Part shown: one piece after another, positions 1-64,000 of the stretch
How the letters are laid out: each line of letters begins with the position of its first letter
Numbering within the stretch: position 1 is the stretch's first letter
Source of the DNA: an uncultured Acidobacteriota bacterium
Lineage (GTDB): Bacteria > Acidobacteriota > Thermoanaerobaculia > UBA5066 > Gp7-AA6
DNA: 64,000 nucleotides
Direction of reading: 5' to 3'
Assembly: GCA_963764715.1 (NCBI GenBank)
Contig: CAVXTP010000015.1
Coordinates: forward strand, 64,001 to 128,000
The notes under the pieces: generated by a model
Seen by the model: the letters and a program-made list of their open reading frames with translations, nothing else
What the model was told of the DNA's origin: nothing
The model's database searches: none
Made by a program: the position numbers and the translations under genes

Positions 1-300
1 GGCCGTGAACTCGGCCACGGCCTGTTCATCGCGGCCGACGTTGGCCTCGCACACCCCGCGATAGAAGTGAATCGGGCCTTCGAGCTCGCTTTGCGCCCGC
101 TCCTGCCCGGGCTTCGCGGCCTCGCGCTCGAGTGTCGCGAGAGTGCCCAGCGCGGCCGCCCAGGTCCCGTCCGCGACCTGTTGCTTGACCTGTTGAAACA
201 GGTCGGGAAGGGACTGAAGGGATTGTGATTGTCCAGCCGCAGGAACTCGATCGAGGACAACCACGAGAAGGAGGGACAAACCGATCACCGCTTTACGCAT
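1..300 (-). CDS. Exported protein with TPR-like helices; N-terminal part only, runs off the window start
   Basis: ATG at 300 preceded by GGAGG; reads MRKAVIGLSLLLVVVLDRVPAAGQ...IHFYRGVCEANVGRDEQAVAEFTA with no stop; signal-peptide-like start. Not in the ORF track. Confidence 0.7.
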   Translation of the reverse strand, partial: MRKAVIGLSLLLVVVLDRVPAAGQSQSLQSLPDLFQQVKQQVADGTWAAALGTLATLEREAAKPGQERAQSELEGPIHFYRGVCEANVGRDEQAVAEFTA

Positions 301-529
301 GGCACGTCCTCCCGATGACGGAGCCGGGACACTCGAATGCTACTACCAAAGATCCGCCGCGTTGCGACTCGTTCGCAGCGCCGGGGGGCCGATTCCGGGG
401 CTGTAACGCCCGCCGCCGATCGGGAACTCTCGAGTGGTCGCGGGTGTGCATCGGGGCGGTCGCCCGCCCCGGCGCCGCCGGCCGCCGGCGCCTCGATGGC
501 CGACTTATGATGGACGCGGACCGGCAGTG

Positions 530-3500
530 ATGCGAAGTCGTGCGATCGCGGCTCTCGGCGGGCTGTGGCTCGCGGCCGCCTTCCTCGCCTGGCGGGAGGA
601 GTCCGAGACCGCCGCCGGCGGCGTCGTCGTGGAGAGCGTTCGGCCGGGCTGGCCGGCGGACAAGGCGGGCATCCGGCGCGGCGACGTCCTGACGTCCTGG
701 CGCCGCGCGGCCAACCCGCCGGCCAATCCTTCGGAAGCCCGGGGCGATCTGCGGACCCCCTTCGATCTTCGCCAGGTCGAGGTGGAGCAATTGCCGCGAG
801 GCCCGGTGCGGCTGCTCGCGGAGCGCGGAAACGAAGCCCTCGCCTTCGAGCTGCCGCGCCAGGGCTGGGGAATCACGGCCAGGCCCCGCTTCAGCGGCAC
901 GGCCCTCGCGACGTACCAGAAGGGTGAGCGGTCCATCCAGGCCGGCCGAATCGACGCCGGCCTCGGGTCCTGGCGAAAGGCCGCGACGGAGCTGGAGGAA
1001 TCCGGGCGACGCGCGGACGCCGCCTGGCTCCATTTGCGCGTCGCCGAGTCCGACAGGCGCGCGGCGCGCGCGTCCTACGACGCCGCCGTCCGCCAGGCGC
1101 AGGCGGCGAACGACTGGTGGCTGCTCGCCAGCGTCTACGACGGGTACGCGACGCTTCTTCTCGGCCGGAACGAATTCGATCCGGCGGCCGCGGCGGCCCG
1201 GAAGGCGCTGGAGACGGCCGAGCTTCATGCGCCGGACAGCCTGGCGGCGGCCGACGCGCTCGAGCGTCTCGGCATCATCGAGGAGGAACGAAACAATCCC
1301 GCGCGGGCACGCGAGCTCTACGTCCGGGCCCTCGCGATCCGGCAGCGGGCCGCCCCCGGCAGCATCGCGGTCGCCGCGAGCCTCGGCGCCCTCGGGCGCG
1401 TCGCCGCCGAGCGGGACTCCGCCGAAGATCTCTGCGGCCGGTCCCTGACGCTCTGGGAAAACCTGGCTCCCGAGAGCCTCGGCACGGCGCGGGTCCTGAA
1501 CGATCTCGGCGAGCTCTACTTCTATCGGGCCGACCTCCTCGTCGCCCGGAGCTACTTCGAGCGCGCCGCGGCGATCCGCCGCAAGCTCGATCCGGGCGGC
1601 CTCGACTTCGCGTCGAGCCTTCACTGGCTCGGCAACGTCGCGTGGAGACGCGGCGACCTCGCGGCGGCGGAGGACTTTCACCGCCGGGCGCTCGCGATCC
1701 GCCAGAGGCTCGCCCCCGAAAGCCCCGCGGTCGAGACGAGCCTGAACTCGCTCGGCAACGTCGCCGGGACCCGGAAGGACCTCGACTCCGCGGAGCGCTA
1801 CCATCGCCAGGCCCTCCTCATCGGCGAGAAGGTGTCTCCGGACCGGGTCGAGGCGATCCTGCACAACCTCGGGGAGGATGCCCGGTTGCGCGGCGATTAC
1901 GCGGGCGCCGACGCCTTCCTCGCCCGGGCCCTGGCCGTCAACGAGAAGCTTCCTCCCGGAAGCAGCCGGTCGATCGCCATCGCGAACACCCTCGTCAGCC
2001 AGGCGGCCGTCGCGCGCGATCGAGGCGACCTCGACAGCGCGGAGAGTCTCATCCGCCGCGCGCTGGCGATTCGCGAAACGCTGGAGCCCGACACGCTCCA
2101 TCTCGCCGAGGACCGGGAGGTCCTCGCGGACGTGCTCCGGGCGCGCGGCCGTCTCGCCGAGGCGCGAGACCTCTACTCGCAGATCCTCGACGTCGCGTCC
2201 CGCATCAGCCCGGGAAGCGAGCTCGAGGCCCGCTCGCTTCACGGGCTCGGTTTGATCGACCGCAAGGAAGGCCGCGCCGCGCCGGCGGCCATCGCGTTCC
2301 GCCGCGCGATCGACGCGCTCGAGTCGCAGAAGGGAAAGCTCGGCGGGCCGAGCGCCGCGCGCGAGCTCTTTTCGGCGGCCTACGCCGGCTACTACCGCGA
2401 CGCGATCCAGGCCCTCGTGGACGTCCGGGATCCGAACGGGGCGTTCTGGACGCTCGAGCGCTCCCACGCGCGCCTCTTGCTCGGCATGCTCGCCGAGCGG
2501 GACCTGGTCCTCGACGCCGACCTCCCGCAGGCCCTCGAGCGCGAGCGTCTCCGCGCCGACGCCGCGTACGAACGCGCGCAGAACCAGATCCTGCAGGCTC
2601 CCGCGCGGGAGCGGACTGACGAGGCTCTCGGCCGCCTCGCTTCCTTGCGGGCCGCCCGCGAGGAGGTCATCGAGAAAATCAAGCGGTCGTCGCCGCGCTA
2701 CGGCTCGCTCCGCTATCCGCGGCCGCTCGACCTCGACGGAACGCGGTCGGGCCTCGAGCCCGGGACCCTTCTCCTCTCCTACTCGGTCGGAAGGGAGTCG
2801 TCCCATCTCTTCGCCGTCGAGCCGTCGGGGGCCGCGGGCCCGGGCCTCACGCTCTACACCCTCGCCGCGGACGAGCGGACGCTGCGCGAAAGCGTCGCGG
2901 CCTACCGCAACCTCGTCGACTTCCGCGGCCCCTCCGGCGCCGAGGCCCGACGCAACCTCCTGACCCGCTCGCGCTCGCTCTACGACCTGCTGATCAGGCC
3001 GGCCGAGCCCCTGATCTCGCGCTATGCCCGGATCCTGATCATTCCCGACGGCCCCCTGCACACGCTGCCGTTCGCGGCCCTCGTTCGGAATGCCGGCAGC
3101 GGCACGCCCCAGTACCTCGTCGACTGGAAGCCGATCCACATCGCCGTGTCGGCGACCGTCTACGTGGAGCTGAAGAAGGGACGAGCGGACTCGCCGCGGG
3201 ATCCCTCCGTCGTTCTCGCCGCGTTCGGGGACCCGCGGTATCCGAAGTTTGCGGCGGCGAAGGGCGAGGTCCGTCGCGGAGACGTGGTGGAGGCGCCGCT
3301 CGACTCCGGGCCGACTCCGGACTCGATCGCGGACCCGCAGCTTCGCTCCGTCCTCCGCGGCGGCATCCGGTTCGAGCGGTTGCCCGCCTCGCGGCGGGAA
3401 GTCGAGGAGATCGCCGGGCTCTACGCGCCGAAGAGCGCCACCTATCTCGGCGCCAACGCCACCGAAGAGCGGGCGAAGTCGATCGGCCGGGACGTCCCGC

Positions 3501-3946
3501 TCATCCACTTCGCCTGCCACGCCATCATCAACGAGCGCTTCCCCCTCGACTCCGCGCTCGTCTTCTCGATCCCCGAGCATCCCGAGGAGGGCCAGGACAA
3601 CGGCCTCCTCCAGGCCTGGGAGATCTTCGAGAAGGTCCACATCGACGCGGACCTCGTCACGCTCTCGGCCTGCGATTCGGGCCTCGGCAAGGAGATGGGC
3701 GGCGAAGGTCTCATCGGCCTGACGCGGGCGTTCCAGTACGCCGGCGCGCGCTCGGTGCTCGCCTCGCTGTGGAAGGTCGAGGACACCTCCACCGCCGAGC
3801 TGATGAAGCGCTTCTACCAGTACCTGAAGGCCGGAAAGACCAAGGACGAGGCCCTGCGCTCAGCCCAGATCGACCTGATCCGATCCTCCACCTACTCGCA
3901 GCCCCGCGACTGGGCCGCGTTCCAGCTCAATGGGGACTGGAAGTAG
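530..3946 (+). CDS. PDZ-TPR-CHAT domain protein (caspase-like CHAT protease) with signal peptide/TM
   Basis: Hydrophobic N-terminus; PDZ-like VESVRPGWPADKAGIRRGDVL; many TPR repeats (ALAIRQRLAP); CHAT motifs IPDGPLHTLPF, HFACHA, LSACDSG, ASLWKV, WAAF. Confidence 0.9.
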   Translation: MRSRAIAALGGLWLAAAFLAWREESETAAGGVVVESVRPGWPADKAGIRRGDVLTSWRRAANPPANPSEARGDLRTPFDLRQVEVEQLPRGPVRLLAERGNEALAFELPRQGWGITARPRFSGTALATYQKGERSIQAGRIDAGLGSWRKAATELEESGRRADAAWLHLRVAESDRRAARASYDAAVRQAQAANDWWLLASVYDGYATLLLGRNEFDPAAAAARKALETAELHAPDSLAAADALERLGIIEEERNNPARARELYVRALAIRQRAAPGSIAVAASLGALGRVAAERDSAEDLCGRSLTLWENLAPESLGTARVLNDLGELYFYRADLLVARSYFERAAAIRRKLDPGGLDFASSLHWLGNVAWRRGDLAAAEDFHRRALAIRQRLAPESPAVETSLNSLGNVAGTRKDLDSAERYHRQALLIGEKVSPDRVEAILHNLGEDARLRGDYAGADAFLARALAVNEKLPPGSSRSIAIANTLVSQAAVARDRGDLDSAESLIRRALAIRETLEPDTLHLAEDREVLADVLRARGRLAEARDLYSQILDVASRISPGSELEARSLHGLGLIDRKEGRAAPAAIAFRRAIDALESQKGKLGGPSAARELFSAAYAGYYRDAIQALVDVRDPNGAFWTLERSHARLLLGMLAERDLVLDADLPQALERERLRADAAYERAQNQILQAPARERTDEALGRLASLRAAREEVIEKIKRSSPRYGSLRYPRPLDLDGTRSGLEPGTLLLSYSVGRESSHLFAVEPSGAAGPGLTLYTLAADERTLRESVAAYRNLVDFRGPSGAEARRNLLTRSRSLYDLLIRPAEPLISRYARILIIPDGPLHTLPFAALVRNAGSGTPQYLVDWKPIHIAVSATVYVELKKGRADSPRDPSVVLAAFGDPRYPKFAAAKGEVRRGDVVEAPLDSGPTPDSIADPQLRSVLRGGIRFERLPASRREVEEIAGLYAPKSATYLGANATEERAKSIGRDVPLIHFACHAIINERFPLDSALVFSIPEHPEEGQDNGLLQAWEIFEKVHIDADLVTLSACDSGLGKEMGGEGLIGLTRAFQYAGARSVLASLWKVEDTSTAELMKRFYQYLKAGKTKDEALRSAQIDLIRSSTYSQPRDWAAFQLNGDWK

Positions 3947-4002
3947 GCCCGCCTCGCGACAATAGATACATTGAGGCCAATGGGGAGGCTTAGAATTCTG
4001 GC

Positions 4003-4557
4003 ATGACGCTGCCGGCGGCGCTGAAGTTCACCTACGAGGACTACGCGCTCCTCCCCGAGGACCGACGCTACGAGGTCATCGATGGGGAGCTGTTCTTGAC
4101 ACCCGCACCGACGCCCAACCACCAGGACGTGATCCTCGAGCTCGTTCGACTCCTCGCGGACTTCGTCGAGGCCCGCCGCCTCGGACGAGTGGTCCTCGCC
4201 CCCTGCGACGTCGTCCTCTCGAAGTTCGACATCTTGCAGCCGGACATCTTCTTCATCGCCGCCGAGCGCGAATCCATCGTCGGCCCGAAGTACATCGAGG
4301 GGCCGCCGGATCTCGTGGTCGAAGTCCTCTCACCCTCGACGGCGACCCGCGACCGAGAGGCCAAGGCCAAGCGTTATGCGACCTTCGGTGTGCGGGAGAT
4401 GTGGCTGATCGAGCCGGAAACGAGAACGATCGAAGTGTTCGTCAACGCCGGTGAGGGCTTTCGACTGTACGGTCGATTCGCGACCAACGAGCTCGTCCGA
4501 TCGACGGTGCTGGCGGGGCTCGAGTTTCCCGCCGCGTCGATTCTCCGCTCGACCTAG
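4003..4557 (+). CDS. Uma2 family (PD-(D/E)XK-like) endonuclease
   Basis: RYEVIDGELF..PAP..HQ, QPDIFF, PDLVVEVLSPST...D...K...YA..GVREMWLI. Confidence 0.9.
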   Translation: MTLPAALKFTYEDYALLPEDRRYEVIDGELFLTPAPTPNHQDVILELVRLLADFVEARRLGRVVLAPCDVVLSKFDILQPDIFFIAAERESIVGPKYIEGPPDLVVEVLSPSTATRDREAKAKRYATFGVREMWLIEPETRTIEVFVNAGEGFRLYGRFATNELVRSTVLAGLEFPAASILRST

Positions 4558-5576
4558 CGCTCTCTCCGGAACTTCGAGATCGTTCCCTTCGGACCGATCG
4601 CCCAGCCGGCCCCGTCCGAGCCGAACGCCACCGCGTTGTAGGGCGTCCTGTCGAGAAGAGTCCACGTCTTCCCCGCGTCGCGGCTCTCGGCCGTCCCGGC
4701 GAGGCCGACGGCCACGAGGCGATCGCCGGCGCCGGGGACCGCGGCGACGGCCGAGAAGAAGCCCGACTTCGACAGCGGCGCCGGCACCCAGGTCGCGCCG
4801 CCGTCCTCCGTGCGCGCGCCGTTCAAGCCCTCGAAGGCCGGCTGCTTGTAGTCGCCCCCGGTCACGACGCCGCGCTTCGCGTCGAGAAACGCAACCGAGA
4901 AGAGGCCGGACGAGGCGTTGGCCGCGGCGACCGGGGCCTCCGCGACGGTCCAGGTGAGGCCCCGGTCGGCTGTGTGGAACACGCGCGCGACCTTCGCGCC
5001 GCCGGTGACGAACCAGGCGTCGTTTCCGCCCTTCGACGCAAAGAGACAGGTGCCGCTCGCGGCGAAGGCGCCTTCGCCCGGGAGGGCGGGCGGCATGACC
5101 TCGTCCTTCACGGCGTACCAGGTGAGACCGCCGTCGATCGTCGTGCGGATGCGGAACTTCCCGCCGACCGGGTCTCCCACGACGATCCCGTGCCGCGCGT
5201 CCCAGAAGGCGAGGGCGTCGTAGAACCCTTCCTTCTCCGGATTCGTGTGGAAGAGCCCCCACGTCGCTCCGCCGTCGGTCGAGCGGTAGATGCGGGACGC
5301 CGGGCCCGGGCCCGCGGCCATGAGAACGAGCACGTCATCCGAGAGCGCTTCGAGGTCGCGGAAGTCGAGTGTCTCGGCGCCCCGGATGGCGACCTTCTCC
5401 CACCGCTCGCCGTCCGTCGTCCGCAGCACGGTGCCGCCCGCGCCGCTCGCCCAGGCGTGGGTCGCGTCGCGAACCGCGAGGCCCCGGAGCTCCGCGTCCG
5501 ATCCGCTCGTCTGAGGGGTCCAGACGGCGACGGCGCCCGCCAGGAGCACTCCGCCGAGCATCGCCCCCTTCGTCAC
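4554..5576 (-). CDS. YCF48-like / BNR-repeat beta-propeller protein
   Basis: Repeated Asp-box motifs (STDGGATW, TIDGGLTW, TEDGGATW); GTG start overlaps the upstream stop. Confidence 0.8.
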   Translation of the reverse strand: MTKGAMLGGVLLAGAVAVWTPQTSGSDAELRGLAVRDATHAWASGAGGTVLRTTDGERWEKVAIRGAETLDFRDLEALSDDVLVLMAAGPGPASRIYRSTDGGATWGLFHTNPEKEGFYDALAFWDARHGIVVGDPVGGKFRIRTTIDGGLTWYAVKDEVMPPALPGEGAFAASGTCLFASKGGNDAWFVTGGAKVARVFHTADRGLTWTVAEAPVAAANASSGLFSVAFLDAKRGVVTGGDYKQPAFEGLNGARTEDGGATWVPAPLSKSGFFSAVAAVPGAGDRLVAVGLAGTAESRDAGKTWTLLDRTPYNAVAFGSDGAGWAIGPKGTISKFRRER

Positions 5577-5932
5577 TTCCCCCACAGCATCTTGAGGGAC
5601 ACGACGAGAAGGAACGCGCCGAACATGCGCCGGAGCGCCAGGTCGGACACCGGCTCGACGAGCTTGGCTCCCACGAAGGCGCCGACGAGCAGGCCCGCCG
5701 CGATGAGCGCCGAGTACTTGACGTTGACCTGCCCGTTCTTCCAGTAGACCCAGGCCGACAGCGCGCCGACCGGCAGAAGCAGAGCGCCGAGCGAGGTGCC
5801 CACCGCCTCGTGCTGCTTCATCCCGTAGACCACGGCGAGCGCCGGCACGACGATGAGCCCGCCGCCGATGCCGAACATGCCGGCGAAGACGCCCGCGAGG
5901 ACGCCGACCAGGATCAGCCCCGCCACCTGCAT
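5573..5932 (-). CDS. TauE/SafE (TSUP) family membrane protein, half-size
   Basis: GMFGIGGGLIVVPAL...AVGTSL motif; about 4 TM segments. Confidence 0.85.
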   Translation of the reverse strand: MQVAGLILVGVLAGVFAGMFGIGGGLIVVPALAVVYGMKQHEAVGTSLGALLLPVGALSAWVYWKNGQVNVKYSALIAAGLLVGAFVGAKLVEPVSDLALRRMFGAFLLVVSLKMLWGK

Positions 5933-5950
5933 CCTGCCTCCTGCCTCCCG

Positions 5951-6739
5951 CTATACCGCGGGGTAAGCCAGCCCGGTCTCGTGAGCCTCGGTGCCGTCGC
6001 GGATCTCGAGCGCGGCGTCGGGGGCGTTCGTCGTGATCGAGGCGACACCCGCCGCGAGGAGCTTACGGACCTCGTCGGGCTCGTCGACCGTCCAGGGATG
6101 CACCGAGAGGCTGGCCGCCGCGGCCTGCGCGAGCAGCGCCGGGGTCACGAGGTCCTTGCGCGGCGCGATCGCGTCGACCGGGGGAAAGAGCGGCGCGGGC
6201 TGGCCCGGCGCGGGAAGCGCGACGGCATGGTCGAAGATGTAGCTCGTGGCGATGCCGGGAAAGGCCTCGTGCATGCGCTTGACGAACTCCGCGTCGAAGG
6301 ACCCGACGAGGCAGCGCGACGTCAGGCCGAAGACCGAGGCGAGCTTCGCGACGCGGCGGGCCATCGTGCCCATGCCGCCGGGCGGCATCCCGGGCGAGGT
6401 CTTGACCTCCACGATGTAGCGAAACGCCGTCCCGTACCGATGAAAAATCTGTTCGAGCCGGGGGATGCGGTACTCGCCGAGCTCCGACGGGATGACGAGC
6501 TTTTCGAGCTCCCGGGCGGTGAACGTCCGCACCGGCAGCCGCTGGGTCCCCAGGAGCACGTCCTCGTCGTGAAAGACGACCGCCTCGCCGTCGCGCGTCA
6601 GGCGAACGTCGAGCTCGATCGCGTCGGCGCCGAAGCTCTCGGCATAGTCGAAGCTCGCGATGGTGTTCTCGCGGGCCCGGCGCGGCGCGCCGCGGTGTCC
6701 GACGATCCACGTCGGGTGGGGGCTCTTCCAGTCGCTCAT
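5951..6739 (-). CDS. Glycerophosphodiester phosphodiesterase
   Basis: GHRG...ENT, IELDVRLTRDG..VVFHD, WTVD, ITTN motifs. Confidence 0.9.
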   Translation of the reverse strand: MSDWKSPHPTWIVGHRGAPRRARENTIASFDYAESFGADAIELDVRLTRDGEAVVFHDEDVLLGTQRLPVRTFTARELEKLVIPSELGEYRIPRLEQIFHRYGTAFRYIVEVKTSPGMPPGGMGTMARRVAKLASVFGLTSRCLVGSFDAEFVKRMHEAFPGIATSYIFDHAVALPAPGQPAPLFPPVDAIAPRKDLVTPALLAQAAAASLSVHPWTVDEPDEVRKLLAAGVASITTNAPDAALEIRDGTEAHETGLAYPAV

Positions 6740-6749
6740 CGCAGGCGCA

Positions 6750-7454
6750 TTATGTCGCGGCCGCGATCTCCGCGAGGATCGCGTCGAGAGCCGCGTCCGG
6801 GTCCGCCGCCGCGGTCACGGGCCGGCCGATCACGAGAAGGTCCGCGCCGGCCGCGATCGCCGAGGCCGGCGTCGCCACGCGCTTCTGGTCTCCCGCGGCC
6901 GCGCCGGCCGGGCGGATCCCGGGAACGACCGTGAAGAAGCCCGGTCCGCACGCCGCGCGGATCCCCGGGAGATCATTGGCCGAGCAGACGACGCCGTCGA
7001 GGCCGCAGTCCTTCGCCAGGATGGAAAGGCGCCGTGCGATCCCTTCCGGCGGCCCCGCCATCGGCAGGTCCGCGAGGGCCCGGGCGTCGATCGAGGTCAG
7101 GAGCGTGACGCCGATCAACTTTGCGACTCCCGCGCGCCGGGCGGCCTCCCGCGCCGCCTCGAGCATCGCGCGCCCCCCCGAGCAGTGCACGTTGACCATG
7201 GCCGCCTTCGACCGGCCGGCCGAGGCCACCGCCCCGGCCACCGTCGCCGGGATGTCGTGGAACTTGAGGTCGAGGAAGATCTTCGCTCCCGAGACGGAGG
7301 CCGCCTCCGCGACGAGCGACGGGCCCTCCGCCACGAAAGCCTCGAGACCGATCTTCAGCCAGCCTGCGCGTCCGCCAAAGCGCTTCGCCGCGGCGAGGAC
7401 CTCGGCGCGCGTCGGAAAGTCGAGGGCGATGCAGACGCGCTCGGAGGCGCTCAT
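6750..7454 (-). CDS. pyrF: Orotidine-5'-phosphate decarboxylase
   Basis: IALD, KIG, FLDLKFHDIPATV, VPGIRP, DQKRV.TP, VIGRP; ATG overlaps the pyrD stop. Confidence 0.95.
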   Translation of the reverse strand: MSASERVCIALDFPTRAEVLAAAKRFGGRAGWLKIGLEAFVAEGPSLVAEAASVSGAKIFLDLKFHDIPATVAGAVASAGRSKAAMVNVHCSGGRAMLEAAREAARRAGVAKLIGVTLLTSIDARALADLPMAGPPEGIARRLSILAKDCGLDGVVCSANDLPGIRAACGPGFFTVVPGIRPAGAAAGDQKRVATPASAIAAGADLLVIGRPVTAAADPDAALDAILAEIAAAT

Positions 7455-8404
7455 CCCTCGGCCCCCCCCTCTCCCCCGACCTTCGACGCGACACGGTGCG
7501 CGCGGCCGACGAGCTGGGGCACGCTCGTTTTCCTGCGCTCGCAGTACGCGGCGAGCTCGTCGACGAGGCGGCCGGACACGCCTGGGTCCTTGAAGTTGGC
7601 GGTGCCGACCTGGACGGCGGTCGCGCCGGCGGCCAGGAACTCGAGCACGTCCGAGAGGTCCGAGATCCCGCCGATGCCCATGATCGGCACGTCGGGCATC
7701 GCCTTGTGCACCTGGTAGACCATGCGGACGGCCAGCGGCCGGATCGCGGGCCCGGAGAGGCCGCCCGTCCCGAAGGACGTCCGCGGCTTCGCGGTCTCCG
7801 GGTCGATGACCATGCCGACGAACGTGTTCACGAGCGAGAGGATGTCGGCGCCGCCCTCGCGCGCCGCCCGCGCCGACTCGACGAGGTCGGGGGCGTTCGG
7901 GGAGAGCTTCACGACGAGCGGCCGCTCCGTGGCGGCGCGGACCTTCGCGACGAGCGAGCGCGTCAGCTCCGGTGAGTTGCCGAAGAGCATTCCGCCCCGC
8001 TGCACGTTGGGACACGAGATGTTCAGCTCCACGGCCGCGATCCCTTCGGCGCCCTCGAGCGCCCGGACGACCGTGACGTAGTCCTCCTCGAGATCGCCCC
8101 AGACGTTCGCGATCACGGTCGCGCCGAGCGAGCGCAGCTTCGGGAGCTTCTCGGCGAGGAACGCCTCGACGCCCACGTTCTGCAGGCCGATCGCGTTGAG
8201 CATCCCGCCCGGCGTTTCGCAGATCCGCGGCGGCGCGTTGCCGGCGTGCGGCTTCAGCGACAGGCCCTTGGTGCAGAGGCCGCCGATCTTCGCGAGGTCC
8301 ACGAAGTCGGCGAAGTCGAGGCCGTAGCCGAAGGTGCCCGACGCGGTCGTGATCGGGTTCGCGAGGGTCAGCGGACCGAGGCGGACTAAGAGGGGGCTAG
8401 TCAT
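7451..8404 (-). CDS. pyrD: Dihydroorotate dehydrogenase B, catalytic subunit
   Basis: ASGTFGYG, NAIGLQNVG, ELNISCPN, VKLSPN, GGLSGPAI. Confidence 0.95.
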   Translation of the reverse strand: MTSPLLVRLGPLTLANPITTASGTFGYGLDFADFVDLAKIGGLCTKGLSLKPHAGNAPPRICETPGGMLNAIGLQNVGVEAFLAEKLPKLRSLGATVIANVWGDLEEDYVTVVRALEGAEGIAAVELNISCPNVQRGGMLFGNSPELTRSLVAKVRAATERPLVVKLSPNAPDLVESARAAREGGADILSLVNTFVGMVIDPETAKPRTSFGTGGLSGPAIRPLAVRMVYQVHKAMPDVPIMGIGGISDLSDVLEFLAAGATAVQVGTANFKDPGVSGRLVDELAAYCERRKTSVPQLVGRAHRVASKVGGEGGAEG

Positions 8405-8419
8405 TCCCACGGCTCATCA

Positions 8420-8515
8420 GGGCGGGGACAAGCCCCGCCCCTACGACGGCGGACGGCGATACGGTGCAACCGGAGCCCCGGGCTCCGGTCGTAGGGGCGG
8501 CCCTTGTGGCCGCCC
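8420..8515. repeat. GTAG-REP doublet (inverted type A plus type B) with an internal palindrome
   Basis: gggcggggacaagccccgcccctac ... accggagccccgggctccggt ... gtaggggcggcccttgtggccgccc. Confidence 0.9.
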
Positions 8516-8530
8516 GCCCCGGTCCGCGGG

Positions 8531-9319
8531 TCACCACTTGATCTTCTCCGGCGCCAGGATCGGGCCCTCGCTGCACGAGACGATGAACGGCTTCTCGGTC
8601 CCGGGAATCACGCATCCCAGGCACGCGCCGAAGCCGCATCCCATCTCGGCCTCCGTCGAGAACTCCGCGGGAACTCCGGCCTTCGCGACGACCTTCGCGA
8701 GCGAGGCGAACATCGGCATGGGCCCGCAAGCGTAGACGCGCGCGTAGGTCGTCCCGGCATCGAGCCGGCGGGCGAGCGCCTCGGTCACGAAGCCCTTCTC
8801 GCCGAGCGAGCCGTCGTCGGAGGCGAGGACCGTCTCGCCGCGCACGATCCCGTCGAAGCGCGAACGGATCGACAGCTCGCGCTCGTTCCGGCCCCCGAGG
8901 TACAGGTCGGCCGGGACGCCGGCCGTGCGCAAGGCCTTCAGCAGCAGCGGGAAGGGCGCGGCGCCGATGCCGCCGGCGACGATCGCGACCCGGGAGCCGC
9001 GCGGAAGATCCGAAAGGCCGAAGGCGTTGCCGAGCGGGCCGAGAAGGCGGACGGAGGACCCCTCGGGCAGCTCCTCGAGGGCCGCGGTGCCCGCGCCGAT
9101 CGTCTTGATCAGGAGCTCCACGGTTCCCGGCAGCGCCTCCGCGTCCGCGACCGAGTACGCCCGGCGCAGGTAGGGCCGCAGCCGGTCGGGGACCTCGAGC
9201 ATGACGAACTGTCCGGGAGAGATGGCGGCAGCCAGCGGGGGGCAGCGGAAGGTCACGGAAAAGAGGCCGGGCGAGAAAACGTGGCGCCGGAGGAGCGTCG
9301 CTCGGTGGTCAGCTTTCAC
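8531..9319 (-). CDS. pyrK: Dihydroorotate dehydrogenase electron transfer subunit
   Basis: PGQFVML, LRRAYS, GPLGN, GGIGAAP, ACGPMPM, MGCGFGACLGC...C 2Fe-2S motif; upstream of pyrD. Confidence 0.95.
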   Translation of the reverse strand: MKADHRATLLRRHVFSPGLFSVTFRCPPLAAAISPGQFVMLEVPDRLRPYLRRAYSVADAEALPGTVELLIKTIGAGTAALEELPEGSSVRLLGPLGNAFGLSDLPRGSRVAIVAGGIGAAPFPLLLKALRTAGVPADLYLGGRNERELSIRSRFDGIVRGETVLASDDGSLGEKGFVTEALARRLDAGTTYARVYACGPMPMFASLAKVVAKAGVPAEFSTEAEMGCGFGACLGCVIPGTEKPFIVSCSEGPILAPEKIKW

Positions 9320-9348
9320 CGAGGCGCGATTCTATCCGCAGTGAAGGA

Positions 9349-9537
9349 TCAGACCTCGATCTCGCCGTTCAAGTCGGTTTCGGGCGACTCGCGGCGCGCT
9401 TTCTCGTGGCACTTTTCACAGAGAAGTCGGCCCTGCACCTCGCCGCCCGGCCGCGCGTAGCTTCCACAGCCGTGACACCGCCGGAGCGCCCGGTGATGGG
9501 CGTCCAAGTCGAGCACCGCTTCCTGGCGTCTGATCAT
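9349..9537 (-). CDS. Small putative zinc-finger protein (62 aa)
   Basis: ATG with AAGGA RBS; CHGC...CEKC motif. Confidence 0.55.
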   Translation of the reverse strand: MIRRQEAVLDLDAHHRALRRCHGCGSYARPGGEVQGRLLCEKCHEKARRESPETDLNGEIEV

Positions 9538-9572
9538 TTCCGTCCTTTCGACTTCGATACACCGATCGATAG

Positions 9573-9588
9573 AGCACGACTCGTACCC
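9573..9588 (-). promoter_or_regulatory. Possible sigma-54 promoter
   Basis: GGGTACGAGTCGTGCT = GG-N10-GC, about 36 nt upstream of the ATG at 9537; imperfect consensus. Confidence 0.35.
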
Positions 9589-9680
9589 AATCCGCAAACA
9601 CTCAACACACGCGACTTAGCGGCGCGCGCCGCCGGAAGAGTGTCGCCTTCTCAGGCGACCGAGTCCTCCGCCGAGGTCAC

Positions 9681-9737
9681 GTAGGGGCGGGGCTCGACCC
9701 CGCCCGCACGCCGGGCGGCCGCGAGGTCCGCCCCTAC
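9681..9737. repeat. GTAG-REP doublet
   Basis: gtaggggcggggctcgaccccgccc ... gggcggccgcgaggtccgcccctac. Confidence 0.85.
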
Positions 9738-9756
9738 GAACACAAAGAGCGCCGGG

Positions 9757-11880
9757 CTAGAACGCCGCGACCTTGTCGAGGGCCTTCCGAACGTGCGACG
9801 CCTGCGGAAGGATGAAGTCCTCGACCCGGGGCTGGTAGGCCACGAACGTGTCGGTCGCCGCCACGCGCTCGACCGGCGCATCCAGATACGAAAACAGCTC
9901 GGAAGAGATTCGGGCCGCGATCTCGGCGCCGTAGCCCCAGGACATCGGGTCTTCGTAGACCACGATCGCGCGGGAGGTCTTCTCGACCGAGGTGACGATG
10001 GCGTCCCAATCATAAGGCGAGAGCGTCCGCAGGTCGAGGATTTCGACCGTCTTCCCGGTCTCCTCGGTGAACGCCTTCGCCGCCTGCCACGAGCGGTACA
10101 CCGTGGCCCCGTAGGTCACGATCGTGACGTCGGCGCCTTCCTGGACGACCGATGCCTTGCCGAAGGGGATCATGTAATCCGGGCCGGGGTAGACGCCCTT
10201 GTTGTGCGTCTGGCGGTAGAGATGCTTGTGCTCCATGAAGATGACGGGGTCGTCGCAGCGGATGGCGGTGCGCAGCAGCCCGTTGGCGTCGAGGGCGTTC
10301 GACGGCATGACGACCCGCAGCCCCGGGTTGTGCGTCATCAACACGGCGCCCGACTGCGAGTGGTAGACCGCGCCGCCGCCGATGTAGCCGCCCGCGGCGA
10401 CGCGCACGACGACGGGGCACGAGAAGGAGTTGCCCGAGCGCCACCGCATGTTCGAGAGCTCGTTGCGGATCTGCATGTAGGCCGGCCAGATGTAGTCGTA
10501 GAACTGGATCTCGACGACGGGCTTCAACCCGCGGACCGCCATTCCGATGGCGCGGCCGAGGATGTTGGCCTCGGCGAGCGGGGAATTGAAGACGCGGTCC
10601 GAGCCGTACAGCCTCTGGAGGCCGGCGGTCACCTTGAAGACGCCGCCCTTGCCCTTGCACTCGTCGAGGACCGTGTCGCGCGACGCGTCGGCCACGTCTT
10701 CGCCGAAGACGACCATGCGCGGGTTCGCCTTCATCTCGTCCTTGAGGCACGCGTTGATGAGGTCGACCATCGTCGTCGGCTGCGCGCCCTCGGCGTACGC
10801 CGGCGAGGTCGAGAACGCCGGGCCCGTCGGATCCACGTCCGGCGAGTAAACGAAGTCGTAGGCGGACTCGGGCTCCGGGATCGGGGCAGCGAGGGCGCGG
10901 TCGGCGGCTTCGTTGATCTCGGCGTCGACCTCCGCGTGGAGCCGCTCGAGCTCCGCGTCGGAGAGCAGGCCCTCGGCGAGGAGGAACTTCGAGAGGCGGT
11001 TGACGGGATCGCGCTCGAGCTCCCGGTCGCGCTCGGCCTTCGGACGATAGTTGGCCTCGTCGTCGGAGAGCGAGTGGCTGTAGGGGCGGATCACGTGGGC
11101 GTGCACGAAGGCCGGGCCCATCCGCTTGCGGCAGTACTCCGCCGCATAGCGCATCGCGTCGTAGGACTCCAGGAAGTCCGTCCCGTCGACCTCGGCGACG
11201 AAGAGGTTCGGGAAGCTCCGCACGAGCTTCGAGATCGATCCGCCGGGGGTGTTGACCTCGACCGGCACCGAGATGGCGTAGCCGTTGTCCTCGATGACGA
11301 ACACCACGGGCAGCTTCAGATTGCTCGCCGAGGAGAGGGCCTCCCAGAACTCCCCTTCGGAAGTCTGCCCTTCACCCCCCGAGACGTAAGCGACCTCGTC
11401 CCTCTGAAAAGAGGAGGCCCCCTCCCCTGCGAGCGCTGGGATCCGGCTCATGCGCCAGCCGGCCTCGGCGGCGCCGACCGCGTGGAGGAACTGCGTCCCG
11501 GTGCACGAAGACTTGGAGATGATGTTCAGCCGCTTGGATCCCCAGTGGGCCGGCATCTGGCGCCCGGCGGAGGCCGGATCGTCCTTCGCCCCGACCGACT
11601 GGAGGAACATCTCGTAGGGGGTGACCCCGAGCTGGAGGACGAGCGCCCGGTCCCGGTAGTAGCCGTCGAACCAGTCGTATCCGGGCTTCAAGACCATGCC
11701 GGCCGCCGTGCCGATCGCCTCGTGGCCGGCGCTGTTGATCTGAAAATAGATCTTGTTCTGGCGCTTGAGCTGGATCTCTTTGTCGTCGAAACGACGGGAA
11801 AGATAGATGTTGCGGTAGGCGGCGATCAGCGCCTGCGGATCGAGGCCGCGGTATCTCTCGGTTCGGACCTCGGTCGCCAT
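9757..11880 (-). CDS. 2-oxoacid (branched-chain type) dehydrogenase E1, fused alpha/beta subunits
   Basis: AGHEA, YYRD, TPP-binding [11 protein letters not shown]...[38 protein letters not shown]. Confidence 0.92.
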
Positions 11881-11950
11881 CTCGCCTCCGGCGGCGAATA
11901 TACCAAAGGGGTTCGGAGGGGCCGCGTGGCGCAAGGCACGCGGACGGCAG

Positions 11951-12067
11951 CTAGAAAAGCTTGACGAAGCCCCAGAGCTCGAGGGCCGCCAGGCCCAGCG
12001 TCACGACCAGGAACACGACGGCTTTGACGTCCAGCCTGGGGTCGGAATGCAGATGCTCGGAGCTCAC
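11951..12067 (-). CDS. Small single-TM membrane peptide (38 aa)
   Basis: [38 protein letters not shown]; mostly G/C third codon positions; below the ORF-track cutoff. Confidence 0.6.
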
Positions 12068-12079
12068 GGCTTTTTGGGT

Positions 12080-12095
12080 TGCAGAACTTGTGCCA
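12080..12095 (-). promoter_or_regulatory. Sigma-54 (-24/-12) promoter
   Basis: TGGCACAAGTTCTGCA versus consensus TGGCAC-N5-TTGCW (one mismatch). Confidence 0.6.
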
Positions 12096-12161
12096 CCGAC
12101 GAGAGTTACGAGTGGAAGGGTCAAAACGTTTACGCCGGCCCCTTGCTATGCTTCGCCTCCC

Positions 12162-13199
12162 ATGAGCTCGGTGCCGGGAGTGCCCTCCTATCCGGGGTTT
12201 CCGCCGCGGCCGGCGCCGCCGGACCTCTCGACGATCGATCCGCGCCTCGACCTCGAGGCCGCGATCCGGAATCTCAAGCGACAAAAAAATGCAGTCCTGC
12301 TGGCCCACTACTACCAGGAAGAGGCCATCCAGGATCTGGCCGACTTCGTCGGAGACTCGCTCGACCTCTCCCGCCGCGCCCAGCAGAGCGACGCGAAGAT
12401 CATCGCCTTCGCCGGCGTGCGCTTCATGGCGGAGACGGCCAAGATCCTCAACCCCACCCGCAAGGTCGTCCTCCCGGACTACGAGGCGGGCTGCTCGCTC
12501 GAAGACTCCTGCCCGCCGGAGGCCTTCCGGCGCTGGCGCGAGGACCACCCGGGCGCGGTCTCGCTGACGTACATCAACTGCTCCGCCGCCGTGAAGGCGC
12601 TCTCGGACATCATCGTGACGTCTTCGAACGCCGAGAAGATCGTCCGCTCGATCCCCGCCGACCAGGAGATCCTGTTCGCGCCGGACAAGCACCTCGGGGG
12701 GTTCCTGGCGAAGAAGCTCGATCGCCCGATGACCCTCTGGCCGGGCACCTGCATCGTCCACGAGCAGTTCTCGGAGCGGGAGATCCTGAAGCTCAAGGCG
12801 AAGCATCCCGACGCGAAGCTCGCCGCGCACCCCGAATGCCCCGAGGCGATCCTCAAGTACGCCGACCACGTCGGCTCGACGCGCTCGATCCTGAACTACG
12901 TGACGACGGCGCAGTTCCGGACGTTCCTCATCGCAACCGAGGAAGGGATCATCCACCAGATGAAGAAGCTCGCGCCCGACCGCGAGTACATCCCGGTCCC
13001 TCCCGACAACGGCTGCCGCTGCAACGAGTGCCCCTTCATGAAGCTCAATACGCTCGAGAAGCTCTACCTGTGCCTGCGCGACGAGCGGCCCGAGATCATC
13101 CTGCCCGAGGATCTCCGCAAGGCCGCCGAGAAGCCGCTGCTCCGAATGCTCGAGCTTGTCCTGAAACCGGACCGCAGGCGACCTAGGGCCAGTACGTAG
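12162..13199 (+). CDS. nadA: Quinolinate synthase
   Basis: LAHYYQ, GDSL, GVRFMAETAKILNP, AGCSL, YINCSA, CIVH, HPEC, CPFMK. Confidence 0.96.
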   Translation: MSSVPGVPSYPGFPPRPAPPDLSTIDPRLDLEAAIRNLKRQKNAVLLAHYYQEEAIQDLADFVGDSLDLSRRAQQSDAKIIAFAGVRFMAETAKILNPTRKVVLPDYEAGCSLEDSCPPEAFRRWREDHPGAVSLTYINCSAAVKALSDIIVTSSNAEKIVRSIPADQEILFAPDKHLGGFLAKKLDRPMTLWPGTCIVHEQFSEREILKLKAKHPDAKLAAHPECPEAILKYADHVGSTRSILNYVTTAQFRTFLIATEEGIIHQMKKLAPDREYIPVPPDNGCRCNECPFMKLNTLEKLYLCLRDERPEIILPEDLRKAAEKPLLRMLELVLKPDRRRPRAST

Positions 13200-13350
13200 G
13201 GGCGCCCCTTGCGGGCGCCCCCTCCGCCGCGAATCGAGAAGCGGCACCCGCCTCGGCGCGCCGTGAGAGGGCGGGGGCGGTCCGGCCACCGAAGGCAAAC
13301 CCCCAGCAGTAGGAGACGCCGTCCGCAGGACGGCGACAACCCGCCCCTAC
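13196..13350. repeat. GTAG-REP doublet; the second REP carries a nested 64-nt cassette (13279-13342)
   Basis: gtaggggcgccccttgcgggcgccc ... gggcgggggc[ggtccggccaccgaagg...gacaaccc]gcccctac. Confidence 0.85.
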
Positions 13351-13408
13351 GCCCGGGGAAGGACTCGCTCACGTCGACGCGTCCCTGACTCCGATATCCT
13401 CCGCGGCC

Positions 13409-14269
13409 ATGGAGCCCTTGTCCGCCGAGGCGCTCGACGACTGTCTGCGCCGGTTTCTCGCCGAGGACGTGGGCGGCCGGGACGTCACGACGGAGGCGAC
13501 GGTTTCCGCCGGCACCCGCACGCGCGGCGAGCTCGTCGCGAAGTCCGCGTGCGTCGTCTCCGGGTTGCCGGTCGCCCGCCGTGTCTTCGAGCTCCTCGAC
13601 CCGGAGCTCGGCTGGAGCGACGAGGCGGCCGCCGGGGTCGCAGTGACGGCCCCGACGACGCTCGCCCGGCTCTCCGGGCGCGCCCGCGCCATCCTGACGG
13701 CCGAGCGGGTGGCCCTGAACCTCCTCCAGCGCATGTGCGGGATCGCGACGGCGACCCGTCGCTTCGTCGATGCGGTCGCGGGAACGCCCTGCCAGGTCCT
13801 GGACACCCGGAAGACCGCGCCGGGGCTTCGCCCCTTCGACCGGCAGGCCGTCCGGGACGGGGGCGGCCGGAATCACCGGTACGATCTGGCCCACATGGTC
13901 CTCATCAAGGACAACCACCGGCGGCTGGCCGGGGGCGTCGAGCGCGCCGTCGCGGCCGCGAAGGCGCTGGCGCCGGCCGCCCGGCCGCTCGAGGTCGAAG
14001 TGGAGGTCGAGTCCGAAGAGGACCTCGCCCGGGCGCTCTCCGCGGGCGCCGACCGGATCCTGATCGACAACCAGAGCCCCGAGACGGTGGCGCGGTGGTG
14101 CGCCGCGGCCCGCCGCGCCGGCCGCCCGGTCTTCGTCGAGGCCTCGGGCAACATGAACCTCTCGACCGTGCGCGCCTACGCCCTGGCCGGCGTCGACGCG
14201 GTCTCGGTGGGCGCGCTGACGCACTCGGTCGTCGCGGCCGACGTCTCGCTCGAGCTCGACCTCGCATGA
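13409..14269 (+). CDS. nadC: Nicotinate-nucleotide diphosphorylase (QPRTase)
   Basis: ED...DVTT, ERVALN, DTRKT.PG, NHR, LIKDNH, EVEVE, IDN, EASG, SVGALTHS. Confidence 0.96.
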   Translation: MEPLSAEALDDCLRRFLAEDVGGRDVTTEATVSAGTRTRGELVAKSACVVSGLPVARRVFELLDPELGWSDEAAAGVAVTAPTTLARLSGRARAILTAERVALNLLQRMCGIATATRRFVDAVAGTPCQVLDTRKTAPGLRPFDRQAVRDGGGRNHRYDLAHMVLIKDNHRRLAGGVERAVAAAKALAPAARPLEVEVEVESEEDLARALSAGADRILIDNQSPETVARWCAAARRAGRPVFVEASGNMNLSTVRAYALAGVDAVSVGALTHSVVAADVSLELDLA

Positions 14270-15825
14270 CCGCCGAGACGACCGACGTCCTCGTCCTCGG
14301 CACGGGTGTCGCGGGTTGCACCGCGGCGCTCGCCGCGGCGCGCGACGGCGCCTCGGTCACCCTCGTCACGCGCGCGAACGAAGCCCGCGAGTCCAACACC
14401 CTGTACGCCCAGGGCGGCATCGTCGCGCGGCCCCCCGGCGACTCCCCCGAAAGGCTCGCCGCCGACATCGAGCGCGCCGGCGACGGCATCTGCTCGCCCG
14501 AGGCCGTCGCGCTGATCGCGCGGGAGGGCCCCGATCTCGTCCAGAAGCTCCTCGTCGAGGAGCTCCAGGTCCCTTTCGACCGCGAAGGCGCCGGTTTCCA
14601 CTGGACGCTCGAGGGGGCGCACGGGGTTCCGCGGGTCCTCCACGTCAAGGACGAGACGGGCGCCCCGATCGAACGGGCTCTCGTCGAGGCCTGTCGCCGC
14701 GAGAAGAACATTCGGTGGCTCCTCGAGACGACGGCCGTCGATCTCCTCACCCTGTCCCACGACTCGGTCGATCCGACCGACCGGTATCACCCGCCGGTCG
14801 TCATCGGCGCCCACCTGCTCGAGCGCAAGAACGGCGGCACCGTCACGCCCTGCCTGGCGCGCGAGACCATCCTCGCGACCGGGGGCCTCGGCCAGGTGTA
14901 TCTGCACACGACGAACCCTCCCGGCGCCCGCGGCGACGGCTTCGCGATGGCGCGTCGCGCCGGGGCGCGGTTGCTCAACCTCGAGTACGTCCAGTTTCAC
15001 CCGACGGCGCTCGTCCACGCCAGGGGCCGGCTGCTCCTGACCGAGGCGCTTCGCGGCGAGGGCGCCCGGATCACGGACGCCAACGGCAAGGAGTTCCTGA
15101 GGGAGATCCATCCCGACGGCGAGCTCGCGCCGCGCGACGTCGTCGCCCGCGCGATCCACCAGCGGATGCTGGAACGCGACGAGCCGTACGCCCTGCTCGA
15201 CATCTCGCACAAGAGCGCCGCCTGGGTGGAGCAGCGCTTTCCGACCCTCGTCGCCCGCTGCCGCGAGCTCGGCTTCGACCTGACGGCCGGTCCGGTCCCG
15301 GTCGTGCCGGCCGCGCACTACGCCTGCGGGGGCGTCGCGGTCGACTCCAACGGCCGCACGACCCTCGGGCACCTCCGCGCCGTCGGCGAGGTCTCCTGCA
15401 CGGGCGTGCACGGCGCCAACCGCCTCGCCTCGACGTCGCTCCTCGAAGGGCTCCTCTGGGGTTGGCGCGCCGGGAGGGCCGCCGCGCGGGAGGCCGAGCG
15501 GCTTCGCCCGCGCCCCTACCCGGAGGTGAGGCCGTGGCAGCCGGAGAACGAGCCCGTCGACCCGGCCCTGATCGCGCAGGACTGGATGGTCATCCGCCAC
15601 ACGATGTGGAACTACGTCGGGCTGCTGCGCTCGGAGCGCCGGCTCGACCGCGCCCGCCGCATCCTCGGCGAGCTCCGGGAGGAGATCGAGAACTTCTACC
15701 GGCGCGGCACGATGTCGGACGCGCTCCTCGGCCTGCGCAACGGCGTCCAGACCGCCCTCGCCATCCACCGCGCCGCCTCGGACAACCGCGTGTCCCGGGG
15801 CTGCCATTACAGGGTCGACGGGTAG
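14266..15825 (+). CDS. nadB: L-aspartate oxidase
   Basis: GTGVAG, AQGGI, EGAH, QFHPT, EALRGEG, LAPRDVV, AAHY..GG, HGANRLASTSLLE. Confidence 0.95.
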   Translation: MTAETTDVLVLGTGVAGCTAALAAARDGASVTLVTRANEARESNTLYAQGGIVARPPGDSPERLAADIERAGDGICSPEAVALIAREGPDLVQKLLVEELQVPFDREGAGFHWTLEGAHGVPRVLHVKDETGAPIERALVEACRREKNIRWLLETTAVDLLTLSHDSVDPTDRYHPPVVIGAHLLERKNGGTVTPCLARETILATGGLGQVYLHTTNPPGARGDGFAMARRAGARLLNLEYVQFHPTALVHARGRLLLTEALRGEGARITDANGKEFLREIHPDGELAPRDVVARAIHQRMLERDEPYALLDISHKSAAWVEQRFPTLVARCRELGFDLTAGPVPVVPAAHYACGGVAVDSNGRTTLGHLRAVGEVSCTGVHGANRLASTSLLEGLLWGWRAGRAAAREAERLRPRPYPEVRPWQPENEPVDPALIAQDWMVIRHTMWNYVGLLRSERRLDRARRILGELREEIENFYRRGTMSDALLGLRNGVQTALAIHRAASDNRVSRGCHYRVDG

Positions 15826-15872
15826 AGCAAGCACCTCGTCCGTCCCTGGCGCGCCCGAGTGATTCATCCGTT

Positions 15873-16014
15873 CGCGGCGCGAATAGTCTCCCGACCGAAG
15901 GGAGGGAGGAGGTTCGCGCCGCGGGAGCGAAGCGAACGGCGGGGGTCAGGCGAGCGGTCGAGCCGGCATCCCGGCGAGCCGCTCGCCGGTGCGCAGCAGA
16001 CCCCCGGTGTTCGC
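15873..16014. other. Structured intergenic element (two long nested hairpins)
   Basis: cgcggcgcgaa/ttcgcgccgcg stem, then nested stems gcgaac/gttcgc, gggggtc/gaccccc, ggcgagcgg/ccgctcgcc, gccgg/ccggc. Confidence 0.5.
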
Positions 16015-16042
16015 GGAGCGACGGTATATAGTCCGCGCTGCT

Positions 16043-16612
16043 ATGAGCGTTCTGTACCTGCATTTCGAGACCGACGAACGGGCGTCCCGTCTCGCCAAGC
16101 TCCAGAAGAGCGGCGCCCACGTCGTCGTCGCCGAGCCCCGCTGGCCCGGCTTCTTCGAGCTCGCCAAGCGCGAAAAGCCCTATGCCATCGCGATCGACTT
16201 CTCCCAGGCCCCGTCCCACTCGCTCGAGACCGCGGACTACATGTCCAAGGCCCGGGAGACCAAGGACGCGGCCTACTTCCTGCTCCGCGTGCCGACCGAC
16301 CGGAAAGAGGCCGTCATGAAGCGGCTCCCGAAGGCCGAGCTCGTCACGGAAAACGAGCTTTCCGGACGGCTCGCGCTGATGGAGAAGGAAGCCGCCGAGC
16401 GGGCCCGTCAGAAGAAGGAAGCCGCGGCCGCCGCCAAGAAGGCGGCCCGGGCCGCCGGGGCGGCCGCCAAGGCCGCCGCCGCCGGCAAGCCCTTGAAGCC
16501 CGCCGCGCCGCCCGCCAAGGCGAAGCCCGCGTCGAAGGCCAAGGCCGCGCCCCCGAAGAAGACGGCGAAGAAACCCGCCGCGAAAAAACCCCAGCCCAAG
16601 AAAAAGAAGTAG
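16043..16612 (+). CDS. Hypothetical protein: receiver-like N-terminal domain plus Lys/Ala/Pro-rich histone-H1-like tail
   Basis: KPYAIAIDFS resembles REC beta3; tail KAKPASKAKAAPPKKTAKKPAAKKPQPKKKK. Confidence 0.7.
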   Translation: MSVLYLHFETDERASRLAKLQKSGAHVVVAEPRWPGFFELAKREKPYAIAIDFSQAPSHSLETADYMSKARETKDAAYFLLRVPTDRKEAVMKRLPKAELVTENELSGRLALMEKEAAERARQKKEAAAAAKKAARAAGAAAKAAAAGKPLKPAAPPAKAKPASKAKAAPPKKTAKKPAAKKPQPKKKK

Positions 16613-16625
16613 CGAGGAGCCGAGG

Positions 16626-17990
16626 ATGCCCGGATTCAACCGACAGGAGCTTCTGTCCTACGCCCGCGGCCGGCGCACCGAGTTCGAGGACGTCCTCAAG
16701 AAGATCGTCGAGATCCCCTCGGTCTCGGTCGAGCCGGAACGCAAGGGCGAGGTCCACCGCGCCGCCGAGTACGCGGTGTCGCTCCTCCAGTCGTTCGGGG
16801 CGAAGGCCCGCCTCTACGAGACGAAGGGCCACCCGATCGTCTACGGCCGCTTCGACCGCGGCCCGGACGCCCCGACCGTCACCGTCTACAACCATCTGGA
16901 CGTCCAGCCCGCCGAGGGGCCCGACTGGAACACGGCGCCGTTCTCGTTCATCCGCGAGGGCGACACGTATCGCGGCCGCGGCACGACCGACGACAAGGGG
17001 CCGGCGATGACCGCGCTCTTCGGCGCGCGGTACGCGTTCGAGCAGAAAGTCCCGGTGAACATCCACTTCCTCTGGGAGCTCGAGGAGGAGATCGGCAGCC
17101 CCAGCTTCGAGACCACGATCCGCGCCAACGCCAAGGAGTTCGCGACGGACTCCATCGTCGTCTGCGACACGGTCTGGGTCTCGCGCGCCCGGCCGGCCTG
17201 CCCGGCGGGCCTGCGCGGCCTCCAGGGATTCCGCTTCGAGCTCCAGACCGGCGAGACGGACCAGCACTCCGGCACGGCGGGCGGCGCGGCGCGCAATCCC
17301 GTGACCGAGCTCTGCCAGCTGATCGCCGAATGCGTCGACGGCAAGACCGGACGAGTCAAGATCCCCGGCTTCTACAAGGACGTCGCGCCTCCGACGAAGA
17401 AGGAGCTCGAGGACCTGAAGAAGTGCGGCTTCACCGTCAAGGACTTCAAGAAAGACCACCTCTTCCGCTCGCTCCGCGTCGACGACGCCATGGAGGTCAT
17501 GAAGCGGATCTGGATGATGCCGACCTTCGAGGTCCACGGCATCGCCGGCGGCTATCAGGGGCCCGGCGTCAAGACGATCATCCCGCCCAAGGCGACGGCG
17601 ATCATCTCCTGCCGTCTCGTGCCGAAGATGAGCGCGGCGAAGGTCGTCAAGCTCGTCAAGGCGTTCGTGAAGGACAGGAACCCCGACGTGAAGGTCTCGG
17701 CCGAGCACGAGCTGCCGCCCTACGAGGGCAAGACCACGGGGCCGTACGCCGACGCGATCCGCGGCGCGATGAAGTTCGCGTTCGGCAAGGAGCCGGTGTT
17801 CGTGCGCGAGGGCGGCTCGATCGGCGCGGTGCTCTCGATGGAAAAGGTCCTCAAGGCGCCGGTCTTCTTCCTCGGGCTCTCGCTTCCCGAGCACGGTTAC
17901 CACGCGCCCAACGAGAACTACGACTGGCCGCAGGCCGAGGGCGGCATCGCGGCGTTCGCGGACTACTTCCGGAGAGTCGCCGAGATGTAG
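16626..17990 (+). CDS. M20 family metallo-dipeptidase
   Basis: YNHLDVQP, GRGTTDDKG, EEEIGS, HSG, GGSI, HAPNE. Confidence 0.92.
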   Translation: MPGFNRQELLSYARGRRTEFEDVLKKIVEIPSVSVEPERKGEVHRAAEYAVSLLQSFGAKARLYETKGHPIVYGRFDRGPDAPTVTVYNHLDVQPAEGPDWNTAPFSFIREGDTYRGRGTTDDKGPAMTALFGARYAFEQKVPVNIHFLWELEEEIGSPSFETTIRANAKEFATDSIVVCDTVWVSRARPACPAGLRGLQGFRFELQTGETDQHSGTAGGAARNPVTELCQLIAECVDGKTGRVKIPGFYKDVAPPTKKELEDLKKCGFTVKDFKKDHLFRSLRVDDAMEVMKRIWMMPTFEVHGIAGGYQGPGVKTIIPPKATAIISCRLVPKMSAAKVVKLVKAFVKDRNPDVKVSAEHELPPYEGKTTGPYADAIRGAMKFAFGKEPVFVREGGSIGAVLSMEKVLKAPVFFLGLSLPEHGYHAPNENYDWPQAEGGIAAFADYFRRVAEM

Positions 17991-18047
17991 GGGCGGGGCT
18001 CGTCCCCGCCCTCCCCAGAATCGGGCGGCCGCAAGGGCCGCCCCTAC
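17987..18047. repeat. GTAG-REP doublet overlapping the M20 stop codon
   Basis: gtaggggcggggctcgtccccgccc ... gggcggccgcaagggccgcccctac. Confidence 0.9.
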
Positions 18048-18060
18048 GACCGGGGGAGTG

Positions 18061-20328
18061 ATGAAACGCTTTCGGCTCCTTGCGGGCGTCCTTCTCGCCG
18101 CGGCCCCGCTCCTCGCCCAGACGCCCGCCGCGAAGCCCGCCGATCCCCTTTCCGCCCAGCTCGACCGGATCTTCAACCAGAAGGCCTACGAGGAAAAAAA
18201 GTTCGGCCCTTTCCAGTGGCTCGACCGCGGCAAGGCCTACGCGACGGTGGAGCCTTCGGCCGCGACCGCCGACGGAAAGGACATCGTCCGCTACGACGCC
18301 TCGACCGGAGCGCGCCGCGTCCTCGTCCCGGCCGCGAGTCTCGTCCCGGCGCCGGGGGGCAAGCCCCTCGCGATCGACGGCTATGACTGGTCGAAGGACG
18401 GAAAGAAGCTCCTCCTCTTCACCAACACGAAGAAAGTCTGGCGCCAGAAGACGCGCGGCGATTACTGGGTCCTCGACCTCGCGTCGGGACGGCTCCGCCA
18501 GGCCGGCGCCGACAAGCCCGCGTCGACACTCATGTTCGCGAAGCTCTCGCCGGACGGCGGGCGGGTCGCCTACGTGCAGGGCAACGACCTCTGGGTCGAG
18601 GACGTCGCCTCCGGCAAGGTCACCCGCCTGACCTCGGACGGCGGCCCGACGACGATCAACGGCACGGCCGACTGGGTCTACGAAGAGGAGTTCGGCATTC
18701 GCGACGGCTTCCGCTGGAGCCCGGACGGCCAGGACATCGCGTTCTGGCACTTCGACGCGAGCGGCATCGGCGACTTCCAGCTCATCAACGACACGGACAC
18801 GCTCTACCCGGTCGTGACCCACATCCCGTACCCGAAGGTCGGCACGACGAACTCGGCGGTGAAGGTCGGGATCGTCTCCGCCGCCGGCGGGACCCCGCGC
18901 TGGGTCGATCTGCCGGGCGATCCGCGCAACATGTACGTCGCGCGCATGGAGTACGTCGATTTCTCCGGCGAGGTCGTGATCCAGCAGTTGAACCGCCTCC
19001 AGAACTCCAACGACGTCTGGCTGGTGACGCCGGCGACCGGCAAGGCCCGGAAGATGCTCCACGACGAGGACCGGGCCTGGGTCGACGTCGTCGAGTCGTG
19101 GCAATGGCTTCCCGCCCGGGAGCTGCTGTGGATCAGCGAGAAGCACGGCTGGCGCCACGCCTACGCCGCGCCCCGCGACGGGACGGACTGGCGCCTGCTG
19201 ACCCCCGGGGACTTCGACATCGAGTCGGTCGAGGGGATCGACGACCGCAACGAGTTCCTCTACTTCATCGCGTCCCCCACGGACGCCACGCGGCGGTACC
19301 TGTACCGCGCCCGGATCGACGGGCGCGGCACGCCGGAACGCGTGACCCCCGCGGGCCAGACCGGAATTCACGCCTACAAGATCTCGCCCGACGGGAAGTA
19401 CGCCGTCCACACCTTCTCGACGATCGACCGGCCCCCGGTGACCGATCTCGTCCAGCTCCCCTCCCACCGGACGGTCCGCGTCCTCGAGGACAACAAGGCG
19501 CTCGCCGCGGCGGTCGCGCCGCTCATGACGCCCGCGACCGAGTTCTTCCAGGTCGACATCGGCGGAGGCGTCAAGCTCGACGGCTGGATGGTCAAGCCGA
19601 AGAGCTTCGACCCGTCGAAGAAGTACCCGCTCCTCATGTACGTCTACGGCGAGCCCGCCGGCGTCGAGGTCACCGACGACTGGGTCGGGGGCGCGAGTTA
19701 CCGGATGCTCTTTCACCGGGCGCTCGCCGACGCCGGCTACGTCGTCGCCTGCGTCGACAACCGGGGGACGCCCTCGCTCAAGGGTCGCGACTGGCGCAAG
19801 ATGATCTACGGCGAGATCGGCGTCCTGGCGACGCAGGACCAGACCGCGGCGGTCAAGGCGATGCTCGCCGGGCGTCCCTGGCTCGATCCCGAGCGGGTCG
19901 CGTCCTGGGGCTGGAGCGGGGGCGGCTCGATGACCCTGAACCTCCTCTTCCGCTCACCCGACGTCTACAGGGTCGGAATGTCCGTCGCGCCGGTCCCCGA
20001 CCAGACGCTCTACGACACCATCTACCAGGAACGGTACATGGGGCTGCCGAAGGACAACGCGGAGGGGTACCGGAAGGGCTCGCCCATCAACTTCGCCGAG
20101 GGCCTGAAAGGCAAGCTGCTTCTCGTCCACGGCTCCGGCGACGACAACGTCCACTACCAGGGCTCGGAGCGGCTCATCAACCGCCTGATCGTCCTCGGAA
20201 AGCCCTTCGACTTCATGGTCTACCCCAACCGCACCCACGCGATCGACGAGGGCGACGGCACGTCGTATCACCTGCATTCGCTCCTCGCGCGCTACCTCAG
20301 GGAGAACCTGAAGGCGGGGCCGAAATAG
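18061..20328 (+). CDS. S9B dipeptidyl peptidase IV family, secreted
   Basis: Signal peptide; DWVYEEE, YPKVG, GWSGGG, HGSGDDNVH, YPNRTH. Confidence 0.93.
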   Translation: MKRFRLLAGVLLAAAPLLAQTPAAKPADPLSAQLDRIFNQKAYEEKKFGPFQWLDRGKAYATVEPSAATADGKDIVRYDASTGARRVLVPAASLVPAPGGKPLAIDGYDWSKDGKKLLLFTNTKKVWRQKTRGDYWVLDLASGRLRQAGADKPASTLMFAKLSPDGGRVAYVQGNDLWVEDVASGKVTRLTSDGGPTTINGTADWVYEEEFGIRDGFRWSPDGQDIAFWHFDASGIGDFQLINDTDTLYPVVTHIPYPKVGTTNSAVKVGIVSAAGGTPRWVDLPGDPRNMYVARMEYVDFSGEVVIQQLNRLQNSNDVWLVTPATGKARKMLHDEDRAWVDVVESWQWLPARELLWISEKHGWRHAYAAPRDGTDWRLLTPGDFDIESVEGIDDRNEFLYFIASPTDATRRYLYRARIDGRGTPERVTPAGQTGIHAYKISPDGKYAVHTFSTIDRPPVTDLVQLPSHRTVRVLEDNKALAAAVAPLMTPATEFFQVDIGGGVKLDGWMVKPKSFDPSKKYPLLMYVYGEPAGVEVTDDWVGGASYRMLFHRALADAGYVVACVDNRGTPSLKGRDWRKMIYGEIGVLATQDQTAAVKAMLAGRPWLDPERVASWGWSGGGSMTLNLLFRSPDVYRVGMSVAPVPDQTLYDTIYQERYMGLPKDNAEGYRKGSPINFAEGLKGKLLLVHGSGDDNVHYQGSERLINRLIVLGKPFDFMVYPNRTHAIDEGDGTSYHLHSLLARYLRENLKAGPK

Positions 20329-20341
20329 GGCGCTCCGGTTC

Positions 20342-21219
20342 GTAGGGGCGGGGCTTGTCCCCGCCCTCGCCTTCGCATCGGCGGACCGCGTTCACGACCT
20401 GCGCGAGTGGGCGGCCACGGTCCGACCACCGAAGGTCAGCCCACGGCAGTAGGAGGCGCCGTCCAGAGGACGGCGACAACCCAGGGCCGCCCCTACGACC
20501 GAGAAGGCGCGGCCTCGACCCGCCGCCCGAGGTTCGTAGGGGCGGGGCTTGTCCCCGCCCTCGCCTTCGCATCGGCGGACCGCGTTCACGACCTGCGCGA
20601 GTGGGCGGCCACAAGGGCCGCCCCTACGACCGAGAAGACGCGGCCACGACGCCGCCGCCCGAGGTTCGTAGGGGCGGGGCTTGTCCCCGCCCTCTTCCTC
20701 CCGTCGGCAGACCGCGTTCACGACCTGCTTGAGTGGGCGGCCACAAGGGCCGCCCCTACGACCGAGAAGGCGCGGCCTCGACGCCGCCGCCCGAGGTTCG
20801 TAGGGGCGGGGCTTGTCCCCGCCCTCTTCCTCCCGTCGGCAGACCGCGTTCACGACCTGCTTGAGTGGGCGGCCACAAGGGCCGCCCCTACGACCGAGAA
20901 GGCGCGGCCTCGACGCCGCCGCCCGAGGTTCGTAGGGGCGGGGCTTGTCCCCGCCCTCTTTCTCCCCCTCGGCAGACCGCGTTCACGACCTGCTTGAGTG
21001 GGCGGCCACGGTCCGACCACCGAAGGTCAGCCCACGGCAGTAGGAGGCGCCGTCCAGAGGACGGCGACAACCCAGGGCCGCCCCTACGACCGAGAAGGCG
21101 CGGCCTCGACGCCGCCGCCCGAGGTTCGTAGGGGCGGGCTTGTCCCTGCCCTCTTTCTCCCCCTCGGCAGACCGCGTTCACGACTTGCGCGAGTGGGCGG
21201 CCACAAGGGCCGCCCCTAC
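20342..21219. repeat. Tandem array of six REP doublets (BIME/REPIN-like); unit about 132 bp, units 1 and 5 carry a 64-nt loop insert
   Basis: GTAG starts at 20342, 20536, 20668, 20800, 20932, 21128 (periods 194, 132, 132, 132, 196); lies between convergent genes. Confidence 0.95.
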
Positions 21220-21264
21220 GACCGGGAGGGGCGGCTACAACCCCGCCAGCCGGGTTGGGGCGAC

Positions 21265-22098
21265 TCAGCGCAGCACGGACTCCAGGACCGCCGACGCGTC
21301 GGTGCGCGCGTCGCGGTACTTGACGATCACGGGCGTCTGGAGCGAAAGGCCCCATTCCGCGCCCCGGCCCTCGCGGATCGCCCGCGCGCCGGGCACGACG
21401 ACGGCGCCGGCCGGGATCTCGAGCGGCGCGTCGCCGGTCCGGCGATAGATCTGCCCCTTCACGACGTCGTAGACCGGTGTCGAGCCCGTCAGGATCACGC
21501 CGGCGCCGATGATCGCGCCCGCGCGCACGATCGCGCCCTCGTAGATCCCGGAGTTGCCGCCGACGAGGACGTCGTCTTCGAGCACGACGGGCAGGGCGCC
21601 CACGGGCTCGAGGACGCCGCCGATCTGGACGCCCGCGGAAAGGTGCACGCGCTTTCCCACCTGCGCGCACGAGCCCACCAGGGCGTTCGAATCGATCATC
21701 GTCCCGGCGTCGACGTACGCGCCGACGTTCACATACGAGGGCGGCATGAGGATCACGCCCGGGCCCAGGTACACGCCCCGCCGCACGGACGTGCCTCCCG
21801 GGACGATGCGGACGCCGCTCGCCGCGGACAGCGTCTTCAGCGGAAACGTGTCCTTGTCGAGGAACCGCAGGGGCCCGGCCATCGGGAGCTCCGTCAGCGT
21901 GCCGATGCGAAAGCCGAGGAGGATGCCGCGCTTGACCCAGGGCCGCGCCACCCAGCGGCCGCCCTCGTGCTCGGCCGCGCGGACGCGGCCGTGGTCGAGC
22001 TCCGCGAGCAGGTCCGCAACCGCCCGCCGTGCCTCGTCCCCGGAGGCGCCGGGGTCGCCGAAGAGCGCGTCGATCCGCCGTTCGAGCGCGTCGCTCAA
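21265..22098 (-). CDS. dapD: Tetrahydrodipicolinate N-succinyltransferase
   Basis: [12 protein letters not shown].....[36 protein letters not shown]; TTG start overlaps the dapA stop. Confidence 0.92.
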
Positions 22099-23018
22099 CG
22101 GCTTCCGGCCCCCCTCTTGGTCAGGAGCCGGTAGCTCCCGAGCATCCGCTCGATCTTGCGGCGGGTGTCGTCCCGCACCGGGACGAGCGGGAGTCGCAGC
22201 GTCTCGCCGCACTTCTTCATGAGGGAGAGCGCGCACTTGACCGGGCCGGGATTGGATTCCCAGTAGTTCATCTCCATCAGCGGCTCGTACTTGCGCTGGA
22301 GCTCGAGCGCCCGCTCGCGGTTGTTGTCGAGGGCGGCGCGGACGAGCTCCCCCATCTCCTTCGGGATCTCGTTGGCGACCACCGACACCACGCCGCGCGC
22401 GCCGAGAGCGATCAACGCGAGCGCCGTCGCGTCGGTGCCGGAGAAGACCGCGAAATCGGGAGGCAGCGTCGCCATCAGCTTGGCGAGCTTGCTGAAGTCG
22501 GAGGAGGACTCCTGGAGCCCGGCGACGTTGGGGATCTCGGCGAGCCTCAGGATGGTCTCAACGTCGAGGTCGAGTCCCGACCGGGACGGCGTGTTGTAGA
22601 TGATCATCGGCAGGTCGGTCGCGTCGGCGATCGCCGAGAAGTGCCGGAGGAGGCCCTCCGGGCTCGGCTGGTTGTACATCGGCGTCACCGACACGATGCC
22701 GTCGGCCTTGGCCGCGGCGGCGTCGCGAGCCCAGAAGACCGCGCGGGCCGTGTGGTTGCCGCCGGCGCCCGCGATCACGGGGACGCGGCCGTTCGACGCG
22801 CGCACGACCGCGGCCGTGACGGCCTTGCGGTCGTCGCGCGAAAGCGTGGGCGATTCCCCCGTCGTCCCGCACGGGACGAGGAAGTCGACGCCCTGGCCGA
22901 TCTGCCAGTCGGCCAGCTGCTCGAGAGGGCCGAACGCGATGCGGCCCTTGTCGTCGAACGGGGTGACGAGGGCCGTGCCGCAGCCTCTCCAGTCCACGCG
23001 CTTACCGCTCGTCTTCAC
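22095..23018 (-). CDS. dapA: 4-hydroxy-tetrahydrodipicolinate synthase homolog (catalytic Lys replaced by Gln)
   Basis: [41 protein letters not shown]; GLQESS where GxKE is expected. Confidence 0.85.
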
Positions 23019-23095
23019 GAAGCCTCCTTCATTGCGGCGGATCCGGGGGAGCCAACCGTATAATCGTTTCGCATCCGGGATCGAGAAAAAAGTCC

Positions 23096-23494
23096 GTGAC
23101 CAACGCCGCCGGCCCCCGCTGTCCGCGCTGCCACCGGCCCCTGGCCGCCTGGCGGCTGAATCACTGCGTGTACTGCGGGGAGGCGTTCCCGGCGGACCTG
23201 AAGGACGGCCACACGGAGCCCGAGGCCCTCAAGTGGGTCGAGCGGCCGGGCCTGCCGGCCGACGTCTCGAAGAAGCTCGAGTTGATGAAGTACGTCCCGA
23301 CCGAGGGACGGCGGAAGGGGAACCGCTTCGTCGCGGCCGCGGCGCTCGTCTCGATCCCGATCTTCGCGGTGATCTTCTTCCTGACGTACCGCATGCTCTA
23401 CCGGTTCTCCCCCGTCGCCAGCCTCGCGGCCATGCTGGCGGGCGTCGGCGTGATCACCTACCTCGGCTGGATCTTCTACAAGACCCGAGGCTAG
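23096..23494 (+). CDS. Hypothetical zinc-ribbon membrane protein
   Basis: CPRC...CVYC followed by two C-terminal TM segments; TATAAT upstream. Confidence 0.65.
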   Translation: MTNAAGPRCPRCHRPLAAWRLNHCVYCGEAFPADLKDGHTEPEALKWVERPGLPADVSKKLELMKYVPTEGRRKGNRFVAAAALVSIPIFAVIFFLTYRMLYRFSPVASLAAMLAGVGVITYLGWIFYKTRG

Positions 23495-23585
23495 GAGTCA
23501 GTCTTCACCGTTTTTCGGATTTCGGTCGAGCAGCGACTGCAAGTCCCACGGCTCGCGAAATCCGAAAAATGAAGACCTGACCCCC
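23494..23585. repeat. GGGGTCAGGTCTTCA-type inverted-repeat mini-element between convergent genes
   Basis: gtcagtcttcac..tttttcggatttcg ... cgaaatccgaaaaatgaagacctgaccccc; related copy at 28188. Confidence 0.75.
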
Positions 23586-23590
23586 TTTTT

Positions 23591-24505
23591 CTAGTCGAAC
23601 AGTCCCTTCGGCGGCCCGGAATCGCGGATCGGGATTCCGAGCTCCCGGGCGAGGGCGCGGATCGTGAGGGGCGCGCAGCCCTCGGCGCGGTTGTTGACCA
23701 GGACGAAGGCGTCTGCTCCGCCCTCGGTGATGTGCCGGACGAGGCGCACCAGGTCGCGGCGCATGTCCTCGCGCGGCGCGAGGATCCGGTCGTACGGCCG
23801 GAAGCGCTCGACGGCCTGCTCGTACGGCACGCCCGGGGGAACGAGGATCCGCGTCACCGAGAAGTCGGCCGGCAGAGGCTGCGCGGCCTCCCACTGCTCG
23901 GAGAGCGGCGGGGTGCGCGTCCACCAGTTGAAGACGTGCGCGGCGCCGCGGCGCCGGAGCACGTCGAAGTAGTCGGGCTGGAAATACTCCGGCGTGCGGA
24001 TCTCGACGGCCCAGCGCAGCCCCGCGGGCGACTCCTGCAGGAAACCGTCGAGCTTCTCGAGAAAGGCGCGCCGGCGCTCCGGCGAGGGCTGCCACTCCGT
24101 CGGAAACTCCAGGATGAAAGGCCCCGTGTGACCGCCGAACGCCGAGCGGTACGGCGGCAGCACCTCGTCGCGGAAGACGCGCGGATCGAGCCAGCGCGGG
24201 TTGTCCTGTCCTCCCCGGCCGGCGTGGCGCGGCAGGTCCGGGAAGCGCGGCATCGTGAGCTCCTCCCAGACCTTGGAGAGGACCGGGAAGCCGGGAGGCA
24301 GCGCCGCCGCGTAGCGCGCGAGCTGACGCTCGGTCGGCGGCCGGTAGAAGGTGAAGTCGAACTCGACGGTCCGGAACGGCTCGTAGCGGGCGTACTCGCG
24401 CAGGCAGTCGACCTTGAACGTCGCCTGCCGGTAGCGGTCGTGGTAGACGATGCCCTTCCAGCCTTCGTAGGCGAAGCTCGCCGTGCCGAAGAGGATCTCC
24501 GCCAC
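23591..24505 (-). CDS. DUF72 domain protein
   Basis: GTASFAYEGWKG..Y, LREYA, TVEFDFTFY..P, FILEFP, AVEIR, VNNRAEG. Confidence 0.88.
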   Translation of the reverse strand: MAEILFGTASFAYEGWKGIVYHDRYRQATFKVDCLREYARYEPFRTVEFDFTFYRPPTERQLARYAAALPPGFPVLSKVWEELTMPRFPDLPRHAGRGGQDNPRWLDPRVFRDEVLPPYRSAFGGHTGPFILEFPTEWQPSPERRRAFLEKLDGFLQESPAGLRWAVEIRTPEYFQPDYFDVLRRRGAAHVFNWWTRTPPLSEQWEAAQPLPADFSVTRILVPPGVPYEQAVERFRPYDRILAPREDMRRDLVRLVRHITEGGADAFVLVNNRAEGCAPLTIRALARELGIPIRDSGPPKGLFD

Positions 24506-24537
24506 GCCCGGCAGTATCTCCCACGTAGAATCGGCCC

Positions 24538-25017
24538 GTGATCCCGCTGCGCGGCCCGGCCGAGATCGCGTCGAAGCTGGAGGTCGCCGCGGCCGAGCGA
24601 CTCCTCCTCGTCGACGCCCCTCCCGAGTTCGAGCGGCTGCTCGAGGCCGCCGCCGCGTCTCCCGGCCAGGCCGTGCGGACGGCGGAGGCGCGCGCCATCC
24701 GGTCCGTCAAGGACTCCTTCGACTGGATCCTGCTCTGGCAGGAAAGCCGCGTCGGCTCGCGCGCGCTCTTCGAGCACGCCGTCAAACGGCTCGAGCCGAA
24801 GGGCCGGCTCTGGGTCGTCACCGCGATGAAGAAGGTCCAGGGACCGAAGACTCCGGCCGGGGAACGGCTCGAAGCCGACGACCTGCGGAAGGGCTTCGCG
24901 AAGGAGGGCCTGAGCTGCGACCGCGAGGCCCGGCTATCGGCCTGGCACGTGGGTTACCGCTTCACGCGCGGCGACGGCGGGGAGCCTACTCGACGTACGG
25001 GAAGAACCGGCCGGTGA
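24538..25017 (+). CDS. Hypothetical protein (DUF3052-like)
   Basis: ASKL....., LEPKGRLWV...KK pattern; TAGAAT 6 nt upstream of the GTG. Confidence 0.6.
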   Translation: MIPLRGPAEIASKLEVAAAERLLLVDAPPEFERLLEAAAASPGQAVRTAEARAIRSVKDSFDWILLWQESRVGSRALFEHAVKRLEPKGRLWVVTAMKKVQGPKTPAGERLEADDLRKGFAKEGLSCDREARLSAWHVGYRFTRGDGGEPTRRTGRTGR

Positions 25018-25303
25018 CGCGGAAGAACCGGCCGCTCGGGGGCTCGACGGTCAGCTGGCAGCGCGAGACCTCGAGCGTCGTCGAGAACGAGACCCCGGGG
25101 GCCGTGAGGCTGACGGGGTACTTCGTCCCCACCTTGAGGGGCGCGTCGAAGTCGAAGCGGACCCCGGTCGGAGACACGTCGAGCACCTGACGTGCCTTCT
25201 CCCACCGGATCTTCAGCTCGTACTGCTCCGGCTTGAGTCTCTTGCCGGCTCGGGAGTCCTCGATCGGACCCCTGACCGGCGGATCGGTCTTTCGCTCTGC
25301 CAT
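24986..25303 (-). CDS. Stand-alone PilZ-like domain protein
   Basis: RAGKR (RxxxR) and DVSPTG (DxSxxG) motifs, then a beta-rich region. Confidence 0.6.
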   Translation of the reverse strand: MAERKTDPPVRGPIEDSRAGKRLKPEQYELKIRWEKARQVLDVSPTGVRFDFDAPLKVGTKYPVSLTAPGVSFSTTLEVSRCQLTVEPPSGRFFRVTGRFFPYVE

Positions 25304-25422
25304 TGTGCTCCGGGGAAACTAGCCTACTCCCGTTTCCCTACGCTTCAAAAAGCGCGCCACGGGCCGGCTGCGGCCCGCGTCCCCTGCGGGGGCCGGGCAG
25401 TCTACACCAGCCCGGCGGCCGC

Positions 25423-26400
25423 TCAGGCGAGGACGTCGCGCCGGGCGAAAACGAGGAAAGCCGCCGCGACGGCGCCGGCCGCCCAGGCCCCCAGGACGGC
25501 CGCCGCAAAGGCCACGCTCAGGCCCGGGATCGGCGGCGGCGACCCCGAGTAGTAGTCGGGCAGCGGCAGGTTGGTCACGAAAAGGTACTTCTGCGCCTCC
25601 CAGGAGGAGGCCAGGCGCGGAAGGATCGTGCCCGCGATCAGCGCCGCCAGCATCGTGCCCATGGACGCGGCCGTCGACCGCAGCAGCACCGAGGTCAGCA
25701 GGGCGATCGCGCCCACGCAGAGCATCGCGAACCAGGCGAGCCCGTAGACGAGGATCGTCTCCTTCCAGAGGGCGACCGACCGGACCGTCGAAGCGTCGAA
25801 GGTCTCGCCGCCGACGCGGAAGCCCGTCAGGATGGGCGCCCCCCAGCCCGAGTATCCGTAGGCGAAGCCGCCGAAGACGTAGGCCACGATCCCGCCGAAG
25901 ACCACCGTCAGGGTGATCGCCAGGAAGAGGGCCGCGAGCTTGGAGGCGAGGACCCGCGATCGTCCGACCGGCCGCGTGAGCAGCAGCTTGATCGTGCCCT
26001 GCTGAAACTCCGCCGACACGATGTCCGACGCGAACACGATCGCGAGAAGCGGCAGCAGCAGGTAGCTCGAGGCGTTCGCGAAGGCGCGCGCGAAGAGAGG
26101 GCCCGAGATCGCGTCCGGGTCGACGTTGCGGTCGACGTGGTACTGCAGCCGGCCGAGCTCGAACCGCGCCCAGCGCCGCCAGGTCGGCGGCGTGCGCGAG
26201 TCGCGGAGCCTTCCCTGCAGCCACGACATCCGCTCCTGCGCCTCGACCCTCCAGTCCTTCTCGTGGAACCTCTCCCGCGCGCGGGACTGCGCGAAGACGA
26301 TCAGCCCGATGAGCGCGACGAGGATCAGGACGACGACGCGGAAGCGCCGCTGGCGGGCGATCTTGAGCAGCTCGTTCTCGACGAGCCCGGGAAATCTCAT
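25423..26400 (-). CDS. ABC-2 type transporter permease
   Basis: NELLK, ASDIVSAEFQQGTIKLLLTRPVGRSRVLASK, F.RRDV end. Confidence 0.9.
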   Translation of the reverse strand: MRFPGLVENELLKIARQRRFRVVVLILVALIGLIVFAQSRARERFHEKDWRVEAQERMSWLQGRLRDSRTPPTWRRWARFELGRLQYHVDRNVDPDAISGPLFARAFANASSYLLLPLLAIVFASDIVSAEFQQGTIKLLLTRPVGRSRVLASKLAALFLAITLTVVFGGIVAYVFGGFAYGYSGWGAPILTGFRVGGETFDASTVRSVALWKETILVYGLAWFAMLCVGAIALLTSVLLRSTAASMGTMLAALIAGTILPRLASSWEAQKYLFVTNLPLPDYYSGSPPPIPGLSVAFAAAVLGAWAAGAVAAAFLVFARRDVLA

Positions 26401-27332
26401 ACGGTCTCGCCTCCCGTGATCTCGAGGAACACTTCTTCGAGGGTCGAGGCCGGCCGTTCCACGGTGAAGACGTCGATGCCGGCCGCGAGCAGCGCCCGGA
26501 GCGCCCCGGGGACCTTCTCCGGGGCAAGGCGCACCGATACGGTCCCTTCGCCGTCGGCGGCCGGCGCCTCCGACTCCACCTCGCCGAAGGCCGCGAGCTC
26601 CCGGGCGGCCGCGGCCGCCGGCCGGGCGCGCACCCGGACACGGTCCGAGGCCGCGCGCGCCGCCAGCTCACGGACGGAGCCCGAGGCGAGCGTGCGGCCC
26701 CGGTGGACGATGGCGACGCGGTCGCAGGTCTGCTCGATCTCCGAGAGGAGGTGGCTCGAGACGAAGACGGCGATCCCGCGCTCGGAGGCGAGGCGGCGGA
26801 CGAGGTGGCGGATCTCGCGGATGCCGGCGGGATCCAGGCCGTTGGCCGGCTCGTCGAGGATCAGGATGTCGGGGTTTCCGAGCAGCGCCTGCGCGATGCC
26901 GAGCCGCTGGCGCATGCCGAGCGAGTAGGTCGAAACCTTGTCGTCCAGCCTCTCCGAGAGCGAGACCATGGCCGCGAGCTCCTCGATCCGGTCGGCCGCG
27001 CCGCGCGGGAGCATCCGGCAGAAGTGCAGGAGATTCTCCCGCCCCGTCAGGTAGCGATAGAGGTCCGGCGACTCGACGATCGCCCCGACGTGCGCCATGG
27101 CGCGCGTGAAGTCCCGCGCCACGTCGAGGCCGCGGATCCGGACGTGCCCGCGGTCCGGGCGCGCGAGGCCGACGAGCATCCGGATCGTCGTCGTCTTACC
27201 GGCCCCGTTCGGGCCGAGGAATCCGAAGACTTCGCCCGCGCGGACCTCGAACGACACGTCGGAGACGGCCTCGCGCCGGCCGAAGCGCTTGGTCAGGTGC
27301 TCGGCCGCGAGGACGACCTCGGCTTCAGCCAC
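26397..27332 (-). CDS. ABC transporter ATP-binding protein
   Basis: GPNGAGKTT, YSLGMRQRL, LDEPANGLD, SSHLL. Confidence 0.92.
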   Translation of the reverse strand: MAEAEVVLAAEHLTKRFGRREAVSDVSFEVRAGEVFGFLGPNGAGKTTTIRMLVGLARPDRGHVRIRGLDVARDFTRAMAHVGAIVESPDLYRYLTGRENLLHFCRMLPRGAADRIEELAAMVSLSERLDDKVSTYSLGMRQRLGIAQALLGNPDILILDEPANGLDPAGIREIRHLVRRLASERGIAVFVSSHLLSEIEQTCDRVAIVHRGRTLASGSVRELAARAASDRVRVRARPAAAAARELAAFGEVESEAPAADGEGTVSVRLAPEKVPGALRALLAAGIDVFTVERPASTLEEVFLEITGGETV

Positions 27333-27390
27333 GGCGGCCCTGGACCGAACGCGGTTCGCGCATCGCATTGAACGTATCATCGGCTTCCGC

Positions 27391-28185
27391 ATGGCCCGCG
27401 TTCCCTCGCGCTTCTGGCTCTGGACGGCCCCCGTCGGGGTGGGGACCGCCGCGGCCCTCGTTCTGGCGGCGGGTTTCGCGCTCGCGCTGCGCGGCGCCGT
27501 CGGCGAGCCGATCGGCGAGCCGCCTCCCCCGCCGGCGCAGCCCGCGCCCCGTCCGGCCGCCGGAGGCATGCGGAGGATTCTCGTGATCGGGGACTCCCTC
27601 GCCCGCGGTACCGGCGACGAGGCGGCGCGGGGGTTCGCCCTCGACGTGCTCGACGCTCTCAAGAAGCGGGGACCGGCCGAGCTGACGAACCTGGGCGTCA
27701 ACGGGATGGAGTCGACCGAGATCCGCGCGCTCGTCGAGTCGCCGAACGTCCGGACGCTCGCCGCCCAGGCCGGGCTGATCCTCGTTTCGGCGGGGGGAAA
27801 CGACCTCTCCCACGCGGCGAGCCGCTCGACGGGCTCCCCCGCGGACCTCGCCGACGCCGTGACCGCGGCGCGCTCGACGTACGTCGACAACCTGCGCGCG
27901 ATCCTGCGCGCGCTTCGCGAGGCCAACCCGACGGCGCCGATCGCCGTCATCGGGCTCTACGACCCGTTCTCGGGCGAGTCGGGCCCGGGCCGGCTCGGAT
28001 CCTCGGTCATCCTCCAGTGGGACAACCTCGCCGCCGAAACCGCGCTGGCGTTTCCCGGCGTCACGGTCGTGCCGACGTTCGACATCTTCCAGGCTCGCGC
28101 GGACCGGCTGAGCGCGGACCGCTACCACCCCAACCGGAAGGGCTACGGGATGATCGCGGAACGGGTGCTGCAGTCCGTGGACTAG
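27391..28185 (+). CDS. SGNH/GDSL hydrolase, membrane-anchored
   Basis: GDSL, GGND, DRYHPN; N-terminal TM. Confidence 0.88.
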   Translation: MARVPSRFWLWTAPVGVGTAAALVLAAGFALALRGAVGEPIGEPPPPPAQPAPRPAAGGMRRILVIGDSLARGTGDEAARGFALDVLDALKKRGPAELTNLGVNGMESTEIRALVESPNVRTLAAQAGLILVSAGGNDLSHAASRSTGSPADLADAVTAARSTYVDNLRAILRALREANPTAPIAVIGLYDPFSGESGPGRLGSSVILQWDNLAAETALAFPGVTVVPTFDIFQARADRLSADRYHPNRKGYGMIAERVLQSVD

Positions 28186-28187
28186 AC

Positions 28188-28280
28188 GGGGGTCAGGTCT
28201 TCATTTTTCGGATTTCGCCAACGGCCACCCCTACAGCTCCGTCCTGGCCGAAATCTCGAAAAAGTGAATACCTGACCCCC
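28188..28280. repeat. GGGGTCAGGTCTTCA-type inverted-repeat mini-element between convergent genes
   Basis: gggggtcaggtcttcatttttcggatttcg ... cgaaatctcgaaaaagtgaatacctgaccccc. Confidence 0.8.
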
Positions 28281-28564
28281 TACCAGAAGCGGCGGCCGGC
28301 GCGCACGCCGCGGCCGAGGCCGATCAGGAGCGACGCCGCCGAGGCGATGCGGCCGGCCTTGGCCGCGAGCGAGTTGCGGCCGAAGAGCTTCCACGCCGCC
28401 GTCGCAGCGGCCGCGAGACCCGAGGCCGCGAGGCCGGCGAACCGCCAGCGCTGCCGGAAGGCCGTGATCTCCGCTCGCGCCTCGGAGAGCGCGCCGGCGA
28501 GGTCCTCGCGCTCCCACGCGGCCCGGCGCGAAAGGGTGGCGAGACGGTCGTCGCGCTCGCTCAT
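28280..28564 (-). CDS. Small hypothetical protein (YqjK-like)
   Basis: Overlaps the upstream gene (ATGA); helical N-terminus followed by a hydrophobic segment. Confidence 0.55.
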   Translation of the reverse strand: MSERDDRLATLSRRAAWEREDLAGALSEARAEITAFRQRWRFAGLAASGLAAAATAAWKLFGRNSLAAKAGRIASAASLLIGLGRGVRAGRRFW

Positions 28565-29079
28565 TGCGGCTCACCCCGCAGGCGCGCCTCGAGGGCCTCG
28601 ACTTCCACTTCGTCGGGCTCGGCGCCTTGCGCCTCCGGCTCGTCCTCGGGCGCGGGCTCGGCCGTGAGCGACTCCCGGATCGCGTCCCAGTCGCGCCCGA
28701 GCTCGCGCTTCGTCACCGGGAAATCCTTCGGCTTCACCCCGGAGAGGGACTTCCACGCGGTCCACCCGGCGAGCGCCGCGCCCCCGGCGTAGATCAGCAT
28801 CGCTCCGAGGATCCCGAGCGGCACGCTCCCGAAGAGCTGCGCGAGGATCGCGGCGAGAAGCGCGGCGAGGAGCAGCAGCGCGCCGACGGCGAGCGCCGCC
28901 GCCACCGCCGCCGCTCCGAGCCCCTTTCCGAGGAGCGCGGCCTTGGCCGAGAACTCCTCCTCGAAGATCGCGAGCCGGGTCGCCAGCAGCGAGCGCGCCG
29001 AGCCCGCGACGCCGGCCGCCCGGTCGGCCCACGACCGCGCGCCTTCCTCCTCGGGAAGCTCTCCCCGCTCCGTGCTCAT
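28561..29079 (-). CDS. YqjE/DUF1469-like ('phage holin family') membrane protein
   Basis: TRLAIF.EE, two TMs, FP.T.REL..D pattern. Confidence 0.7.
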   Translation of the reverse strand: MSTERGELPEEEGARSWADRAAGVAGSARSLLATRLAIFEEEFSAKAALLGKGLGAAAVAAALAVGALLLLAALLAAILAQLFGSVPLGILGAMLIYAGGAALAGWTAWKSLSGVKPKDFPVTKRELGRDWDAIRESLTAEPAPEDEPEAQGAEPDEVEVEALEARLRGEPQ

Positions 29080-29097
29080 GGATTCACCAGTGTAGCG

Positions 29098-29880
29098 TCA
29101 GCCCGGCGGAATGACGAATCCGTCCCGCCGCGGGGCCCGCCCGGTCTGCAGCGGTGCAATCCGGATGCCTTCGGCGCGGAAACGCTCGTGGATCCGGCCC
29201 GCGATGCCGACGGCCCCGGGGGTGTCGCCGTGGATGCAGATGGTGTCCGCGCGCACCTCGACGCGCGAACCGTCGGCCGCGACGACGGAATGGTCGCGGG
29301 CGAGCCGCAGGGCCTGGTCCGCCGCCTCGTCGGGATCGGTGATCAGGGCCCGGGGCTCGGCGCGCGGCATGATCGAGCCGTCCGGAAGGTACCGCCGGTC
29401 GACGAAAGCCTCGGCCGCGACCGCCAGCTCCGCCTCGCGCCCCGCCTCGATCAGCATGGAGCCGGCCGCTCCGACGAGGACGAGGCTCGGACGGAACCGC
29501 CGCACGCCCTCGGCGATCGCGCGCGCGACGTCCGGGAATTCTCCGCCCGCGTGATAGAGCGCGCCGTGCGGCTTGACGTGCGTCAGCGTGCCGCCGCGCG
29601 AGCGAACGAACCCGTCGAGCGCCGCGACCTGGTAGAGCACGAGCGCCTCGACGGCCTCCGCCGGCATCTCGACCGCCAGACGCCCGAAATGCTCCCGGTC
29701 GGCGTAGCCCGGATGCGCCCCGACGCGGACGCCCCGCGAGAGCGCGAGGGTGACGGTCGAGTCCATGACGAGCGGGTCGCCCGCGTGGACGCCGCAGGCC
29801 ACGTTGGCCGAAGTGACGAAAGGCAGGAGGGCGGCATCGTCCATTCCCTCGCCCACGTCGGCGTTCAGGTCGATGCTCAC
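29098..29880 (-). CDS. pxpA: 5-oxoprolinase subunit A (LamB/YcsF family)
   Basis: DLNADVGE, ANVACG.HAGD, GAHPGY.D...FGR, HVKPHGALY, EAFVDR.Y, TICIHGD. Confidence 0.93.
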   Translation of the reverse strand: MSIDLNADVGEGMDDAALLPFVTSANVACGVHAGDPLVMDSTVTLALSRGVRVGAHPGYADREHFGRLAVEMPAEAVEALVLYQVAALDGFVRSRGGTLTHVKPHGALYHAGGEFPDVARAIAEGVRRFRPSLVLVGAAGSMLIEAGREAELAVAAEAFVDRRYLPDGSIMPRAEPRALITDPDEAADQALRLARDHSVVAADGSRVEVRADTICIHGDTPGAVGIAGRIHERFRAEGIRIAPLQTGRAPRRDGFVIPPG

Positions 29881-29887
29881 GGGACGC

Positions 29888-31435
29888 TCATCGTACTCCC
29901 GCGCGGGCCCGCGCGGACCGCGCTTCGTCCAGGGAGATCCGCTGGAAGCGCAGGACGTCTCCGGGCCGGACCTGGCCGAGTCGCGGCAGGTCCGCCGAAA
30001 TTACGGTCGCGATCCTCGGGTATCCGCCGGTCACCGGCCCGTCCGGGCCGAGCACGATCGGAGAGCCGCCGCCCGGCACCTGGACCGTGCCCGGCACCGT
30101 TCCGGAGGGCTCGATCTCGGGCGCCGAAGTGTGGTCCAGGGGCTTTCCCGACAAGCGCAGACCCCGCCGGTCGCTCTCGGGGGTCACGCTCCAGGGCGAG
30201 GCGAGAAATCGTTCGAATTCCGCCGAGGGCAGCCGCGCCGCCTCGGGCCCCGCGAGGACGCGAAGCCAGACCGTCTCCCCGGCGAGGTCGGGCTCCCGAA
30301 GCCGCGGCGCCGGTCCCGGCGGCCGGTCCGGCCCGGTCCGGGTCGCCAGCGCGTCGCCGGAGGAGAGCCGCCGCCCGGGGTCGCCCGCCACCCCCCCGCG
30401 GACGGCGAGATACGCGCGTGCCCCTCGCGTGAGGCGGCCGATGCGGACCCGGTCGCCGGCCGCCGCCCGGAACGTCTCGCGGCGGGGGACGGCTCTCCCC
30501 CGGCACTCGACCGGCCCCTCGCCTCCCGCCACGGCGAAGAGCGCGTCGCCGAGGATCTCGAGCTCCGGCCCGGCCAGCGTGATCTCGAGCGCCGGCGCGC
30601 CCGGTCGGTTGCCGACGAGGGCGTTGGCGAAATCGAGCGACGCCGTGTCCGTCGCGCCTCCGGGCGGCACTCCCGAGGAGCCGAGCCCGTACTTCGGCCC
30701 TCCCTGGATCGTGGTGGCGAGTCCCGGCGCGGCGACCCGGGCGAAGAGAATGCCGTCGGGCTCGCGCGAGGGAGGAGGCTCCGGTGCGGGCAGTTGCCCG
30801 GGGCCGACGCTCTCGAACTCCACGCGGTCTCCCGGGACGAGGAGCGATGGCGGGTCCGCCCGCGCGTCGAAGAGACGAACGGAAGTCCGGCCGATCAGCC
30901 GCCAGCCACCCGGCAGCGCCGCCGGATAGATGCCCGTCCACGGGCCGCCGATCGCGACGCTCCCGGCCGGAACGCGGGGCCGCGGCGTCGTGAGCCGCGG
31001 GGTCGCAAGCTCCGCCGGCAGGCCGGAGAGATACCCGAAGCCGGGAGCGAAACCGACGAAGGCGACGCGATAGCGGCCGGCTGCGTGCCGCCGCGCGAGC
31101 TCCGCGCCGGGGATCCCGCGCGCCGACGCGAGCTCCGCGAGGTCCTCGCCGTCGTAGACGACGGGAACGCGCAGCACCCTGGTTGTCGAGTCGGCCGCCG
31201 TCGCGCCGCCCGGCCGCTCGATCGACCGCGTCAGCACCTCGGCTGTCAGCCGATCGGGATCGAAGACGACGAGAAGCGACCTCGCGCCGGGAACCGCGTC
31301 GAGCAGGCCGTCCTCCCCCGCCTCGCGCAGCCGCCTCCCGAGCGCCACCGCCGCCCGGTTCGCCTCCTCGTCGGACGATCCGGGGTACTCGACCAGCATC
31401 ACCCCATCCCGCACGTCCCGAAAAACCGCCTGCAC
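29888..31435 (-). CDS. 5-oxoprolinase subunits B and C, fused (KipI-KipA-like)
   Basis: VPVVYDGEDL, GFAPGFGYL, PR..VPAGSVAI, PGGWRLIGRT, then TTIQ, LEITL, DRRGLRL, GTVQVP, TGGYPRI. Confidence 0.88.
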   Translation of the reverse strand: MQAVFRDVRDGVMLVEYPGSSDEEANRAAVALGRRLREAGEDGLLDAVPGARSLLVVFDPDRLTAEVLTRSIERPGGATAADSTTRVLRVPVVYDGEDLAELASARGIPGAELARRHAAGRYRVAFVGFAPGFGYLSGLPAELATPRLTTPRPRVPAGSVAIGGPWTGIYPAALPGGWRLIGRTSVRLFDARADPPSLLVPGDRVEFESVGPGQLPAPEPPPSREPDGILFARVAAPGLATTIQGGPKYGLGSSGVPPGGATDTASLDFANALVGNRPGAPALEITLAGPELEILGDALFAVAGGEGPVECRGRAVPRRETFRAAAGDRVRIGRLTRGARAYLAVRGGVAGDPGRRLSSGDALATRTGPDRPPGPAPRLREPDLAGETVWLRVLAGPEAARLPSAEFERFLASPWSVTPESDRRGLRLSGKPLDHTSAPEIEPSGTVPGTVQVPGGGSPIVLGPDGPVTGGYPRIATVISADLPRLGQVRPGDVLRFQRISLDEARSARARAGVR

Positions 31436-31436
31436 C

Positions 31437-31485
31437 CTGCCTCTGCCTCCTGCTTACTGCTTACGGCTTACGGCTTACGGCTTAC
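31437..31485. repeat. Heptamer tandem repeat (CTGCCTC/CTGCTTA/CGGCTTA)
   Basis: About 7 units overlapping the permease stop codon. Confidence 0.7.
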
Positions 31486-32835
31486 TTCTTCCCGCTCCCG
31501 CCCCCTCCAGAACAGATAAACCGGCACCCCCGATCCCACGAGCACGTACCCCGGCCACGTCGCGGCCGGATTGCCGGCCAGGAGCAGCGCGATCAACGCG
31601 AGCCCCGCGGCCGCGTAACCGATCTGCAACCACGGATACCCGGGCGCTCGGAACGGCCTCGGCCACTCGGGCCGCCGACGCCGGAGCACGACGACCGCGA
31701 GAACGAGCAGGACGTACAGCAGGAGGTCGGCCGAGATGACGTACTTCAGGAGCTGGCTATACGTGCCGGTCAGCACGAGAAGGCTCGCCCAGACTCCCTG
31801 GAGCCGGAGAGCGTTGCCCGGAACTCCGCCGGAGTTCAGGCGCGCGAGGGAGCGGAAGAAGAGGCCGTCGCGCGCCATCGCGAAGGAGACGCGGGCGCCG
31901 GAGAGGACGAGGCCGTTGACGCACCCGAACGTCGACACGAGAATCGCCGCGGCCATCGCCCCGCCGCCGAGCGGTCCGAAGAGACGCTGGGCGGCCGCCG
32001 TCCCGACACGGTCCGCCGGCGCGTTCTGGATGCCGGCGAGGCCGAGCGTCCGGAGATAGGCCGCGTTCGTCAGCACGTACAGGAGCGTCACGACGAGGCA
32101 CCCGGCGAGCAGCGCGAGCGGCAGCGTTCGTCCCGGGTCCCGGACCTCCTCGCCCGCGAAGGTCACGTTGTTCCAGGCCGACTGGGAAAAGAGGGGGCCG
32201 ACCATCGCGGCCGCCACCGCCACCGCGGCGGGCAACGTCGCCGACGCCGCGCCGACCGGTGCGTCCGCGGCACGGCCGAGGACGAGGCCGCCGATCGCCA
32301 GAGCCGCCAGCGCGGCGAGCTTGGCGGCCGTGAAGACGTTCTGCGTCGTCGTTCCCGCCCGCAGGCCCGTCGCGTTCGACGCCGTCAGCAGGGCGATCAC
32401 CGCGATGGCGCAGAGCCTCTGGGGCGAAAGGGACAGCGTCCCCGCGGCCACCCACGGCTCATCGGAAACGCCGGGGATCAGGACGCCGAGGAACTTCGAG
32501 AAGGCCACGGCGACCGCCGCGATCGTCCCTGTCTGGATGACGAGGAACATGGCCCAGCCGAAAAGAAAGCCGGCGAGCGGCCCGTACGCCTCCCGGAAGA
32601 AGGCGTACTGGCCGCCGGCGCGCGGCAGCATCGCGGCGAGCTCCGCGCAGGAGAGCGCCGCCGAAATCGTCAGCAGGCCGGCGAAGGCCCAGACGAGGAG
32701 CAGACCGGCCGAGCTGCCGAGAAGCCGTGCGCTCTCCGCCGAAACGATGAAGATGCCGGAGCCGATCATCGAGCCGACGACGAGCGCCGTCGCGTCGAGC
32801 CGGCCGATCCCGCGCCGGAGTCCGGTTCCGGTCAA
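31468..32835 (-). CDS. APC family amino acid permease
   Basis: LVVGSMIGSGIF, AELAAMLPRAGGQY, EEVRDPGRTLP, RPFRAPGYP. Confidence 0.92.
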   Translation of the reverse strand: MTGTGLRRGIGRLDATALVVGSMIGSGIFIVSAESARLLGSSAGLLLVWAFAGLLTISAALSCAELAAMLPRAGGQYAFFREAYGPLAGFLFGWAMFLVIQTGTIAAVAVAFSKFLGVLIPGVSDEPWVAAGTLSLSPQRLCAIAVIALLTASNATGLRAGTTTQNVFTAAKLAALAALAIGGLVLGRAADAPVGAASATLPAAVAVAAAMVGPLFSQSAWNNVTFAGEEVRDPGRTLPLALLAGCLVVTLLYVLTNAAYLRTLGLAGIQNAPADRVGTAAAQRLFGPLGGGAMAAAILVSTFGCVNGLVLSGARVSFAMARDGLFFRSLARLNSGGVPGNALRLQGVWASLLVLTGTYSQLLKYVISADLLLYVLLVLAVVVLRRRRPEWPRPFRAPGYPWLQIGYAAAGLALIALLLAGNPAATWPGYVLVGSGVPVYLFWRGREREEVSRKP

Positions 32836-32857
32836 CGCCGGCCGGGAAGGGCGCCGT

Positions 32858-33490
32858 TCACCGGCGCAGCCACCGACGGCGTCGCCGCCGGCGGCGCGCC
32901 AGGCCGCGGGCGACGAGGAAGGCCGTCGCGGCCGCCGCCGCGGCCCCGGCCAGCAGCACGGGTCCGGCCGGCACGGGTCCCGGCGGGGGCGGGACCTTCG
33001 CGCGCTCGACGGCCGTCGTCACGCGGCGCCGCGCGAGCTCGAGCGCCAGGCTCTCCTCGCCCATGCGCATCGCCCAGCGGTGATTGGCGGCGAGCAGCGG
33101 CCGGAGAAGCGGCGAGAGCAGGCGCAGCAACGGCTTCTCGGCCCGGACGGTCCAGTGGTAAGTGACGAGCGTCCAGGCGCCGGCTTCCGTGAAGATCCAC
33201 TCGCCGCGCCCGGCGAGGTCACCCGCCGCCTCGATCGAGAAACCATGGGGATGCCTCGACTCGACCACGCGAAGCTCCCAGTCGAGGGTGTACGGAAGCC
33301 AGCCCTTCGTGTGGAGGCGCGCCCGCCGGCCGACGCCGTCCTCGCCGCCCGGCTCGAGCTCCTCGACGTCGAGATAGACCGACGGCCACCAGCGCGCGAG
33401 CTCCCGGACGTCCGTCAGCACGTCGGCGACCTCGTCGACGGTCCCGAGCACTCTCCAGCGGCTGACGAAGCGATACCCGGGCGCAGCCAT
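32858..33490 (-). CDS. SRPBCC (polyketide cyclase-like) family protein
   Basis: YRF..RW, WWPSV, LPY.L, GDL.G.G.W, NHRWAM..GE. Confidence 0.8.
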   Translation of the reverse strand: MAAPGYRFVSRWRVLGTVDEVADVLTDVRELARWWPSVYLDVEELEPGGEDGVGRRARLHTKGWLPYTLDWELRVVESRHPHGFSIEAAGDLAGRGEWIFTEAGAWTLVTYHWTVRAEKPLLRLLSPLLRPLLAANHRWAMRMGEESLALELARRRVTTAVERAKVPPPPGPVPAGPVLLAGAAAAAATAFLVARGLARRRRRRRRWLRR

Positions 33491-33495
33491 CGCGA

Positions 33496-34089
33496 TCAGC
33501 GGCGCCGTTTCCTGCCGCCGGTCGACGCCGTGGAATCGGCCGACTTCAGCTCCCCGCGCAGAAGGCCCATCCGGATGACGTCGATGTACCCGCCGCGCCG
33601 GAAGTTCTCCTCGCGCAGGAGGCCTTCCTTCCGGAATCCCACGCGCTCGTAGGTTCGGATCGCGCGTGCGTTGCCGGCGTGCACGTCGAGCCGGATCTTG
33701 TGCAGGTTCATCTCGTCGAAGCCGAAGCGGCAGAGGACCCGCGTGGCTTCCTCGCCGAGCCCTTTGCCGTGGCAGTCCTTTTCCCCGATCAGGATGCCGA
33801 AGGTCGCGACGGCGTTGTCCCGGTCGATCGCTTCGAGCCCGCAGTTGCCGATGTGGCGGTCGCCCTCAAAGAGGCAGATGGCGAACGTCAGCCGCGAAGT
33901 GTCCTGGCCGCGGGTCGTGCGCTCGATCCAGTCGGCTTCCTGCGCGAGCGACATCGGATAGCGCTGCGCGAGCGTCGCGCGCAGCTCCTCGTCGTTGATC
34001 CAGTCGTGGGAGCGCTCGAGGTCGTCGCGCTCGATTGCCCGGAGATAAAGCCTGTCGCCTCGGATCACACGCAACCTCTTGACCCGCAA
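33496..34089 (-). CDS. RimJ/RimL-type GNAT acetyltransferase
   Basis: LYLRAIE..D, GKGLGEEA, LHKI.L.V...N.RAI..YERVGF..EG. Confidence 0.88.
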   Translation of the reverse strand: MRVKRLRVIRGDRLYLRAIERDDLERSHDWINDEELRATLAQRYPMSLAQEADWIERTTRGQDTSRLTFAICLFEGDRHIGNCGLEAIDRDNAVATFGILIGEKDCHGKGLGEEATRVLCRFGFDEMNLHKIRLDVHAGNARAIRTYERVGFRKEGLLREENFRRGGYIDVIRMGLLRGELKSADSTASTGGRKRRR

Positions 34090-34151
34090 AGATATCCGAT
34101 CCCGGCCCCGCTGCGGAGGCCGGAAACGGCGGAAGGCCGCCCCGCCCCCGC

Positions 34152-34177
34152 GGAACCTGCCGCCGGCCCGTGCGTAA
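34152..34177 (+). promoter_or_regulatory. Possible ECF sigma factor promoter for the efflux operon
   Basis: GGAAC-N16-CGTAA. Confidence 0.4.
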
Positions 34178-34248
34178 CTCCCTATCGAAGCCGCGATTTT
34201 CCGGCGCCGGCCCCGGTTCCCGGCGCTCTTCGATTCAGGGAGGACGGT

Positions 34249-35367
34249 ATGTCGAAGCTTTTCAAGACGCTGCTGCTTCTGGCCATCCTCGTGGCGGTCG
34301 CCGCGGGCCTGTATGCCCTGGCCCGGAACGGGAAGAGCAACGACGCCGACAAGAAGCTCGTGACGGTCGAAAAAGGCTCGATCACCGAGAAGGCCCTGGC
34401 CGTCGGCCAGATCCAGCCCCGACAGAAGTTCTCCATCAAGTCGAAGATCTCGGGGATCGTCAAGCGCTGCATGGTCAACGTCGGCGACAAGGTCAAGGCC
34501 GGCGATCCGCTCTTCGAGATCGCGCCCGACCCGACGCCGCAGGAGCTGACGGACGTGGACCGGCAGCTCGACTCCACGAAGGCCTCCTACGACCGCGCGA
34601 AGGCCGACTTCGAGCGGGCCCAGGAGCTCGTGAATCAGGGCGTGATTCCCAAGTCCGAGCTCGACGTCAAGCGCGAGGCCTTCGAGCTCGCCAAGGTGGC
34701 GGTCGCCCGCGCCGAGCAGGGCCGCGACCTGACCCGCAAGGGCCGGATCCAGACCGACACCGTCTCGATGGAATCGATCATCCGCGCGCCGGCGGCCGGA
34801 ACGATCCTGACGCGCGCCGTCAATCCCGGCGACCCGGTCGTGCCGCTGACCTCATACCAGCCGGGCACGGAGCTCGCCGCGATCGCCGACATGAGCGACC
34901 TCATCTTCAAGGGCACGGTCGACGAGATCGACGTCGGCAAGCTCAAGATGGCGCTGCCGGCGCGGATCAAGGTCGGGGCGCTGCCGACCGACGTGGTCAC
35001 CGGGAAGGTCGCGCGGATCGCGCCCCAGGCCCAGCAGAAGGACGGCGCAACGCTCTTCGACGTCGAGATCGAGCTCGACTCGACCGCGAACGTGACGCTG
35101 CGCGCGGGCTACTCGGCCAACGCGGACCTCATCATCCGCGAGCGCAAGGACGTCCTGACGATCCCCGAGCGCGTCGTGATCTTCGAGGACGGCGGCAAGA
35201 AGACGTTCGTCGAGGTCCCCGGCGCGACCGAGAAGGCGCCGCCCGTCAAGACGGCCGTCAAGCTCGGCGTCTCCGACGGGTTGAACGTCGAGGTCGCCGA
35301 GGGCCTGCCGAAGGGGGCGAAGGTCCTCGAGCGGCCGCCCAAGAAGCTGACGTCGGCGGTCGACTGA
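34249..35367 (+). CDS. MacA-like periplasmic adaptor subunit
   Basis: GGAGG RBS; N-terminal TM; SKISGIV...V..GD.VK.GD.L, IRAP..GTIL, VDEIDVG. Confidence 0.9.
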   Translation: MSKLFKTLLLLAILVAVAAGLYALARNGKSNDADKKLVTVEKGSITEKALAVGQIQPRQKFSIKSKISGIVKRCMVNVGDKVKAGDPLFEIAPDPTPQELTDVDRQLDSTKASYDRAKADFERAQELVNQGVIPKSELDVKREAFELAKVAVARAEQGRDLTRKGRIQTDTVSMESIIRAPAAGTILTRAVNPGDPVVPLTSYQPGTELAAIADMSDLIFKGTVDEIDVGKLKMALPARIKVGALPTDVVTGKVARIAPQAQQKDGATLFDVEIELDSTANVTLRAGYSANADLIIRERKDVLTIPERVVIFEDGGKKTFVEVPGATEKAPPVKTAVKLGVSDGLNVEVAEGLPKGAKVLERPPKKLTSAVD

Positions 35368-35403
35368 GGAGGCCAGCCATGCAGTTGACCGAGCTGCGGG
35401 GGC

Positions 35404-35494
35404 GTAGGGGCGGGGCTTGCCCCCGCCCTGCCGCAAAGGAGCTCCTGCCCGCGCCATCGCTTCCGGAGAGGGCGGCCACGAGGGCCGCCCCTAC
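35404..35494. repeat. GTAG-REP doublet within an operon
   Basis: gtaggggcggggcttgcccccgccc ... gggcggccacgagggccgcccctac. Confidence 0.9.
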
Positions 35495-35510
35495 GACGGG
35501 GGCCTGACCC

Positions 35511-36746
35511 GTGCTTTCCATCCGCGACGCGTTCCGCCAGATGTGGCGGGACATCCGGAGCCAGAAGCTCCGCACCTTCCTGACGGTCTTCGGGATCGTG
35601 TGGGGCACCGTCTCGGTCAGCCTGCTCCTGGCGTTCGGGAAGGGTCTCCAGCGCCAGATGATCCTGAACAGCTCCGGCCTCGGCGACGCGATCTGCATCG
35701 CCTGGCCCGGCCTGACCTCCACGCCCTTCGAGGGCCTCGGCAAGGGCCGCAAGATCCGGTTGAACGAGGACGACGTCGAAGCGATCCGCCGCGAGGCCCG
35801 CGGCGTCAACGCCATCTCGAGCGAGTACTCGAAGACGCTGAAGCTCAACTACGGCGCCAAGACGATCGCGATCGACATCTCCGGCGTCTCGCCCGAGTTC
35901 GGCGGGATGCGCAACCTCATCCCCCAGGTCGGCGGACGTTTCGTCAACCCGACCGACATGACCGAGCAGCGGCGGGTCCTCTTCATCGGCAACAAGATGG
36001 CCGACGACATCTTCGGCCAGGGCGTCGACGCGGTCGGCAAGACGGTCATGCTGGGCGGATCCCCCTTCCTGGTCGTCGGCGTCCTCCAGAGCAAGGTCCA
36101 GAACTCGAGCTACAGCGGCCGCGACAACCAGAAGGGCTTCATCCCCGGCACGACCTACCGCGCCATCACCGGCGAGAAGTGGGTCGACAACCTGATCTAC
36201 CAGCCGAAGGTGGCCGCCGAGGCCGAGCGGGTGACCGACGACGTGCGCCGCGTCATCGCCGGGCGCCAGCGGTTCGACCCCGACGACAAGGAAGCCTTCT
36301 CGGTCTGGGACACCACCGAGAACCTCAAGTTCTTCGCGACGTTCTTCCTGTCGTTCCGGCTCTTCCTCGGGATCATCGGCTCCTTCACTCTCATCGTCGG
36401 CGGCATCGGCGTCTCGAACATCATGAACGTCGTCGTCGAGGAGCGCACCCGGGAGATCGGGATCAAGATGGCGCTCGGCGCCCGCGACCGCTGGCTGATG
36501 CGGCAGCTCCTTCTCGAAACGCTTCTCATCACCGCGATGGGCGGCGCGCTCGGCTTTCTCATCTCCTTCACCGTCTGCGCCATCTTCCCGAAGTTCGGCG
36601 TCACCGAGTTCGTCGGCGATCCCGACCTGTCGCTCTCGGTCGCGGCGCTGACTGCGGTGATTCTGGGCGTGACGGGCCTTCTCGCGGGGTATTTCCCGGC
36701 GCGGGACGCCTCGCGGCTGGATCCCGTCGTGGCGATGAAGCTCTAG
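35511..36746 (+). CDS. MacB/FtsX-like ABC permease
   Basis: LRTFLT.FGI.WG, GGIGVSNIM...V.ERTREIGIKMALGA, PA..ASRLDPV. Confidence 0.92.
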   Translation: MLSIRDAFRQMWRDIRSQKLRTFLTVFGIVWGTVSVSLLLAFGKGLQRQMILNSSGLGDAICIAWPGLTSTPFEGLGKGRKIRLNEDDVEAIRREARGVNAISSEYSKTLKLNYGAKTIAIDISGVSPEFGGMRNLIPQVGGRFVNPTDMTEQRRVLFIGNKMADDIFGQGVDAVGKTVMLGGSPFLVVGVLQSKVQNSSYSGRDNQKGFIPGTTYRAITGEKWVDNLIYQPKVAAEAERVTDDVRRVIAGRQRFDPDDKEAFSVWDTTENLKFFATFFLSFRLFLGIIGSFTLIVGGIGVSNIMNVVVEERTREIGIKMALGARDRWLMRQLLLETLLITAMGGALGFLISFTVCAIFPKFGVTEFVGDPDLSLSVAALTAVILGVTGLLAGYFPARDASRLDPVVAMKL

Positions 36747-36754
36747 TGACCGCG

Positions 36755-38011
36755 ATGAAGAGAGACCTGTCCGTCATCCTCCACCTCTTCCTCGCCTCGG
36801 CGCGGCTGCAGAAGAAGCGCGCCACGCTGACGATCGCGTCGCTCGCCTGGGGCACGGTCACGATCCTGCTGCTCCTCGCCTTCGGCGAGGGCCTGAAGCG
36901 CCAGATGATGTCGAATGACCAGGCCATGGGGAACAACCTCGCCATCATGTGGCCCGGCGAGACCTCCAAGCCCTACAAGGGCCTGCCCGAGGGGCGGCCG
37001 ATCCGGCCGAAGCTCGAAGACATCGACTACGCGCGCGAGCGCCTGCCCGAGCTCGACGCGATCTGGGGCGAGCTGACCTCCTGGCGGACGGCGCTCTCCT
37101 ACGGGCGCAAGACCGTCAATGGCCGGGTCATCGGCACCCGCTTCGACTACGGCGACGCCCGCAAGCACTTCCCGAAGGCCCGGGGCCGTTTCATCAACCC
37201 GAGCGACGAAGAGGAGAAGCGGCGCGTCGTGTTCCTCGGCGACGAGATGGCGAAGGACGTCTTCGGCCCGGAGGATCCCCTCGGAAAGCAGCTCCTGATC
37301 AACAACTCCCCCTTCACGGTCATCGGCGTCATGCAGCGCAAGCGGCAGTCCTCGACGTACGGCGGGCCCGACGCGACGCACGCCGTCATCCCGCAGTCGA
37401 CCTTCAAGGCCGTCCTCGGCAACGATCGCATCAACGTCGTCGTCTTCCGGGTGAAGAAGGCCGACGACATGCCGGCCGCGCTCAAGCACTTCAACGAGGT
37501 CCTCGGCCCCCGCCTCGGCTTCGATCCCGAGGACCCTCGCGTGTGGGGCCTCTGGGACACCGTGAAGGGCCAGAAGATGCAGGAGAAGATCTTCATCGGC
37601 CTCGAGATCTTCTTCGGCGTCATCGGGGCGTTGACGCTGATCATCGGCGGCGTCGGGGTCGCCAACATCATGTACGCCGTCGTCAAGGAACGGACCCGGG
37701 AGATCGGCGTCAAGATGGCTCTCGGCGCCCGGCGCGGCTGGATCACCGGCCCCTTCATCCTCGAGGGGCTGGTCTACACCCTCGTCGGCGGCCTCTTCGG
37801 CGCCCTGATCGCGATCCTGCTCGTGACGGGCCTCTCGTTCCTGCCGATCGAGGGCAACGACGTCCTGGAGTTCATGGGCCGGCCCACGCTGTCCTGGCCC
37901 ATCGGCCTCGCCACGATCGCGATCCTCGGCACCTGCGGACTGCTCGCCGGATACTTCCCCGCCCGCCGCGCCGCGTCGGTCGACCCGGCGTCGACGCTTC
38001 GATACGAGTGA
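36755..38011 (+). CDS. MacB/FtsX-like ABC permease (second copy)
   Basis: GGVGVANIM...VKERTREIGVKMALGA, PARRAA.VDP...LRYE; alternative GTG start at 36746. Confidence 0.92.
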   Translation: MKRDLSVILHLFLASARLQKKRATLTIASLAWGTVTILLLLAFGEGLKRQMMSNDQAMGNNLAIMWPGETSKPYKGLPEGRPIRPKLEDIDYARERLPELDAIWGELTSWRTALSYGRKTVNGRVIGTRFDYGDARKHFPKARGRFINPSDEEEKRRVVFLGDEMAKDVFGPEDPLGKQLLINNSPFTVIGVMQRKRQSSTYGGPDATHAVIPQSTFKAVLGNDRINVVVFRVKKADDMPAALKHFNEVLGPRLGFDPEDPRVWGLWDTVKGQKMQEKIFIGLEIFFGVIGALTLIIGGVGVANIMYAVVKERTREIGVKMALGARRGWITGPFILEGLVYTLVGGLFGALIAILLVTGLSFLPIEGNDVLEFMGRPTLSWPIGLATIAILGTCGLLAGYFPARRAASVDPASTLRYE

Positions 38012-38022
38012 ACGGAGAACGC

Positions 38023-38712
38023 ATGACCGCCATCATCGACATGCAGACCATCAGGAAGATCTACGACACCGGCAAGGTCAAGGTCGAGGCCCTGAAGGGC
38101 ATCGACCTCGCGGTCGAGCCCGGCGAGTTCGTCGCCATCGTGGGACCGTCGGGATCCGGGAAGTCGACGCTGATGAACCTGATCGGCTGCCTCGACACTC
38201 CCTCCGAGGGCACCTACCGGCTGGGCGGCGAGGACGTCTCGAAGTTCACGCGCGACGAGCTTGCCGACGTCCGCAACCGCCGCGTCGGGTTCGTGTTCCA
38301 GGGCTTCAACCTGCTGCCCCAGATTACCGCGTTCGAGAACGTGGAGATGCCGCTCCTCTTCGGCGGCGTGCCGCCGAAGAAACGCCGCGAGCGCACCACG
38401 GAGCTGCTGACCCGCGTCGGCCTCGGGGAGCGCATGGACCACAGGCCGACCGAGCTTTCCGGCGGCCAGATGCAGCGTGTCGCGATCGCCCGCGCCCTCG
38501 CCATGCAGCCGGACGTCGTCCTCGCGGACGAGCCCACGGGCAACCTCGATTCCTCGGCCGGCGGCGACATCATGGGCCTCTTCACCGAGCTCTGGAAGCA
38601 GGGCTCCACCCTCGTCGTCATCACCCACGACATGTCGCTCGCCCGGCGCGCGAGCCGGATCGTCGAGATCCACGACGGGAAAATTGTGCGCGACGGCGAG
38701 GTCGCGGCCTAG
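38023..38712 (+). CDS. MacB/LolD-like ABC ATP-binding protein
   Basis: GPSGSGKST, LSGGQMQRVAIARAL, ADEPTGNLD, ITHD. Confidence 0.94.
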   Translation: MTAIIDMQTIRKIYDTGKVKVEALKGIDLAVEPGEFVAIVGPSGSGKSTLMNLIGCLDTPSEGTYRLGGEDVSKFTRDELADVRNRRVGFVFQGFNLLPQITAFENVEMPLLFGGVPPKKRRERTTELLTRVGLGERMDHRPTELSGGQMQRVAIARALAMQPDVVLADEPTGNLDSSAGGDIMGLFTELWKQGSTLVVITHDMSLARRASRIVEIHDGKIVRDGEVAA

Positions 38713-39839
38713 GGGCCGGGGAAGAAGTTCGAGCCGATGTCCTTCAGCCCGTTCCAGTCCACCAGGTAGAAGCACGCCGGGGCGGCCTGATCGACGCGTA
38801 CCCGGGCCGTGAAGCCCTGGGGCGTGAACTGGCCAGTGATCGTGATCGTGAACTGCCCGCCCACGGCCTCGGGCTGCATCGCGAAGGACCCGTCGTCCTC
38901 GACCGTGCCCTCGTAGGTGATCCCGGCGTGGGTCAGGGTCAGCGCGTGCGAGCCGGGCGTCTGGACGACGGTCGTCGGGTTGTCCTGCACGGTGACGTTG
39001 GAGCAGGTGTTCTGCCCGGGGACGAGCGAGACCTGCGTCGAGAACGTCCCTCCCACCGAGAGGACGGGCGGAACGTCCTCGGCCCCGGCCACGAAGATGG
39101 GATCGGTCGTCGCGTTGTCGATCACGGCCGCGTAGCTGAAGACCTCCGGGCCGTTCGTCTGCACCGTCACGACCGAATCGGTCGTCTCGAGCAGGCCGTG
39201 ATTGATCCCGCCGGACCCGAAGATGTCGTTGATCTGGGCACCGGAGTGGGCTGGAATCGTCCGCCGGACCTCACCCACCCAGTGGCCCTGCCAGTACACC
39301 GCGAAGACCACGTCCGCCGCCGTGTCTTCGCCGTTGAAGGCGCCGACGTTGGTCCGGAATCCTTCTCCGGATCCCCCGTTCGCGATCTGCGTGAGCACGG
39401 AGTACCGGTGCGCGGAGGACGCTCCGACGCCCGGGATGAACATCCCGACGGTCGGCGTCGGCGCGGTCGAATAGAGGCGGCTCGTCACGACGACGTCCGA
39501 GGACGTCGCGGGAGGCGCGACGTCGAACTCGACGCCTCCGGCCGAGTTGGGCGCGGCGAACGCGGAGGCCACCATGTCGTCGAAGGCCCTCGACTCCCGC
39601 GGCGAGAGCGTGAACGTCGTCGGCGCGGACGCCGGGCAGGTCCCCAGGAAGCAGCGATAGGTCGCCGTGATCTCGGCTCCCGAGGCGTAGGAGGTGTTGA
39701 ACACGCGGACGTCCGAAAAGAAGGGCGACACGCCCACGATCGACGCCGCCGCCGGGATCGTGATCCGCGACGGCTGCGCCGAAAGCGGCGCGCACGCCGC
39801 CGCGGCGAGGAGGGCGAGGAGCGGCCGTCGCGACTTCAT
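38709..39839 (-). CDS. Secreted beta-rich hypothetical protein
   Basis: Signal peptide; SDVRVFN, FRTNVG.FN, YAAVIDNATTDP. Confidence 0.7.
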   Translation of the reverse strand: MKSRRPLLALLAAAACAPLSAQPSRITIPAAASIVGVSPFFSDVRVFNTSYASGAEITATYRCFLGTCPASAPTTFTLSPRESRAFDDMVASAFAAPNSAGGVEFDVAPPATSSDVVVTSRLYSTAPTPTVGMFIPGVGASSAHRYSVLTQIANGGSGEGFRTNVGAFNGEDTAADVVFAVYWQGHWVGEVRRTIPAHSGAQINDIFGSGGINHGLLETTDSVVTVQTNGPEVFSYAAVIDNATTDPIFVAGAEDVPPVLSVGGTFSTQVSLVPGQNTCSNVTVQDNPTTVVQTPGSHALTLTHAGITYEGTVEDDGSFAMQPEAVGGQFTITITGQFTPQGFTARVRVDQAAPACFYLVDWNGLKDIGSNFFPGP

Positions 39840-39889
39840 CGGTCGCCGGTCACACTAGCACCCGCGAGCGGGCGGCGATTATTGGAAAC

Positions 39890-42418
39890 TCATCGGGACG
39901 CGGGCGCGGTGAACGCCTTCGTCTCGTCGATCCCGTCGTTCGCAAACACGACGACGTTGGGATCGGGATCCCTCGTGAGGGCTTCGAGCAGGTCGAGGTC
40001 CTCCGTGCGGTGGAGCCGGCCGAGCATCTGGATCGCCTCCAGGCGGACGCCCCGGTTGAGGTCGGCGGTCAGGGTCCGCAGGCTCGCCGCGAGCTTCGGG
40101 TCGCCGGGGGCCGACGCCTCCCAGCCCTTGAGCGCCGCCAGCCGCAGGTCCGCGACGTACTTCGGCGCCGTGTACTTTTCGAACGTCGCCGCGAGGGCGG
40201 GATCGCCGAGCTTCGAGAGGCCGATGACAGCGCCGATCCGCACCGAGTCCCACCAGCGCGAGTCGCGCGAGAGCTGCTTCGTCAAATAGTCCTTCGCACC
40301 GGGCGCGCACAGCCGCCCGAGCGAGATCTCGGCAGCCGCGACGACGTCCTCGGCCCGGTCGGTCTCGATCGTGCGGCGGAGCGCCTCGCCCGCCGAGGCT
40401 TCTCCGGCCTGGCCCAGGGCCAGCGCCACGGCGCGGCGCACGCGCGGGTCAGGGTGCCCCAGCGCCCGGACGAGCGGCGCGGACCCCGCCGAGCCGCCGA
40501 TCCGCCCGAGATCGAGGGCCGCCTCCTGCTTCAGGCCCCAGTGCGCCGCCGGGTCGGTGAGGAGCTTCGTCAGCGCGTCGACCGTCCGCGAATCGGAGCC
40601 GAAGTCGTCGGCGAGCTGCCGGGCCGCGCGCAGCCTCGCGGCGAGGTCCCCGCCCGAGAGCTCGGCGAGCACCTCCGTGATCGGCCGCGCGTAGGCCACC
40701 TCGCAGACGAGCCAGCCGCCCTTGTCGAACGTGACGCGGGTCGGCCGGGTCTGTGCGGGCAGGGCGACCTTCGTCTCCCATCCGGACAGTTGCACGGTGT
40801 GCGTCTTCGTCCCGCCCGCCTCCGCGACCTCGATCTCGACCGGAAGGCGGAACTCGTTCTCGAACGGCAGGTCCGCCTGGATCTGCTTGACCGTCAGGTC
40901 GACCTGCCTTCGCTCCGGGGACCACCGGTACGACACCTCGAAGCGCGGATGGCCTCCGCCTCCGACGACCCAGTCCTCGAAGAACCACGAGAGGTTCCGC
41001 CCGGCCGCGCGCTCGATCGCCTCCTTGAGGTCCGCGGAGTCGACGTTCGAGAACTCGTGCTTCTTCAGGTACGCGGCGATCATCCGGTCGAAGTCGGCCT
41101 CGCCGAGAAAGTGCCGGATCATGTGCAGCACGAGCGCGCCCTTCACGTACGTCGTGTCCTGCTGGTACATCGCGCCCGGGTCCTTGTAGCGGAGGTATTC
41201 CATCGGCCGCACGCTGCCGGTCGTCCGGACGTAATCGACGTACTCGTCCAGGTAGGTCCAGCGCTGGTACGTCAGGTCGTCCTCGCCATGCGCCTTCGCG
41301 TTCCACAGCGTGTGCCAGAAGGTGGCGAAGGACTCGTTCAGCCAGATCGAGCCGAGCGACCGGCAGGTCACCATGTCGCCGAACCAGTGGTGCGCCAGCT
41401 CGTGCGCGACGACGTCCTCGTAGGAGAAGACCGGCCACGCCTCCTCGAAGGTCGGCGACATGTCCGGCGGGTCCCCGGCGAGCCGGAGCTCCGATTCCGT
41501 GAAGCCCGTCGCGCTCGTCGTCTCCATCGCGCCCGAGAACTCCCGCAGCACGACCTGGTCGTACTTGACCCAGGGATACGGGTAACCCATCTTCTGCGAG
41601 AAGAACTCGACCATGTCGGGAGTCTTGCCGAAGACGAACGTCGCCTTCTCCTCGGTGCCGGGAGGCGTCCAAGCCGAGAGCGGCACGGTCTTGACTTCTT
41701 GTTCCGCGCCGCGGAGCGGGACCTTCGCGTCGCGGAGCGGCACCTTCGTCAGCTCCGCCACGTCGACGGTCACGAGGTAGTTCGGGATCGGTCCGTCCTG
41801 GACCCAGTGAAAGGTGCGCGTTCCGTCCGGGTTCTCGCGCACGCCCTCGAGCCGGCCGTTGGCGACGACGGAGAGCGGCTTCGGCGCCGTCACGATCCAT
41901 TCCACGGAAAAGCGGTCGTTGGTGTCGTTGTAGATCGGCAGCCAGGCGCGGTGGAGTCCGCCCTCGCCGTAGTTCCAGGCCTCCGCCGTGCGCTTGCCTG
42001 CGGCCGGATAGAAGTACATTCCGCCCTTCGGCTTGCACGAATACGCGATCGCGACCGTCGCGGACTCGCCGATCCCGACGGGCGGGTCGAGGGTGATGTC
42101 GAGCTTGAAATTCCCGGCGTCCGTCGTGAATTTCTGCGGCTTTCCACTCCGCTCGACCTTCGTTACGGCGATGTCCGCGGCGTCGAGCGAGAGCGTCGCG
42201 AGCGGCGCGCGCAGGGCCTGGAACGTCACGGTCGCGGTCCCGGCGATCGAGGCGGCGGCCATGTCGAACGCGAGCTCCGCCTTGTAGCTCTGGATGTGAA
42301 ACGTCCGCTCGCGGACCGGCCGTTCCGGGCCCTCGGGCAGCCGGTGTCCGGGAAGCACCTGAGCGGCCGATGCGAGCGGCCACGAAGCGAGCGCCAGGAT
42401 GGCGAGGGCACGTTTCAT
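39890..42418 (-). CDS. M1 family aminopeptidase with C-terminal HEAT repeats
   Basis: Signal peptide; GAMET, HELAHHWFGD, WLNESFA, YVKGA.VLHM; HEAT repeats. Confidence 0.92.
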   Translation of the reverse strand: MKRALAILALASWPLASAAQVLPGHRLPEGPERPVRERTFHIQSYKAELAFDMAAASIAGTATVTFQALRAPLATLSLDAADIAVTKVERSGKPQKFTTDAGNFKLDITLDPPVGIGESATVAIAYSCKPKGGMYFYPAAGKRTAEAWNYGEGGLHRAWLPIYNDTNDRFSVEWIVTAPKPLSVVANGRLEGVRENPDGTRTFHWVQDGPIPNYLVTVDVAELTKVPLRDAKVPLRGAEQEVKTVPLSAWTPPGTEEKATFVFGKTPDMVEFFSQKMGYPYPWVKYDQVVLREFSGAMETTSATGFTESELRLAGDPPDMSPTFEEAWPVFSYEDVVAHELAHHWFGDMVTCRSLGSIWLNESFATFWHTLWNAKAHGEDDLTYQRWTYLDEYVDYVRTTGSVRPMEYLRYKDPGAMYQQDTTYVKGALVLHMIRHFLGEADFDRMIAAYLKKHEFSNVDSADLKEAIERAAGRNLSWFFEDWVVGGGGHPRFEVSYRWSPERRQVDLTVKQIQADLPFENEFRLPVEIEVAEAGGTKTHTVQLSGWETKVALPAQTRPTRVTFDKGGWLVCEVAYARPITEVLAELSGGDLAARLRAARQLADDFGSDSRTVDALTKLLTDPAAHWGLKQEAALDLGRIGGSAGSAPLVRALGHPDPRVRRAVALALGQAGEASAGEALRRTIETDRAEDVVAAAEISLGRLCAPGAKDYLTKQLSRDSRWWDSVRIGAVIGLSKLGDPALAATFEKYTAPKYVADLRLAALKGWEASAPGDPKLAASLRTLTADLNRGVRLEAIQMLGRLHRTEDLDLLEALTRDPDPNVVVFANDGIDETKAFTAPASR

Positions 42419-42497
42419 TTTTTTCTCCTGATGGGGCCCGGGGATTCTACGCCCGAGCGAAATCCCATAGCATGGCGCCACGTACGAGGAGAAATTC

Positions 42498-43442
42498 ATG
42501 ACCTCTCGATTGGCCCGTTTCGCCGCGGTCCTTCTCATCGTCGCGGGCATGCCGGGCAAGGCCCGCGCGCAGGTGTCGGCCGGTTCCTGGATCGACCGCG
42601 CGAGCTTCGAGTACTCGGTTTTCCCGAACATCGTCTATCGGACCGCCAACAACTCCCCGCTGAAGCTCGACCTCTACCTGCCGCCCAACCGCACGGCGCC
42701 CGTGCCGGTGGTCATGGTCATCCACGGCGGCGGATGGGTCGCCGGGAACAAGGAAGAGAACGCGCTGACGTTCCTTCCCTATCTCGCCATGGGCTGGGCC
42801 GCCGTCAACGTCGAGTACCGGCTGGCGGAGAGCTCGACCGCGCCGGCGGCCGTGGAAGACTGCCGGTGCGCCCTCGGCTGGATCCTCCAGAATGCGAAGG
42901 AGTACCAGCTCGACCCCGGCCGCATCGTCACCACCGGCTACTCCGCGGGCGGCCACCTCGCGCTGACGACCGGAATGCTCGATCCGAAGGCCGGCTTCGA
43001 CCGCGGCTGTCAGGCCAAGCGCACGATGGATTACTGGGGCGTCGGGGCCCCGCCCATGCCGAAGGTCGCCGCGATCGTCAACTGGTTCGGGATCACCGAC
43101 GTTGCCGGAATGCTGACCGGCGCGCCGAACGAGCGGGCTTACGCCATCGAGTGGATCGGCAACCCGTCCAACGCCTTCGCCCTGGCGACGAGCGTGTCGC
43201 CCCTCGCCATGATCCGTCCCGGCATTCCCCCGATCCTCACGATCCACGGCGACCAGGACCCGTGGGTCCCGTACAGCGACGGCGTGCGGCTCCACGAGGC
43301 GCTCCAGAAGGCGGGGCTCCCGAACCAGCTCCTGACGATCAACGGCGGCAAGCACGGGGACTTCACGTCGGCGGAGAACGACCGGATCTGGTCGACGATC
43401 CGCGAGTTCCTCAAGAAGAGCGGTCTGCCGACGGCGCCATGA
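42498..43442 (+). CDS. Secreted alpha/beta hydrolase (HSL-like esterase)
   Basis: HGGGW, GYSAGGHL, HGDQD..V, GGKHG. Confidence 0.9.
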   Translation: MTSRLARFAAVLLIVAGMPGKARAQVSAGSWIDRASFEYSVFPNIVYRTANNSPLKLDLYLPPNRTAPVPVVMVIHGGGWVAGNKEENALTFLPYLAMGWAAVNVEYRLAESSTAPAAVEDCRCALGWILQNAKEYQLDPGRIVTTGYSAGGHLALTTGMLDPKAGFDRGCQAKRTMDYWGVGAPPMPKVAAIVNWFGITDVAGMLTGAPNERAYAIEWIGNPSNAFALATSVSPLAMIRPGIPPILTIHGDQDPWVPYSDGVRLHEALQKAGLPNQLLTINGGKHGDFTSAENDRIWSTIREFLKKSGLPTAP

Positions 43443-44068
43443 CGATGCCACCGCCCGTCACGAAACGTCTCGCGCGGCGGTCGGCGGCCGCATTCGCTCT
43501 CGTAGCGCTCGGCGGGCCCGCCGTCGCGCGCGCCGCCGACTACGCCATCGACCCGGGATCCTCCAACGTCCAGTTCTCGGTGCCGGTCATGCTCGTCTCG
43601 AAGGTCACCGGAAAGTTCATGCGCTACGACGTCAAGATCGACGCCGGGAACGCCCGCGACCTTTCGCAGGCCAGGGTCGTCGCGGTCATCGAGATGGCGA
43701 GTGTCGACACCGGCAGTGACTCCTGGGACGGGAAGCTCCGGACGCCGGCGTTCTTCGACGCCGCGAGGTACCCCGAGATCCGCTTCGAGAGCCGCAAGGT
43801 CAGGAAAGCGGGGGGGCAGTGGCAGGCCGTCGGCCCGCTTTCGCTCCACGGCGTCACGAAGGAAATCACTCTGCCCTTCGAGATCAAAGGCCGTTTCGAC
43901 GGCCCGAATCCCGACGCGCACATCGGCATCCATACGACCTTTTCGTTCGACCGGCGCGATTACGGGATGGCCTGGACCGGCAACACGGAGGCCAAGTCGG
44001 TCGGGAACAAAGTCACGGTCGACATCGCGCTGCTGGCGACGAAGGTTCCCTCGCCGAAAAAGAAGTAG
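43439..44068 (+). CDS. YceI family protein
   Basis: YAIDP..S.V.F, V.GKF, SVDTG, FFDA..YPEI.F.S, LHGVTK, RRDYG. Confidence 0.88.
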   Translation: MTMPPPVTKRLARRSAAAFALVALGGPAVARAADYAIDPGSSNVQFSVPVMLVSKVTGKFMRYDVKIDAGNARDLSQARVVAVIEMASVDTGSDSWDGKLRTPAFFDAARYPEIRFESRKVRKAGGQWQAVGPLSLHGVTKEITLPFEIKGRFDGPNPDAHIGIHTTFSFDRRDYGMAWTGNTEAKSVGNKVTVDIALLATKVPSPKKK

Positions 44069-44100
44069 GGGCGGGGCTTGTCCCCGCCCTTCCGGGCTAC
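44065..44100. repeat. GTAG-REP between the convergent stop codons of the YceI and alpha-2-macroglobulin genes
   Basis: gtaggggcggggcttgtccccgcccttccgggctac. Confidence 0.85.
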
Positions 44101-47100
44101 CGCACCGTCAGCGTCGCTCCCGCCGAGTAGGCGTTGAACTCCGGCGCGTACATCGACTGCACGGTCGCGGGCGCGACCTTGAACGTCCCGCCCATGTTCG
44201 CGCGGATGCGGTGCCGGAACGTGTACTCGCCGACCGGCAGGCGCTCGAAGAAGAAGTTCGCGCCCGAGTCGCGGGTCTCCTCGTACCAGGAGATCCCGAG
44301 GTCCCACTTGTACCGCGACAGCACGTTCTCGGGCTCTGCCCCCGCGGGCCGGGGATCGCGCAGGTGGACGTACTCCGCGGCATGCTTCGAGCGGAGCGAG
44401 ATCTGCACCTCGATCTCGTCCCCGGCGCGCACCGCCGCGCCCTCGGAGAGCGGCTTCAGGACGAATCCGGAGGGCGTCGACTCCCGCAGGAAGTACTTGC
44501 GCGACACGGAGAAGAAGTCGCCCCGGTCTTCCTCGGGCAGCTTCTCCGTCGAGAAGTGCCACGTGGCCGAGGCGAAGGCGAGGCCCTTCCCGGTCTTCTC
44601 GATGCCGATCGAGGCGTCGCGGCGCGGATCGATCTTCTCGCCCGGCACCACGACCTGGTTGCGCCGGCCCGTGTAGCGGTCCGGCTCGAAAACGAAGGTC
44701 GTCTTCTGGCTCGCGACGTCGACCGTGACGTCCTCCCGGACCGCGAGGGCGCCCTCCTTCTTCAGGTACCACACCAGCGCGTAGATCGCCTCCGCCGTCG
44801 CCCGGGTCGACTTCCACTGGTTCATCTTCTTGTTGAGGAAGAGCCACTGGACGAGGCCGTGGCGGCGCGGGTCGGCCGGCTCGAGCTCCGCGAGCACGCG
44901 CAGGGCGAAGGCCTGCGTCTCGACCGTGTCGTTGTACCAGAGCCAGGAGCGGTCCTCGGGGGTGAAGGCCGTGCCGAGATCCGGATCGGTCTTCGCCGCG
45001 TCCATCACCGAGTCCCACACGAGCTTCGCGTCCTTCGGCCGGCGCATGCGCTGGAGGGTCAGCGCGAGCTGGCCCTTGAGCAGCGGGGAGTGCGCCTTCC
45101 ACCGGGCGAACGAATAGTCGAGGAGCTTCTTCCGGTACGCCTCGTCGAACGCCGGGCCGTACCAGCCGGCGTCCGGGTAGGAGGAGAGCACGTAGTTGAC
45201 GAACGTCGCGTACTCGCAGGTGCCCTTGTCGGCCATGCAGCGGTCGATGTCGCGGCGGACCTCGGCCCCGGCGTACTTCCACGCGGCGAGCGCCAGGTCC
45301 TTCGGCACGTCGACGCCGAACTCGAGGGCATGCGCGAAGCCATTGAGGATGTAGAGCGTCATGTAGGGAGAGGGCGGCCCGCCCGGCCACCACGGGAACC
45401 CTCCCGAGTCGGTCTGCGCCTGGCGGAGCTTGGCGAGCGCCGCGTCCCGGTCGGCCTTCGCGATGCGCGGATCGAGCACGCGCGTCAGGTCCGCGCCCGG
45501 TTTTCCGCCCCGGGCCTCCTCGAGCCACGGCGTCTCCTCGAGCTGCATCTTCCGGTTGGGATCGGCCGCGTCCCACGGCTCGAGCCGGGTGTCGCGCTTC
45601 GAGAGCTCCTGCGCCATCGCCGCGACGGCCGGATAGTCGCGGAAGACCGACGAGACGATCCCGGTCGAGAGGAAGCGATTGAGCGTCTGCTCGGTGCACT
45701 CGTACGGGTAGTTCACGAGATAGGGCAGCGCCGACAGCACCGAGTAAAAGAGCTGCCCGTCGACGGTCACGACGAGCTGCTCGTCGACGCGCGACGGATC
45801 GTCCGACCTCGCCATGTCGGCGAAGGTCAGTGTGCGGCGCTCGCCGCCGCGGAGCGCGGCGAACCTCGACTGCGCGAGCTGCATGCGGCCCGGCAGCACC
45901 GGCACGGGGCGCCGTTCGCCGTCCGACAGATCGCCCGAGACGGCCGTCGCCTGGATCGCATAGGACCCGACCCTTCGCGGCGTCGACAGCCGGAACGTCA
46001 CATCCGTCCCGGCGCCCGCGGCCGCGGAGAACGGCAGGGTCGCGCGCTCCGGCAAGAGGCCGAACTCGGACAGCGCGCTCGCGTTCGTCGCGGTGTCGAG
46101 GATCTCGAGCCGCACGCGGCCCGACAGTCCGCCCTCGGACGCGTTGTTGACGACGACCTTGAGGTCCGCCGCGTCGCCCTCGCGCAGGAAGCGCGGGACG
46201 TACGGCCGGACCATCAGGTCCTTGACGCTGCGCGTCTCCTTCTGCACGGAACCGGCCTTCAGGTCCTTCGTCACGGCGTGGACCCAGACGCTCCAGGACG
46301 TCACCGAGTCGGGGACCGTGAACTCGATCGAGGCCGACCCGTCGGGCCCGGTCAAGAGCTGCGGCTTCCAGAAAGCGGTCTCGGAGAAGTCGGCGCGAAT
46401 CGCGATCGGCCCGGGCGCCTCGGCGCGGGCCTTGCCCTCGTCCTTGAGGCGCACCTCTTCCCTGGCCTGCCCGGCGACGAATCCCTCGGCAACCGGTGCG
46501 GAGGCCGGAGCGGCGGCGTCGACCGACTGCGCCTTCGCCATCGCCATCACGTTCCGCCGCCCGGGCCCGCCGAAGGCGTAGCCTCCGGGGAACTTCAACG
46601 TGTCGGGGCGAAGCGGCGGGTAACCTGGAAGTTCGGGGAAATTTCCGCGAACGTGACCGAAATAGGCCTCGCCGAGATTCGAGCTGCTCGGCCAGACGTC
46701 GGTGTGCGACGGGTAGAGGGACAGCGGGCTCGGCGGGTGGTACGGAGCGAAGGCGTCGAGGCTCCGGTCGTACATGCTGGCGAGGATCTCCGCCGCGGCC
46801 GTCTCGACCGGCGCCCCGCCGGGGGCCTCGACCTTGACGGTCCACGTCTCCGCCTGTCCCGGCCGGAGCTCGTCGCGGAAAGTCGCGAAGCTGACCTTGA
46901 GCTCCTTGTCGTCCCACGGCACGAAGACGGTCTGGGTCTGGGTGACGAGCTGGTGATCCCGGACCATCGTCAGCTTGACGGCGAAGCCGCCGCGATGCCT
47001 CTCCTCGATCGGGATTTCGATGACCGCCGCCGACTTCCCCGCGACGAGCGTGCGGCGCTCGACCGCCGCCCCGTCCCGGTCGATCTCGAAGTAGAGGTTC

Positions 47101-50100
47101 TGGCCGGCGAGGCCCGAGGACGCGAGGATCCGCGCCGTCCCTCCGACGGGGACCGACGGCGCCTCGGCGAGCAGGACGGCCGGAAGCGCGAGCGGCGTGC
47201 TCGCGGCGGCGACGAGGATCTCGCGCGGCGCCTCGTACTCGGCGCCGAACTCGTCGCGCGTCCGGTAGACGAGGCGGTACGCGCCGGCGGAAAGGTTCGG
47301 GACCGCGATCCGCGCGATGCCCTTCGCGTCGTGCGTGAGCTCCCCCTGCGCCACCTCGACGCCGTTCTTCCACTGCGCCATGACCTGCTCCGCCGCGTAC
47401 CCGGTCTGCCACCGGGGGCGCAGAGCGTCGCCCGGCGTCCGGAGGCCGCCCTCCGCCGTCTCGGTCGGATCCGGCGGAAGGTCCGCCGGGAGCGGCGCCT
47501 CGGACGGTTGCTCGAGCCGGAAGAGGCGCCACCCGCCCTGACCCGCGCGCGGCGCCCCGTCGAGGTTCGTCCGGACGACCGTGACCTCGGATCGATCGCC
47601 CGCGCGCAGGAACGCGCCGGGCAAGTCGATGCGCGCCTCGACCGCGACGAACCCCAGGCGGAAGGTCCGCGTCGCCGATCGCGTCTCGCCGCCCTCGTCC
47701 GAGGCGTCGGCGGAGACCGCGTAGCGATAGGTCGTCGCGCTCTGGCCGGCGAGCCGCTCGTCGGCCTTCGGCGTGAATGCGATCGTGAACGAGCCGTCGG
47801 CCTGGAGGGCGGAGGTTCCCGCCGCGATCGTCTCGGTCCGGACGTCGGGGTGGAATCCCCGCCACCAGAACCACCACGGGAAGCTCGGCGTGCGCGTCAC
47901 GTTCCACCGCACGCTGCCGGAAGAGACCGGCAGGCCGAAGTAGTAGCGCGCCTCTCCGGTCACACGGGCGGGCCGATTGAGGCGGAGGGCTTCGGTCGAG
48001 TCCTTCAGCGTGACCTCGAAGGTCGGCCGCTTGTACTCCTCGACCCGGACCGACGCGCCGCCGCCTTCGAGCGACGTCGCGACCCGCCAGGCGCCGAGCG
48101 CCCTTCCGGCGGGAATCGCGAACTCGCCCGCCGCCGTCCCGAAATCGTTCGTCGTGACGGAACGGCTTTCGACCGACTGGCCGTTCCGATCGTAGAGCGT
48201 GACCGTGACCGGCGACCGGAGAAGCGCATGGAAGCGGCCCGCGCGGGCGTCGCCGTGGTAGGCGAGCACCTTCCAGAGGATCTTCTGGAGGGGCCGATAG
48301 ATGCTGCGGTCCGTGAAGACGAGGGATGCGGTCGTGGGCCCCTCCGCCGAGGCGGGACGCCAGCCGTACGGCGTTCCGCTGCCGACGGCGAGGTCCGCGC
48401 CGCGGCGGGCGAAGACGAAACGCTCCGCCCATCCCCGCTCGGCCGGAAAGTCGAGCACGGCCCGGCCTTCGCGGTCGGTCACGGCCTCGCCGATCCGCTG
48501 GGTCGACGTCGGGTTCCAGCGGCCCTTCAGGACCGTGATCGCGACGCCGTCGAGCGGCCGCCCGGTCTCTCCCGACAGCGCGAGGATCTCGATCTTCTGG
48601 CGCCCGTCCGCTCCCGGGGCGCCCGCCGTCTCGACCAGGACGAGGTCCGACAGGAGGAACCCCGCCGCGACGACGGGAAAGCCGCGGCCCGCCGAGAAGG
48701 AAGGATCGCCCGAAGCGGCGACGACGTAGTAGCCCTTCGCCCGCATCGGCGGAACGACGAACGTCTGGTGCTCGAGGTAGTCCGGTGTCGCCGGAAGGAC
48801 GGCCGACCACTCGGCGGCCGGGCGCCCGATCAGCAGGCGCTCGAGCTCCGGCCCCTGCGGCAGGATGGCGCGGAGGTCCCTCTCGGACGCGACCCGCGCC
48901 GGCAGGTCGACGGCCCAGGCGCGAAACGTGAGCCTCGCCACGTTCTTGTGGCGGACGAGAATCGAACGGCGGTCGGCCCCGTCGCTCTTCATCGTCGTCA
49001 ACTGGTAGGCCGGAGCCTCGATCCGCTGGACGATCGCGAGGCAGCGTCTCCCGCCGGGCGACTCGGGAAAGGCGCGCCGGCCCTTCTGCGCGGCTTCGCG
49101 GGCGCGGACCAGGCGGTCGGGCCGGCGTCCCGGCTCGAAGAGCTCGGCGAGCTGCGCCTCTCCCATCGCGTACCAGGGCAGGGCGGCCATCGCCGGGAGA
49201 CGCTCCTCGAGGTCGCGGGAGATGGTCTCGCGATCGCTCGCCTCCGTGAACGCGCCGCTCAACCGACGCTCGCGCTCGAGCCGCGCCTCGAACGCCGCTT
49301 CGCGCTCGCCGCGGCCGGCGTGCCAGCCCTCGAGGTCGGCGAGGACGGCGACGAGGCGCGTCACCGGGTGGTTGGCGTCGTCGTCGAGCTTCACGGATGC
49401 GGTCGATTTCGCGTCGGCGCGCAGCAGCTCCGTCAGGTCGAGGGTGAAGACGGAGTTCGACTGCGCCGGGCTCCAGCCCGTCGAGTCCGCGAGCAGGGCC
49501 ACGAAGAAGTAGCCGACCGCGTCGCGCAGCGTGTCGCGAATCCCGGGCGGGTAGTCGTTGGGCTGCACGAACTCCGAAAGGGCCTGGACCTTCTCGGCGC
49601 CGAGGGCCTCCCGGTCCTTCCAGATCGCGACGTACGCGCGCGCGGCCTCGTCGTAGATCTGCTCGCGCGTCCACGCCTTCAGGTCCACCTGGCCCGTCGA
49701 CTCGACGCGCTCGCGCCGCGAGATCTCCCACGAGTACATCTGCGCGTAGTTGACGAGGGACTGCGCGTAGAAGAGCTCGAGCGCCGTGCGGGAAAGCAGA
49801 TCCGGCGGCCAGGGCTCGTCCTTGAGGAACCGCACGGCGGTCTCGTAACCGTGGAGACCGGTGCGGAGCTGCACCGAGCGGATGAGCGCCTTCGTCCAGT
49901 CGGCCGAATCGCGGCGCGCCTTCGCCGACTGGAGGAGCGCGTCGACCTGCCGGGAGGCCTCCTCGAATTTCTGTTCGGAGACGAGCCCGTCGACGTCCTT
50001 CCAGGAGGCGGGAGACGGCGGCGCGGGTGTCGGCGTCCGCGTCGCCGCGACGGCGACGGCGGCTTTCTTCTGCGGCGGCGCGGTCGACGCCGTTCCCGCC

Positions 50101-50165
50101 AGCGCCGCCAGCGCCGACGCCACCGCCACCCCGACCCACCGTCCGGACGCGCGCATTCCCGTCAT
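44097..50165 (-). CDS. Bacterial alpha-2-macroglobulin family protein
   Basis: 2022 aa; FTDRSIYRP, VEEYKRPTFEV, F.ETAFW.P, thioester YPYECTEQ, SMYAPEF. Confidence 0.93.
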   Translation of the reverse strand: MTGMRASGRWVGVAVASALAALAGTASTAPPQKKAAVAVAATRTPTPAPPSPASWKDVDGLVSEQKFEEASRQVDALLQSAKARRDSADWTKALIRSVQLRTGLHGYETAVRFLKDEPWPPDLLSRTALELFYAQSLVNYAQMYSWEISRRERVESTGQVDLKAWTREQIYDEAARAYVAIWKDREALGAEKVQALSEFVQPNDYPPGIRDTLRDAVGYFFVALLADSTGWSPAQSNSVFTLDLTELLRADAKSTASVKLDDDANHPVTRLVAVLADLEGWHAGRGEREAAFEARLERERRLSGAFTEASDRETISRDLEERLPAMAALPWYAMGEAQLAELFEPGRRPDRLVRAREAAQKGRRAFPESPGGRRCLAIVQRIEAPAYQLTTMKSDGADRRSILVRHKNVARLTFRAWAVDLPARVASERDLRAILPQGPELERLLIGRPAAEWSAVLPATPDYLEHQTFVVPPMRAKGYYVVAASGDPSFSAGRGFPVVAAGFLLSDLVLVETAGAPGADGRQKIEILALSGETGRPLDGVAITVLKGRWNPTSTQRIGEAVTDREGRAVLDFPAERGWAERFVFARRGADLAVGSGTPYGWRPASAEGPTTASLVFTDRSIYRPLQKILWKVLAYHGDARAGRFHALLRSPVTVTLYDRNGQSVESRSVTTNDFGTAAGEFAIPAGRALGAWRVATSLEGGGASVRVEEYKRPTFEVTLKDSTEALRLNRPARVTGEARYYFGLPVSSGSVRWNVTRTPSFPWWFWWRGFHPDVRTETIAAGTSALQADGSFTIAFTPKADERLAGQSATTYRYAVSADASDEGGETRSATRTFRLGFVAVEARIDLPGAFLRAGDRSEVTVVRTNLDGAPRAGQGGWRLFRLEQPSEAPLPADLPPDPTETAEGGLRTPGDALRPRWQTGYAAEQVMAQWKNGVEVAQGELTHDAKGIARIAVPNLSAGAYRLVYRTRDEFGAEYEAPREILVAAASTPLALPAVLLAEAPSVPVGGTARILASSGLAGQNLYFEIDRDGAAVERRTLVAGKSAAVIEIPIEERHRGGFAVKLTMVRDHQLVTQTQTVFVPWDDKELKVSFATFRDELRPGQAETWTVKVEAPGGAPVETAAAEILASMYDRSLDAFAPYHPPSPLSLYPSHTDVWPSSSNLGEAYFGHVRGNFPELPGYPPLRPDTLKFPGGYAFGGPGRRNVMAMAKAQSVDAAAPASAPVAEGFVAGQAREEVRLKDEGKARAEAPGPIAIRADFSETAFWKPQLLTGPDGSASIEFTVPDSVTSWSVWVHAVTKDLKAGSVQKETRSVKDLMVRPYVPRFLREGDAADLKVVVNNASEGGLSGRVRLEILDTATNASALSEFGLLPERATLPFSAAAGAGTDVTFRLSTPRRVGSYAIQATAVSGDLSDGERRPVPVLPGRMQLAQSRFAALRGGERRTLTFADMARSDDPSRVDEQLVVTVDGQLFYSVLSALPYLVNYPYECTEQTLNRFLSTGIVSSVFRDYPAVAAMAQELSKRDTRLEPWDAADPNRKMQLEETPWLEEARGGKPGADLTRVLDPRIAKADRDAALAKLRQAQTDSGGFPWWPGGPPSPYMTLYILNGFAHALEFGVDVPKDLALAAWKYAGAEVRRDIDRCMADKGTCEYATFVNYVLSSYPDAGWYGPAFDEAYRKKLLDYSFARWKAHSPLLKGQLALTLQRMRRPKDAKLVWDSVMDAAKTDPDLGTAFTPEDRSWLWYNDTVETQAFALRVLAELEPADPRRHGLVQWLFLNKKMNQWKSTRATAEAIYALVWYLKKEGALAVREDVTVDVASQKTTFVFEPDRYTGRRNQVVVPGEKIDPRRDASIGIEKTGKGLAFASATWHFSTEKLPEEDRGDFFSVSRKYFLRESTPSGFVLKPLSEGAAVRAGDEIEVQISLRSKHAAEYVHLRDPRPAGAEPENVLSRYKWDLGISWYEETRDSGANFFFERLPVGEYTFRHRIRANMGGTFKVAPATVQSMYAPEFNAYSAGATLTVR

Positions 50166-50211
50166 TCTGCCAACACAGGAACCCGCCCGCCCCCAAAAAG
50201 TTCCTGGTTCC

Positions 50212-50275
50212 TGGGGTCAGCCCTGCATTACTGAACTATTCCCGCAACAATTCAGAAATGCAGGTCAGGCACCAG
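50212..50275. repeat. TGGGGTCAGCCCTGCAT-type inverted-repeat element
   Basis: cctgcattactgaa...ttcagaaatgcagg; half copies at 57078 and 63531. Confidence 0.7.
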
Positions 50276-50283
50276 GTTCCCGG

Positions 50284-52533
50284 CTAGTGCTGGAAGGCGT
50301 AGGAGAGCTTGATGAGGAACTGGCGGTTCTGGGGCCGGAGGTCGACGTAATTGGTCTCGAAGAGGGCCCGGTTGTCGCCGTAGCCGACGTAGAGCACGGT
50401 CTGCCAGTTGAGCTTGTAGGAGAAGAGGGCCGAGCCGGAGAACTCGGACTCCTTCGGCAGGACGGGGACGCTCCAGAGCGACGGATCGCGGGTCGTCTCG
50501 ATGTACTGGCCGATCACGCGGAAGAGCATCCGGGAGTTGAAGACGTAGATCGCCTTGGCCCGCGCGACGGTCGCGGTGAAGAGACGTCCCGAGCGCCCGT
50601 CCACGGTCTCGTCGATCCACTGCCGCTCGCCGACGAGGTCGAGGCCGAGGTGGTCCGTCGGGCGGATCGTCGCGGTCATCGAGAGCGTGCCCCCGCTCCC
50701 GACGCGCACGTTGGAGACGTCGGGCTGGTCGCCGTAGTTTCCGGCGAAGGTCAAGCGCGGGACGATGCGCGAGGGCGAAGCCTGCAGCGTCCAGACGAGG
50801 CGGTCGAACTCGAGCGTCTGCCCGGCGATCCGGACGGCCTCGAAGTTGTAGTCGATCTCCCCGCGCAGGCTCCACTGCCCTTGAAAGGAGACCCCCGGGA
50901 AGTAGCGGCGCGAGATGAGGTCCCCCTCGCGATCGGTGGAATAGTTGCCGCCCACGAGCGGGCGCAGCCGCGAGAAAAAACCGGTCGGAAAGAACCGGTA
51001 GCCGAGTCCCGCCTCCCCCTCGCGGTACCCGACCTGGGGAACGAACCCGTCGTCGGCGACGAAGCCGGGCGCGAAGTCGTCGTAGCTCAGGTTCCAGTCC
51101 CAGTGCCGCGTCGAGTGGGTCCACGCCGTCGTCCAGCCGAAGCCCGACTGCGTCTGCCCCGTCCATCCCGGGTACAGGTCGGGCCGGTCCGGGTTCTTCG
51201 AGAAGCTGTAGAGGTACTGCCCGTTGACGACGTCGTTCGCGCCCGCCTGCAGGTGGAAGTCGCCGCCCACGACGTAGTTGTAGCCGCCGCCGTCGGCGCC
51301 GTCGATGGACCGCGCGGTCCCGATGAACCCGGCGAAGGAGTCGCCGAGGTCCTGGCGGACGCGCAGGATCGCGACCGTCGACTGATAGTCCTGGGGAGCG
51401 ACGTCCGAGAACACCGGTCCGGGGATGATGACCGTCCCTCCTCCGCGATCGTTGCCGACGAGCGCGACGTAGTTCGTCCCGCCCGTCTTGCCGGTGATGC
51501 GCGCGCCCCAGAGCGGCGAGGTGATCGTGCGCGTGTAGACAGCCTGGATCGGAGTCTGGAGCAGGTCCACGTGCTCGAGGAAGAACGGTCGCTTCTCCGG
51601 ATAGAAGAGCGCGAAGCGTTCGTTGACGGAGATCTGGGCCGTGTCGGACTCGATCTGGGAGAAGTCGGGGTTGATGGTCGCGTCCACGATCGTGTCGGGG
51701 TCGGGAAGCCATTTCGCGTCGAGCCCGACCTTGCCCTTGGTCGTCGTGTCGTCGTCGGGAAGCCCGTTCGATCCGGCATACGTCTTCGTGCTCGTCACCG
51801 CGCCGTACGGCGCGAGCACCCAGTGGGCGCCCTTGGACAGGCCGGTGATTCCCTCGATCGTCGCCGACTGGCACAGGAAGCAGCTCGAGCCGCGCGGCAC
51901 CCGCACGTTGTAGAACTGGTAATTCCGGTCGCGCGGCCAGACGCGGTACAGCATGAGCGCCCAGTCCTGCGGGTCTTTCTCCGGGTAGCGCAGCGACGAC
52001 AGCGGGATCGCGACCTCCGCGACCCAGGAGTCGGTGCCGATCTTCCCGGCCGACTGCCAGAAGTAGTCGGGGCCGAAGTCTTCGTTGAAGGTCCCCTCGT
52101 TGAAGACCGAGTCCGCCTGGATGCCGCGCGGCCCGATCCAGAAGTCGATCGCGGAGTGGTTCTGGTTCTCGACGTCGAGCAGGACGCCGACGTAGTCCTG
52201 GTCATCGTTGATCCCGTCGCGGTCGACGTAGGGCGCGCGGATCTTCGACACGTCGGGCTCCTCGGACCAGAACGAGGCGTAGAAGAACTCGTCGTCGTAG
52301 CCGATCCGGGCGAGCGTTCGGACGGGCGGCGTGACGTTGTCGCCCGGATTGATCTCGTACATCAGGGGGACCTCGGTCGCCTCCGCCCAGCCGGGGTCCG
52401 AGAGGTCGCCGTCGATTTTGATCGGCGTCGTGATCCGCCCGAGCTTGAGCTTCGGCTTTTCGGGCTCCTCGGCGAGGAGGAAAAAGGACGGCGCGCACAC
52501 CACGGCCATGGCGGCCAGCGCTCGGAGCCTCAT
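50284..52533 (-). CDS. CBM9-like plus DUF5916 outer-membrane protein
   Basis: IKIDGDL.D..W, AIP.SSLRY, NPDFSQIESD, EKRPFFLE, YTRTI; terminal KLSYAF. Confidence 0.85.
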   Translation of the reverse strand: MRLRALAAMAVVCAPSFFLLAEEPEKPKLKLGRITTPIKIDGDLSDPGWAEATEVPLMYEINPGDNVTPPVRTLARIGYDDEFFYASFWSEEPDVSKIRAPYVDRDGINDDQDYVGVLLDVENQNHSAIDFWIGPRGIQADSVFNEGTFNEDFGPDYFWQSAGKIGTDSWVAEVAIPLSSLRYPEKDPQDWALMLYRVWPRDRNYQFYNVRVPRGSSCFLCQSATIEGITGLSKGAHWVLAPYGAVTSTKTYAGSNGLPDDDTTTKGKVGLDAKWLPDPDTIVDATINPDFSQIESDTAQISVNERFALFYPEKRPFFLEHVDLLQTPIQAVYTRTITSPLWGARITGKTGGTNYVALVGNDRGGGTVIIPGPVFSDVAPQDYQSTVAILRVRQDLGDSFAGFIGTARSIDGADGGGYNYVVGGDFHLQAGANDVVNGQYLYSFSKNPDRPDLYPGWTGQTQSGFGWTTAWTHSTRHWDWNLSYDDFAPGFVADDGFVPQVGYREGEAGLGYRFFPTGFFSRLRPLVGGNYSTDREGDLISRRYFPGVSFQGQWSLRGEIDYNFEAVRIAGQTLEFDRLVWTLQASPSRIVPRLTFAGNYGDQPDVSNVRVGSGGTLSMTATIRPTDHLGLDLVGERQWIDETVDGRSGRLFTATVARAKAIYVFNSRMLFRVIGQYIETTRDPSLWSVPVLPKESEFSGSALFSYKLNWQTVLYVGYGDNRALFETNYVDLRPQNRQFLIKLSYAFQH

Positions 52534-52572
52534 TGCGGTGATCGTACGAGAGATTCCAGATGAAGGTTGCGG

Positions 52573-52652
52573 GGGAGGCAGGCGGCCGACGTCAGGAGGC
52601 AGGTTGACCCACGGTTTTCCTGCCTCCGGCCTCCTGCCTCCTGCCGCCTGTC
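52573..52652. repeat. Inverted heptamer repeats (AGGCAGG / CCTGCCT)
   Basis: ggaggcagg...ggaggcagg versus cctgcctccggcctcctgcctcctgccgcctg; also cctgcctcctgcctcc near 5934. Confidence 0.55.
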
Positions 52653-52662
52653 TTCCCGACTT

Positions 52663-55600
52663 CTAGCGGAAATCGTGGCTCGGGAGGCGGGCAAACTCGG
52701 GGATCGTCCAGAACTGCTCCGCCCGGACCGACAGCGAGCCGTCCTGCCGCTGGAGCCTGCCCTTGACGACGAGCGCCCCCGACCCGACGACGACGGCGCG
52801 CTGCTCGCGGAAGAGGTCGGGCCGGACGATCGCCTGGAGCATCCCGGTCTCGTCCTCGAGCGTCAGGAAGACGAACCCCTTCGCCGTCCCCGGCCGCTGG
52901 CGCACGATGACCGCGCCGGCCGCCGTGACCCGGTCGCCGTCCCGCTGGCGGCGGAGCTCCGAGGCCGACAGAACGCCCCGGCGCGCCAGCGACTTGCGCA
53001 GGTGCGACAGCATGTGCGGCCCCGTCGTGATCTCGGTCGACGCGTAGTCGGCGCGGGTCTCCTCGATCGGCGACATCTCCGGCAGCGGCGAGGGGTCGTC
53101 CGTCGGGATCTCCGCAAAGAGCGGCCCGGCCTCGCGCGCGACCTTCGCCACCTGCCAGAGCGCGGCCCGCCGCGTCCGCCCGAACGCCGCGAGCGCCCCG
53201 GCGTGCGCGAGGAGCTCGAGCTCCCCGTCGCGCAGGCGGCAGCGGCGGGCGAGGTCGTCGATCGACACAAAGGGCGCCTGCCCCTGCGCGCGCTCGATCG
53301 CCTCTCCCGTTTCCTGCTTCAGGCCCTTGACGAAGCGCATCCCCAGACGGACTCCGCCGCGCTCCCACCGGCACATCCAGCCCGACGAGGTCACGTCGAC
53401 CGGCCAGGCCGGCGTCCCGTGAAGCTGCGCGTCCTTGACGAGCGTGGCCGGGTGGTAGAAGCCCATCGGCCACGCGTTCAACAACGCCGCGAGAAACGCC
53501 GCCGGATGGTGGGCCTTGAGATAAGCGCTCGCGTACGCGATCAGCGCGAAGCTCGCCGCGTGCGACTCGGGAAACCCGTAGAGCGCGAAGGACGTGATCG
53601 ACTTGACGATCTGCTCCTGCGCCTCCGGACCGATGCCGCGCTCGGCCATTCCCTTCCGCAGCCGCGCCTCGATCGCGTCCATCCGCTCGACCGAACGCTT
53701 GAAGCCCATCGCGCGCCGCAGCTCCTCGGCCTCGCCGCCCGTGAATCCCGCCGCGACCATCGCCATCTTCAGGATCTGCTCCTGGAAGAGGGGCACGCCG
53801 AGCGTGCGCTTCAGGATCGGCTCGAGGCAGGGATCCGGGTACTCGACCTTCGCCCTCCCCTGCCGCCGCTCGAAGAACGGCCGGACCATGCCGCCGACGA
53901 TCGGCCCGGGCCGGATGATCGCGACCTGGACGACGATGTCGTAGAAGCACTTCGGAGCGTTCCTCGGGAGCGAGGCCATCTGGGCGCGGCTCTCGACCTG
54001 GAAGAGGCCGACCGTGTCGGCCGCGTTCAGCATCCGGTAGACCGCGGGATCGTCCTGCGGCAGGTGCGCGAGGTCCACCTCGAGCTTCTCGTGGGTCGAG
54101 ATCATCGGAATCGCCTCCTCGATCGCGGCGAGCATGCCGAGGCCGAGCAGGTCGACCTTCACGATCCCGAGATCCGCGCAGTCGTCCTTGTCCCACTGGA
54201 CGACGACGCGCCCCGGCATCGAGGCGGGCTCGAGCGGCACGACCTCGTCGAGCCTTCCCGCCGCGACGACGATCCCGCCCGAGTGCTGGCCGAGGTGGCG
54301 TGGGAGGTTCTGGATCTGCAGAAAGAGACGCAGGAAATGCCGCGCGCGCCGCTCTTCCGGATCGAGCCCCGCCGCGCGGACCTCCCGGGCGAGCTCCTCT
54401 GGCGGATCGCGGATCTCCCCGAAATTCCAGCCCCCGAGCTGCTTGGAGAGCGCGTCGACCTGCTCCGGCGAGTAACCGAGGGCCTTGGCGGTCTCGCGCG
54501 CCGAGGAACGGTCGCGGTAGGTGATGACGTTGGCCGTCATGCCGGCGCCGTGGGGACCGTACTTCTCGTAGACGTGCTGGATGACCTTCTCGCGCTCCAC
54601 CCCCGACGGGAGGTCGAGATCGATGTCGGGCCACTCGCCGCGCTCCTCCGAGAGGAACCGCTCGAAGAGCAGCTCCATCTTCACCGGATCGACGGCCGTG
54701 ATCGAGAGCGCATAGCAGACGGCGCTGTTGGCGGCGGACCCCCGGCCCTGCGCGAGGATGCGGTTCTCCAGGCAGAAGCGCACGATGTCCCAGACGATCA
54801 GGAAGTAGCCGGCGAGATCGAGCTTCTCGATCATCGCGAGCTCCTTCTCGATCTGTGCCTGGGCCTTCGCCGTCAGCGGACGGAACCGCGCGCGGGCGCC
54901 GTTCCAGGCGACCTGGCGCAGGTACGAGGACGGCGTCTCGCCGGGCGGAAGCGGATAGTCCGGGAACCGGTAGCCGAGGTCCGCGAGCGTGAAGTCGAGC
55001 CGGCGCGCGAGCTCGACGGACGCGTCGAGCATTTCCGGCATGTCGGAAAAGAGCCCGGCCATCTCGGCTGAGCCCCGGAAGTGGCGCTCGCGCTGCGCGG
55101 CGAGGAGGCGGCCCGCGCGGTCGAGCGTCGTGTGGTGGCGGATGCAGGTGAAGACGTCGTGGAGCTCCTTGTCCTTCTTGCGCGCGTAGCGCACGCCATT
55201 GGAGGCGAAGAGCGGAAGGCGGAGCCGCCGCGCGAGATCCACGAGCGCCTGGTTGCGCCGCTCCTCTTCCCGGAGACGATGCCGCTGGAGCTCGACGTGG
55301 AGCCGCCCCGGAAAGATCGCGCCGAGCCGCTCGAGCAGCGCCCGCGCCGCGTCCGGCCCGCCCTCCGCGAGGGCGCGCGCCACGGGCGACTCGTCGCCGC
55401 CCGTCGCGACGTGCAGGCCCTCCGCGTGCGCGGCGACCTGCTCGAGCGTGACCACGGTCTCGCCCTTCGGCTTGCCGAGCGCGCCGGCGGTGATCAAGCG
55501 GCAGAGGTTCCGATAACCGGCGCGGTTCTCGACGAGGAGCGTGAGACGGGGGCGGGCGGCCACAAGCCGATCACCAGAGGCAGACCCACGGCCATAGGCA

Positions 55601-56082
55601 ACGCCGGCACCAGCCGGCGGTAACGCCGCCCCTACTCTCCCGTGGTCGTAGGGGCGGGGCTTGTCCCCGCCCTCCAGCGTCACCTCCGCCCCCACGAGCG
55701 CCCTCACCCCTGCGGCCTTCGCCGCCTTCCAGAAGCGCGGCGCGCCGTAGACGCCGTTGCGATCGACGAGCGCGACGGCCGGGATCTCCAGGCGCGCGGC
55801 CTCTTCGACGAGGTCCTCCGGCAGCGACGCGCCGTCGAGGAAGGAAAACGCGGAGGCGGCGCGCATCTCGACGTAGGGGCGCGGCGCCGGCGGCGCGAGC
55901 TTCAGCGCGCGGGGAAAGTCGCGCTGCCGGAGCTTTTCCTTGCGCGCTCCCGCGGCGACGATCAGCGAGAGAGGGTCGGCCTCGGCGTGGCGCCCCCCGC
56001 AACTCGCGTTGCCGACTCCCAGGTTGCGGGACGGCGGCATTTCCGGAGGGCCTCCCGACGGGCGCGTGCGCTTGTCGGCCAC
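52663..56082 (-). CDS. dnaE2: Error-prone DNA polymerase DnaE2 (ImuC)
   Basis: SAFSFLDGAS.PE, GRGSAANS, FERF, PDIDLD, PRHLGQHSGG, YGFPESH, PMGFY, RQRPGTAKG, C-terminal SHDFR. Confidence 0.95.
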   Translation of the reverse strand: MADKRTRPSGGPPEMPPSRNLGVGNASCGGRHAEADPLSLIVAAGARKEKLRQRDFPRALKLAPPAPRPYVEMRAASAFSFLDGASLPEDLVEEAARLEIPAVALVDRNGVYGAPRFWKAAKAAGVRALVGAEVTLEGGDKPRPYDHGRVGAALPPAGAGVAYGRGSASGDRLVAARPRLTLLVENRAGYRNLCRLITAGALGKPKGETVVTLEQVAAHAEGLHVATGGDESPVARALAEGGPDAARALLERLGAIFPGRLHVELQRHRLREEERRNQALVDLARRLRLPLFASNGVRYARKKDKELHDVFTCIRHHTTLDRAGRLLAAQRERHFRGSAEMAGLFSDMPEMLDASVELARRLDFTLADLGYRFPDYPLPPGETPSSYLRQVAWNGARARFRPLTAKAQAQIEKELAMIEKLDLAGYFLIVWDIVRFCLENRILAQGRGSAANSAVCYALSITAVDPVKMELLFERFLSEERGEWPDIDLDLPSGVEREKVIQHVYEKYGPHGAGMTANVITYRDRSSARETAKALGYSPEQVDALSKQLGGWNFGEIRDPPEELAREVRAAGLDPEERRARHFLRLFLQIQNLPRHLGQHSGGIVVAAGRLDEVVPLEPASMPGRVVVQWDKDDCADLGIVKVDLLGLGMLAAIEEAIPMISTHEKLEVDLAHLPQDDPAVYRMLNAADTVGLFQVESRAQMASLPRNAPKCFYDIVVQVAIIRPGPIVGGMVRPFFERRQGRAKVEYPDPCLEPILKRTLGVPLFQEQILKMAMVAAGFTGGEAEELRRAMGFKRSVERMDAIEARLRKGMAERGIGPEAQEQIVKSITSFALYGFPESHAASFALIAYASAYLKAHHPAAFLAALLNAWPMGFYHPATLVKDAQLHGTPAWPVDVTSSGWMCRWERGGVRLGMRFVKGLKQETGEAIERAQGQAPFVSIDDLARRCRLRDGELELLAHAGALAAFGRTRRAALWQVAKVAREAGPLFAEIPTDDPSPLPEMSPIEETRADYASTEITTGPHMLSHLRKSLARRGVLSASELRRQRDGDRVTAAGAVIVRQRPGTAKGFVFLTLEDETGMLQAIVRPDLFREQRAVVVGSGALVVKGRLQRQDGSLSVRAEQFWTIPEFARLPSHDFR
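55554..55672. repeat. REP doublet with nested cassette, inserted in frame in dnaE2
   Basis: gggcggccacaag[58 nt]gccgcccctac-12 nt-gtaggggcggggcttgtccccgccc. Confidence 0.9.
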
Positions 56083-56088
56083 CCCGGA

Positions 56089-56117
56089 ACGATAGGCGGT
56101 AAAAAGGCGTAAGTCAA
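56089..56117 (-). promoter_or_regulatory. Sigma-70 promoter of dnaE2 with an 11-bp-period direct repeat in the spacer
   Basis: TTGACT-N17-TATCGT, 6 nt before the GTG; AGGCG at 56094 and 56105. Confidence 0.65.
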
Positions 56118-56133
56118 CCGCCCGCCGGGCCCC

Positions 56134-57078
56134 CTAACGCTCCCCGGGCTTCTCCTCCGCGGCCACGGCCACGCGGAGCCCCCGGCTCCGCCCGACCGAC
56201 TCGCGATAGCCGAGCTCCTCCCGGATCCTCCCGGTATCGGCGACGAGATCGTGGGAGAAGTCGAAGGGCTCGACGAGCTCCGGCGGAAGTTCTTCGCGCG
56301 AGAGCTCCCGGACCTCGCCCCGCCACCCCGCCGCCGCGCTGATCGCCCGGATCCAGTCGGCTTCGCTCAGGGCGTCCGGTTCGCCCAGGTTGTAGACGCG
56401 CCCGGCCGCTTCCCGCCTCGTCGCGGCCAGGGCGATCGCGTCGGCCACGTCCTCCACGTACCCCCGCGTCCATCGCCACCGCGCCTTGGCCCGGTCGACC
56501 GGAAACGGCCCCGTCGCGCGCCACATGCGGTCGAGGTAAGGCTGAAGGCGGCGGTGCGGATCTCCCGGGCCGTAGACGCAGGGCAACCGCAGGATGGTCA
56601 CGGGAGCCTCCGCCGAGCCGAGGACGGCCGACTCGACCAGCACCTTGTCGTAGTCGTACGCGACTTCGCCGGGCTTCGCCATCGCCCGGTACGGATGGCG
56701 GCACGTCCTCAGCGCGGAGATCTCGGTCAGGGGCGAACGGTCCGGCGCGCCGCTCTCGAGCCGGAGCAGTCTCCCGTAGGCGGCATACACGTCCTGGCTC
56801 GACAGGACGACGAGCCGCCCCGCGAGGCCGGTGAACGTCTCGGCCAGCGCCCGCCCGTCCGCCTCGCTGTAGGCGATCGTGTCGACGACCACGTCGGGCG
56901 CGAAACGACGGAACTCGTCGCGATGCGCCGCGAGGTTCGCCCGATCCCCGCGGATCGTCTCCGCGCCGCCGGACTCCGCGCCGCGGTGGAAGGCCGCCAC
57001 CGCGTGACCCCCGGCCCGCAGCCGCCGCACCACCGCCCCGCTGACGAACCCCGTCCCCCCGATCACGGCGACGCGCAT
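56134..57078 (-). CDS. NAD-dependent epimerase/dehydratase (atypical SDR)
   Basis: GGTGFVS, SSQDVY, YDKVLVE, LRLPCVYGP, YVEDVA.AI. Confidence 0.88.
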   Translation of the reverse strand: MRVAVIGGTGFVSGAVVRRLRAGGHAVAAFHRGAESGGAETIRGDRANLAAHRDEFRRFAPDVVVDTIAYSEADGRALAETFTGLAGRLVVLSSQDVYAAYGRLLRLESGAPDRSPLTEISALRTCRHPYRAMAKPGEVAYDYDKVLVESAVLGSAEAPVTILRLPCVYGPGDPHRRLQPYLDRMWRATGPFPVDRAKARWRWTRGYVEDVADAIALAATRREAAGRVYNLGEPDALSEADWIRAISAAAGWRGEVRELSREELPPELVEPFDFSHDLVADTGRIREELGYRESVGRSRGLRVAVAAEEKPGER

Positions 57079-57100
57079 GGGGTCAGCCCTGCATCTCTGA
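57078..57100. repeat. TGGGGTCAGCCCTGCAT half element
   Basis: tggggtcagccctgcatctctga abutting the ATG of the epimerase gene. Confidence 0.6.
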
Positions 57101-57113
57101 CTTGTTGTGCGGC

Positions 57114-57614
57114 TCAGCTCTCGACGCCGACGCTCGTGCTCCGGCGCTCGAGCAGCGCGACGTCCCGCCAGACGCCGGCGAGCTTGCCGAGCTTCTCGCG
57201 CACGCCGACGACCCGGAATCCGCAGGCCTGGTGGATGGCGAGCGAGGCCGTGTTCTCCGGAAAGATCCCGGCCTGGAGGGTCCAGACGCCGGCCTTCTCC
57301 GACGTCTCGACGAGGGCCGCGAGCAGCGCGCGTCCGACGCCCCGCCCGCGCGCCGCCGCGGCGACGTAGACGCTGATCTCCGCCACGCCGCCGTAGGCGC
57401 ACCGGTCCGAGACGGGCGAGAGGGCGGCCCAGCCGAGCACGTCCCCGTCCCCGGCGCCGCGCCCGACGAGCCGGCAGTCCGGGCGGTGCTTCGCGTCCCA
57501 CGACTCCCACGGGGGAGGCGCCGTCTCCATCGTCGCGTTGCCGGTCGCAATTCCCTCGGCGTAGATGCGGCGCACCGCGTCCCAGTCGCCGGGGGTCATC
57601 GGCTCGATGCGCAA
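57114..57614 (-). CDS. GNAT acetyltransferase (phosphinothricin/YncA-like)
   Basis: IY.EGI.TGNAT.ET, SVYV....RGRGVG, IFPEN.AS...H...GFR.VG, WRDV. Confidence 0.9.
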   Translation of the reverse strand: MRIEPMTPGDWDAVRRIYAEGIATGNATMETAPPPWESWDAKHRPDCRLVGRGAGDGDVLGWAALSPVSDRCAYGGVAEISVYVAAAARGRGVGRALLAALVETSEKAGVWTLQAGIFPENTASLAIHQACGFRVVGVREKLGKLAGVWRDVALLERRSTSVGVES

Positions 57615-57636
57615 GGCCTCGGCGGACGGGGTCGCG

Positions 57637-58092
57637 CTAGACGTCCATGTACTCCGGAACGTAGCCCGACATCAGACTTCCTTTCGGAAGGATCGTGCGG
57701 CCCGAGCCGGCGGGCGCGTCCTCGCCGGTCTTGACCCAGTGCCACGCGTGGAGGATGTTCGGGGCGTGGTAGTAGCGCGTCTCGGCCTGGATGAGAACGG
57801 TGCCGCCGAGGATCTCCGCCTTCAGCTCCTCCCACTTGTGGGCGCCGACGACGGCCACGCGCTCGATGTGCTCGGAGTACTTCGAGAAGAACTTGATCTC
57901 CTGCCAGCGCGCCTTCCACTCGGTCCGGTCCATCTCCGAAAGGTCCGCCAGGATCCCGATCGTGCGCTTGCCGCGATCCTTGATGGCGAATTCGAGCTGC
58001 GGCAGAAAGGCCTCGACCTCCTCGGCCGTGACTCTGCCCTTCGCCCGGAAGCCGAAGGCCCGCCCCTCGCTCTCCTTGAGTCGCTCGATCAT
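57637..58092 (-). CDS. STAS/SEC14 (SpoIIAA-like) protein
   Basis: G.VT.EE, A.W..IKF, ERVAVVG...W, A..WV. Confidence 0.75.
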   Translation of the reverse strand: MIERLKESEGRAFGFRAKGRVTAEEVEAFLPQLEFAIKDRGKRTIGILADLSEMDRTEWKARWQEIKFFSKYSEHIERVAVVGAHKWEELKAEILGGTVLIQAETRYYHAPNILHAWHWVKTGEDAPAGSGRTILPKGSLMSGYVPEYMDV

Positions 58093-58130
58093 GCGTTGTC
58101 GTCCCCTTTCGGTGTCGGGAGCAACATATC

Positions 58131-58664
58131 TCAGACCCGACGGCCGGCCGGCGAGGCGAGCTGCCGGCGATGGTGGTCCGCGTGCGAGGTCAGGACCCGC
58201 AGCGCATCGACCGCCGACAGCATGCCGAAGTAGGCGTGCGTCAGCCGCACGCGCCGCTCCCGGCAGGCGCGCTCGAGGCCGTCGAGGAAGGCCGCCACCT
58301 GCTCGGAGAGGCGGACCGCCGCGCGCTCGGGATCGGGCGAGGCCTCGGACGGGCGGATCTCGCGCGGAGCCGGCGCTCCGCGGGGGAAATCGCCGCGCCG
58401 GATCTTCGGCAGGACCGTCCAGCGCAGCGCCAGCCGCTTCCACCACGGCAGCCGGATGGCGAAGCCCGGACCGCCCGCGAGCTCCGACAGCGGCGGGGCG
58501 TAGGAGACTGCGAGGTGCTCCGCGATCTCGGCGCGCGTCCAACCCCCGGGCCGCGCAGACCGTCCCCAGTCGTCCCGCGGGACCGCGCGGATCGCCGCCA
58601 CGCAGTCGGCGACGGCTCTCCGGTGCTCCTCGACCGCGGAAGCGATGGCCTCCGCCCGGCTCAT
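58131..58664 (-). CDS. DinB family protein
   Basis: GWT.AEIAEHL, H.YFG.L, H..HHRRQL. Confidence 0.85.
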   Translation of the reverse strand: MSRAEAIASAVEEHRRAVADCVAAIRAVPRDDWGRSARPGGWTRAEIAEHLAVSYAPPLSELAGGPGFAIRLPWWKRLALRWTVLPKIRRGDFPRGAPAPREIRPSEASPDPERAAVRLSEQVAAFLDGLERACRERRVRLTHAYFGMLSAVDALRVLTSHADHHRRQLASPAGRRV

Positions 58665-59065
58665 GCCGACGCGGTCTCCTCCGAGCGCCGCACCGCCTGA
58701 CGTTCGAACGCGTTGTCTTCGTAGACGCGCCGTCCGCGGGCGAGCGCCGCGAGGCTCGACGCGGCGTAGGCGATCGGGAAGAGAACGCCCCAGCGCTCGT
58801 ACTGCGCGACGTGGACCCGCTCGTGCGCCCGGCAATCCTCGAGCTCCCGCGCTCCGACGCCGAGCACGACGTGACCGAACGTGATGGCGCGGATCGACAT
58901 CCACGGCAGCGCGCGCGAGAGCAGCGGCCCGAGGACTCCGCCGCCCGCCTCGAGCACGCCCTCTTCGATCCGCACCCGACCGCCGGTCAGGACGGCCGCC
59001 GCGACGAGAGGCAGGGCGGCGAGCGAAACGGGCCCCGCCCAGAGATAGCCGCGCAGGGGCCTCAC
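58661..59065 (-). CDS. Hypothetical membrane protein with HExxH motif
   Basis: AITFGHVVL, HERVHV.QYERWG..F, Y.DN.FE. Confidence 0.7.
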   Translation of the reverse strand: MRPLRGYLWAGPVSLAALPLVAAAVLTGGRVRIEEGVLEAGGGVLGPLLSRALPWMSIRAITFGHVVLGVGARELEDCRAHERVHVAQYERWGVLFPIAYAASSLAALARGRRVYEDNAFERQAVRRSEETASA

Positions 59066-59415
59066 GGGGCCCCGGCCATCCCCGCTTCTCCGCCCTCCGG
59101 CCCGTAGAACATGACCCACACGACGAGGTCGTCGGTGAAGTTCTCGAACCGGTGCTCGGAGAACGCCGGAACGAACAGGACGTCCCCCGGACCGAACCGG
59201 TCGATGGCCGAACCGTTCCGGAACTCGCCGCTTCCCGACATGACGACGTAGAGCTCGTCGCGCGTGTGGGGCTTCTGGGGGTCGGTGCCGCGCGGGGCGT
59301 AGATTTCGACCTCCAGGGTTCCGTGCTCCAGGACCTTCACGAAGCGGTCGCCGCCGGGCCCCGGAAGTTGCTTCAACGCATCGGCGAGACGGACTCGCCA
59401 CTTGTCGCGGTACAT
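59062..59415 (-). CDS. Cupin domain protein
   Basis: Q.PH.RDELY.V.SG.G, GDVLFVPA...HRF. Confidence 0.88.
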   Translation of the reverse strand: MYRDKWRVRLADALKQLPGPGGDRFVKVLEHGTLEVEIYAPRGTDPQKPHTRDELYVVMSGSGEFRNGSAIDRFGPGDVLFVPAFSEHRFENFTDDLVVWVMFYGPEGGEAGMAGAP

Positions 59416-59455
59416 CGCGGTCTCCTTTTCGGCGCACCCGCCGCGCCGCCGATTC

Positions 59456-60856
59456 TTACATTTCTTCGAGCGTCCGGCCCTTCGTCTCCCGCACGAACTT
59501 GAGCACGAGGACGAACGACAGCGCCGCCGCGGCCGTGTAGAGCCCGTACGCGAGCCCGAGGCCCATCCGCGAGAGCCCCGGGAACGTCAGCGTGACCAGC
59601 CAGTTGGCGATCCACTGCGCCGCGGCCGCGAGCGCCAGCGCCGCCCCGCGAATCCGGTTGTTGAACATCTCGCCGAGCAGGACCCAGACGATCGGCCCCC
59701 ACGAGAACCCGAACGCGAAGACGTAGAGGTTCGCCGCGACGAGCGCCGCCGTCCCGTTCGCTCCCGTGAGCACCGGCGAGCCGGCGGGGTCGCGGGGGGC
59801 GCTCGCGAAGAGGACCGCCATCGTGCCGAGCGTCAGCGCCATCCCGATCGAGCCCGCGAGCAGGAGGGGCCTGCGCCCGAAGCGGTCCACGAACGCGATC
59901 GCGATGAGGGTCGTGACGATGTTGATCACGCCGGTGATCGTGCTGATGCGCATCGAGTCCGCCACGGTGAAGCCGACCGAGTGCCAGAGCGCGGTGCTGT
60001 AGTAGAAGATGACGTTGATCCCGACGAACTGCTGGAAGACGGAGAGCCCGATGCCGACCCAGACGATCGGCAGCAGCAGGCTCTTCGGCGAGCGCAGGTC
60101 CTCCAGCCGCGACGGGCGGTCCTCGACCACGGTCTTCTGGATGTCGGCGATCCGCTCCTCGACTCCGGGCTCGCCGATCCGCGTCAGGATGGCGGCCGCC
60201 TCGGCCGCGTGGCCCCTCGCGACGAGGTAGCGCGGCGACTCGGGGATGAGGAACGCCCCGAGGCCGTAGATCAGGGACGGGAGCACCTCGACCCAGAACA
60301 TCCACCGCCAGGCCGGCACGCCCAGCCAGAACGGCGCGTCGGGCGATCCGGCCGTGTGCGCGATCAGGTCGTTGACGGCGAGCGCCAGGAAGATGCCGAC
60401 GACGATCGCGAGCTGCTGCAGGGAGCCCAGGCGCCCGCGGATGCGCGCCGGCGCGACCTCCGCGATGTAGGCGGGCGCGATGACGCTCGCGGCGCCGACG
60501 GCGATGCCGCCGAGGAATCGCCAGATCGAGAAGGCCAGCAGGCTCTGCGCGATGCCCGAGCCGAGGGAGCTGACCGCGAAGAGCAGGGCCGTCATGCGCA
60601 TGGCCTGCACGCGCCCGGCGCGGTCCGCGACACGGCCCGCGATGAGGGCGCCGACGGCCGAGCCGAGCAGCGCCGACGCGATCGCGAAGCCGAGCCGGCC
60701 GGGGTCGGCCCGGAAGTGCCGCTCGAGCGCGCCGACCGTCCCGTTGACGACGGCGGTGTCGTACCCGAAGAGGAATCCGCCGAGGGCCGCGATCGCGGAG
60801 ATGAACGCGACGTAGCCGACGGTCGTCGAGGGCGCTCCGGGCGTTCTACGGCTCAT
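59456..60856 (-). CDS. MFS sugar porter (glucose/galactose permease-like)
   Basis: GGFLFGYDT, YIAEVAP, PESPR, QQFVGIN...YY, DRFGRR, ETKGRTLE. Confidence 0.94.
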   Translation of the reverse strand: MSRRTPGAPSTTVGYVAFISAIAALGGFLFGYDTAVVNGTVGALERHFRADPGRLGFAIASALLGSAVGALIAGRVADRAGRVQAMRMTALLFAVSSLGSGIAQSLLAFSIWRFLGGIAVGAASVIAPAYIAEVAPARIRGRLGSLQQLAIVVGIFLALAVNDLIAHTAGSPDAPFWLGVPAWRWMFWVEVLPSLIYGLGAFLIPESPRYLVARGHAAEAAAILTRIGEPGVEERIADIQKTVVEDRPSRLEDLRSPKSLLLPIVWVGIGLSVFQQFVGINVIFYYSTALWHSVGFTVADSMRISTITGVINIVTTLIAIAFVDRFGRRPLLLAGSIGMALTLGTMAVLFASAPRDPAGSPVLTGANGTAALVAANLYVFAFGFSWGPIVWVLLGEMFNNRIRGAALALAAAAQWIANWLVTLTFPGLSRMGLGLAYGLYTAAAALSFVLVLKFVRETKGRTLEEM

Positions 60857-61943
60857 CGAGAAACGCCTCCGCGATGGCCGGCGCCCGGCCGGTGAACGAC
60901 TCGTCGCTGTTGACGAGCAGGGCGACCACCAGACGCTCCTCCGGATAGATCACGAGGTTGGCCGTCCCGCCCATCGCGCCGCCGGAATGCCGCACCCGCC
61001 GCCGGCCCTTCGAATCGCGGTCGACCGTCCAGCCGATGCCGTACTCCGTGTCCTTGCCGTCCGTCGTCTTCTGCGACGTCCACAGGAGGGCGAGGGTCTC
61101 GGGCTTCAGCAGCCGGCCCTCGAGCAGCGCATTGCCGAAGGCGACGAGGTCTTCCGCCGTCGAGAGGAAGCCGCCCCCGGCCCACTTGTAGCTGTTGTCG
61201 ACGAAAGCCGCGTTGCGGACGGCGCCGGTCGCCTCGTCCCGCGTGTAGAAGCGGGCCCGGCCGGGAACGATCGGCGTCGGGTCGTCCGCCGCCGTGTGGG
61301 TCATCCCGGCCGGCGCGAAGACGCGCTTCTGCATGACGGACAGAAACGGCTCGCCGCTCGCGCCCTCGATCACCGCCGAGATCAGGTTCCAGCCGTAGGA
61401 CGAGTAGGAGAACCGCGTCCCGGGCTCGAAGAGCAGGGCATCCCTCTCGAAGATCGCCAGTCCCGCGCGCACCGTGTCGTAGTGGTCGCGGATGCCGAAC
61501 TCCTCCCCCTCGTAGTGCCGGATCCCGGCGAGGTGGCCGGCGAGCTGCCGCGTCGTGATCGGCCAGGCCTTGCGGGGAAAGTCGGGCACGTAGGTCTGCA
61601 CCGGAAGGTCGAGGTCGAGCCGGCCCTCCTCGACGAGGAGGCCGAGCGCCGCCGCCGTCAGCGGCTTGGAGACGCTGCCGATCCGCAGGCGGGAGTCGGA
61701 CGCGACGGGGACGTCGAGCTCGAGGTCGGCGCAGCCGAAGCTCTCGCTCCAGACCGTGCGCCCGGCCCGCGACACGGCGATCTGGGCGCCCGGCGCGAGC
61801 GTGCGGAACATCGCGAGCTCGACCATGGCGCGCGACCGCTCGATCGCGCCGGCGGTCCCCGCGGCGGCCGGCGCCGCCTGGGCGAGGAGCCCGGACGTCC
61901 AGAGCGCGAGAAGCGCCGCGAGGCCCGCGCGCCTCACCGCCAT
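60846..61943 (-). CDS. Serine hydrolase, class C beta-lactamase-like
   Basis: Signal peptide; SVSK, PGTRFSYSS, AGGG..ST..DL, HSGG. Confidence 0.9.
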   Translation of the reverse strand: MAVRRAGLAALLALWTSGLLAQAAPAAAGTAGAIERSRAMVELAMFRTLAPGAQIAVSRAGRTVWSESFGCADLELDVPVASDSRLRIGSVSKPLTAAALGLLVEEGRLDLDLPVQTYVPDFPRKAWPITTRQLAGHLAGIRHYEGEEFGIRDHYDTVRAGLAIFERDALLFEPGTRFSYSSYGWNLISAVIEGASGEPFLSVMQKRVFAPAGMTHTAADDPTPIVPGRARFYTRDEATGAVRNAAFVDNSYKWAGGGFLSTAEDLVAFGNALLEGRLLKPETLALLWTSQKTTDGKDTEYGIGWTVDRDSKGRRRVRHSGGAMGGTANLVIYPEERLVVALLVNSDESFTGRAPAIAEAFLDEP

Positions 61944-62347
61944 GCGGCCAGGATCGCGCCCATGAGGACGAGGTAGGCGAGCTGGTAAGCCGCGTCGATC
62001 GCCCAGGCCGACAGCTTCCGGTCGGAGTACATGTTGGCGGTCAGGCCGAGCGTCGCCGCGAAGCCGACGCCGACGAGGCCTCCGAGCTTCGCCCCGGTCA
62101 GCCACGACACGATCCCGATCCGCTGCAGGAGCACGCAGAGCGCTCCGGCCATCACGAGGTTGCACAGAAAGGAGACCGCGTAAGCCCGCGGGGCCGAGGC
62201 CCGCATCGCCTCGATCTTCTCCGCCGTCAGCCCGTTCGCCGCCACCCAGGCCTTCCCGAAGAGCACCGGCGAGTACCAGAGAGCGCCGAGGACGAACGCC
62301 GCCACCGCGGCGACGACGATCGCTGAAACGTGACAGGACCCCGGCAT
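61934..62347 (-). CDS. DUF1761 family membrane protein
   Basis: AAFVLGALWYSPVLFGKAW, IDAAY; GAGGAGG RBS. Confidence 0.85.
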   Translation of the reverse strand: MPGSCHVSAIVVAAVAAFVLGALWYSPVLFGKAWVAANGLTAEKIEAMRASAPRAYAVSFLCNLVMAGALCVLLQRIGIVSWLTGAKLGGLVGVGFAATLGLTANMYSDRKLSAWAIDAAYQLAYLVLMGAILAAWR

Positions 62348-62385
62348 ACGGACCTCCTCTTTCCTGGAACGCGCCTTCCCCGGCT

Positions 62386-63003
62386 CTATCCGTTGCGGCT
62401 CACGGCGATCCACAGCCCGGCGAGGACGGCGCAGATGCCGACGCTGACGAAGACGTTGACGAACGCGGCGGCCATGGCGACGAGGTAGCCCGGCACGCCG
62501 AGGCGGTAGCTCTTCGTGAACGCCGCGATCATCTCCTCGGTGACGTGGGGGCGCAGGAGCCGCCGCCCGCGGATCGCCGTCTGCCAGAGGAGCCAGAAGG
62601 CGACGCCGATCGCGACGAACGTGCCCGCGTAGAAGGCCGCGGCGGCGGGCGCCGCGGGCCGCTCGAGGTACTCGGCGAGGATGGCCGTGGGGAACGGGAC
62701 GAACGTCACGAGCAGCAGCAGGAAGCCGTTGGCGTAGAGAAACCGGGGGTCGGCCTTCGCCACGAGGTGAAAGATCGCGTGATGATTGGCCCACATGATG
62801 AAGATCGTCAGAAAGCTGACGAGAAACGCCACGTACGAAGGCCAGAGCCCGCCGAGAGCCGCCCACAGAGCGGGTGCGCCGCTTCCCGCCGGCAGATGTG
62901 GCACACGGATCTCGAGGATCAGCAGCGTGATCGCGATCGCGAACACGCCGTCGCTGAAGGCCTCGATGCGGCCCGTCTCCTTCTCCTCGGCCGGTGGAGT
63001 CAC
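62386..63003 (-). CDS. TMEM175 family potassium channel
   Basis: RIEAFSDGVFAIAITLL, SF..I...W.NHH. Confidence 0.9.
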   Translation of the reverse strand: MTPPAEEKETGRIEAFSDGVFAIAITLLILEIRVPHLPAGSGAPALWAALGGLWPSYVAFLVSFLTIFIMWANHHAIFHLVAKADPRFLYANGFLLLLVTFVPFPTAILAEYLERPAAPAAAAFYAGTFVAIGVAFWLLWQTAIRGRRLLRPHVTEEMIAAFTKSYRLGVPGYLVAMAAAFVNVFVSVGICAVLAGLWIAVSRNG

Positions 63004-63013
63004 GGCCCGGCCG

Positions 63014-63484
63014 CTACGGTTTGGCCGGCGCGGGTGCCGGGGCAGGATCCGCGGACGCCAGGTCGGCGACGTAAGCCCACTTCCCGCCCGTCTTCTTCGT
63101 GACCGCGGTGAAGCGCCCCCTCATCGTCACGGGGGCCCCGCCCTTCTTCGGCTGGAGGGTGAGCGTGAAGTTGCCCCACGCCGCCGAGAGGTCGCCCGAC
63201 GTCCGGTAGACCGCGTTCGCGATGGTCGCGTCGGCCACGGTGTTGGCGGCGAGCAGCCCCGCGTACGCGTCGCGGATCGCCTTCGCGCCGCGGGCCTCCG
63301 GCGCGTCCGGCAGCCACATCACGGCATCCGGCGCGTAGCAGGCCACGAGCGCTTCGACGTCGTTCGCCTTGATCGCCTTCAGCCAGGCGGCGTCGACCGA
63401 TTTCGCCCCCTCTTCGGCCTTCAAAGCCGCCGCCGAACACAGGATCCCGAAAGCCAGGGCCGCCGCCGCGAACCTCGTCCTCAT
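63014..63484 (-). CDS. Exported NTF2-like (DUF4440/YybH) protein
   Basis: Signal peptide; YAPDAV, G..AIR..Y, GKW....D; GGAGG RBS. Confidence 0.82.
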   Translation of the reverse strand: MRTRFAAAALAFGILCSAAALKAEEGAKSVDAAWLKAIKANDVEALVACYAPDAVMWLPDAPEARGAKAIRDAYAGLLAANTVADATIANAVYRTSGDLSAAWGNFTLTLQPKKGGAPVTMRGRFTAVTKKTGGKWAYVADLASADPAPAPAPAKP

Positions 63485-63530
63485 CGTCTTCCTCCCCCTC
63501 TTCTTGCGCCGGATCATAGCTGGCGGACTC

Positions 63531-63556
63531 TGGGGTCAGCCCTGCATTTCTGAATT
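63531..63556. repeat. TGGGGTCAGCCCTGCAT half element
   Basis: tggggtcagccctgcatttctgaatt. Confidence 0.6.
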
Positions 63557-63569
63557 TTCCGGGGGTGGC

Positions 63570-64000
63570 TCAGGAGATCGGCCGGCGCAGCTTGGGCCCC
63601 GTGAAGACGAAGCCCTGCGACTCGTAGAACCGGATGGTGCGCTCCCACTTCGGCCCCGGCGGCGCGGTCACGTCGATCCGGCGCCATCCCCGGGCGCGGC
63701 CGAAGACGACGGCCGCGTCGAGCAGGCGGCGGCCGATGCCGCGCCAGCGATGCTCGGGTGCGACGTAGAGCTCGTCGATCACGCCATACCGCCCGCCGGC
63801 GTAGATCGCAAAGGTCTCCGTCAGCGTCAGGACTCCGACGGGCTCGCCGTCCTCGCGCGCGAGGAACGCATGGACCGCGCCCCCGTCGGCCTCGAGCGAG
63901 CGGAGCGCGCCGGCCTCGTCGAGCCCGGCGAACTCGGCGGGTGAATCCTCGAGCTCCGCGAGCAGCCGCGCGACCAGGCGCACCACCGCGGGCCGGTCCG
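63570..64000 (-). CDS. GNAT acetyltransferase (5' end probably outside the window)
   Basis: IDELYV.PE.R..GIG..LL, FYES.GF. Confidence 0.82.
   Translation of the reverse strand, partial: DRPAVVRLVARLLAELEDSPAEFAGLDEAGALRSLEADGGAVHAFLAREDGEPVGVLTLTETFAIYAGGRYGVIDELYVAPEHRWRGIGRRLLDAAVVFGRARGWRRIDVTAPPGPKWERTIRFYESQGFVFTGPKLRRPIS

Follow-up and report, generated by a model that had tools for sequence, protein, structure and literature searches.

A 59-nt gene-less, REP-like repeat in the loops of REP hairpins and tRNA copies of acidobacterial genomes

Introduction

Several classes of mobile DNA move through a single strand and leave characteristic traces at their ends. IS200/IS605 elements have hairpins at both ends and insert strand-specifically 3' of a short target, which is retained and not duplicated. 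IS91/ISCR elements and Helitrons have a defined 5' end and a hairpin a few bases before the 3' end, lack inverted repeats and target duplications, use a short specific site, and occasionally carry a 3' flank along or form tandem arrays. To our knowledge, every described member of the rolling-circle HUH elements is far larger than the repeat considered here.

Among gene-less repeats, the closest described systems are the GTAG-tagged REPs and REPINs with their RAYT (TnpA-REP) proteins (Bertels & Rainey, 2011, PMC3116915; Di Nocera et al., 2013, PMC3733652), and the latter account places REPs sometimes in frame inside ORFs, error-prone polymerase genes included. The same paper mentions Rickettsia palindromic elements, small repeats that are tolerated in frame inside protein genes. 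REPs are themselves targets of insertion sequences, of which Tobes & Pareja (2006, PMC1525189) list IS1397, ISKpn1, IS621, ISPpu9/10 and ISPsy8, elements of 1-2 kb that bring their own transposase of the IS3, IS110, IS4, IS256 or IS5 families. Finally, a long type of Y1 protein, subclass 2.1/TIRYT, is known from Acidobacteria (Quentin et al., 2018, PMC6006769), and the part of that paper which deals with this subclass describes no REP-like sequences around its genes.

Here we describe a repeat that shares features with each of the single-strand systems and lodges in REPs, tRNA copies and itself.

Copies in the window and their host repeats

The window, that is, the whole stretch of 64,000 nt that was analysed, spans positions 64001-128000 of contig C15 of an uncultured acidobacterial genome, G000 (4.36 Mb, 26 contigs, 70% G+C). 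An earlier note had described a cassette, here labelled E (about 59-61 nt), at 13279-13342, 20419-20482, 21010-21073 and 55567-55624, each time in the loop of an inverted GTAG-REP, and all four positions and settings were confirmed. A degenerate 40-nt pattern over the conserved part of E has four matches in the window, exactly at these sites, versus none in 100 dinucleotide-preserving shuffles. The copies and their surroundings are as follows.

13196..13221, + strand: forward partner REP (gtagggg...) of the REPIN hosting the 13279 copy; the same pair is found in the related genome G025
13269..13278, + strand: left arm of the host REP of the 13279 copy, gggcgggggc
13279..13342 (core 13282-13340), + strand: E copy of the 'GGT...CAACCC' subfamily, in an inverted-REP loop
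13341..13350, + strand: right arm and CTAC tail of the host REP of the 13279 copy, ccgcccctac
20419..20482 (core 20422-20480), + strand: E copy in a tandem REPIN array, inside the REP loop of one unit
20483..21009, + strand: four empty array units with a period of 132 and the same REP, gggcggccacaagggccgcccctac; paralogous empty sites
21010..21073 (core 21013-21071), + strand: E copy in the tandem REPIN array, inside the REP loop of another unit
52663..56082, - strand: DNA polymerase III alpha-type ORF, 1139 aa, whose PHP domain carries the REPIN and E
55554..55566, + strand: left arm and loop of the host REP of the 55567 copy, gggcggccacaag; E follows directly after 'aag'
55567..55624, + strand: diverged 58-nt E copy in a REP loop, inside the ORF on the opposite strand
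55625..55672, + strand: right arm (gccgcccctac) of the host REP of the 55567 copy, a 12-nt spacer and the forward partner REP, gtaggggcggggcttgtccccgccc

The relationships among the copies are also as first described. The two array copies, 20419 and 21010, are identical (64/64), the 13279 copy differs from them at nine of 64 nt (85.9% identity), and the inverted host REPs are of two subtypes, one occupied by the 13279 copy and the other, with arms gggcggccac and agggccgcccctac, by the array copies. The 55567 copy lies in frame within the polymerase III alpha-type ORF, read on the opposite strand; the Pfam domains of this 1139-aa ORF are PHP (74-268), DNA_pol3_alpha, finger, HHH_6 and OB. As a side observation, the codon position of this site in the polymerase ORF is occupied by a different small repeat in every species examined.

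Family size and distribution

The count of four copies given in the earlier note is right for the window but not for the genome, in which an iterated nhmmer search yields 61 matches, including 50 over the full length. These 50 copies served to build a covariance model, which has matches in all 36 species sampled from the genus, between 1 and at least 92 per genome. In a family-wide draw, E is present in all 43 genomes of the genus and in 26 of 61 genomes of eleven other genera of the family, there always in few copies; the covariance model did not find it in 24 genomes of two sister families of the same order. An exact 28-nt core of E occurs at 89 loci in a collection of species-representative genomes, and among the matches listed, 80 of 80 are MAG records of Acidobacteriota/Thermoanaerobaculia.

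Rfam returned no match at gathering score across the window and, across ten E-bearing loci, no family on the element at an E-value of 1 or below, the sole overlap being a chance-level miRNA model (0.053). No description of an element of this type was found in the literature searched; supplements may hold catalogues of Acidobacteria repeats. Among sequencing runs, none contained half or more of the sampled words (the best share was 0.19), and there was no RNA run among the matches listed.

Anatomy of the element

The E consensus opens with a 5' box (CCGNCCACC-RRM-GG..CC.C.G), usually followed by GTAGG; 3 nt further on comes a hairpin, and GGTAAC closes the element. The box, conserved and non-palindromic, is 27 nt long, and the REP-like module that follows usually consists of a GTAG tag, 4 nt, and a stem of 8-10 bp of free but compensated sequence. 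The element starts with CCGNCC and ends with GGTAAC, and has no terminal inverted repeats.

From the window copies it had been proposed that the 3' hairpin keeps its pairing while its sequence changes, and the larger alignment bears this out. Across 95 distinct copies, 98.5% of cells are paired versus 81.2% after shuffling, and six of the seven pairs show double-sided changes, amounting to 110 cells, which was matched by none of 500 shuffles. Two more outer pairs of this hairpin covary between A-T and G-C around a frequent mismatch. GTAG stands before the hairpin in three of the four window copies, as reported, in 31 of 48 distinct copies from the genome and in 71 of 89 distinct copies of the wider set, at a distance of 4 nt from the stem. 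The hairpin loop takes the form C-GNA-G in 65 of 89 distinct copies, with the GTAG tag and the GNA triloop both on the E strand.

The 5' hairpin of the earlier note (acc..ggt changing to gcc..ggc) can be read literally in the window copies but is not a property of the family: of 48 distinct copies, 32 leave its pair 4-16 unpaired, and the hairpin was rejected because its pairing, 75.0%, equals that of the shuffled controls (74.9%), 289 of 500 shuffles scoring as high. For the same domain, RNAalifold draws an alternative helix on the opposite strand, with variation that is mostly G-C to G-U. This helix, too, was rejected, at 95.7% paired versus 95.3% shuffled and three double changes; in its fifth pair, A is matched with T, by eye, in five of nine A-bearing copies. 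Given that only the 3' hairpin beats its controls, E is one covarying hairpin joined to a sequence-conserved box.

Landing sites

Targeting of REP loops, as originally suggested, applies to about half of the family. REP arms flank 30 of the 61 copies in G000, although one of the 30 (C11:8802) is by eye not a REP. The remaining 31 of 61 lie elsewhere; copies found mostly outside REP loops had been named in advance as evidence against the idea, and this fraction touches that point. In the REP-flanked set, the exact tail CCGCCCCTAC lies downstream of E in 24 of 30 copies, with one-base variants in the rest, whereas GTAGGGG is directly upstream in none of the 30. As the tail is always downstream and GTAGGGG never directly upstream, the orientation of E relative to its host REP is fixed. 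When the host REP is read in its own direction, E appears reverse-complemented, precisely at the border of 5' arm and loop (GTAGGGGCGGGG^CTTGT...), and at some REPs (C6:270758, C21:137843) the insertion is a clean addition of 59 nt without loss or duplication. A strict pattern finds about 203 short REP hairpins in the G000 genome; thus, a few hundred 5-nt loops hold half of all E.

A second group of landing sites is provided by tRNA genes and their partial copies. E adjoins all four tRNA-Ser genes and also occurs near tRNA-Arg, tRNA-Gln and tRNA-Ala genes. The T-loop has been hit in partial copies of tRNA-Ser(CGA) and tRNA-Ser(GCT) in G000, in one of tRNA-Ser(GGA) in the related genome G024 and in tRNA-Ala repeats, with the entry point at position 5|6 of the 7 nt. 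In copies of tRNA-Ser(GGA) and tRNA-Ser(CGA), E enters the anticodon loop at 36|37, and in relatives the D-loop of a tRNA-Ser(UGA)-like copy is occupied. Elsewhere, E lies just after genes for SLH/TIG/beta-helix surface proteins or within their last ten codons. It is co-oriented with the tRNAs and antisense to the SLH genes, and its orientation relative to neighbouring genes overall is mixed, as judged from crude GC3-based gene calls.

E is also found inside other small repeat families and inside itself. Nesting of E in E takes place at two fixed sites, GTAGGGA^ACGC and CCACCGA^(AG)GCAG, with at least seven instances across G000 and its relatives, and in some copies the loop of the 3' hairpin contains a further small hairpin. 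Most E landing sites are short loops of sequences able to fold as single strands, and in the loops of REPs it is the 3' side that is used. Outside REPs, the flanks are complementary in 5 of 59 copies, against a mean of 4.1 in a control of mismatched flank pairs, and therefore a position inside a hairpin is not a universal rule.

Junctions

The 5' edge of E is uniform. Among the 59 copies that the script did not class as REP-flanked, the most frequent bases ahead of CCGNCC are G at position -3 (78%), A at -2 (86%) and G at -1 (68%), and in 90 core-exact copies from other genomes the most frequent left trinucleotides are GAG (36), GAC (13) and CAG (12). Known empty targets read TTCGA|AT, CTCGA|AA, TTGGA|AA, GGGA|ACGC, CCGA|AGG and GATGA|AGA, from which it follows that E enters after GA and brings one extra G or C with it. 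REP targets read ACAA|G or ACGA|G; across targets, the 5' end of E directly follows a purine-A dinucleotide, mostly GA.

The 3' edge is variable, with GGTA at T-loop insertions, GGTAAC at REP insertions and GGTAAC plus C in nested copies. Many non-REP copies share a 3' extension (TCGAATG or TCGCATG, and beyond), and one to three target bases are often lost. There is no regular target duplication, flanking duplications being absent in REPs and 15 to about 58 nt long elsewhere. At insertions into genes and tRNAs, an intact copy of the interrupted segment, corresponding to the duplicated 15 to about 58 nt, is always nearby. Short tandem duplications thus accompany the tRNA and SLH insertions, so that one intact gene copy survives beside the broken ones.

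Filled and empty sites

Seven independent comparisons of filled and empty sites, of the kind that the earlier note had proposed for REP junctions, could be made; both orthologous and paralogous empty sites exist. The REPIN of the 13279 locus has an orthologue in G025 in which the same REP is empty, GGGCGGGGACGAGCCCCGCCCCTAC, and in two other relatives (G003 and G015) no repeat is present between the same genes. At the 55567 locus, the REPIN is shared by two relatives (G030 and G035), in both of which its REP is empty; the stretch compared is 229 nt long in G000 and, at 172 nt, shorter by 57 nt (19 codons) in G035. The REPIN array of the window combines four empty and two filled units, the four empties separating the filled ones.

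The tRNA loci offer comparable pairs. In a tRNA-Ala array on contig C20, one T-loop is intact (TTCGATC), and in two repeats E stands behind TT(T)CA. Most species have a simple tRNA-Ser(GGA) locus, and about eleven have there one to four tandem units of the form [promoter + tRNA nucleotides 1-36 + G + E + TCGCATG + spacer]. At tRNA-Ser(CGA), about twenty species show a simple locus, and eight carry, after the gene, [variable-arm-like hairpin + T-stem + E + T-stem + acceptor end]. For one further site, G000 has the empty form and four relatives the filled one. The occurrence of filled and empty forms of the same site, both between species and between neighbouring units, shows that E is mobile.

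Candidate enzymes

Searches for Y1 HUH proteins gave five matches in G000. One is a RAYT of 172 aa (C17:16419-16937), three are proteins of the long type (320-336 aa; C6:495300-496274, C4:28583-29593 and C7:33483-34445) and a further match is a fragment. A RAYT gene flanked by the cassette, which had been suggested as something to look for, is not what the genome holds: the flanks of the RAYT gene are ordinary GTAGGGGCGG.. REPs, and the nearest E is 2.4 kb away. No Y1 gene of G000 is bracketed by E or by E halves, nor were gene-separated E halves that could represent an autonomous parent found in this genome, the split halves found there being explained by nested E.

Across genomes, RAYT and Y1 genes do not track E, and the RAYT link that had been suggested for the cassette is not supported. 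Of 37 genomes of the genus, nine yielded a RAYT orthologue with at least 50% identity, which is interrupted in three; absences from MAGs are soft. Among 36 genomes of the genus, 24 have a Y1_Tnp match of some kind, and so do 11 of the 24 outgroup genomes without E; the E-rich G005 (at least 92 matches; 94% complete) and G035 (68 matches; 89% complete) gave none. Incompleteness of the MAGs weakens this mismatch between Y1 and E but does not remove it.

The IS110 transposase (DEDD, PF01548) has no match in G000, which is 96.8% complete, and controls matched in seven of 14 genomes; a reverse transcriptase was likewise not found in this genome; and Y2_Tnp (PF04986) has no match in G000, the control genomes being equally silent. 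Among the enzymes searched, no mobilising enzyme is tied to E.

Comparison with described systems

Like GTAG REPs, E is short, gene-less and present in many copies, with GTAG upstream of a GC-rich covarying hairpin, and it is mostly intergenic and sometimes in frame inside ORFs, including a polymerase gene. However, GTAG REPs are palindromes of 20-40 bp with GTAG at the foot, whereas E has 59 nt, its GTAG stands 4 nt off the stem and the tag is missing in 17 of 48 distinct copies. Unlike the repeats of REPtrons, E does not flank the RAYT gene and is abundant where no RAYT was found, and unlike REPs, it inserts into REPs and forms no REPIN doublets.

The resemblance to IS200/IS605 lies in the lack of inverted terminal repeats and of regular duplications, the subterminal hairpin, and the strand-specific insertion 3' of a short conserved target that is kept as the left flank; the host genome also resembles IS200/IS605 carriers in possessing Y1 HUH genes, including the long subclass 2.1/TIRYT type. 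By contrast, E has one supported hairpin rather than two, a target of about 2 nt rather than a tetra- or pentanucleotide, imprecise 3' joints, no tnpA-bearing parent in G000, and Y1 genes that do not co-vary with it. With IS91/ISCR elements and Helitrons, E shares the sharp 5' end, the hairpin near the 3' end, the lack of inverted repeats and of a regular target duplication, the short insertion site, the donor 3' flank and the tandem units, but no Y2/Helitron-type gene was found, although the controls of the Y2_Tnp search were silent.

As in the REP-targeting insertion sequences covered by PMC1525189, insertion is specifically inside REP palindromes, and the REP can be rebuilt from the two flanks; relative to the elements in that account, E is gene-less, one-twentieth of their size and directed at a wider set of loops, including those of tRNA copies and its own. 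Rickettsia palindromic elements are an unrelated sequence family from a different phylum, and the mention of them in PMC3733652 describes no targeting of repeat loops or tRNA loops. E further differs from classical MITEs in having neither terminal inverted repeats nor a target-site duplication of fixed length, and from a module mobilised by IS110 (ISPpu9-like) in that no IS110 transposase was found in G000. By analogy, E appears to work most like a REP or an IS200-type single-strand element, the closest of these systems.

How the element may move

Copy-number swings, empty sites, the fixed orientation in REPs, the GA junction, self-nesting and lineage restriction together indicate that E is mobile, non-autonomous DNA. 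The suggestion of a non-autonomous element targeting REP loops is thereby upheld in substance, by the empty sites, the fixed orientation, the share of copies lodged in the roughly 203 REP loops and the lack of an Rfam match. The reading that we favour, with a probability of roughly 0.6, sees in E a REP-like, non-autonomous element that would be moved, in the form of single-stranded DNA, by an HUH-type enzyme. A nick-and-join enzyme of this kind, acting in trans, would cut at the GA|N junction and may use the 3' hairpin as its handle, in the manner of IS200/IS605, REP/RAYT or rolling-circle elements. The architecture is HUH-like in that the ends are not inverted, GA is kept as the left flank and a subterminal GTAG/GNA hairpin lies on one strand; in addition, the donor 3' flank is sometimes carried along, and an end-to-start joint occurs within the tandem units. 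The preference for loops of foldable sequences would likewise make sense if the intermediate were single-stranded. Against HUH-mediated movement stand the 3' joints, which are not base-precise, untypical of IS200/IS605; furthermore, the GA target alone is too short to explain the choice of sites.

The imprecision of the 3' joints and the local duplications fit template switching almost as well as an HUH step. E could accordingly spread without an enzyme, by template switching or microhomology-mediated copying at hairpins, a route that we consider unlikely on balance: a polymerase would stall at a folded loop, its 3' end (..GA) would re-anneal at the GA before another E, and E with a variable stretch of donor flank would be copied before the return to the original template. 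Junctions that vary by 1-3 nt, short identities (GA, A, C) at both joints, a sloppy 3' boundary with donor flank (TCGAATG..), tandem duplications of 15 to about 58 nt that accompany insertions locally, and the lack of any enzyme (RAYT, Y1) that co-varies with E are all in keeping with such copying. So is the arrangement in two relatives (G006 and G011), which have E or a remnant of it about 55 nt upstream of tRNA-Ser(GGA) and no broken half; a back-switch from there would yield the observed tandem unit. Yet the 5' boundary is uniform in nearly all copies, which microhomology of 2-3 nt cannot specify, the orientation in REPs is fixed, the 5' box is conserved family-wide while neighbouring spacers diverge, and some REP insertions are exact 59-nt additions without loss.

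Conservation of the box across genera and the strong covariation of one hairpin would also be expected of a functional structured RNA, such as a 3'-end, processing or stability element or a protein-binding motif, kept by selection and copied to many transcripts. Transcription is probable for several copies, given their position next to tRNA genes or just behind SLH genes, and the second helix drawn by RNAalifold on the opposite strand varies mostly from G-C to G-U. That helix, however, has no support beyond conservation (95.7% versus 95.3% in shuffles), no Rfam family matches even at an E-value of 1 or below, the number of matches swings from 1 to at least 92 per genome between species, and orientation relative to genes is mixed, with the tRNAs and antisense to SLH; copies also lie inside an ORF, in broken tRNA copies and in each other. 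An exclusively RNA-level function is less likely because of these mixed orientations, the in-ORF and self-nested copies and the failure of the second helix, and we regard RNA function as the main role of E as improbable. The tRNA landings invite yet another reading, as integrases that target tRNAs classically cross over in the T-loop or the anticodon loop: E might be a relic or component of the attachment sites of a tyrosine recombinase that slots cassettes into tRNA loops, with the REP copies as off-target events. E indeed occupies the T-loop of tRNA-Ala 3'-end repeats that bracket carbonic anhydrase and cupin cassettes, but one repeat of the array has an empty T-loop and is otherwise the same, so E is dispensable for these repeats; half of all copies lie in REPs, remote from any cassette, and E nests in itself. 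We give this origin a very slim chance.

Implications

REP-like, gene-less repeats are among the least understood mobile DNAs, since new insertions and empty sites are rarely caught. In the E family, natural pairs of filled and empty sites are plentiful, the 5' junction is sharp, copies nest in one another and several distinct kinds of loop are targeted in a single lineage, and these features make the choice of hairpin loops directly testable. Tentatively, and at odds that we put well short of even, E might be the first clear example of a bacterial 'loop-homing' micro-element that is independent of the known transposase families and relies on an unrecognised enzyme or on copying at folded single strands; its landings in tRNA loops would then create tandem arrays of tRNA halves and possibly the arrays of tRNA-end cassettes.

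For genome annotation, E matters in that it breaks and duplicates tRNA genes, giving rise to arrays of tRNA halves, adds 19 codons to a DNA polymerase gene and lies between genes for surface proteins; in MAGs, E-bearing loci will be misread by gene-finding and tRNA-scanning programs. If no known transposase is responsible, the family would point to a new route of mobilisation for E.

In-frame repeat insertion in a DNA polymerase gene

Two loci in the window illustrate how E, the ~59-nt gene-less mobile cassette, is housed in doublets of forward and inverted REPs (REPINs):

window 20330-21230, tandem array of REPIN units with a period of 132
window 52663-56082, minus strand, DNA polymerase III alpha-type gene with an in-frame REPIN plus E in the PHP domain (insert 55554-55672)

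In the array, two E-filled units of ~195 nt each enclose four empty ones. In the polymerase gene, every species of the genus that we examined carries a different small repeat at the identical codon position, namely, a REPIN, the GTCATCCCGAG.. palindrome or the CCCTCTCCC hairpin. This position is an insertion hot spot for in-frame repeats, and in this respect resembles the DnaE2 genes with REP tags that Di Nocera et al. 2013 (PMC3733652) mention.

Other host repeats and nested insertions

The lineage contains two more abundant families of small repeats, both of which host E (loci L135, L137, L139, L141, L145, L146, L151 and L152, among many others): a large palindromic element, which starts with GTCATCCCGAGCG..GGGATCCC, and a hairpin, CCCTCTCCC..GGGTGAGGGG. 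The palindromic element and a copy of E seem to have spread jointly, as a composite. E itself also receives inserts, with a further small hairpin found in the loop of its 3' hairpin in the following copies:

L217, L225, L235, L253 and L267, E copies with the extra hairpin
G000 (the genome under study) C21:252752-252802, E copy with the extra hairpin

Where such an E copy lies inside a REP or another repeat, nesting reaches three levels.

Repeats associated with tRNA and surface-protein genes

G000 C20:20848-22600 (L278), tRNA-Ala(GGC) with downstream repeats
L100 (G017:C2:1344244-1344925), L099 and L101, tandem tRNA-Ser(GGA)/E units in relatives
L107 (G023:C4), second copy of tRNA-Ser(GGA)
G000 C21:318000-394000, 75-kb region with many paralogous SLH/TIG/beta-helix surface-protein genes

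At L278, each downstream repeat closes with the 3'-terminal 28 nt of the tRNA, and the intervening cassettes carry genes for a carbonic anhydrase of the alpha type and for a cupin. At L100, L099 and L101, the intact tRNA-Ser(GGA) is preceded by one to four tandem units, each consisting of a promoter, the first 36 nt of the tRNA and E; the units are near-identical inside one genome, and their spacers differ strongly from species to species. At L107, a heavily truncated E takes the place of the tRNA segment that runs from the anticodon loop to the T loop. Between the surface-protein genes lie copies of E and short duplicates of gene 3' ends.

The RAYT gene in related genomes

Orthologues of the RAYT gene, which encodes a Y1 HUH tyrosine transposase, are interrupted in three relatives:

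G003:C9:32852-33355
G030:C60:53412-53921
G011:C4:574759-575222

Because these orthologues contain an in-frame stop or are split into two pieces, their state suggests that the RAYT gene is decaying in parts of the genus.
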